A stretch of DNA of 32,000 nt from Nitratidesulfovibrio vulgaris str. Hildenborough. Its GTDB lineage: Bacteria; Desulfobacterota; Desulfovibrionia; Desulfovibrionales; Desulfovibrionaceae. The stretch spans positions 660,001-692,000 of the forward strand of contig NC_002937.3 of NCBI RefSeq assembly GCF_000195755.1. Direction: 5' to 3'. Under the pieces are notes generated by a model. The model saw nothing but the letters and a program-made list of their open reading frames with translations. It was not told where the DNA came from and ran no database searches. Both the position numbers and the translations under genes were made by a program. Positions 1-32,000 of this stretch are shown here, one piece after another (positions within the stretch are counted from its first letter, which is position 1; every line of letters starts with the position of its first letter).

Positions 1-1
1 G

Positions 2-1264
2 GGAGCCTATGAAGTCATGGGCCCTGCCATGCTCAAGGCGGGAGACCTGTTCGACGGCGCACTGGCGACGCACGGGCCCGCCATCGCGGCATCGGCACTG
101 GCCGTGCGCGAGTCGTATCTGCAGGAACAGAACGCCCTCGGGCCCAAGGTGCAGGCTGCCAACGACATGGCACGCATGGTCGTGGGCGTCCTCGTCGTCG
201 TGGCCTTGCTGGTGGGCATCGGCACTGCATGGTTCCTCATCCGTTCGGTGCTGGCGCAGTTGGGGGCCGACCCTGCTGAACTTGCCGGAGTGGCCCGCCG
301 CATCGCCGATGGCGACCTCACGGTGCCGTTCGCGGGTGAGCAGCAACGAGGGGTCTACGCCGACATGAAGCTCATGGCGGGCAACCTCGCCTCGGTCATC
401 GGCGAAGTGCGTGGAGGTGCAGAGAACGTCGCCGCAGGTAGCGAACAGCTGTCCGCCTCGGCGGAGAGTCTCTCGCAGGGGGCAACGGAACAGGCGGCCT
501 CCATCGAGGAGATATCGGCCTCCATGGAAGAGATGACGGCCAACATCCGCCAGAACATGGAGAACGCCCGCCAGACCGAGACCATCGCCGTGCAGGCTGC
601 CGTGGACGCCGAGTCGGGCGGCAAGGCCGTGACCGAGACGGTGGTGGCCATGCGCGACATCGCCGACAAGATATCCATCATCGAGGAGATTGCCCGTCAG
701 ACCAACCTGCTGGCCCTCAACGCCGCCATCGAGGCTGCGCGTGCCGGTGAGCACGGCAAGGGCTTTGCCGTTGTCGCAGCCGAAGTCCGCAAGCTGGCGG
801 AACGCAGCGGTGCTGCCGCTGCCGAGATAAGCGACCTTTCGGCTTCCAGTACCGCCGTTGCCGAACGCGCGGGCGAGATGCTCACCAAGATGGTGCCCGG
901 CATCCGTCGCACGGCCGAACTTGTGCAGGAGATTGCCGCAGCCAGCAACGAGCAGAACGCCGGGGCCGAACAGGTGAACAAGGCCATCGCCCAGCTTGAT
1001 CAGGTCATCCAGCAGAATGCTTCGGCGTCGGAGGAGATGGCTTCGACATCAGAGGAACTCTCCAGTCAGGCCGAGCAGCTGCAAGTGAGTGTGGGCCGTT
1101 TCAAGGTCTCCGATACGGATGCCCCGGCACGGCGCAGACCCGCTCCGGCACGCTCGGGGGCGGTCGCCCACCAGCCGGCCAGACCTGCGTCGGGGCGAAA
1201 GGGCGCAGGCGCTGTTTCGCTCGACCTTGACGGGGATGACGACAGTGATTTCGAACGGTACTGA
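2..1264 (+). CDS. Methyl-accepting chemotaxis protein (5' end lies upstream of the window)
   Basis: The frame is open from base 2, with no stop before the listed ATG at 17. It has a TM helix [22 protein letters not shown], a HAMP-like linker, and the canonical MCP signalling core [43 protein letters not shown] at 1262-1264; cheW follows 45 nt downstream. Confidence 0.9.
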
Positions 1265-1309
1265 ACGTAGCGGCGGCCCGCAGGACGGGGCGCTCTTTCG
1301 GGGGAAACC

Positions 1310-1831
1310 ATGAGCGAGACGGGTCAGTATCTCACCTTCACCCTTGGGGGAGAGGTCTTCGCCCTCGATATAGGCACGGTGCGCGAAGTGCTCGAACTCA
1401 CCACCGTGACGCGCATACCACGTACACCGGAGTTCATGCGCGGGGTCATCAACCTGCGAGGCCGGGCCGTGCCGGTGCTGGAGTTGCGCCGCAAGTTCCA
1501 GATGCCCGTGGCTGCCGACACGGTGAACACGTGCATCATCATCGTCGAGGCACTTCTTGACGACGAACCCGCCATCATCGGTGCGCTGGTCGATTCCGTG
1601 CGCGAGGTCGTCGAGATTCCGGCGACGTCCATCGAGGCGGCACCGCGCCTCGGCACGGCAATCCGGCAGGACTTCATCAGGGGCATGGGGCGGCAGCATG
1701 AGGGGTTTGTCATCATCCTCGACGGCAACCGCATCTTCTCGGTCGATGAACTCACGGCAGCCGGAGAGGCCGCCGTACTCGACGCCGCACCGTCTTCGTC
1801 CGCGATGCCGGTGGAGGTGCAGACCGGGTGA
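1310..1831 (+). CDS. cheW: Chemotaxis coupling protein CheW
   Basis: 173 aa with a single CheW-like domain (YLTFTLGGEVFALDIGTVREVLE...VINLRGRAVPVLELRRKF). There is a purine-rich stretch upstream of the ATG, and it sits directly after an MCP gene. Confidence 0.9.
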   Translation: MSETGQYLTFTLGGEVFALDIGTVREVLELTTVTRIPRTPEFMRGVINLRGRAVPVLELRRKFQMPVAADTVNTCIIIVEALLDDEPAIIGALVDSVREVVEIPATSIEAAPRLGTAIRQDFIRGMGRQHEGFVIILDGNRIFSVDELTAAGEAAVLDAAPSSSAMPVEVQTG

Positions 1832-2128
1832 CGGAGATGCCTGCCGGTTCACGGGGTGGTCCGACGGGCTTCGTCGAGTCGCGTCCGGCCCCGGCGTGAC
1901 CCTGCAGACACCTGCAGATGCCTGCGGATGCCGGGGAGACTTCAGCCTGCAGGATTGCCGGAGTATGGCCCGGGACACCATGCAAGGCAGGTGCACAGGT
2001 AAGATGCCCCTTGAGGCGTCTCCGGATGTTGGGGCGTATGGCGCATGTACCGGCTGGGGCGGCATGACGCGCAGGTGACCTCTGCACTCCGCAGGGCACT
2101 CGCCGCAGACACATGGCAGACGAGAAAC

Positions 2129-2162
2129 GGCGGGAACAGCAGCCTTGGCTGATGTTCCCGCC
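2129..2162 (-). terminator. Hairpin downstream of argO (read on the minus strand)
   Basis: 10-bp stem GGCGGGAACA (2129-2138) / TGTTCCCGCC (2153-2162), about 30 nt past the argO stop. On the minus strand it is followed by GTTTCTCGT, a weak U tract. Confidence 0.45.
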
Positions 2163-2190
2163 GTATTCCGTTTCCGGTGCAGGGGGGGGG

Positions 2191-2811
2191 CTAACTGCCC
2201 AGCACGGCCTGTCGTACGAGACCCGCCGCGATACCCCACACCATGAGGCAGACGAGGCCATCGAGTACGCGCCATGCCGAGGCGTTGCGAAAGACCGGCG
2301 CCATGGCCCGCCCGCCGAGGCTCAACGTGCAGAACCACAGGATGGATGCGGTGACGGCACCCGCACCGAAGAGATAGCGCCCGTCACCCTCGAATGTGGT
2401 GCTGATGCCGCCCAGAAGGACGACGGTGTCGAGGTATGCATGGGGGTTGAGCAGCGAGACGGCCAGCGCGCTGACGACTGCGGCCCTCAACGGCAGACTG
2501 CGTTCCTCGTGGGCGTCGAGTGAACCGCCGCGCAAGGCCGAACGGAAGGCGTTGAAGCCGAACCAGAGAAGAAATGCCGCCCCGCCCCATGTGGCGATGG
2601 CCCGCAGCAGCGGGTTGGCGGTGAACACCGCCCCCATGCCCAGTACGCCGATGGATATGAGCAGGCAGTCGCAGACGATGCAGATGGCGGCGACCGACAT
2701 GTGGTGGTTGCGCCGGATGCTCTGGGAGAGGACGAAGGCGTTCTGTGCGCCTATGGCCATGATGAGGCTCGCTCCCATGCCGAGCCCTTGCAGGTAGGGT
2801 GATATGTACAT
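2191..2811 (-). CDS. argO: LysE/ArgO-family basic amino-acid exporter
   Basis: 206 aa multi-TM protein. The N-terminus YLQGLGMGASLIMAIGAQNAFVLSQSIRR and the LNPHAYLDTVVLLG segment align with E. coli ArgO as I remember it. GGAGG lies 8 nt upstream of the ATG. It is divergent from an ArgP-like LysR regulator. Confidence 0.85.
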   Translation of the reverse strand: MYISPYLQGLGMGASLIMAIGAQNAFVLSQSIRRNHHMSVAAICIVCDCLLISIGVLGMGAVFTANPLLRAIATWGGAAFLLWFGFNAFRSALRGGSLDAHEERSLPLRAAVVSALAVSLLNPHAYLDTVVLLGGISTTFEGDGRYLFGAGAVTASILWFCTLSLGGRAMAPVFRNASAWRVLDGLVCLMVWGIAAGLVRQAVLGS

Positions 2812-2902
2812 CGCAGGTTCCTCCGTGGTGTGCCCCTGTGTATGCTGCCCTTGAAGATAAGTGAAATTAATGTTTGAACGATGTCGTTAGTGTTGCTAAT
2901 GA

Positions 2903-3811
2903 GTGTCCATGTACGATTACCGACAGGTCGAAGCCGTGGCGGCGGTGGTGCTGGAAGGCAGTTTCGAGAAGGCGGCGGCACGGCTGCACATCACGCAATC
3001 GGCGGTCTCACAGCGGGTCAAGGCCCTCGAGGACTCCTTGGGGCGGATGCTGGTGGTGCGCGCCAGCCCTGTGCGGGCCACGGATGAGGGGCAGCGCATC
3101 GTCGAGCACTACCTGAAGGTGGGGCAGCTTGAGGCGGACCTCGGGGCCTCGCTGGTGACGGACAGGCCGGCGGCATGGACGACCCTGCCCGTAGCCATCA
3201 ATGCCGACTCGCTGGCCACGTGGTTCCTTGATGCCGTGGGGCCGTTGCTGCGGCGCGAGAGGGTGCTTCTCGACATCGTGACCGAAGACCAGGAGCATAC
3301 CTACAGGTTGCTGCGCGAGGGACGTGTGGCGGCGTGCATCACCACGCGTGCCGACCCCGTACAGGGATGGCGTAGTCTTGCGCTGGGCGATATGCCATCC
3401 CTCTGTCTGGCCACGCCGGAGTTCGCCGCCCGCTGGTTTTCCGAGGGGCTGACGCCTGCTGCGGTGCGCGAGGCACCGGCGGTGCTCTACAATCGCAAAG
3501 ACTCTCTCCACCACCGGTTCCTTTCCGACCTGTTCGAGGAAGAGGTCGATTTCCCTGCCCACTATGTGCCGTCGTCCGAGCGTTTCGTGGACGTCCTTGC
3601 CGGAGGGTTCGCCTACGGTATCGTCCCTGCGTTGCAGGCTGAACGTCACCTTGCCGACGGCGTGCTGTGCGACCTCGCACCGGGGCGTGCCGTCTCGGTT
3701 CACCTGTACTGGCATTGCTGGAGCCTCACGACGCGCTTCGTGGAGGAACTGACCGAGAATGTGGTGAGCCACGCCCGGGCGGTCCTCGGCTGGCGTGTGC
3801 CTGCCCGGTGA
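2903..3811 (+). CDS. argP: LysR-family regulator, ArgP/LysG-like
   Basis: HTH segment FEKAAARLHITQSAVSQRVKALE, INADSLATWFL, and C-terminal LYWHCW resemble ArgP/IciA. The start is either GTG 2903 or ATG 2909. It is divergent from the exporter gene. Confidence 0.85.
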   Translation: MSMYDYRQVEAVAAVVLEGSFEKAAARLHITQSAVSQRVKALEDSLGRMLVVRASPVRATDEGQRIVEHYLKVGQLEADLGASLVTDRPAAWTTLPVAINADSLATWFLDAVGPLLRRERVLLDIVTEDQEHTYRLLREGRVAACITTRADPVQGWRSLALGDMPSLCLATPEFAARWFSEGLTPAAVREAPAVLYNRKDSLHHRFLSDLFEEEVDFPAHYVPSSERFVDVLAGGFAYGIVPALQAERHLADGVLCDLAPGRAVSVHLYWHCWSLTTRFVEELTENVVSHARAVLGWRVPAR

Positions 3812-3964
3812 AGGTTCCCGAAGCGCTGTTGACGGGGGGCCCCCGGCATTCTGCCTGCAGGGGGTTGCAAAGGCGCAACCTCGCCATATGGTATGGTTTG
3901 GAGTACCCTATGCAGCAGTGTGCCGGACGATTTCCGGCCGCACCTGACAAACAGGAGAAAAACC

Positions 3965-4312
3965 ATGCACTACGACCTTCTCGTCCATGTGGACAGCGAC
4001 GACGCGGCTGTCCTCGGCCTTGCCCTTGCCAACATCGTCAACTATCGCGCAGCATTGCCGCAGGATCAGTTCCATGTGGTGCTGGTGGCAAACGGCCCTG
4101 CCGTGAAACAGTTCGTCCTTCAGGAACAGACGCACGCGCCCGTCATCGCAGACCTGCATGCCGCAGGGGTGTCGTTCCGCATGTGCAATAACGCCCTCAC
4201 CAAGTTCGGCATCGCCCCCGAGACGTTGCAGACGGCCTGCGAGGTCGTGCCCGCAGGGGTGGTGGAGGTCGTCGACCTGCAGCGCAAGGGCTATGCCTAC
4301 ATAAAGCCCTAG
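3965..4312 (+). CDS. DsrE/DsrF-like family small protein (COG1416-like)
   Basis: 115 aa from ATG 3965, preceded by AGGAG (caggagaaaaaccATG). MHYDLLVHVDSDD...VANGPAVKQF...MCNNALTKFGI...GYAYIKP matches the DsrE-like fold family from memory. The listed ORF start at 3893 has no RBS. Confidence 0.6.
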   Translation: MHYDLLVHVDSDDAAVLGLALANIVNYRAALPQDQFHVVLVANGPAVKQFVLQEQTHAPVIADLHAAGVSFRMCNNALTKFGIAPETLQTACEVVPAGVVEVVDLQRKGYAYIKP

Positions 4313-4471
4313 GCCGGGGGGCGCTGAAGCGCCTTTACAAGGTGCGGAACAGGCAGTAGCTAGTGTTCGCCTGCGATCGTTGGCAGTGGCACCGCACAGT
4401 GCCGCTGCCGACCATCCGCATGGGGCCGTACCCCGCCTGCCACAGGCATTCAGGGTGCAACGGAGATGTGC

Positions 4472-5245
4472 ATGACCATTCGCGCACTTGTCGTCGACGA
4501 CGAACGCCCGGCCCGAGACGAACTCGTCTACCTGCTTTCGGCGCATGCCGATGTGGAGACGATGGAAGCCGCATCGGCAGGCGAGGCGTTGTCGCTCATT
4601 GCCAGCCATCATCCCGACCTCGTGTTCCAGGACATCGAGATGCCGGGGCGGGGCGGCTTCGACGTGTTACAGGCCGCGTCGCTGATGACGAACCCGCCTG
4701 TGTTCGTCTTCGTCACCGCCTTCGACCAGCACGCCATACGCGCCTTCGACGAGAATGCGGCGGATTATCTCCTGAAGCCCGTGGCCCCCGAACGTCTCGC
4801 CCGCTGTCTCGAACGTGTGCGCCAGCGTCTCGCCCCCGATGGCGGTAGCACGCAGGTCGAGGACATGATGGACAGGCTGCTGGCGCGCATAGGGCGCGAG
4901 CGTCCGCTACCGCGAATCGCCGTGGAACAGGGCGGGCGCATCCACCTTGTGCCGACGCCGGAGGTCGTGCTCATCGAGGCGGAGGAGAAGCGCATCGCCG
5001 TCGTGACCGAGGCTGGTCGTTTCACCTGCCACGGTGCCCAGAGTCTTGCGCGTATCGAAGACCGTCTTGCCGGTCAGCCCTTCTTCAGGGCCAATCGGGC
5101 CGTGCTGGTCAATCTTGAGCGGGTTGCCGAGTTCTCGCCGTGGTATAACGGCAAATACCATCTGGTCATGAACGACAGCGAGCGCACCGGCGTGACTGTC
5201 AGCCGCAACCGGGTGCGCGACTTCAAGCAGGCCCTCGGGGTCTGA
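4472..5245 (+). CDS. lytR: LytTR-family response regulator (LytR/BtsR-like)
   Basis: Receiver domain (IRALVVDDERPARDEL...LVFQDIEMPG...YLLKP) plus a C-terminal LytTR DNA-binding domain (FFRANRAVLVNLERV...YHLVM). ATG 4472 is 6 nt after GGAG, so it is preferred over ATG 4466. Confidence 0.9.
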   Translation: MTIRALVVDDERPARDELVYLLSAHADVETMEAASAGEALSLIASHHPDLVFQDIEMPGRGGFDVLQAASLMTNPPVFVFVTAFDQHAIRAFDENAADYLLKPVAPERLARCLERVRQRLAPDGGSTQVEDMMDRLLARIGRERPLPRIAVEQGGRIHLVPTPEVVLIEAEEKRIAVVTEAGRFTCHGAQSLARIEDRLAGQPFFRANRAVLVNLERVAEFSPWYNGKYHLVMNDSERTGVTVSRNRVRDFKQALGV

Positions 5246-5343
5246 GGCGCGTGCATCGTCAGATGTTCAGTTGAGGCGGAGATGGCACGGGCTTGACGCC
5301 CCCGCTTCGTGGTTTCATCGTTTTTTTCTTCGCAGGTGGCTTC

Positions 5344-7086
5344 ATGCAGCCGGTTCCGTATATCCCCCCCATGTTCATAACGCTCTCCGAGCGTTTCGGC
5401 CTGCTTCTGGCGGGTGGTTTCGCCATCATGACCCTCGCCCCGCTGGACAAACTCGGGCCGGGGCGCACACGTTCGTGGCGGGCCACGGCGTTGCTGGTGG
5501 TGCTGTTCTCGCTGTTCACCATCCTTGGCACCTACAACGGCAACATCGTGTTCCAGTCGTTCGCCAACCTGCGCGCCATGGGGGCGGTGACGGCGGGGCT
5601 TTTCGGCGGTCCGATGGTGGGCGCGCTGACCGGGCTCATCGCCGGAGGGCATCGCTACTTCATCGACGTGGGCGGGTTCAGTGCCGTGCCGTGCGGGCTC
5701 GCAACCTTTCTGGAGGGACTTGCCGCAGGGCTCTTCGCGTGGCGTTTTCCCTCCCGCAGCCTCGACTGGGGCACTGCCATGACCTTCGCCGCCGTGGGTG
5801 AGGCTGTGCACATGTGCCTTGTTCTCGGGCTGGCACGCCCCTATGCTCAAGCGGTCGACCTCGTGGAGGTCATCGGGCTGCCCATGATATTGCTCAATGG
5901 CGTGGGGGCGGCCATCTTCGTGCAGGCGTTGCGCATGCAGATGCACTTCCGGGACCTGCGCGACTCGTCGCAGGCGCGGCAGATACTCTCCATCGCCAAC
6001 CGCACGCTCCCGCACCTGCGCGCGGGCTTGAGCGCCGCCTCCGCACGGGCCACAGCCGAGATCATCCTCGACGAGACACGGGTGGCTGCCGTGGCTCTCA
6101 CCAGCAACGACATGGTGATGGCGCACGTGGGTGCGGCCTCCGACCACCACAGGGCCGGGCATTCCGTGTGCACGCAGGCGACACGCCGGGTGGCCACGGA
6201 TGGCATTCCGCTCTTCGTGACGGGGCATGACGAAATAGGCTGCCAGCTTGAGGCATGCCCGCTGTGCAGTGCCATCATCGTGCCCCTGCGCAAGGGCGAT
6301 ACCATCCTCGGCTGTCTCAAACTCTACGGAACCAAGGACAGACCGCTCGACCAGACGCTGTTCGAACTGGCCAAGGGACTTGCCGACCTGTTCGCCACGC
6401 AGATCGAACTCGAAGACATCGGTATCAAGAACCAGTTGCTCGCCCGGGCGGAGATCCGCCGGTTACAGGCGCAGATCAACCCGCACTTTCTCTTCAATTC
6501 GCTGAACACGGTGGCCTCGTTCTGCCGGACGGCACCGGGACAGGCTCGCGAGCTCATTCTCGACCTTGCCCGCTACATGCGACGCAACCTCGATACCAGC
6601 CGTGAAGCCATCCATCTTGCCGAAGAGGTGGAGCAGATTCGCGCCTACCTCGTCATCGAGAAGGCCCGTTTCGGAGAGCGCATCCGCGCCGTCATCGACA
6701 TCGACCCCGAGACGGAACACTGCCTCGTTCCGCCCCTGCTCATTCAGCCGCTGGTGGAGAACAGTGTGCGTCACGGCATCCTCGGCAACGAGGAGGGGGG
6801 CGTTGTGCGCCTTGCCACGAGCATGGAAGACGGCCACGTGGTCGTGGTTGTCGAGGATGACGGCGCAGGTATGCCCGAGTCCACGCGGCAGGGTATCCTC
6901 AACGGTACGCCTGTCACGGCCCATGGCGAAGGCATCGGTGCGAGCAACTGCAACCAGCGTCTCGTGCAGTTGTACGGGCCCGCCTACGCCCTCTCCATCG
7001 ACAGCGCCCCCGGCATGGGAACGCGCATCACCTTCCGCGTTCCCGCCTCGACCGACGCCGAGGTGTTCGCCTCGGCAGCTGCCTGA
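5344..7086 (+). CDS. lytS: LytS/BtsS-type sensor histidine kinase (5TM-LYT, GAF, His_kinase, HATPase)
   Basis: The N-terminal membrane domain with ANLRAMGAVTAGLFGGPMVGALTGLIAGGHRY aligns with E. coli BtsS/YehU as I remember it. It has the QINPHFLFNSLN H-box of the LytS family and an ATPase domain. ATG 5344 is preceded by AGGTGG; the listed TTG 5293 is less likely. Confidence 0.9.
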   Translation: MQPVPYIPPMFITLSERFGLLLAGGFAIMTLAPLDKLGPGRTRSWRATALLVVLFSLFTILGTYNGNIVFQSFANLRAMGAVTAGLFGGPMVGALTGLIAGGHRYFIDVGGFSAVPCGLATFLEGLAAGLFAWRFPSRSLDWGTAMTFAAVGEAVHMCLVLGLARPYAQAVDLVEVIGLPMILLNGVGAAIFVQALRMQMHFRDLRDSSQARQILSIANRTLPHLRAGLSAASARATAEIILDETRVAAVALTSNDMVMAHVGAASDHHRAGHSVCTQATRRVATDGIPLFVTGHDEIGCQLEACPLCSAIIVPLRKGDTILGCLKLYGTKDRPLDQTLFELAKGLADLFATQIELEDIGIKNQLLARAEIRRLQAQINPHFLFNSLNTVASFCRTAPGQARELILDLARYMRRNLDTSREAIHLAEEVEQIRAYLVIEKARFGERIRAVIDIDPETEHCLVPPLLIQPLVENSVRHGILGNEEGGVVRLATSMEDGHVVVVVEDDGAGMPESTRQGILNGTPVTAHGEGIGASNCNQRLVQLYGPAYALSIDSAPGMGTRITFRVPASTDAEVFASAAA

Positions 7087-7089
7087 AGT

Positions 7090-7111
7090 GCTGCCCGCAG
7101 GGCAGCTTTTT
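7090..7111 (+). terminator. Rho-independent terminator after lytS
   Basis: GCTGCCC-GCA-GGGCAGC hairpin followed by TTTTT, 4 nt after the lytS stop. Confidence 0.75.
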
Positions 7112-7289
7112 GGGAGCATCCGTCCTGATGCATTTCGGCATGCGCCCGCAACGACTCACCCGGCAAAAGTGACGTTTCGGTCTTTTGCCGATGGTTGTGT
7201 TAACTGCAACTCATTAAGAAGGAGGTAACAAACAACAGCCACGGTGCGTCAGGGGAGACGGGCGACGCCGGGCACCAGAGGAGGGTGAC

Positions 7290-8711
7290 ATGCCATCAAT
7301 GATGTATTTCTTCTTGAGCGTCGCTGCGCTCATCGGCGGGTACATGGTCTACAGCCGTGTCGTCGAACGCATGTTCGGCGTCGACAACTGCAAGGCCACA
7401 CCAGCCTGCACCATGGCAGACGGCGTCGACTATGTGAAACTGCCTCCCAGCAAGATCTTTCTCATCCAGTTGCTGAACATCGCAGGCCTAGGCCCGGTGT
7501 TCGGCCCCATTCTCGGTGCGTTGTACGGGCCATGGGCGCTGGTCTGGATCGTACTCGGCTCCATCTTCGCGGGGGGCGTGCACGACTACTTCTCGGGGAT
7601 GCTGTCGGTGCGCTACGAGGGCAAGTCCGTGCCCGACATCGTGGGCTACAACCTCGGCAACGGCTTCAAGCAGTTCATGCGCTTCTTCTCGGTCGTGCTT
7701 CTGCTGCTGGTGGGCGTGGTCTTCGTCACCGGCCCCGCCAAGCTGCTCGCCAACCTGACCGACATGACGCTGATGACATGGGTCATCATCATCTTCGCCT
7801 ACTACTTCCTCGCCACGGTTCTGCCCATCGACCAGATCATCGGCCGTATCTACCCGCTCTTTGCGGTCATCCTCGTCATCATGGCCGTGGGTCTCACTGG
7901 GGCGATGATCGTGAAGGGCTACGAGTTCTATCCCTCTGCCCATTTCGTGAACCAGCATCCCACGGGGCTGCCCCTGTGGCCGCTGATGTTCATCACCATC
8001 GCCTGCGGCGCCATCTCGGGCTTCCACGCCACGCAGTCGCCCATGATGGCGCGCTGCGTGCCTGACGAGAACTGCGGTCGTCCCATCTTCTACGGTTCGA
8101 TGATCGCCGAAGGCGTCATCGCCCTCATCTGGGCGACGCTGGGCATGAGCTTCTACCCCACCCCCGAGGCGCTCAACGCCGCCATCGCCGCCGGTGGCCC
8201 CGGCAAGGTCGTCAATGACGTGTCCATGACGCTCATGGGCCCGGTGGGCGGCATCCTCGCCATCCTCGGCGTGGTCGTGTTGCCTGTCACCTCCGGCGAC
8301 ACGGCGTTCCGCTCGGCCCGCCTGACCATCGCCGACGTGCTGAACTTCTCGCAGAAGGGCAACGGTGCCCGTCTGATGATCGCACTGCCACTGTTCGTCA
8401 TCGGTGCGGTGCTGTCGCAGGTGAACTTCGACATCATCTGGCGCTACTTCGGCTGGGCCAACCAGACGCTGGCGACCATCGTACTGTGGGCGTCTGCGGC
8501 CTACCTCGTGCGTCGCGGCATGCTCCACTGGATTGCCAGCGTGCCCGCCACGTTCATGACGTGCGTGTGCGTGACGTACATCTGCTACGCCAAGATCGGC
8601 CTGAACATCCCGCTGGACATCTCCACGTGGATAGGCATCGCCGCCGCGGTGGGTTCGTTGGGCCTCTTCCTCGTGAAGCGTCCGGCGTTCGCGGCGAATC
8701 CCGTCGCCTAG
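7290..8711 (+). CDS. cstA: CstA-family transporter, copy 1 (carbon starvation protein A / putative pyruvate-peptide transporter)
   Basis: 473 aa polytopic membrane protein. Typical CstA N-terminal block FGPILGALYGPWALVWIVLGSIFAGGVHDY and ITIACGAISGFHATQSPMMAR. GAGGAGGG RBS 5 nt upstream. Confidence 0.9.
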   Translation: MPSMMYFFLSVAALIGGYMVYSRVVERMFGVDNCKATPACTMADGVDYVKLPPSKIFLIQLLNIAGLGPVFGPILGALYGPWALVWIVLGSIFAGGVHDYFSGMLSVRYEGKSVPDIVGYNLGNGFKQFMRFFSVVLLLLVGVVFVTGPAKLLANLTDMTLMTWVIIIFAYYFLATVLPIDQIIGRIYPLFAVILVIMAVGLTGAMIVKGYEFYPSAHFVNQHPTGLPLWPLMFITIACGAISGFHATQSPMMARCVPDENCGRPIFYGSMIAEGVIALIWATLGMSFYPTPEALNAAIAAGGPGKVVNDVSMTLMGPVGGILAILGVVVLPVTSGDTAFRSARLTIADVLNFSQKGNGARLMIALPLFVIGAVLSQVNFDIIWRYFGWANQTLATIVLWASAAYLVRRGMLHWIASVPATFMTCVCVTYICYAKIGLNIPLDISTWIGIAAAVGSLGLFLVKRPAFAANPVA

Positions 8712-8734
8712 ACGCTTCGCTATCCGTTCCGACA

Positions 8735-8768
8735 GGACGCCCCGCCTCGCCGCGGGGCGTCCTTTTTT
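8735..8768 (+). terminator. Rho-independent terminator after cstA copy 1
   Basis: GGACGCCCCGC (8735-8745) / GCGGGGCGTCC (8752-8762) stem followed by TTTTTT. Confidence 0.85.
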
Positions 8769-8895
8769 CCATGCAATCCCGCCTTGGCCTTCATCTCATG
8801 CGTCAGGTCCAACAGCGGCGAAGGGGTGTCTCCCCGCCCGACCTCTACCGGGGTATGCGCGATGTCGCTTGTTGCGTGATGCATTTCACCCCTAG

Positions 8896-8924
8896 GAAAC
8901 GACGCTTCATCCCGAAGAAACGAC
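8896..8924 (+). promoter_or_regulatory. Direct repeat GAAACGAC-N13-GAAACGAC, candidate LytTR-regulator site upstream of cstA copy 2
   Basis: Perfect 8-mers at 8896-8903 and 8917-8924, with 21-bp phasing. LytTR regulators are known to bind direct repeats separated by about 12-13 bp. The site lies about 115-140 nt upstream of ATG 9038. Confidence 0.4.
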
Positions 8925-9037
8925 ATCAGGGCCCTTGCGGGGTGTCACTGTGATGTTTTTTTCATTAAACAATATTTAATGAACGGGTGTCATGCGTGCA
9001 TTCTTTACCATTACGCATGGTTATGAAGGAGGGATTC

Positions 9038-10459
9038 ATGCCGTCAATGATGTATTTTTTTCTGAGCGTGGCAGCGCTCATCGGCGGGTACATGGTCTAC
9101 AGCCGTGTCGTCGAGCGTCTGTTCGGCGTAGACAACTGCAAGGCGACCCCGGCTTGCACCATGGCCGACGGGGTGGACTATGTGAAACTGCCGCCCAGCA
9201 AGGTGTTCCTCATCCAGTTGCTGAACATCGCGGGCCTCGGCCCGGTGTTCGGCCCCATCCTCGGCGCCCTGTACGGCCCGTGGGCTCTGGTGTGGATCGT
9301 GCTCGGCTCCATCTTCGCGGGGGGTGTGCACGACTATTTTTCGGGGATGCTGTCGGTACGCTACGAGGGCAAGTCCGTGCCCGACATCGTAGGCTACAAC
9401 CTCGGCAACGGCTTCAAGCAGTTCATGCGCTTCTTCTCGGTGCTGCTGCTTCTGCTGGTGGGTGTGGTCTTCGTCACCGGCCCCGCCAAGCTGCTTGCCA
9501 GCATGACCGACCTCAACCTGCTCACGTGGGTCGTCATCATCTTCGCCTACTACTTCCTCGCCACCGTTCTGCCCGTGGACAAGATCATCGGCCGTATCTA
9601 TCCGCTCTTCGCCATCATCCTCGTGGTCATGGCCGTGGGTCTCACCGGTGCGATGATCGTGAAGGGCTACGAGTTCTACCCCGCGGCCCATTTCGTGAAC
9701 CAGCACCCCACGGGTCTGCCCCTGTGGCCGCTGATGTTCATCACCATCGCCTGCGGCGCCATCTCGGGCTTCCACGCCACGCAGTCGCCCATGATGGCGC
9801 GCTGCGTGCCTGACGAGAACTGCGGTCGTCCCATCTTCTACGGTTCGATGATCGCCGAAGGCGTCATCGCCCTCATCTGGGCGACGCTGGGCATGAGCTT
9901 CTACCCCACCCCCGAGGCGCTCAACGCCGCCATCGCCGCCGGTGGCCCCGGCAAGGTCGTCAATGACGTGGCCATGACGCTCATGGGCCCGGTGGGCGGC
10001 GTCCTCGCCATCCTCGGCGTGGTCGTGCTGCCTGTCACTTCCGGCGACACGGCCTTCCGTTCGGCCCGCCTGACCATCGCCGACGTGCTGAACTTCTCGC
10101 AGAAGGGCAACGGTGCCCGCCTGATGATCGCACTGCCGCTGTTCGTCATCGGTGCGGTGCTGTCGCAGGTGAACTTCGACATCATCTGGCGCTACTTCGG
10201 CTGGGCCAACCAGACGCTGGCGACCATCGTGCTGTGGGCGTCTGCGGCCTACCTCGTGCGTCGCGGCATGTTCCACTGGATAGCCAGCGTGCCCGCCACG
10301 TTCATGACGTGCGTGTGCGTGACGTACATCTGCTACGCCAAGATCGGTCTGAACATCCCGCTGGACATCTCCACGTGGATAGGCATCGCCGCCGCGGTGG
10401 GTTCGCTGGGCCTCTTCCTCGTGAAGCGTCCGGTGTTCGCGGCGAATCCCGTAGCCTAG
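9038..10459 (+). CDS. cstA: CstA-family transporter, copy 2
   Basis: 473 aa starting at MPSMMYFF, preceded by GAAGGAGGG. By my hand alignment there are 18 aa differences from copy 1. The listed start at 8987 adds 17 aa absent from copy 1 and lacks an RBS. Confidence 0.9.
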   Translation: MPSMMYFFLSVAALIGGYMVYSRVVERLFGVDNCKATPACTMADGVDYVKLPPSKVFLIQLLNIAGLGPVFGPILGALYGPWALVWIVLGSIFAGGVHDYFSGMLSVRYEGKSVPDIVGYNLGNGFKQFMRFFSVLLLLLVGVVFVTGPAKLLASMTDLNLLTWVVIIFAYYFLATVLPVDKIIGRIYPLFAIILVVMAVGLTGAMIVKGYEFYPAAHFVNQHPTGLPLWPLMFITIACGAISGFHATQSPMMARCVPDENCGRPIFYGSMIAEGVIALIWATLGMSFYPTPEALNAAIAAGGPGKVVNDVAMTLMGPVGGVLAILGVVVLPVTSGDTAFRSARLTIADVLNFSQKGNGARLMIALPLFVIGAVLSQVNFDIIWRYFGWANQTLATIVLWASAAYLVRRGMFHWIASVPATFMTCVCVTYICYAKIGLNIPLDISTWIGIAAAVGSLGLFLVKRPVFAANPVA

Positions 10460-10483
10460 ACGCTATCCACCTCGAATGAACCT

Positions 10484-10517
10484 GACGCCCCGCTGCAAAG
10501 CGGGGCGTTCGCTTTTT
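10484..10517 (+). terminator. Rho-independent terminator after cstA copy 2
   Basis: GACGCCCCGC (10484-10493) / GCGGGGCGT (10500-10508) stem, then TCGCTTTTT. Confidence 0.8.
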
Positions 10518-10756
10518 ACGGAGACGGGGCCATACTGAGGGCCGCTGCCCTCCTGAAAACCACTCGCGTGCGCAACCCCTTGCCATGGCATGCTGGTGTG
10601 GACTTCAGCGTGGTGCACGCCTACTATGACAGACTGGACATCTTGAGATGACGGCCTGACGGGCTGTGTGTCCGTCAGGCTGAGTCCGGTTTGCAAGGAT
10701 GCGCAGTGGGGCCGTCACGCCACCGCCGTCGGAACCCGTTTGCCCGGAGGGTCGCC

Positions 10757-11686
10757 ATGAACAGGATAGCCGTCATCGGCGTAGGCAACGTAGGCATGGC
10801 GTTCGCCTATGCCGCCGCCATCAAGCGCCTTGCCAACGACATCGTTCTCATAGACGCCAATGCCGCGCGTGCTGAGGGCGAGAGCATGGACCTCGCCGAC
10901 GCCATGGCTCTTGTGGGGCCGGTGCAGATTCGCAGCGGGGGCTATGAGCAGTGCGAAGGGGCGCGCATCGTCGTGGTCACGGCAGGGGCGAAGCAGATGC
11001 CCGGTCAGTCGCGGCTTGACCTCGTGCGGGTCAATGCCGGGATAACGCGGGATATCCTCACTGCGGTCATGCAGTACGCTGACGACCCCCTCTATATCAT
11101 GGCAACCAACCCCGTCGATGTCCTCACCCATGTGGCCCGAACGGTTACCGGGGTCGCTCCCGGACGCGTCATCGGTTCCGGGACGGTTCTCGACAGCGCC
11201 CGCTTCAGGGGGCATGTGGCCGAAATCCTGGGTGTCGACGTGCGGGGTGTGCACGCCCATATCGTTGGCGAGCACGGAGACTCCGAAGTGGCGCTCTGGA
11301 GTCGGGCCAATGTGTCGGGCATTCCGGTCGCGGAGATGTGCGCCCGGCGCGGCATCGCCTATGACGCGGCGTTCCGGGAGAAGGCTCTGGGGCATGTGCG
11401 GCATGCTGCCTATGAGATCATCGGGCGCAAGGGGGCAACGGGGTATGGCATCGGCATGAGCCTGTGCCGCATCGTAGAGGCTATCCTGCATGATGAGCAC
11501 AGCGTGCTCACGGTATCGTGCCCCGTCGCCGGGCACTACGGGCTGGGAGATGTGAGCCTTTCGTTGCCGTGCGTCATCGGAAGCGATGGCATCGAAGAGG
11601 TGCTGGATGCGCCCATCGCCGAGGATGAGCAGGCGGCGTTGGCGGCATCGGCACGAGTCCTCGGCGAGCATCTTGCCGCGTTATAG
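10757..11686 (+). CDS. ldh: NAD-dependent L-lactate dehydrogenase (LDH/MDH superfamily)
   Basis: Rossmann motif RIAVIGVGNVGMAFAYA at the N-terminus, substrate/catalytic block IVGEHGDSEV, and ATNPVDVLT. ATG 10757 is 6 nt after GGAGG; the listed TTG start at 10691 is unlikely. Confidence 0.85.
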   Translation: MNRIAVIGVGNVGMAFAYAAAIKRLANDIVLIDANAARAEGESMDLADAMALVGPVQIRSGGYEQCEGARIVVVTAGAKQMPGQSRLDLVRVNAGITRDILTAVMQYADDPLYIMATNPVDVLTHVARTVTGVAPGRVIGSGTVLDSARFRGHVAEILGVDVRGVHAHIVGEHGDSEVALWSRANVSGIPVAEMCARRGIAYDAAFREKALGHVRHAAYEIIGRKGATGYGIGMSLCRIVEAILHDEHSVLTVSCPVAGHYGLGDVSLSLPCVIGSDGIEEVLDAPIAEDEQAALAASARVLGEHLAAL

Positions 11687-12097
11687 ACAGGCGCGGGCGA
11701 GCGTTGTGCCGTGCCGACAGTCCGCCACTGCGTAGTCCGGCACATTGCCTGAACAGCCGTACCCGAAAAACGGGCCTGAACACCTGTGCCTGAACACCCG
11801 TCCTGAATACCGGTTTGACGCCTTGTGTGAAGCGTGGCTGTGGCGGGTCAGCCCTTCCCCCGTCGGTCACGCCCAAGCCGGTCGTAACCTGCACGTTGCC
11901 CGGGGCGGAGGGAAGGCCTCTGGGGCCGGATGCGTATGCCGGAGTGCCCCCGTGGCATCCCGGTCGGCCCCTCGACGTGGCGGGGCGAGGTCGGGTATTG
12001 CCTCTTTGATGAAGAAGGACACGTGAGGACACGGCAACTCACGGAGACGACGGCCCGTTGCGGCGGGCAACAACCTGAACAGTACGAAGGAACGCGC

Positions 12098-12532
12098 ATG
12101 ACAGTTGAGCGGGTAAGGGATTTCATCATGGCGCGCGACACCTTCGCACAGCATCTGGGCATGAGCCTCGACGAAGTGCGCGAAGGCTTCGCACGGGCCA
12201 CCATGCCGGTGGACGACAGACACCGTAATGGCGTGGGGCTTGTACATGGCGGGGCCATCTTCGCCCTTGCGGACCTCGCCTTTGCGGCGGCGGCCAATAC
12301 GAGTGGCGTGGTGTCTCTCAGTCTGACGGCCAGCATCTCATTCCTGAATGCGGGGCGTAAGGGGCCGTTGGCGGCCGAGGCGCGTGAGATAAGTGCCACC
12401 AAGCGCATCGCGACCTATGAGGTGCGCGTGCTCGATGGTGAGGGGACGTTGCTGGCCCTCTGTCAGGCCACGGCCTACCGCAAGAGTCATCCCATTCCGG
12501 AAGACGATGAAGAGGGGAAGGCGACTTCGTAG
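12098..12532 (+). CDS. PaaI/YbgC-type hotdog-fold thioesterase
   Basis: 144 aa from ATG 12098, with GAAGG 7 nt upstream. The motif NGVGLVHGGAIFALADLAFAAAAN is typical of PaaI-family thioesterases. Confidence 0.75.
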   Translation: MTVERVRDFIMARDTFAQHLGMSLDEVREGFARATMPVDDRHRNGVGLVHGGAIFALADLAFAAAANTSGVVSLSLTASISFLNAGRKGPLAAEAREISATKRIATYEVRVLDGEGTLLALCQATAYRKSHPIPEDDEEGKATS

Positions 12533-12636
12533 ACCGGGCGTCGTCGGCGGGGGATGCTCGACCAAACGCGGGAGGGGCAGCGGCGGAGAGGTCGTCTGCG
12601 AAGGATGTCAGTCAGGGCTTTCGGCGCATACAATAG

Positions 12637-12667
12637 AAAACGGCTGCAACATGGTTGCAGCCGTTTT
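12637..12667. terminator. Bidirectional terminator between the thioesterase gene and tRNA-Glu
   Basis: AAAA-CGGCTGCAAC-ATG-GTTGCAGCCG-TTTT. The perfect 10-bp stem is flanked by A4/T4, so a U tract follows the hairpin on either strand. It lies 9 nt past the tRNA 3' end. Confidence 0.8.
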
Positions 12668-12675
12668 GCGTGCTG

Positions 12676-12752
12676 TGGCGTTCCCAAGGGGATTCGAACC
12701 CCTGTCGACGGCGTGAAAGGCCGTTGTCCTAGGCCGGCTAGACGATGGGAAC
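12676..12752 (-). tRNA. tRNA-Glu: tRNA-Glu (anticodon UUC), CCA encoded
   Basis: The reverse complement reads GTTCCCA TC GTC TAGCCGGCCTAGGAC A ACGGC CTTTCAC GCCGT CGAC AGGGG TTCGAAT CCCCT TGGGAAC G CCA. It forms a full cloverleaf, has a TTCGAAT T-loop and anticodon TTC, and closely resembles E. coli tRNA-Glu. Confidence 0.95.
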
Positions 12753-12779
12753 GCTTGAACCGACAGTGTCGGGAAGACG

Positions 12780-12809
12780 CTTATGCAATAAGAGCGCTTC
12801 GTTCGTCAA
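12780..12809 (-). promoter_or_regulatory. Candidate sigma-70 promoter for tRNA-Glu
   Basis: On the minus strand, TTGACG (12809-12804), an 18-nt spacer containing TG, then CATAAG (12785-12780), about 30 nt upstream of the tRNA 5' end. Pattern match only. Confidence 0.3.
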
Positions 12810-12840
12810 CCATTTTTTGAAGTTTTTGCGTGTGCGGGTG

Positions 12841-13302
12841 TCATTGGCGTGAACGCGCCACTTCGTCGAACATGCGCACGTACTTGAGATAGCAGCGCCC
12901 GACGGTACTTTCGGGGTCGAGCGACTGCATGAGACCGCCAAGCCCCTCGGGCCGGGGGGGCAGCGGTACACGGCTGGACGGTGGTACCACGACGCGTGTG
13001 GTGTCCAGCGGTGTGCGCCCGAAGAGGAGGTGCACCTCGACGCGGTTGAAGAAGGGCCCGTCCATGAACGCGTTGACACGCTCGAGTATCTCTGGAGACA
13101 TGTAGGACAGGTCCTGCGCCGCCATGTTGTCTTCCGCCCCCACAAGCAGGATGCCCTTGCGCTGCCCGAGTGGAAAGGCAAGGGCGGCGAGGTCGGGCCC
13201 CATGACCATCTCCCAGTTCTCCCACAAGCGGGCAAGCTGGAACTGGTTTTTTGCGCCACGCGCGTTGAGGTATTCCTTGAGGGCATCGGCGATGGGCTTC
13301 AT
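12841..13302 (-). CDS. DUF721-family protein (DciA-like)
   Basis: 153 aa. LWENWEMVMGPDLAALAFPLGQRKGILLVGAEDNMAAQDLSYMSPEILERVNAFM fits the DUF721 pattern (W..ivG..la..s.p..l..g.L.v.v.....qeL......il..ln). ATG 13302 is 6 nt after GGAG. Confidence 0.7.
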   Translation of the reverse strand: MKPIADALKEYLNARGAKNQFQLARLWENWEMVMGPDLAALAFPLGQRKGILLVGAEDNMAAQDLSYMSPEILERVNAFMDGPFFNRVEVHLLFGRTPLDTTRVVVPPSSRVPLPPRPEGLGGLMQSLDPESTVGRCYLKYVRMFDEVARSRQ

Positions 13303-13431
13303 GGGCACTCCGTATGTTTCTCATACCACAAACGGTGCCGGATTGCATCGCCGGGACGGGTGCCCGTCCCGGCTGGATTCCTGCACCGGTTGGGTACCCG
13401 GACCGTGGGCAGCCTGACCGGGTTCATGGCG

Positions 13432-13698
13432 TCAGGTCTCGGGCCAGACAGGCGTTCCGCAACGGCAGCAGACCATCAGGCTTTTCCATATCCTGGAACT
13501 GCAATAGGGGCAGTCACGCCAGCGCGACCTGCCCATGAGCGCCAGCAGGACCGGTGGCAGTACCGGGATGAAGAGTGCAGCATAACCCCAGAAGACGACA
13601 GGACGCCCTAGTCTGTGAGCGAGTCTCACGGTGAACAGGACGAGCATGGTATGTGCGAAGATTGCGGCGGCGATGAGCATGATGTTGTGTGAGGTCAT
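13432..13698 (-). CDS. Small membrane protein with C-terminal zinc-ribbon-like CxxC...CxxC
   Basis: 88 aa from ATG 13698, preceded by GGAGGAACC. Two hydrophobic helices (IMLIAAAIFAHTMLVLFTV, VVFWGYAALFIPVLPPVLLALM) are followed by CPYC-x12-CCRC. No family recognised. Confidence 0.5.
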   Translation of the reverse strand: MTSHNIMLIAAAIFAHTMLVLFTVRLAHRLGRPVVFWGYAALFIPVLPPVLLALMGRSRWRDCPYCSSRIWKSLMVCCRCGTPVWPET

Positions 13699-14138
13699 GG
13701 TTCCTCCATGGTCTGAGTGTTGAAAATGCACGTCGGCACATCATGTGATGTGGCGGCGTGCATCTGTTTTCTTGTAAGACGCGTGATGTCGTCAGAAAGG
13801 TGTATGAAGTGAATGTACCGTTTCACATGGAGAATAGACCTGATGAATGTGAACAGGACATGATTGGTGATAGAATAGCATATGTTTCAAGAAAGGCAAC
13901 CGCAGTCGGAAAACGTTCATATGATGTAGAATCATGATGGGACAGTTCGGGTGAATGGCTTTGATGGAATCATTTTACGACGTCTGGTTCGTGCCGTGTC
14001 GGGTTATGCGGCGTCTGGACTATTCTCTGCGCTGTGACGGATGGCGAGGCAGTGGCATCTGCCCGGTAGCGGCCGCTTCGGAGAAAAGGCCGGATGTTGC
14101 GTCGCAAGCCCTGTCCAGCCTCACCGGTTGACTATATG

Positions 14139-14175
14139 CTTGATGTTGGATATGTCTACATCAAGTTTTCTTGAT
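14139..14175 (+). promoter_or_regulatory. Candidate operator (CTTGAT/ATCAAG half-sites) upstream of the sahR-like/ahcY operon
   Basis: CTTGAT at 14139-14144, ATCAAG at 14160-14165, CTTGAT at 14170-14175. These form a perfect palindrome ATCAAG-TTTT-CTTGAT and an outer inverted repeat CTTGATGT-N11-ACATCAAG. The site is 35-70 nt upstream of ATG 14210, next to TTGACT (14128-14133) and TAAATAT (14178-14184). Confidence 0.45.
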
Positions 14176-14209
14176 TTTAAATATCACGCCGTAAGCATAG
14201 AAGGCCAAC

Positions 14210-15133
14210 ATGTCCCTCGCCCTTCAGTATTTCAAGGCTTTGTCGGATGAGACGCGTCTGCGCCTCATCCATGTGCTCAACCGTCATGAACTGTCGGTGA
14301 ACGAGTTGGTCTCCATTCTTGAGATGGGGCAGTCGCGCGTTTCACGCCATCTGAAGATTCTCACGGGTGCCGGTTTGCTGACCTCGCGTCGCGACGGACT
14401 CTGGGTCTTCTATTCCGCCGCCGCCGAGGGCGACGGGCGCGCCTTTCTCGACGCTGTGACGCCGTTCGTGACCACCGACATGGTGTTGCAGGCAGACCTC
14501 GACATGGCCCAGAAGATCATCGAGGAGCGCGCCCTCAAGACAAGACAGTTCTTCAATGCCATCGCCGAAGACTGGGACGAACTCAACCGCGAGGTTCTCG
14601 GGGGGTTCGACCTTGCCGGGGCAGTGGCCGAGGCCATGCCGCAGTGCGAGACGGCGGTCGACCTCGGCTGCGGGACGGGCTCGGTCATCGAGCGCATGTT
14701 GCAGCGGTCGCAGCAGGTCATCGGGGTGGACGGTTCGCCCCGGATGCTCGAACTGGCGCGTCGGCGTTTCGTCGAAGGCGCAGAGCGTGTATCATTGCGT
14801 ATCGGAGAACTCGATCACCTGCCCCTGCGCGACGGTGAAGCCGATTTCGCCAGCATCAACATGGTGTTGCACCATCTTTCGGACCCGGGAGTGGCCCTTG
14901 GCGAGATTCGCCGGGTGCTGCGCCTCGGAGGCCAACTCATGGTCACGGATTTCGACAGGCACGACAACGAGCGTATGCGGAGCGACTATGGCGACCGCTG
15001 GCTTGGCTTCGAAGGCGTCCAGCTTGAAGGATTGCTCCGCGAAGCCGGGTTCACCGTGCGCGAATGCCGCAGGCAGGGGGTGGCCAAGGGCCTTGCCCTG
15101 CATCTGATGCTTGCCGAGAAGACACAACAGTAA
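14210..15133 (+). CDS. sahR: ArsR-type HTH fused to a SAM-methyltransferase-fold domain (SahR-like SAH-responsive regulator)
   Basis: N-terminal ArsR wHTH ([44 protein letters not shown]) and a C-terminal class I MTase fold with motif [10 protein letters not shown]. It sits immediately upstream of ahcY (25-nt gap), the arrangement I recall for SahR. Confidence 0.75.
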
Positions 15134-15158
15134 CCCTAGCCGCCGACTGGAGGCTCTC

Positions 15159-16598
<1,440 letters not shown>

Positions 16599-16634
16599 CG
16601 CTCGGCCCTCACGGGCTGCGTGTTTGCAATGAAA

Positions 16635-16662
16635 GGGCGGGGAAGCATCGGCTTCCCCGCCC
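16635..16662. terminator. Shared hairpin terminator between convergent ahcY and the MCP gene
   Basis: GGGCGGGGAAGC-ATCG-GCTTCCCCGCCC, a perfect 12-bp stem. On the minus strand it is followed by TTTCATT; on the plus strand only by TCCGTCGTTCT. Confidence 0.7.
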
Positions 16663-16750
16663 TCCGTCGTTCTGGTTGTGCTGGTACCATGCCGCATCAT
16701 GGCGCTACGCGGTGAAAGGCACGGCCTGCCCCCTCAGGGCACAGTTCGGT

Positions 16751-18784
16751 TTACGCCGCCTTCAGCTTGACGATGAGCGAACGAAGTTCCTGCGTCATGG
16801 CGGACAACTCCGTCATGGCCTTCGCGCATTCGCCCATGGCGCCTGCGGTTTCGGAGGCGATGCGGTTCACTTCATCGGTGCCACGGTTGATCTGTTCGCT
16901 GGCGGCGGACTGTTCTTCGCTGGCGGTGGCGATGGCCCGCACCTGATCGGCGCTGCCTTCGATGAGCCCCACGATGCGCGCCAGCGCGTCACCCGCGATG
17001 CTGGCGAGTTCCGTGCTCCGCCCCACAGACATGGCCGCTTCGTCCATGCCTCGGATGTTGTCCTTGGTGCCCGACTGGATGGCCCGGACGGCCTCGCCCA
17101 CTTCCTTGGTGGCGTTCATGGTCTTCTCGGCGAGCTTGCGCACCTCGTCGGCGACGACCGCGAAGCCGCGTCCGGCTTCACCGGCACGGGCCGCCTCGAT
17201 GGCAGCGTTGAGGGCCAGCAGGTTCGTCTGGTCCGCGATGTCGGTGATGACCGTCATGATCTGTCCGATATTCTCGGCCCGTGTGCCGAGCATGTCGAGA
17301 CTCAGTTTCAGTTCGCCGGTCTTGGCATCCACATCGGAGATGGCCTCCACCACCGAACCCACCACGCTGGCCCCTTCGTCTGCCTCCCTGCGGGCGTGCT
17401 CCGAACTTTCCGCCGCTTCGGCGGCGTTGCGGGCAATCTCCATGACCGAGGCGTTCATCTCCTCCATGGCGGTGGCCGCTTCCGTAGTGCGCTGCAACTG
17501 GGTCGATGAACCGCGCGCCGCCTGTTCGACCTGCGCGGAAAGCTCCTCGGAGGCGGAGGATATGCGCTCGACGATACCTTCAAGTTGCGATGCCGCCAGC
17601 AAGAGTCCCTCGCGGCGAGCGTTCTCTGCCTGTGCGCGGGCGGCTTCGGCTTCGCGGGTGGCCACTTCGGCCTTGCGGGTCTGCTCTTCGGCCTCCTGCG
17701 TCTTGGCTTCGGAGGTGGCGATCATCTCCTTGAGTCGCCGTACCATGACGCGCAAGGCTTCGGCCAGGGTGCCTATCTCGTCCTGTCGTGTAAGGGCCAA
17801 ATCCTGCCCGAGGTCGCCGTCTGCCACCGCCCGTGCGAAATCCACTCCCTTGTTCAGGGCGTTCACGATACTGCGTACGATGAGGAACACGACAACACTG
17901 GTGACCAGCAGCATGATGATGCCTACGGCAAGGGTCGTGTTGCGTATGGCGGCCACGGACTCGTTTATCTCGTCCATGTCCACGGTGACGGCCAATTGCC
18001 ACCCGGTCCGTTTCTCCGTGGTGTAGACGAGAATCTTGTCCTTGCCTTTGAACGTGTACTCCACTTCGCCAGACGGGTTCCTGAACATGGGGGCTGCCCA
18101 GGGCTCATCCTTGAGATTGAGCGTGAGGATGTGCGACTTGTCCGGGTGTGCCGCAATGAAACCGGCCTTCGAGACGAGGAAGGCATATCCTGTCTTGCCT
18201 ATGCGTATGGGGTCGATGACCTCTGTGGCGAACCTTGCAAGGTCGATGGCACCGTAGATGACGCCGATGACCCTGCCATCACGTTTCACCGGTGATGCCA
18301 CGACGAAGACCGGCTTGTTGTTGACCTTGCTGAGTACGGCATCCGAAACGGCTGGCGTTCCCTGTATGGCGGTCTTGAAGTAGTCGCGGCTGCCGAGGTT
18401 CACCTTGCCGATGTCCTCTTGCCGGTTGCTGGCAACCACCACACCGTCAGGGCCGACGACCGCCAGCGACTGGTAGGTGCTATACTCTTCCAGTGTGTCC
18501 CGGAGTGCCTGCACGGCCTTTTTCGTGTGTTCGGGGGTGGGGTCGCTCAACACCCGTGCGAATTCATCACGTTTGGCCTGTGAACCGATGTCACTCTGGC
18601 TGTCTTCGACTGTCGTGGAGAGTTCTCTCGACAGCATGTCACGCACAAGGATTGAAGACTGCATGAGTGCTGCTTCAAGATTGCGTGAGGCGGTGGTGTA
18701 TGCAATGTACGCTGTGACACCCATGCCGAATACAAGGATACTGATGATGGGAACGAGAAAGCGGTTTCGCAGGTTCCAACGCAT
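16751..18784 (-). CDS. Methyl-accepting chemotaxis protein with a periplasmic double-Cache-like sensor
   Basis: 677 aa. N-terminal TM, a ~260 aa periplasmic region with Cache-like [17 protein letters not shown], a second TM, HAMP ([23 protein letters not shown]), and the MCP signalling core [49 protein letters not shown]. Confidence 0.9.
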
Positions 18785-18861
18785 GGCGTGCTCCTCCTGA
18801 AAGGGGGGATGGTTTATGCCATATTACCCTGTCAGAAGCGTCGAAGCCATAGTCCAAAGCT

Positions 18862-18900
18862 AAAAATAACGCCAACGAGGGCTGTCGCTGGCGTTATTTT
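18862..18900 (-). terminator. Terminator after the Mla-like operon (minus strand)
   Basis: ATAACGCCA (18866-18874) / TGGCGTTAT (18889-18897) stem. On the minus strand it is followed by TTTTT. It lies about 40 nt past the lipoprotein gene stop. Confidence 0.7.
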
Positions 18901-18939
18901 CCGGCCTCTTGCAGATGGCAGGCAAGACCGTGGCGCAGA

Positions 18940-19575
18940 TTAGTTCCTCTGCTGTACAGTGAGCTCGACCCAGCGTGCCGTTTTCTCGAGGATGCCGGAG
19001 AGCGCGGCTTCGAAACCGTCGAGCAGCGTTGCCCGTCTGTCGTCTGCCAGTGGGACGTACGCTTCGACGTTTTGTGAGGCGATGATGCGCCCTTTGCGGA
19101 CATCGAGCATTTGCAGGCGCAGGCGGATGTCTACGCCCGTTTCCCGGGCCTCGGTGCGTGCCGCGAATTGCTGGATGTCCACCATGAGTCGCACGTCGGG
19201 GAAGACTCCTGCGCTTTCGGCGGAGACTGTGCCGATGCGTGTGCCTGCATCGAGTGCGTCGATGATGTGCCGTTGCAGCATCTGCGGTACATGGCTTCCC
19301 CATCGCACATTGGGCAGATAGCTGAGTTCGCGACCCTGCAGGATGGCGATATGGTCGGTGTCGAGCGAGCGCGTCGTCTCAGGCAGTGAGACGGCGAGTT
19401 GCACCGGGGCGGCAGGACGGGGTGTGGCATCGGTGCGGGGCATGTCAGGAGACAGCAGGATGCGCTGCGGTGCCGGGCCGGGGTCGAGCACTCGCGCACA
19501 GCCTGCGCCGGAGATGGTCGAGGCCGCCAGCAAAAGGATGGCGCACAACGTCGTGAAGTTGCGGAATGGTGTCAT
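18940..19575 (-). CDS. ABC-transport auxiliary lipoprotein (DUF330 / YmbA-PqiC-like)
   Basis: 211 aa with a signal peptide and lipobox-like LLLAASTISGAGC. Its start overlaps the MlaD-like stop (ATGA at 19572-19575). It occupies the typical fourth position of Mce/Mla-type operons. Confidence 0.7.
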   Translation of the reverse strand: MTPFRNFTTLCAILLLAASTISGAGCARVLDPGPAPQRILLSPDMPRTDATPRPAAPVQLAVSLPETTRSLDTDHIAILQGRELSYLPNVRWGSHVPQMLQRHIIDALDAGTRIGTVSAESAGVFPDVRLMVDIQQFAARTEARETGVDIRLRLQMLDVRKGRIIASQNVEAYVPLADDRRATLLDGFEAALSGILEKTARWVELTVQQRN

Positions 19576-20492
19576 CGTTCTTCATACTCCGGTAGCTGGT
19601 TGCCGAACATGAAGCGCCGGGGGTCGCTCTCCATCCTTTGCGCCATGCGGTTCAGGGTCGTCACAAGGTGACGAGACTCGATGAGCAGGCGGCGCATATC
19701 CTCAAGCCCTTCTGTGCTGAAGCCCGTGACGCCGGGTTCGGCTGCGGCGAGCAGGGCGTCGAGACGGCGTGCGGTGTTGCCCACGGCCACGATGCTGTCG
19801 CGCATGTCGCCGCGGGTCAGGTCGCGCATATCGCCCGCCAGGGTCTCAAGACCTGCCGAGGCATTGGCGAGGCGGCGCGTGGTCGTGTCCATGTTGGTGA
19901 TGATCCTGTCGAGGCTGTCGGCACGTGCGGCCATGCGTGCGGTGACGGTGTCGAGGGCATGGAAGGTCGAGGCGAGCGCGGCCCTGTTCTCTGCGTTGAG
20001 CACATCGGCAAGCCTGTTGACCAGTTCGTTGCCCGACCCCACAAGCTGGGGCATTCCCGCGAAGAGTTCCTCGAGACGTGACGCGCGAGAGGCTATGACA
20101 GGCACTTCGCCCGCAGTACCGACGAGTAGCGGGGCATGGGGCGAACCGCCGGTTATCTGTACCACCGAGACACCGGTGAGTCCGCGACCTTCGAGACTGG
20201 CGACCGAATCTTCGCGGACGGGGGTGGTGGCATCGATTTCGATACGTACCTTGACCTTGGCGGGGTCGTCGGGGTTGAGGGTTATCTGTTTCACGGCCCC
20301 GACCTTGACGCCGTTGAAGAAGACGTCGCTGGCCACGCTGAGGCCCATGACGTTGCCGCTGAAATGGACGTCATAGGCCGCCATGGCCTTGCCTTCGCCC
20401 CGCCCCGCAGTCCAGAGGACGAAGGCGAGGGCCCCGGTCACGGCGAGGAGCGTGAAGACGCCCACGAGAATGTAGCTGGCACGGGTTTCCAT
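19572..20492 (-). CDS. mlaD: MlaD/Mce-domain substrate-binding protein
   Basis: 306 aa. N-terminal anchor METRASYILVGVFTLLAVTGALAFVLW followed by an MCE domain (GLSVASDVFFNGVKVGAVKQITL). GGAG RBS. Confidence 0.8.
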   Translation of the reverse strand: METRASYILVGVFTLLAVTGALAFVLWTAGRGEGKAMAAYDVHFSGNVMGLSVASDVFFNGVKVGAVKQITLNPDDPAKVKVRIEIDATTPVREDSVASLEGRGLTGVSVVQITGGSPHAPLLVGTAGEVPVIASRASRLEELFAGMPQLVGSGNELVNRLADVLNAENRAALASTFHALDTVTARMAARADSLDRIITNMDTTTRRLANASAGLETLAGDMRDLTRGDMRDSIVAVGNTARRLDALLAAAEPGVTGFSTEGLEDMRRLLIESRHLVTTLNRMAQRMESDPRRFMFGNQLPEYEER

Positions 20493-20516
20493 GCGTCACT
20501 CCGTTGAAGATGCCCT

Positions 20517-21344
20517 TCACCGCTGCCGTGTGGACGGCTGTGATGTGGGGCAGGGTATGCCTTGGGGGGCGTGTTGTGCGGCTCGTCCACGCGGGCCTGT
20601 GAAGTAGTCGCGAACCCAGGGGTGGTCGAGGCTGATGAGTTCGTCGATGGTGCCCACCTTGAGGATGCGACGGTCAGCCAGCACCGCGACCTTGTCGCAT
20701 ACGGCGTAGAGCGAGTCGAGGTCGTGGGTGACGAGAACGACGGTAAGGCCCAGTGCCTCACGCAATTCGGCGAGGAGGTCGTCGAAGGCGGCGGCCCCGA
20801 TGGGGTCGAGGCCTGCCGTGGGTTCGTCGAGAAAGAGCAACTCGGGGTCCATGACGAGGGCGCGCGCGAGTCCTGCGCGTTTGCGCATACCGCCCGAAAG
20901 TTCAGAAGGGTACTTGTGCGCGGCACCGGGGGGGAGTCCGGCCATGCGGAGCTTCATGAAGGCGATTTCGTCCATGAGGTCGCCGGGCAGCGACAGGAAT
21001 TCGCGTAGCGGCACCTGGATGTTCTCGAGCACAGTGAGCGACGAGAAGAGGGCACCATCCTGAAAGAGCACCCCCCAGCGGCGGCGCAGGTCGCGCAAGG
21101 CCGCCGAGGTGCCGTGCAGGACATCGGTGCCAAGCACTTCTATGCTGCCCCCCTGTGGTCTGCGCAATCCGATGATGGTGCGCAGAAGCACGGACTTGCC
21201 CGTGCCCGACCCGCCAATGAGGGCGAGAACCTTGCCGCGCTCGACGTCAAGGTCGAGGCCGTCGTGCACTGTCTGGGCGCCGAAGCGGTTGACGATGCCG
21301 CGTAGCCTGATGACGGCGGGAGAAGTGCTGTTGAGGGTTCTCAT
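20517..21344 (-). CDS. mlaF: ABC transporter ATP-binding protein (MlaF-like)
   Basis: Walker A GGSGTGKS, signature LSGGMRKRAGLARAL, Walker B LLFLDEPTAGLD. Confidence 0.9.
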   Translation of the reverse strand: MRTLNSTSPAVIRLRGIVNRFGAQTVHDGLDLDVERGKVLALIGGSGTGKSVLLRTIIGLRRPQGGSIEVLGTDVLHGTSAALRDLRRRWGVLFQDGALFSSLTVLENIQVPLREFLSLPGDLMDEIAFMKLRMAGLPPGAAHKYPSELSGGMRKRAGLARALVMDPELLFLDEPTAGLDPIGAAAFDDLLAELREALGLTVVLVTHDLDSLYAVCDKVAVLADRRILKVGTIDELISLDHPWVRDYFTGPRGRAAQHAPQGIPCPTSQPSTRQR

Positions 21345-21359
21345 GGTCGACCTTCGTCT

Positions 21360-22580
21360 TCAGACGCCGAGGGAGGTGAAAAGGATGGCGAAGAGCGCGT
21401 TGAGTACGATGACCATGAAGATGGCTTCCACCACGGCCTGCGTCGTGAGGCGGCCCACCGACTCTGCACTGCCGGTGACCCGGAATCCCTGAAAGCAGCC
21501 CACAAGCGCGATGACGAGTGCGAAGAACGGGGCTTTTATCATACCCACCACGAAGTTGCGCAGATGCACTATCTCGTGGAAACGGGCCGTGAAATTGGCC
21601 GGGTCTATGCCGAGGGTCCCCCATGCGGCAACGCCGCCACCGAGGATGCCCATGATGTCGGCGATGAAGGCGAGAATGGGCAGCATGACTACCAGCGCCA
21701 GCACGCGTGGCACCACCAGCACCTCGATGGGGTCGAGGCCAAGCGCGCGCATGGCCGAAACCTCTTCATTGGCCACCATGGCGCCTATCTGGGCCGTAAA
21801 CGAGGACCCTGAACGTCCGGCTACGACCAGGGCGGTGAGCAACACGCCCATCTCGCGCAGCGTCGAAATCTCCAGAAGGTTGATGACGAAGACCTGCGCC
21901 CCGAAGCGGGCGAATTGTTCGGCCCCCATGTACGCGGTGACAAGGCCGATGAGAAACGAGAGAAGCGCGACGATGGGCACCGCCTGTACCCCTGTCTGTT
22001 CCATGTGGCTGCATAGCGAGACCCACCTGAAACGCCACGGACGCAACACGAGTCCCACCAGTGAGATGACGAGCATGCCCATGAAGGCGAGAATGCCGAC
22101 AGCCTGCTCGGTTTCTTCGACAATGGAAGCCCCGATGGCGTTGAGTGTGCGGGCAAGGGCCGAGGCGTGGCGCACCGTGGGCGCTTCGGACATGTCGATG
22201 GCCGCCACACGGTCGATGAGGGCGTTGTGCGCCGGGGCACAGTGCAGAAGCGGGGCGATGCCCTGCTTCTCGAGGGCGGTGCGGAAGGTGGTGATGACGA
22301 GGGCGCCTGCGGTGTCAAGCCGCAGCACCCCCGTGAGGTCGAACGTCAGGTCGCCGCACTCGGCCGGGATGGCAAGGTGCTGGAGTTGCCCGCGTGCGCG
22401 TGCCGCCGTCGCCACGTCCCATGCCCCCGAGAAACGGAGTATGCCCGTGTTGCCGAAGCTTTCCAGAAGAACGTCTGGCAGCCGCGACCCGTTCTCGGTT
22501 ATGCCGCGCGGGTCTTCTTCACGGGCAAGCGAAGGGGCGTCGAGTTGCTGGGGAACGTGTGGCATACCGGATACTACCAT
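21360..22580 (-). CDS. mlaE: MlaE-family ABC permease with an N-terminal STAS (MlaB-like) domain
   Basis: 406 aa. Residues ~30-130 look STAS-like (GILRFSGAWDVATAARARGQLQ...LTFDLTGVLRLDTAGALVI), and the remainder is an MlaE/YrbE-type permease (EISTLREMGVLLTALVVAGRSGSSFTAQIGAMVANEEVSAMRALG). The start codon is uncertain (22580 or 22565) because neither has a clear RBS. Confidence 0.8.
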   Translation of the reverse strand: MVVSGMPHVPQQLDAPSLAREEDPRGITENGSRLPDVLLESFGNTGILRFSGAWDVATAARARGQLQHLAIPAECGDLTFDLTGVLRLDTAGALVITTFRTALEKQGIAPLLHCAPAHNALIDRVAAIDMSEAPTVRHASALARTLNAIGASIVEETEQAVGILAFMGMLVISLVGLVLRPWRFRWVSLCSHMEQTGVQAVPIVALLSFLIGLVTAYMGAEQFARFGAQVFVINLLEISTLREMGVLLTALVVAGRSGSSFTAQIGAMVANEEVSAMRALGLDPIEVLVVPRVLALVVMLPILAFIADIMGILGGGVAAWGTLGIDPANFTARFHEIVHLRNFVVGMIKAPFFALVIALVGCFQGFRVTGSAESVGRLTTQAVVEAIFMVIVLNALFAILFTSLGV

Positions 22581-23048
22581 GCCGAAGGTGCGTTGCCAAA
22601 CGGGCTGGCCGCAGGGGGCGCGCCGGTCAGGTGGCCCTCTGGATTCGGCATGACGGGGGGCGTCCTGTCAGCGGGGTAGGTGCCCGGTCAGACATCGGGG
22701 CAGGTGCTGCACAGATATTGGGCCAAACGCTGGCGGGCAATCGTGCGGGCAGTCCGGTTCGCGGTCAGGGCGGGTATGCTGCCGGGGGGATGCGCAGGGG
22801 ACGGCCTTGAAGGTGCGTTCTCTGCCTGACGCAGTGAATGTTTCAGGCACACATGAAGGCGACGGGGGCCGGTCGAGTGCCGACAACGTCGTGAAGGAGT
22901 CTTGAGACGGCATGGAACAGTCCACACGTCACCATGACAGAGGTGCCAGCACGTGACACTCCTGAATCGGCAGGGGAGGGGACGCCGTAGCCGAGAGCGA
23001 AGAACCCCTGCCTGTGCACGGTGGATACCGCACAGAGGCGACGCAGGC

Positions 23049-23330
23049 TCATTCCTCGTCTTCGTCGTCGTACCACTCGTGTTCGAAGGCGTCGTCCAGA
23101 CGGTAGTTTCGTACCTGCATGAGCATGGAACCTTCCTGCTCACGGACAAGCCCTTCAACCACGACGTAGGCGTTGAGGTGACTGCCGAGGTCGATGCCCG
23201 CGCCTCGCGGCACGATGTGGTACTCGACATCACCTTCGGCAATGGCCACGCGTGCAGCCATGTCGTCACGCGAACGCGGCAGGGGAACGATGTAGCCTTT
23301 GACAGTCTTTACTTCTTCCATCTTGGTCAT
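23049..23330 (-). CDS. Small acidic cytoplasmic protein of unknown function (paralog A)
   Basis: 94 aa from ATG 23330: MTKMEEVKTVKGYIVPL...YVVVEGLVREQEGSMLMQVRNYRL...EWYDDEDEE. Codon usage looks genuine. It shares a motif pattern with the two upstream small ORFs. Confidence 0.6.
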   Translation of the reverse strand: MTKMEEVKTVKGYIVPLPRSRDDMAARVAIAEGDVEYHIVPRGAGIDLGSHLNAYVVVEGLVREQEGSMLMQVRNYRLDDAFEHEWYDDEDEE

Positions 23331-23509
23331 TGCGCTTCTCTCGAAACGGAAAACTGGTGCGGAGGTGGAGGTGTCTGCACAAGAGTGCGAAATATATTTC
23401 CTTTCGCGAAAAGGCAACAGTCGTAGGACATAAATCGGAAAATGGGTTTGTTTTTTTGGTTAAAGATAGCTATTTCAGACTGTTGTATAGATGATTTTTT
23501 GACGGATTT

Positions 23510-23905
23510 TCAGATGTGGTGCTGGCGTGGCATGAGTCCGTAACGTGCACCCGACATCTGGGGCTGCAACATGCTCTGCCCGTTATCCTCTTCGACGAGT
23601 GAATATCCCGTGACGTCCAGCGTGAAATACCCGTCTTCTATCTGTTCAGCCGTACCGGTGACGACGACTTCCTGCCCGTCGAGTTCAGTGTCCGTGACGC
23701 CGCGAAGCAGGAAAATCCTGTCATCCGGGGTTTCAAGAACCGGCCCGTCGTCGGTGACCACCACGATGCCGGTCACCACCACTTCAGACGCGGCTTCAGC
23801 CGGGGATTGGGCTGACAGTGCGTGGGCGGGGGCAAGCAGCATTGCTATAAGGACGACAAGACCCTTCAGAAGGGAGCGCCACCCGGAGTGATTGCTACGC
23901 ATCAT
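23510..23905 (-). CDS. Small secreted protein of unknown function (paralog B)
   Basis: 131 aa from ATGATG 23905, with AAGGAA 7 nt upstream. Signal peptide MMRSNHSGWRSLLKGLVVLIAMLLAPAHA|LSAQ. The mature part contains VVVTGIVVV... and VVVTGTAEQIEDGYFTLDVTGYSL. Its start overlaps the stop of paralog C by 11 nt. Confidence 0.6.
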   Translation of the reverse strand: MMRSNHSGWRSLLKGLVVLIAMLLAPAHALSAQSPAEAASEVVVTGIVVVTDDGPVLETPDDRIFLLRGVTDTELDGQEVVVTGTAEQIEDGYFTLDVTGYSLVEEDNGQSMLQPQMSGARYGLMPRQHHI

Positions 23906-24203
23906 GACGTTGTTCCTTGGCAGTGTCGCCCTCGACGACCACGTAGGTCGCAAGGTCGAAGTAGGTCTTACCCTGTCTGGAATAGATGTAACCGGTGGCC
24001 GCCACCTTGCAACGACATAGCCGAACGAGTTCAGGATAGTCACCAAGGTTGCCGACGATGAACTCCTGTTCGGAGTTGTCGGCGATAAGTACCGAAGATA
24101 CAGAATAATCATCAGCCCATCCTTCAGGAAGGATGTAGCCCGTTACGGTTGCAAGACCGTCTTGTGCGGCTATGGTCTGCGGCATGATGTTCCCTGTGTT
24201 CAT
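23895..24203 (-). CDS. Small cytoplasmic protein of unknown function (paralog C)
   Basis: 102 aa maximal ORF. The internal ATG 24185 (MPQTIAAQ..., preceded by AGGGAA) is the more plausible start, given the candidate sigma-54 promoter at 24228-24243. Contains TVTGYILPEG... and VAATGYIYSRQGKTYFDLATYVVVEG. Confidence 0.55.
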   Translation of the reverse strand: MNTGNIMPQTIAAQDGLATVTGYILPEGWADDYSVSSVLIADNSEQEFIVGNLGDYPELVRLCRCKVAATGYIYSRQGKTYFDLATYVVVEGDTAKEQRHDA

Positions 24204-24227
24204 GAAAATGAAACGTGCAGGAACAGG

Positions 24228-24243
24228 AGCAGGAAACGGGCCA
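24228..24243 (-). promoter_or_regulatory. Candidate sigma-54 (-24/-12) promoter for the small-protein genes
   Basis: The minus strand reads TGGCCCG-TTTC-CTGCT, against the consensus TGGCACG-N4-TTGCW. GG (24242-24241) and GC (24230-24229) have the exact 10-nt spacing. It lies about 25-45 nt upstream of the two possible start codons and downstream of a sigma-54 activator gene. Confidence 0.55.
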
Positions 24244-24296
24244 GAGAGATATTTATCTGAAATGTATCAACTTTGATCTTGAGCTTGGGATTTTAG

Positions 24297-24311
24297 AGAA
24301 CTTGGAGTTCT
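24297..24311. promoter_or_regulatory. AGAAC-N5-GTTCT palindrome (proximal copy), candidate activator binding site
   Basis: AGAACTTGGAGTTCT. Its centre is about 60 bp upstream of the -24 element. Confidence 0.45.
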
Positions 24312-24422
24312 GTTTTTTGCGAGGTGCCTTGTCGGCGTCTGGGGGGCAGCTTGTCGATGCAGGATTCTAATCGACTTGTATTGAGCATAACAAGCCATAT
24401 TATATTGCTATTTTATCGAGTA

Positions 24423-24466
24423 AGAACTGAAGGTTCTTTTTTGTCTAGAGAAGAACTGTATGTTCT
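24423..24466. promoter_or_regulatory. Two further AGAAC-N5-GTTCT palindromes (distal pair), candidate activator binding sites
   Basis: AGAACTGAAGGTTCT (24423-24437) and AGAACTGTATGTTCT (24452-24466), centres 29 bp apart. The arms extend to AAGAAC/GTTCTT and GAAGAAC/GTTCTTC. They start 4 nt after the activator gene stop, and no U tract follows them on the minus strand. Confidence 0.45.
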
Positions 24467-24469
24467 TCT

Positions 24470-25909
24470 TTACTTCTTCAACCTGCCGCTACCGGGCTTG
24501 AAATCCTCTTTTTTCAGGCTGTGTCGGGTCATGAGCTTGTGTATCTGCCGGGTGGTGACCCCGGCGATGGCTGCTGCGCCTTTGATACTGCCCCCGCTGG
24601 TGGCGAGGGCGCGTTCCAGATACTCGCGTTCGAAGCTGTCCAGCGCATGACGGCGTGCGGCTTCAAGGGGCAGCGATATGTCAAGGGCGCGGTTGCGCAC
24701 TGCATGGGGCAGTCCCCTGAATTCTGCGGGAAAGGCTTCGGGCGACAGCACTTCTCCCCCTTCGAGGATGCAGGCGCGTTCGATGATGTTCTCAAGCTCA
24801 CGCACGTTGCCGGGCCAGTCGTAGCGCATGAAGGCGTCGATGACATCGGGGTGGATGGCCCGAATGTCACGTGAACGTTGCGGGTTGCAGCGCCTCACGA
24901 ACGCCTCTGCCAGCTGGAGGATGTCCTCTTTGCGTTCACGCAGCGGCGGGATGTCGATGGGAAAGACGTTCAGCCGGTAGTACAGGTCGCGCCTGAAGCG
25001 CCCCTGCGCACACAGGGTCGACAGGTCTTCGTTGGTGGCTGCCACGACGCGCACATCGGGCCGGATGACGGTCTCGCCGCCCACACGCTGGAAACATCTG
25101 TCCTGCAACACATTGAGGAGTTTGATTTGTACGGACGGGCCGATGGTGCCTATCTCGTCGAGGAAGATGGTCCCGCCTTCGGCGATCTCGAAACGCCCCG
25201 GCTTCTTGCGGATGGCGCCCGTGAAGGCACCTTTCTCGTGGCCGAAGAGTTCGCTCTCCACCAGCGCCTCCGGAATGGCCCCGCAGTGTACGCTGATGAA
25301 ACGTTTGCCGTGCCTGTTGCTGTGGCTGTGGATGAGGCGTGCGATGAGGCTCTTGCCCGTGCCGGTCTCGCCGGTGAGCAGCACGGTGCTGCGTGTGGCC
25401 GCCACGAGGCGTATCTTGTCATAGACCTCACGCATCCGGGGGCTGCGGGTGTCGAGTACGATGCCCTCGTCACCTCCGGAGCGGCCCTGTATCAGCCGGT
25501 CGCGCAGGTAGTCGAGTTCGGAGCGCACCAGCGCCGATTCGTGCAGCTTCTGGGTTACCAGCCGTACCTCTTCAGGGTGCAACGGGTAGGTGAGGTAGTT
25601 GCCTGCCCCGGCCCGCACGGCATCGACTGCCTGCCGGATGGCGTCGGCGCGGGCCAGCACGATGAGGTCGACGGAGGGATGCTGCTGTCTGAAGCCGTGG
25701 ACGGCCTGACGTATGGTCTCATAGTCCGTCGTGGTGCCGCCGCACAGGATGTCCATGTCCACAAGGGCGATGTCATGGGCGCGCGCGGCAAGGCGCGACT
25801 TCATCCCGGCGGTGGAACGACTCAGTTCGAGGTCGATGTCGGGAGTGAAGCAGCGTGGCAGGACGGCGAGGGCCGCAGGGTCCATGGTGGCAGCGAGCAC
25901 GTAGCGCAT
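24470..25909 (-). CDS. Sigma-54-dependent transcriptional activator (bEBP) with a degenerate receiver-like N-terminal domain
   Basis: 479 aa. AAA+ sigma-54 interaction domain (GETGTGKSLIARLIH, ESELFGHEKGAFTGA, RVVAATNEDL, FRRDLYYRLNVF) and a C-terminal Fis-type HTH (AAAIAGVTTRQIHKLMTRH). The N-terminal ~120 aa resemble a receiver but lack the DD pair and the conserved Lys. No kinase gene is adjacent. Confidence 0.9.
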   Translation of the reverse strand: MRYVLAATMDPAALAVLPRCFTPDIDLELSRSTAGMKSRLAARAHDIALVDMDILCGGTTTDYETIRQAVHGFRQQHPSVDLIVLARADAIRQAVDAVRAGAGNYLTYPLHPEEVRLVTQKLHESALVRSELDYLRDRLIQGRSGGDEGIVLDTRSPRMREVYDKIRLVAATRSTVLLTGETGTGKSLIARLIHSHSNRHGKRFISVHCGAIPEALVESELFGHEKGAFTGAIRKKPGRFEIAEGGTIFLDEIGTIGPSVQIKLLNVLQDRCFQRVGGETVIRPDVRVVAATNEDLSTLCAQGRFRRDLYYRLNVFPIDIPPLRERKEDILQLAEAFVRRCNPQRSRDIRAIHPDVIDAFMRYDWPGNVRELENIIERACILEGGEVLSPEAFPAEFRGLPHAVRNRALDISLPLEAARRHALDSFEREYLERALATSGGSIKGAAAIAGVTTRQIHKLMTRHSLKKEDFKPGSGRLKK

Positions 25910-26024
25910 GATGCGTTCCTATCCTGTGGTGTCTTCTCACACAAGGGGTTGCCATCCTTGCACTCGTCGGCAAGGCGGGGTAGGGGGGAATCAGGCGACA
26001 CACTGTAACGCAGGAGGCATGACA

Positions 26025-26408
26025 ATGGCCGACCGTTACCCCATTCTCCCCGGTGGCGCACCCGCCCCGGTGGCCCCCTACTCACCCGGCATGGTCTGCG
26101 GCAGCTTTCTCTTCGTCTCGGGGCAGCTTCCGCTTGACGCTGCCACCGGCGTCCTCATCGAAGGCGACATCCGTGAACGTACCCGGCAGGCCCTTCGGAA
26201 CATGCAGGCCGTCGTCCGGGCTGCGGGCTGCGAATTGTCGTGCGCGGTGCGCGTGAACATCTATCTCGCCGACATGAATGATTTCGCCGCCGTGAACGAG
26301 GTCTACAAGACCTTCTTCTGCAAGCCGTACCCGGCCCGGACGGCGATTCAGGCCGCGGCATTGCCGCTTGGTTCCGACATCCTCATCGACGGAATCTTCG
26401 CACTGTGA
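26025..26408 (+). CDS. ridA: RidA/YjgF-family enamine/imine deaminase
   Basis: 127 aa. APYSPGMVCGSFLFVSGQLPLD...NIYLADMNDFAAVNEVYKTFF...PARTAIQAAALPLGSDILIDGI is the classic RidA pattern. ATG 26025 is 7 nt after AGGAGG. Confidence 0.9.
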   Translation: MADRYPILPGGAPAPVAPYSPGMVCGSFLFVSGQLPLDAATGVLIEGDIRERTRQALRNMQAVVRAAGCELSCAVRVNIYLADMNDFAAVNEVYKTFFCKPYPARTAIQAAALPLGSDILIDGIFAL

Positions 26409-26413
26409 GGTCT

Positions 26414-26442
26414 CGCCCGTCCCCTTCCGGGGGCGGGCGTTT
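26414..26442 (+). terminator. Hairpin after ridA
   Basis: CGCCCGTCCCC-TTCC-GGGGGCGGGCG, an 11-bp stem with one G-U pair, followed by TTT. It starts 6 nt after the stop. Confidence 0.5.
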
Positions 26443-26694
26443 CCGCACGCATGGCTGAAATGCCGTGCCCGCCTGTCAGCGTCGGGCACCTGTTGCGGGG
26501 CCATTCGTACGTGCCGGATGGGACGGTCTCCTCTTGTGGCCCGCAGGGTGAGCGCGGTGCACGGTCGTCAGCGGGCGGGTGCAGACCGTCTTTGACGACC
26601 TTCCACGACCCGCCGCATAGCTTTGGGACAGTGGGCACTGCGTGTTGCATCGAACGTGCGGCTGCGGGTGCGCCCCGTGTGTCGCCGTGCAGCC

Positions 26695-32000: not shown

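What the first reader, a model, noticed from the sequence alone, without database searches (positions are those of the whole stretch)
23049..24203. Three divergent paralogous small proteins (two cytoplasmic, one secreted) in a low-GC islet, no family recognised
The three ORFs (94, 131 and ~96-102 aa) share a pattern visible by eye.
- An N-terminal strand: T-V-[KT]-G-Y-I-[VL]-P in A and C, V-V-V-T-G-I-V-V in B.
- A short acidic turn followed by a hydrophobic strand: RVAIAE, SVLIAD, RIFLLRG.
- A second V-x-x-x-G strand: YVVVEGLV, KVAATGYI, EVVVTGTA.
- A closing [VL]-x-x-Y: VRNY, LATY, VTGY.
Each protein therefore looks like two V-x-G beta-hairpin half-repeats. Only B has a signal peptide (AHA|LS). 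The stop of C overlaps the start of B (ATGATGCGTAG), which suggests translational coupling. The islet is visibly AT-richer than its surroundings. I cannot assign the fold to any named family. A cytoplasmic-plus-periplasmic paralog set under a dedicated sigma-54 activator is unusual.
Basis: seen in the sequence. Interest (0 to 1): 0.7.

Follow-up and report, generated by a model that had tools for sequence, protein, structure and literature searches.

The report
Sigma-54-controlled small OB-fold stress proteins
The three small genes are real and encode related single-domain OB-fold (beta-barrel) proteins of unknown function; two of them (one cytoplasmic, one exported) form a sigma-54 operon switched on by the neighbouring activator, and this module recurs in many uncultured bacteria, where the same DNA switch also precedes chaperone genes.

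Summary
The window is Nitratidesulfovibrio (Desulfovibrio) vulgaris. The ORFs are C = DVU0617, B = DVU0616 and A = AAS95095.

There are three small acidic ORFs, only B has a signal peptide, C's stop overlaps B's start by 11 nt, and the GC dip is clear.

- The three proteins are homologous. An independent family profile scores A 75 bits, C 73 bits and B 21 bits, against at most 11 bits for shuffles.
- Each is one five-stranded OB-fold barrel, not two half-repeats.
- "No family recognised" is wrong for B, which is Pfam DUF5818. A and C belong to a large family (684 representatives) absent from Pfam and NCBIfam and distantly related to DUF5818.
- Only C and B sit behind the sigma-54 promoter and the three GAAC-N5-GTTC enhancer sites of activator DVU0619. 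That regulon was already predicted by Kazakov et al. 2015.
- A has no sigma-54 promoter or enhancer site.

New here: the module of a DVU0619-type activator (atypical receiver domain), tandem enhancer sites, a sigma-54 promoter and a cytoplasmic OB gene, often followed by a secreted OB gene, recurs in metagenomes. There the same enhancer architecture also precedes hsp20, groES, dksA-like and lysine-aminomutase genes. I infer a stress/proteostasis regulon. The biochemical role of the proteins is unknown.

The parts
24470..25909 (-). Sigma-54 enhancer-binding protein (DVU0619 type): atypical receiver domain, AAA+ sigma-54 interaction domain, Fis-type HTH
   Evidence: Pfam finds Sigma54_activat at 1.6e-67, AAA_lid_14 and HTH_8, with no Response_reg hit. 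The receiver lacks the DD pair and has Y in place of the conserved K in all 11 orthologues aligned. Full-length orthologues of 47-53% identity sit next to the same enhancer sites in metagenome contigs.
24452..24466 (.). Enhancer site 1 (AGAACATACAGTTCT palindrome as read on the minus strand)
   Evidence: Exact AGAAC-N5-GTTCT match. The only three matches in the 32 kb window all lie in this intergenic gap. Listed as a DVU0619 site at -282 in PMC4641369.
24423..24437 (.). Enhancer site 2 (AGAACCTTCAGTTCT as read on the minus strand), 14 nt from site 1
   Evidence: -253. The same tandem spacing (15 nt) is seen in L014, L016 and L022.
24297..24311 (.). Enhancer site 3 (AGAACTCCAAGTTCT as read on the minus strand), promoter-proximal
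   Evidence: -127.
24228..24243 (-). Sigma-54 (-24/-12) promoter TGGCCCGTTTCCTGCT
   Evidence: GG-N10-GC match. Listed as the DVU0617 sigma-54 promoter in PMC4641369. An orthologous TGGCCCGGTTCATGCT is present in L002.
23895..24203 (-). C (DVU0617): cytoplasmic acidic OB-fold protein, first gene of the sigma-54 operon (likely start at 24185, 96 aa)
   Evidence: Scores 72.6 bits against an independent family profile. pI 4.37. Orthologues occupy the same position in all Nitratidesulfovibrio loci fetched.
23510..23905 (-). B (DVU0616): exported DUF5818 OB-fold protein. Signal peptide is residues 1-29 (23819-23905) and the OB barrel is residues 41-103 (23597-23785).
   Evidence: Pfam PF19135 at 27.2 bits against a cutoff of 27; 14 of 14 orthologues hit it. 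In the AlphaFold model the domain has pLDDT about 90, with five strands and an N-terminal helix. Foldseek returns OB folds.
23049..23330 (-). A (AAS95095, Q72EG4): cytoplasmic acidic OB-fold protein of the PRGAG subfamily, with a conserved EHEWYDD acidic tail. Apparently a separate transcription unit.
   Evidence: AlphaFold pLDDT 86.6 with OB-fold topology. Foldseek returns RPA, Stn1, YgiW and AspRS-N domains at TM 0.45-0.57. Scores 75.1 bits against an independent profile. No sigma-54 promoter or enhancer site upstream.
23390..23420 (-). Conserved AT-rich promoter-like or operator-like element upstream of A (TTGCCTTTTCGCGAAAGGAAATATATTT)
   Evidence: Conserved in L002, L009, L010 and L012 upstream of A orthologues. 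The sigma-70 consensus scan did not call it, so its role as a promoter is inferred only.

Best explanation
**What is shown.** The locus encodes three homologous small acidic proteins (pI 4.4-4.6), each a single OB-fold beta-barrel. C (cytoplasmic) and B (exported, DUF5818) form one operon with overlapping stop and start codons. The operon follows a sigma-54 promoter, which appears to be activated by the adjacent enhancer-binding protein DVU0619 through three GAAC-N5-GTTC sites. A is a paralogue of a different subfamily with no sigma-54 promoter or enhancer site. The activator-C-B block looks inserted between RidA and A.

**What is inferred about the regulon.** The activator, the enhancer sites, the sigma-54 promoter and the cytoplasmic OB gene form a conserved unit in many uncultured bacteria. 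A secreted OB gene often follows. Because the same enhancer-plus-promoter architecture precedes hsp20, groES(-groEL), dksA-type and lysine-2,3-aminomutase genes in those organisms, the regulon is most likely a stress (heat, proteotoxic or osmotic) response.

**What is inferred about the activator.** Its receiver domain lacks the residues needed for normal phosphorylation. It is therefore probably switched by a ligand or a protein partner rather than by a kinase.

**What is inferred about the proteins (weakest step).** C and B are non-enzymatic binding proteins made on demand, one on each side of the inner membrane. They may protect or hold client molecules, or act as adaptors, in the manner of other small stress proteins encoded next to their regulators.
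For: **Genes and fold**
- Conservation across species.
- An exhaustive HMM search with the A+C profile finds 684 representatives at E <= 1e-3.
- Independent profile scores are A 75.1, C 72.6 and B 20.9 bits, against at most 11.3 bits for shuffles.
- hhalign of the A/C family against the B family gives probability 86.7%, E = 4e-6.
- AlphaFold OB-fold topology is seen for A and B. Foldseek top hits are all OB folds for both.
- No polar residue is invariant family-wide: the only invariant or near-invariant positions are G12, L48 and G60.

**Regulation**
- Three exact palindromes occur only in the gap between the activator and C.
- The sigma-54 promoter is present.
- The same sites and promoter are published as the DVU0619 regulon.
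- The order RidA<-EBP-C-B-A-MlaEFD is kept in six Nitratidesulfovibrio loci.

**Wider module**
- L014 has a 52.6% identical activator, three GGAAC-N5-GTTCC sites, TGGCATAATCTTTGCT and an OB gene.
- A metagenome scan with the tandem site gave 87 distinct loci. Fifteen have an OB-family gene within 700 bp, 14 of them downstream of the sites. Thirteen carry DVU0619 orthologues.
- The promoter lies 148-216 bp from the tandem sites, against about 180 bp in the window.
- A secreted OB gene follows the cytoplasmic one in L108, L079, L109, L034 and L075.

**Stress theme**
- Hsp20, Cpn10, DksA and LAM are the first genes behind the same architecture.
- In L022 divergent sigma-54 promoters drive groES-groEL and an OB-OB pair around shared sites.

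**Atypical receiver**.
Against: - No expression, binding or phenotype data for these genes were found. Only one held paper mentions them, and it lists their function as unknown.
- In D. vulgaris itself the published DVU0619 regulon holds only C-B, so the chaperone link is borrowed from other, unidentified organisms.
- The hsp20 case and the direct groES case are single distinct loci. The groESL case is one divergent locus seen on two similar contigs.
- The most frequent operon partner of the OB gene elsewhere is a lysine-aminomutase/ATP-grasp cluster, which points to small-molecule metabolism rather than proteostasis.
- Other family members sit in unrelated contexts without the enhancer sites.
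- About 70 of the 87 pattern-matched loci show neither an OB gene nor the activator. Some are plainly coding tandem repeats.
- B's Pfam score is only just at threshold.
Confidence: 0.6

Rival explanations
1. Feedback partner model. The cytoplasmic OB protein (C type) is not mainly a protective protein. It is the signal-transducing partner or anti-activator of the DVU0619-type activator, bound to its non-phosphorylatable receiver domain and released or titrated under stress. This would resemble PspA on PspF or ZraP on ZraSR. The exported paralogue B would report or buffer the periplasmic side.
For: - The OB gene is the single most frequent first target and is usually encoded immediately downstream of the activator gene.
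- The activator family lacks the DD pair and the conserved Lys of receivers in all 11 members aligned, and no kinase gene is adjacent in the window.
- From established knowledge, small proteins encoded next to stress regulators often feed back on them (PspA, ZraP, CpxP).
Against: - No interaction evidence exists.
- Several OB operons with the enhancer sites have no activator gene nearby (L016-L019, L022).
- Family members also occur with no sites at all.
- Two or three OB paralogues per operon are not expected for a simple anti-activator.
Confidence: 0.15
2. Nucleic-acid-binding model. The proteins are SSB-, RPA- or cold-shock-like OB-fold proteins that bind single-stranded DNA or RNA during stress.
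For: The best structural matches are RPA, Stn1/Ten1, SSB, PriB and the anticodon-binding domains of AspRS and LysRS. One of 130 family members weakly hits Pfam tRNA_anti-codon.
Against: - All three proteins are strongly acidic: pI 4.37-4.55, mature B 4.05, with D+E two to three times K+R.
- B and many relatives are exported.
- Foldseek E-values are all above 1e-3 with TM of about 0.3-0.57, so the match is to the fold only.
- No sequence-level match to any PDB chain.
- No basic residue is invariant or nearly invariant across the 130-sequence family alignment.
Confidence: 0.08
3. Small-molecule pathway accessory model. The OB protein serves the lysine-2,3-aminomutase/ATP-grasp(/GNAT) pathway that most often follows it elsewhere, for example as a carrier, a chaperone of the radical-SAM enzyme, or a binder of a beta-lysine-derived solute. 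In D. vulgaris only the OB genes remain.
For: An OB gene followed by LAM is seen in at least six distinct loci: L014/L054, L070, L093, L125, L050 and L016-L019. LAM is also a direct first target in L124 and L139.
Against: - Nitratidesulfovibrio has no LAM gene in the operon in the loci fetched.
- OB proteins in LAM operons lack the acidic C-terminal tail expected of a LysW-like carrier (sequences).
- OB genes also pair with groESL, zinc-ribbon genes and secreted OB genes.
Confidence: 0.1
4. Horizontally acquired selfish or defence cassette. The low-GC islet is a mobile, phage-derived or toxin-antitoxin-like insertion with no host physiological role.
For: Low GC and GC3 relative to the flanks. 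The activator-C-B block appears inserted between RidA and A when compared with L144.
Against: - The activator gene has normal GC (0.637).
- Synteny is stable across Nitratidesulfovibrio species.
- No PADLOC hit and no significant PHROG hit.
- I saw no integrase, repeat or tRNA gene beside the block in the ORF lists, although I ran no repeat or tRNA scan.
- The lowest GC is in the regulatory gaps, which is usual for sigma-54 enhancer regions.
Confidence: 0.03

Closest known systems
Pfam DUF5818 (PF19135), uncharacterised bacterial OB-fold domain
   Same: B matches at the gathering threshold and all its orthologues match. The secreted OB proteins that follow cytoplasmic ones in other loci have the same short b2-b3 layout. 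The A/C family aligns with the B family profile-to-profile, and 5 of 130 members hit the model weakly.
   Different: A and C give no hit even at E <= 10. They carry a longer b1-b2 loop (PxxWD in C, PLPRS in A) and a full helix between b3 and b4. The family has no known function, so membership explains nothing mechanistically.
BOF family periplasmic OB-fold stress proteins (E. coli YgiW, PDB 1nnx; YdeI)
   Same: These are small exported single OB barrels. From established knowledge they are stress-induced, and ygiW lies next to the qseBC regulator genes. 1nnx is among the best structural matches of the A model (TM 0.56/0.56).
   Different: No sequence or Pfam (PF04076) match. Foldseek E is only 7e-3. 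BOF proteins are not known to be sigma-54 dependent or to have cytoplasmic paralogues in the same operon.
ZraP-ZraSR, PspA-PspF and CpxP-CpxAR: small stress proteins encoded beside, and induced by, their own regulator
   Same: The logic is the same: a small non-enzymatic protein is the main target of an adjacent stress regulator. ZraR and PspF are sigma-54 activators, and PspF likewise is not controlled by phosphorylation.
   Different: The folds are unrelated (helical proteins against an OB barrel). Feedback was not tested here. This module has both a cytoplasmic and an exported member.
Published DVU0619 regulon (Kazakov et al. 2015, BMC Genomics 16:919, PMC4641369)
   Same: Identical promoter and three enhancer sites upstream of DVU0617-DVU0616, with orthologous pairs noted in D. 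vulgaris Miyazaki and D. salexigens.
   Different: That paper lists the function as unknown and calls DVU0619 a two-component response regulator. It does not describe the protein fold, the paralogy with A, the atypical receiver, the wider distribution, or the chaperone and LAM targets found here.

Membership tests
Pfam DUF5818 (PF19135) | Whole-protein HMM score at or above the gathering cutoff (27.0 bits) | tested here: met
   B scores 27.2 bits, E = 2.8e-6, over residues 45-100. All 14 of 14 B-family members hit, best E = 9.9e-7. The margin is narrow.
Pfam DUF5818 (PF19135) | The same criterion applied to A and C | tested here: not met
   No hit at E <= 10 for A, C or any of their 9 close homologues. 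Only remote similarity: hhalign probability 86.7%, and 5 of 130 family members hit weakly.
OB fold (five-stranded closed beta-barrel, b1-b2-b3-helix-b4-b5) | Strand order and a helix between b3 and b4 in a confident model, with structural neighbours that are OB folds | tested here: met
   A has strands 6-16, 28-32, 35-39, helix 43-51, strands 55-65 and 68-78, pLDDT 86.6. B has strands 41-51, 54-58, 64-68, a turn at 73-75, strands 79-90 and 93-103, domain pLDDT about 90. Foldseek hits for both are RPA, SSB, Stn1/Ten1, RMI2 and aaRS N-domains. C was not modelled; it is assigned by homology (72.6 bits).
New small OB-fold family (A/C type; not in Pfam or NCBIfam) | Significant match to a profile built without the query's own subfamily | tested here: met
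   A scores 75.1 bits and C 72.6 bits against 100 members that are under 33% identical to either. Shuffles score at most 11.3 bits. The exhaustive search gives 684 representatives at E <= 1e-3. No Pfam or NCBIfam hit.
Sigma-54-dependent operon with a cognate enhancer-binding protein | A -24 GG / -12 GC promoter at the correct spacing upstream of the first gene | tested here: met
   TGGCCCGTTTCCTGCT at 24228-24243, 25-40 nt upstream of the first ATG of C. Conserved in L002. Listed in PMC4641369.
Sigma-54-dependent operon with a cognate enhancer-binding protein | Upstream activator sequences, and an adjacent activator with an AAA+ sigma-54 interaction domain and an HTH | tested here: met
   Three exact palindromes occur only in this gap. 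Sigma54_activat at 1.6e-67 plus HTH_8. The same site type lies next to orthologous activators in 13 metagenome clusters.
Sigma-54-dependent operon with a cognate enhancer-binding protein | Transcription abolished without rpoN or the activator; activator binds the sites | not testable with these tools
   No experimental data found. The published assignment is computational.
Sigma-54-dependent operon (applied to gene A) | A -24/-12 promoter or enhancer sites upstream of A | tested here: not met
   No GG-N10-GC match and no GAAC-N5-GTTC site in the 187-nt gap upstream of A. The GG-N10-GC matches upstream of its Nitratidesulfovibrio orthologues are weak, score at most 7 of 11.
Canonical two-component receiver domain (for the activator) | Acidic pair after b1, phospho-acceptor Asp, Thr/Ser after b4, Lys after b5 | tested here: not met
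   Alignment with the canonical neighbour DVU0621 shows DD replaced by non-acidic residues and Lys replaced by Tyr in 11 of 11. Only the Asp is kept (10 of 11). Pfam Response_reg is not detected in the window protein.
BOF family (YgiW/YdeI, PF04076) | Pfam HMM match | tested here: not met
   No PF04076 hit for any of the three proteins or among the families most often matched by the 130 relatives. Only fold-level similarity to 1nnx.
SSB/RPA-type single-stranded nucleic-acid binders | Sequence-family match and a basic/aromatic binding surface | tested here: not met
   No SSB or RPA Pfam hit. No PDB sequence match. pI 4.4-4.6. Actual binding is not testable here.
Sec-exported protein (B) | Positively charged n-region, hydrophobic core, A-x-A cleavage motif | tested here: met
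   MMRSNHSGWRSLLKG / LVVLIAMLLAP / AHA|LS read directly from the sequence. Helix 7-23 in the model. Conserved in orthologues. No signal-peptide predictor was available, and export itself is untested.

The most novel reading that the evidence does not exclude
A widespread family of sigma-54 activators that does not depend on phosphorylation (DVU0619 type) controls a proteostasis or general-stress regulon (Hsp20, GroES/EL, DksA-type, beta-lysine pathway) in Desulfobacterota and other uncultured bacteria. Its signature first target, an undescribed small acidic OB-fold protein, often comes as a cytoplasmic-plus-periplasmic pair. That protein would be a new kind of stress protein that handles clients on both sides of the membrane, or that acts as the activator's sensing partner.
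Probability: 0.2. Interest if true: 0.8.

Novelty: new variant of a known kind. Interest (0 to 1): 0.55.

Why it matters
D. vulgaris Hildenborough has an unusually large set of sigma-54 activators, and the DVU0619 regulon is one of those listed with unknown function.

This work gives the two target genes a fold and a family. It also places them in a module conserved well beyond the genus and linked to chaperone genes. That turns two hypothetical proteins into a testable stress-response hypothesis.

It also defines a sizeable protein family (hundreds of 50%-identity clusters) that current domain databases miss.

Finally, it flags an activator subfamily whose receiver domain cannot work by standard phosphorylation. 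If the OB proteins prove to be chaperone-like or to be the activator's partner, this would be a new branch of bacterial stress signalling that uses sigma-54 in place of sigma-32 or HrcA.

Tried and rejected
1. Word-indexed homologue searches found only 7, 3 and 13 relatives, which wrongly suggested tiny families. Profile comparisons on those shallow alignments were inconclusive: probability 36%, 14% and 0.3%. The exhaustive HMM search resolved this.

I scanned with the enhancer-site DNA pattern instead.

3. I tested whether A belongs to the nitrite-reductase regulator's regulon, because A homologues sit right after the nrf kinase/regulator pair in four contigs. Upstream of A I found no convincing NrfR-type site (GTCA-N8-TGAC) and no consistent sigma-54 promoter; the only NrfR-like match there has 3 mismatches (L002). 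Other A-like genes have different neighbours. I therefore treat the adjacency as synteny.

4. I tested a universal "activator followed by OB gene" rule. It fails: P0196, P0143 and P0102 loci lack an adjacent activator, although the first two still carry the enhancer sites.

5. I considered a LysW-like amino-group carrier role, suggested by the acidic tails and the ATP-grasp neighbours. OB proteins in the LAM operons lack acidic C-termini, so I rejected it.

6. The internal-duplication reading has only an 11-residue strand motif in its favour.

7. Defence-system and phage libraries gave nothing. PDB sequence searches gave nothing.

8. The heat-shock transcriptome paper for this organism (PMC1426554) is not held, so induction by heat could not be checked.

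9. The sigma-70 and terminator scan found no terminator between B and A, and it did not call the conserved element upstream of A.
Full report
**Identity of the locus.** The window is from Nitratidesulfovibrio (formerly Desulfovibrio) vulgaris. C is 100% identical to a DP4 hypothetical protein. Exact look-ups give C = AAS95098 (DVU0617), B = AAS95097 (DVU_0616) and A = AAS95095 (Q72EG4).

Gene order on the minus strand (labels from the Pfam or tblastn matches):
- a sigma-54 enhancer-binding protein (EBP), 25909-24470
- C, 24203-23895
- B, 23905-23510
- A, 23330-23049
- an MlaE/MlaF/MlaD/auxiliary-lipoprotein ABC system, 22580-18940

Further along lie a divergent RidA-family gene, a second sigma-54 response regulator, a histidine kinase and nrfH.

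**The observation.**
- The ORFs are 93, 131 and 102 aa.
- C's stop and B's start overlap by 11 nt.
- Only B has an N-terminal signal-like segment, ending AHA|LS.
- ORF GC is 0.53-0.59, against 0.635-0.653 in the neighbours, and the two gaps are 0.41.
- All three proteins are acidic, pI 4.37-4.55.

**Are they homologous?**
- Pairwise BLASTP supports only A-C (E = 1e-3). A-B and C-B are not significant.
- Word-indexed searches found few relatives, and shallow profile comparisons were weak.
- An exhaustive HMM search with a combined A+C profile found 684 representatives at E <= 1e-3 and 54 at E <= 1e-10. These are proteins of 80-140 aa, many with long acidic tails and some with signal peptides. 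The consensus is TIxGxVxPxxWDxxxxVxxVxIxTxDExEYxVxxxGxGxELxxxxxxxVEVTGxVxxxxGxxxIxVxxYxV.
- The 130-sequence profile aligns with the B-family profile across the whole domain: 79 columns, probability 86.7%, E = 4e-6.
- A profile of 100 members, all under 33% identical to A and C, scores A 75.1, C 72.6 and B 20.9 bits. The best of 900 shuffled sequences scores 11.3 bits.

A and C are therefore clear members of one family, and B is a distant relative.

**Known families.**
- B reaches the gathering threshold of Pfam DUF5818 (27.2 vs 27.0 bits), and all 14 orthologues hit it.
- UniRef names B "Bacterial OB-fold domain-containing protein".
- A and C hit nothing in Pfam or NCBIfam.
- Five of the 130 relatives hit DUF5818 weakly.
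- No PDB chain matches either family by sequence.
- No defence-system hit and no significant phage-family hit.
- No held paper mentions DUF5818.

**Fold.**
- AlphaFold2 models A at pLDDT 86.6, with strands 6-16, 28-32 and 35-39, helix 43-51, and strands 55-65 and 68-78.
- B's domain (residues 41-103, pLDDT about 90) has the same five strands, with a short turn in place of the helix and an N-terminal helix that corresponds to the signal peptide.
- Foldseek against the PDB returns only OB folds for both: RPA, Stn1/Ten1, RMI2, SSB, PriB, the N-domains of AspRS and LysRS, and YgiW. TM is about 0.3-0.57, and no E-value is below 1e-3.
An N-half against C-half profile comparison matches only 11 residues, probability 23%.
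It is assigned by homology.

**Regulation.**
- The three exact AGAAC-N5-GTTCT palindromes in the 32 kb window all lie between the EBP gene and C, at 24452-24466, 24423-24437 and 24297-24311.
- A -24/-12 promoter, TGGCCCGTTTCCTGCT, lies at 24228-24243.
- Kazakov et al. 2015 (PMC4641369) list exactly these sites and this promoter as the regulon of EBP DVU0619, covering the operon DVU0617-DVU0616 with "function unknown". They report similar sites in D. vulgaris Miyazaki and D. salexigens. This part is therefore already a published computational prediction.
- A has no sigma-54 promoter and no such palindrome upstream. It has a conserved AT-rich element instead.
- In L010 a 287-codon ORF lies between B and A. 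L008 and L011 have a gap of similar size there.

**Synteny.**
- RidA<-EBP-C-B-A-MlaEFD is conserved in six Nitratidesulfovibrio loci.
- More distant A homologues (46-54% identity) occur without C, B or this EBP. In four contigs they lie right after the nrfHA-linked kinase/regulator pair. In one they are divergent from RidA. In another they lie next to an ornithine/arginine decarboxylase gene.
- The EBP-C-B block therefore looks inserted between RidA and A, which fits the low-GC "islet".

**The module is much wider than this genus.**
- A distant family member (P0085) lies directly downstream of an EBP 52.6% identical to DVU0619 over its full length, against 32.6% to the neighbouring DVU0621. 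Between them are three GGAAC-N5-GTTCC sites and the promoter TGGCATAATCTTTGCT.
- Two other OB loci with no adjacent EBP carry the same site pattern and a sigma-54 promoter.
- I scanned metagenome contigs for the tandem site GGAAC-N5-GTTCC, 14-16 nt, GGAAC-N5-GTTCC.
- Fifteen clusters have an OB-family ORF within 700 bp, and in 14 the sites are upstream of it.
- Thirteen clusters contain DVU0619 orthologues of 47-53% identity.
- Where a good sigma-54 promoter is present, it lies 148-216 bp from the tandem sites. The distance is about 180 bp in the window.
- Many of the remaining matches are unrelated. Some are coding tandem repeats.

**Operon partners and co-regulated genes.**
- Gene after the cytoplasmic OB: a secreted DUF5818-like OB gene in L108, L079, L109, L034 and L075 (overlapping start and stop in L034), as in D. 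vulgaris.
- Gene after the cytoplasmic OB: a lysine-2,3-aminomutase-type radical-SAM gene, with ATP-grasp genes also called downstream in the annotated loci, in at least six distinct loci.
- Gene after the cytoplasmic OB: a small treble-clef zinc-ribbon gene.
- First gene behind the same site-plus-promoter architecture: Hsp20, GroES (Cpn10), DksA-type proteins, LAM, DUF4301, and a 412-aa protein with no Pfam hit.
- In L022, divergent sigma-54 promoters drive groES-groEL on one side and two tandem OB genes on the other, around shared sites.

**The activator.** Aligned with the canonical receiver of DVU0621, DVU0619 and 10 orthologues lack the acidic pair after b1 and have Tyr in place of the conserved Lys (N-Y-L-T-Y-P). 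They keep the central Asp. Pfam does not detect Response_reg in the window protein, and no kinase gene is adjacent. I infer control by a ligand or a protein partner rather than by phosphotransfer. This differs from its published label as a two-component response regulator.

**Interpretation.**
- Shown: real genes; one OB-fold superfamily; a C-B operon with sigma-54 promoter elements and an adjacent cognate-type EBP; and a module conserved across many organisms, including the cytoplasmic/exported pairing.
- Inferred: the regulon is a stress response with a proteostasis and compatible-solute flavour. C and B would be non-enzymatic binding proteins acting on the two sides of the inner membrane.

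The strong negative charge and the export of B argue against nucleic-acid binding, despite the SSB/RPA structural neighbours. No polar residue is conserved family-wide, which argues against catalysis. A feedback-partner role for C on the EBP, in the manner of PspA/PspF or ZraP/ZraSR, remains possible but is untested. No expression or phenotype data were found, and the heat-shock transcriptome paper is not held.

**Verdict.**
- Observation: confirmed.
- Interpretation: partly supported.
- Already in databases or the literature: the family assignment for B and the sigma-54 regulation.
- New and testable: the fold, the A/C family, the atypical activator, the conserved cytoplasmic-plus-exported design, and the link to chaperone genes.
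- Interest: 0.55.
- Novelty: new variant of a known kind, namely small stress-regulated OB-fold proteins under a sigma-54 activator.

Noticed in passing
L001 6001-6261; L004 5034-5300; L006 4891-5157; L007 3370-3636: A-type homologues (46-54% identity) lie immediately downstream of the kinase plus sigma-54 response regulator pair that is divergent from nrfHA (cytochrome c nitrite reductase). No NrfR-type site and no consistent sigma-54 promoter was found in the gap, so the meaning of this repeated adjacency is open.
   Followed up: partly
L010 7438-8301 (a gap of similar size in L008 and L011): In some Nitratidesulfovibrio species a 287-codon ORF lies between B and A on the same strand. By eye its N-terminus resembles a class III extradiol (DODA-type) dioxygenase. 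I did not run it against Pfam.
   Followed up: no
window 23390-23420 (minus strand); L002, L009, L010, L012 upstream of A orthologues: A conserved element, TTGC(C/G)TTTTC-NNN-GAAAGG-(A/G)(A/G)-(T)AATAT, contains a short inverted repeat (CTTTTC/GAAAAG-like). It could be a sigma-70-type promoter with an overlapping operator. The consensus scan did not call it.
   Followed up: partly
L028 3283-4521 and the same cluster (L040, L046, L097, L107, L123, L136): A conserved 412-aa protein with no Pfam hit is the first gene behind tandem enhancer sites and a strong sigma-54 promoter (TGGCATGTTTGTTGCT). The sites lie about 95 bp after the stop codon of an OB-family gene.
   Followed up: partly
L014 5355-8766; L016-L019; L070, L093, L125, L124, L139: Lysine-2,3-aminomutase-type radical-SAM genes recurrently follow the OB gene or are direct sigma-54 targets. 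Where downstream genes were annotated (L014, L016-L018), they are followed by D-Ala-D-Ala-ligase-like ATP-grasp genes, plus a GNAT gene in L017. This may be a beta-lysine-derived solute pathway; its product is unknown.
   Followed up: partly
L022 2557-3741 (and L023): groES-groEL and a pair of OB genes are transcribed divergently from two sigma-54 promoters (TGGCATGGCCGTTGCC and TGGCATGGCTGTTGCG), with about six GAAC-N5-GTTC sites between them. The source organism is unidentified.
   Followed up: partly
L085 3900-4130; L057 1275-1440; L143 8120-8285; L042 5510-5615: The enhancer-site search pattern also matches perfect 30-nt-period tandem repeats, apparently repetitive coding or satellite sequence. 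These are unrelated to the regulon and inflate the number of loci without an OB gene.
   Followed up: yes
PMC4641369, supplementary file 2, compared with window 24470-25909 and 26695-28092: In the text copy of the paper's HTH alignment, the sequence of the EBP next to C (ALDSFEREYLERAL...) appears on the row labelled DVU0621. That of the second EBP (YKACAERAYVTRLL...) appears on the row labelled DVU0653. The row labels therefore seem shifted by one relative to the binding-site tables.
   Followed up: no
L020 4001-4315; L021: A secreted family member (P0102) without enhancer sites lies between a large MscK-type mechanosensitive channel gene and a thioredoxin gene, with trkA nearby. This is an osmotic/redox context distinct from the sigma-54 module.
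   Followed up: no
window 23996-24011 (plus strand): A sigma-54-like match, TGGCCGCCACCTTGCA, lies antisense within the C coding region. No enhancer sites serve it, so it is probably chance: 8 matches were found in the window against 3.7 expected.
   Followed up: no

Follow-up and report, generated by a model that had tools for sequence, protein, structure and literature searches.

The spacer between the gene of the sigma-54 enhancer-binding protein DVU0619 and the small gene DVU0617 is predicted, with a probability of about 0.85, to hold an enhancer and a promoter for the DVU0617-DVU0616 operon, which would be driven by DVU0619 itself. The candidate control region consists of three copies of one palindrome and a single sigma-54 promoter. 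The window, that is, the whole stretch of 32 kb that was analysed, is the DVU0612-DVU0625 region of D. vulgaris Hildenborough. This identity is fixed by the published entries for DVU0619/DVU0617 and for DVU0621/nrfH, which were found in the window at their published offsets.

The promoter, the three sites and the pairing of regulator and target were already published in 2015 as a computational prediction, and for this reason they carry little weight as a discovery. Three elements described below seem to be absent from the 2015 paper: an IHF-like element in the spacer, the degenerate receiver of the activator, and the OB-fold-like character of the targets. Further refinements are modest, and include a wider phylogenetic range, a fixed geometry of 29, ~126 and ~70 bp, and a second promoter in an orthologous locus from another lineage (L024). 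The coordinates of the features are collected in Table 1.

Table 1. Predicted control elements, their genes and the surrounding features; positions are those of the window unless locus L024 is named.
Feature	Position	Strand	Remarks
Activator DVU0619, 479 aa, sigma-54 enhancer-binding protein	24470..25909	minus	degenerate receiver, AAA+ GAFTGA, Fis-type HTH
Activator site 1 (predicted)	24451..24467	minus	AAGAACATACAGTTCTT, begins 3 nt past stop codon TAA
Activator site 2 (predicted)	24422..24438	minus	AAGAACCTTCAGTTCTT, 29 bp after site 1
Activator site 3, proximal (predicted)	24296..24312	minus	CAGAACTCCAAGTTCTC, 126 bp after site 2
IHF-like element	24250..24262	minus	TTTCAGATAAATA, 7/9 to WATCAR-N4-TTR
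Sigma-54 promoter (predicted)	24228..24243	minus	-24 GG at 24242/24241, -12 GC at 24230/24229
First target gene DVU0617, 96 aa	23895..24185	minus	small cytoplasmic protein, OB-fold-like model
Second target gene DVU0616, 131 aa	23510..23905	minus	signal peptide and DUF5818 (Pfam 2.8e-06), overlaps the end of DVU0617
Third small gene, 93 aa	23049..23330	minus	DVU0617 paralogue
Response regulator DVU0621, 465 aa	26695-28092	minus	canonical NtrC type
Hybrid histidine kinase	28231-30729	minus	
Mla-type ABC transporter		minus	same neighbourhood
RidA gene and nrfH		plus	
Layout regions in L024	1890-2500 and 3910-4135 (L024)		one copy downstream of the activator
Second copy in L024	2132-2147 (L024)	minus	promoter TGGCACGAGTAATGCT; sites at 2201, 2303, 2333

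Predicted promoter and palindromic sites

The control region lies between the stop codon of the 479-aa activator gene and a small minus-strand gene that starts at ATG 24185 or 24203. The first of these starts is backed by the published offsets, by the 96-aa gene call and by an AGGGA sequence 5 nt upstream. Read along the minus strand, the order of the elements is TAA-AG-AAGAACATACAGTTCTT ... AAGAACCTTCAGTTCTT ... CAGAACTCCAAGTTCTC ... TCTGGCCCGTTTCCTGCTC.

The promoter had been proposed in an earlier sequence-only reading of the window as a minus-strand element with exact GG-N10-GC spacing, and this holds for TGGCCCGTTTCCTGCT. The element agrees with the consensus TGGCAC-N5-TTGCW at 10 of the 12 specified positions, and the two departures are TGGCcC and cTGCT. 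Such a position of the promoter predicts a transcription start at about 24216-24218. The simplified pattern TGGC-N8-TGCW has 8 matches in the window against 3.7 expected, the seven others being at 2450, 2937, 10218, 17002, 23996, 26967 and 30955. Six of those seven fall by their coordinates within long open reading frames (for 2450 this comes from the mechanical ORF list only), which leaves 24243..24228 and 30955 as the only matches outside them; the latter is intergenic and upstream of nrfH. A scan for sigma-70 promoters returned one weak match, at 24393..24364, which is the chance level (1 found, 1.0 expected).

The palindrome AGAAC-N5-GTTCT had been noticed three times upstream of this promoter. 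The pattern AGAACNNNNNGTTCT indeed matches exactly three times in 32 kb, at 24297, 24423 and 24452, whereas shuffled sequence gives an expectation of 0.01 and three copies were reached in none of 100 shuffles. The claim that the palindrome occurs nowhere else in the window also stands, as allowing two mismatches brings up no extra copy near another promoter. Relative to the predicted start, the centres of sites 1, 2 and 3 lie at about -242, -213 and -87. The distances given earlier (about 60 bp for the proximal site and about 190-220 bp for the distal pair) agree with those measured from the GG, which are 62 bp for the centre of site 3, and 188 and 217 bp for the distal centres. In the window, the dyad sites fall within the range of 80-250 bp ahead of a sigma-54 promoter and adjoin the gene of an activator with an AAA+ domain, a GAFTGA motif and a helix-turn-helix, which is the arrangement of an upstream activating sequence.

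Kazakov et al. (2015; BMC Genomics 16:919, PMC4641369) list DVU0619 as the regulator and DVU0617 as the target in their Additional files 4 and 6. The sites given there are AAGAACATACAGTTCTT at -282, AAGAACCTTCAGTTCTT at -253 and CAGAACTCCAAGTTCTC at -127, and the promoter TCTGGCCCGTTTCCTGCTC is placed at -60 from the DVU0617 start (PMC4641369). The three 17-mers and the 19-mer promoter of the window are identical to the published ones, and all four offsets are exact when counted from ATG 24185. The published DVU0619 regulon is therefore the same object, with identical sequences, offsets and regulator-target pairing, and it is the position relative to the published sites that identifies the 479-aa activator as DVU0619. 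The motif in that work was drawn from 3 genomes, and is a comparative-genomic prediction from co-localisation, made without DAP-chip data (PMC4641369). According to Rajeev et al. [quoted passage not shown] A literature search for DVU0615-DVU0619 found the 2015 paper as the only one naming these genes. In comparison with the available parts of that paper, the present analysis adds 11 further loci, the second promoter of L024, the geometry, the IHF-like element and the degenerate receiver; no spacing analysis appears in those parts (PMC4641369).

Several observations concern the surroundings of the control region. The tag DVU0618 is missing from the locus-tag numbering, and the spacer 24204-24469 has short open reading frames at 24267-24398 (minus) and 24215-24370 (plus). 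These are probably not real genes, since no gene is called in this spacer in any of 11 orthologous loci. On the other side of the activator gene, the gap to the divergent RidA gene DVU0620 (25910-26024) coincides with a low-ranked DAP-chip peak, with a score of 1.9 and an FDR of 0.013, in Supplementary file 1 of Rajeev et al. (2011). Farther away, two tandem paralogues of the CstA family of carbon starvation transporters (7290-8711 and 8987-10459, plus strand) sit downstream of a LytS-type histidine kinase (5293-7086).

Conservation of the layout and the A+T-rich spacer

The comparison covered 11 newly fetched loci with activator orthologues of 52-78% identity, which makes 12 loci with the window (52-100%). 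Partial matches of 36-50% (L003-L009) were treated as non-orthologous and left out. All 11 fetched loci have a spacer of ~260-500 bp downstream of the activator gene, and in 9 of them there comes next a gene for a protein of 80-106 aa and then one for a secreted protein of 109-156 aa. The exceptions are L001, which has the secreted gene only, and L019, where the contig stops within the second gene. The wider gene neighbourhood varies among the fetched loci, and the layout accompanies the activator gene also in loci without the second activator and the kinase.

The distances between the elements are nearly constant. Sites 1 and 2 are 28-31 bp apart in 12/12 loci, the pair being at the stop codon of the activator gene. 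Sites 2 and 3 are separated by 106-126 bp in all 12 (123-126 bp in 8), and the start of site 3 is 68-74 bp from the TGG of the promoter, with one locus at 79 bp. The TGG and TGCT of the promoter are invariant in the 12 loci, 30-370 bp ahead of the small gene. The core GAA-N7-TTC is present in 36/36 sites, with the consensus RGAAC-N5-GTTCY, and matches with at least 7/8 core bases have a density of 8.7 per kb within the spacers, compared with 0.57 per kb over the remaining 75 kb of the loci. Comparative sites were taken as the best match inside position windows, so the method itself produces part of the core conservation, but it does not account for the invariance of GAA/TTC or for the constant distances. 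Helical phasing between sites 2 and 3 was considered as well: the distances of 106, 113, 116 and 123-126 bp give a resultant length of 0.77 at 10-10.5 bp. No such phasing is claimed: the 123-126 class is common to most loci through shared descent, and the distance of 113 bp does not fit the phase.

The layout is not confined to one promoter. In L024, whose activator is 52% identical and has a recognisable receiver, it is present twice. The second copy lies on the other strand, ahead of a gene for an unrelated 88-aa Cys-rich protein, with spacings of 30, 102 and 70 bp. The three sites, the IHF-like element and the sigma-54 promoter are found in both L024 copies. At L025, a non-syntenic locus with an activator of 53% identity, no sites were found. 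Together with the base-for-base published prediction, the 11 fetched orthologous loci support the earlier interpretation of the spacer as an upstream activating sequence and a sigma-54 promoter controlled by the adjoining activator, and of two further loci one (L024) bears out the same interpretation at a second promoter.

The sequence-only reading had offered an alternative for the distal palindromes, namely that they are 3′ stem-loops of the activator mRNA, acting as a terminator or stabiliser rather than as protein sites. The position fits such a role, as the palindromes begin 3 nt past the stop codon and each may form a hairpin of 6-8 bp; in L001 the distal pair is one long inverted repeat. 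The predicted fold of the distal pair is nevertheless weak (-14.3 kcal/mol, z = -1.8), and 11 of 200 shuffles fold at least as well. A terminator scan returned nothing at the distal pair, whose stems are A+U-rich, and the earlier remark that no U tract follows was confirmed. A hairpin would conserve pairing and not the specific GAA and TTC bases, and these are identical in 36/36 sites, including site 3, which is distant from the end of the mRNA; in L024 the sites also stand on the opposite strand at the second promoter. On this evidence the stem-loop explanation fails and is very improbable.

A different suggestion leaves the distal pair as protein sites and gives it an additional job, in which DVU0619 bound across its own stop codon modulates or blocks read-through into the target operon. 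Site 1 abuts or overlaps the stop codon of the activator gene in 9/12 loci, and no terminator was found between the transcription units of activator and targets. The suggestion comes from position alone, and in L001, L002 and L018 the stop codon is followed by the pair only after 34-123 bp, which means that the overlap is not required. Such a role is unlikely, and it is compatible with the enhancer function proposed here.

The spacer between site 3 and the promoter was compared separately. Its length is 52-54 bp and its A+T content 60-79% in every locus, against 33-56% locus-wide. In the window, where the spacer is 69% A+T, the IHF-like element lies 7-19 bp upstream of the TGG. The consensus form WATCAR-N4-TTR is the one used for the orp promoters of D. 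vulgaris. On the gene strand, the 13-mer from 19 to 7 bp before the T of the TGG has a mean score of 6.5/9 over the 12 loci, compared with a background of 3.5 +/- 0.6 over 86 other combinations of offset and strand, and 9/12 loci score at least 7/9 at this offset. The strict E. coli IHF consensus WATCAANNNNTTR has no match within 1 mismatch in the spacer, its sole match in the window being at 14230, and with 2 mismatches the count over all spacers (18 against 13 expected) gives no overall enrichment, so that the informative comparison is the one at the fixed offset.

The idea of a bend between the sites and the promoter had first been attached to two small dyads, AGATA-TT-TATCT and ATCAA-CT-TTGAT. 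Neither is conserved as a dyad in the orthologous loci, and this part of the idea is given up. What remains of it is the IHF-like element at a fixed position, TTTCAGATAAATA in the window, which the AGATA-TT-TATCT dyad overlaps. Judging from this conserved position, IHF involvement at the DVU0617 promoter is a reasonable proposal.

The activator and its predicted small target genes

DVU0619 has an intact AAA+ core, GAFTGA motif and helix-turn-helix, and is matched in Pfam by Sigma54_activat (1.6e-67), AAA_lid_14 and HTH_8. Its receiver is different. Residues 1-140 score 16.3 bits in Pfam against a cut-off of 30.2, and the Pfam records of the closest orthologues list no receiver. An alignment against the canonical regulator next to it shows that the phospho-acceptor Asp (D51) is retained in the family and that the N-terminal acidic pair is missing; all orthologues have Ala/Val in place of Thr/Ser and Tyr/His in place of Lys. 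Three of the five residues of the phosphotransfer chemistry are absent, and DVU0619 falls outside the two-component response regulators with a phosphorylatable receiver. Kazakov et al. class it among the two-component response regulators (PMC4641369), and the supplement of Rajeev et al. (2011) terms it truncated in Galperin's census. No kinase was found among the called genes within ~2.5 kb on each side of the activator in six loci (L018-L023). The loss of the acidic pair, the Thr/Ser and the Lys suggests that DVU0619 is probably not controlled by ordinary phosphotransfer.

The assignment of the palindromes to DVU0619 by co-localisation is indirect, and they could belong to another regulator, either the neighbouring DVU0621 or a repressor. 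For DVU0621, Kazakov et al. place one site, GTCATCTTTTTCTGTC, at -322, another, GTCATCTTTTTCTGAC, at -302, and the promoter of nrfH at -196 (PMC4641369), and in the window these are found at 30750, 30770 and 30876, with the ATG of nrfH at 31072. DVU0621 at nrfHA resembles the system described here, as it too is an NtrC-type activator encoded nearby, and its tandem sites precede a sigma-54 promoter. It differs by a canonical receiver with an adjoining hybrid kinase, by the support of DAP-chip, and by a non-palindromic-looking motif with 20-bp spacing. This motif, GTCAT-N6-CTGAC, which is found in the window ahead of nrfH, is unlike the palindromes. The palindromes accompany the DVU0619 orthologues into loci devoid of DVU0621 and its kinase, and in L024 they flank the orthologue on both sides. 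In addition, the DVU0619 orthologues have a conserved recognition-helix region, TTRQ(L/I)(H/N)KL, and DVU0621 differs there. Ownership of the sites by another regulator is thus improbable, and DVU0619 is retained as their predicted ligand.

The nrfH promoter and the published labels give some side observations. The sigma-54 promoter of nrfH (30876-30894, plus strand) has TTGT, not TTGC, at -12, and a second exact GG-N10-GC match, TGGCTGCTATGCTGCT, lies at 30955-30970 (plus) between this promoter and the nrfH start. In Additional file 2 of Kazakov et al. the helix-turn-helix of the 479-aa activator beside DVU0617 is labelled DVU0621, and that of the 465-aa regulator adjoining the kinase is labelled DVU0653. 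The labels in this file seem to be shifted by one row.

The first target, DVU0617, has no family match in Pfam or NCBIfam, and PDB searches with its sequence returned nothing significant. It appears to evolve fast, and a word-indexed search for its homologues found 3 relatives only. An AlphaFold (AF2) model, for which four sequences were aligned, reached moderate confidence (pLDDT 68), and is ordered as three strands, a helix and three strands. The best PDB matches of the model are all OB-folds (Stn1/Ten1, RPA, SSB, PriB and YgiW), and they are weak, with E of at least 0.012 and TM of 0.5-0.57. The model of DVU0617 is accordingly described as OB-fold-like. A common ancestry of the DVU0617 and DUF5818 families was considered and set aside, as the profile comparison gave only 44% probability over 32 columns.

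The third small gene is related to the first. The families of the two align end to end, and BLASTP gives an E of 0.001. Its 180-bp upstream spacer has neither the palindrome motif nor an exact GG-N10-GC, which suggests that the third gene is probably outside the regulated operon.

Proposed mechanism, related systems and meaning

The following order of events is proposed. RNA polymerase with sigma-54 would form a closed complex on TGGCCC-N5-CTGCT at 24243..24228. Dimers of DVU0619 would bind the three RGAAC-N5-GTTCY palindromes by the C-terminal Fis-type helix-turn-helix, at about -242 and -213, 29 bp apart and behind the activator's own stop codon, and at about -87. The bound dimers would then assemble into the ATPase ring. 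The A+T-rich spacer, with the IHF-like element at about -39, would bend and allow the ring to contact sigma-54. Finally, ATP hydrolysis would open the promoter, and transcription would proceed from near 24217. Within this scheme we infer the binding of DVU0619, the three-dimer ring, the bending by IHF, the start site and the dependence on RpoN.

A well-known relative of such an arrangement is found in enteric bacteria, where NtrC acts at glnAp2. A pair of dyad sites separated by roughly three helical turns serves there as a platform for the oligomerisation of dimers, and further NtrC sites lie nearer to the promoter. NtrC is activated by the phosphorylation of a canonical receiver. In the DVU0619 family, in contrast, the receiver is without the acidic pair, the Thr/Ser and the Lys, and both the motif and the distances differ. 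The third DVU0619 site is conserved as well as the distal pair, which is another difference from glnAp2.

A closer example comes from D. vulgaris itself. At the orp2 promoter, the activator site is at -88 and the sigma-54 element at -11, with an IHF site that is functional between them, at -43 (PMC3897727), and the functional IHF sites of the orp promoters score 67-78% to the consensus (PMC3897727). The system of OrpR (DVU2106) and IHF at orp2 (Fievet et al. 2011, 2014; PMC3897727) likewise combines a palindromic site at about -88, IHF at about -43 and sigma-54, and the counterparts at the DVU0617 promoter are the proximal site, centred near -87, and the IHF-like element, near -39. The two systems differ in several respects. 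OrpR recognises GGGCGYRTTTTGCGCCC, also a palindrome, and has an N-terminal domain for redox sensing, and the DVU0617 promoter has an additional distal pair of sites. For orp, the IHF dependence and the binding of the activator are shown experimentally, whereas the DVU0617 promoter is known from sequence alone.

A broader, speculative view is that the DVU0619 family forms a self-contained switch independent of phosphorylation. In this scenario, which is doubtful at present, three rigidly placed dimer sites, a pair at the stop codon and a third some 70 bp ahead of the -24 element, would feed the six subunits of the ring, with the IHF-like element providing the bend, and the pseudo-receiver would be under a control other than a kinase, possibly that of the small OB-fold-like proteins of the operon. 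The whole could then act as a portable module, a term suggested by the presence of the layout at two promoters in L024.

DVU0619 is the one response-regulator-type activator of D. vulgaris that is known by prediction alone, and as such it offers a clean test case. Its targets are small proteins spread across the sulfate reducers and their relatives, and the rigid three-site layout, together with the degenerate receiver, leads to specific and testable hypotheses.
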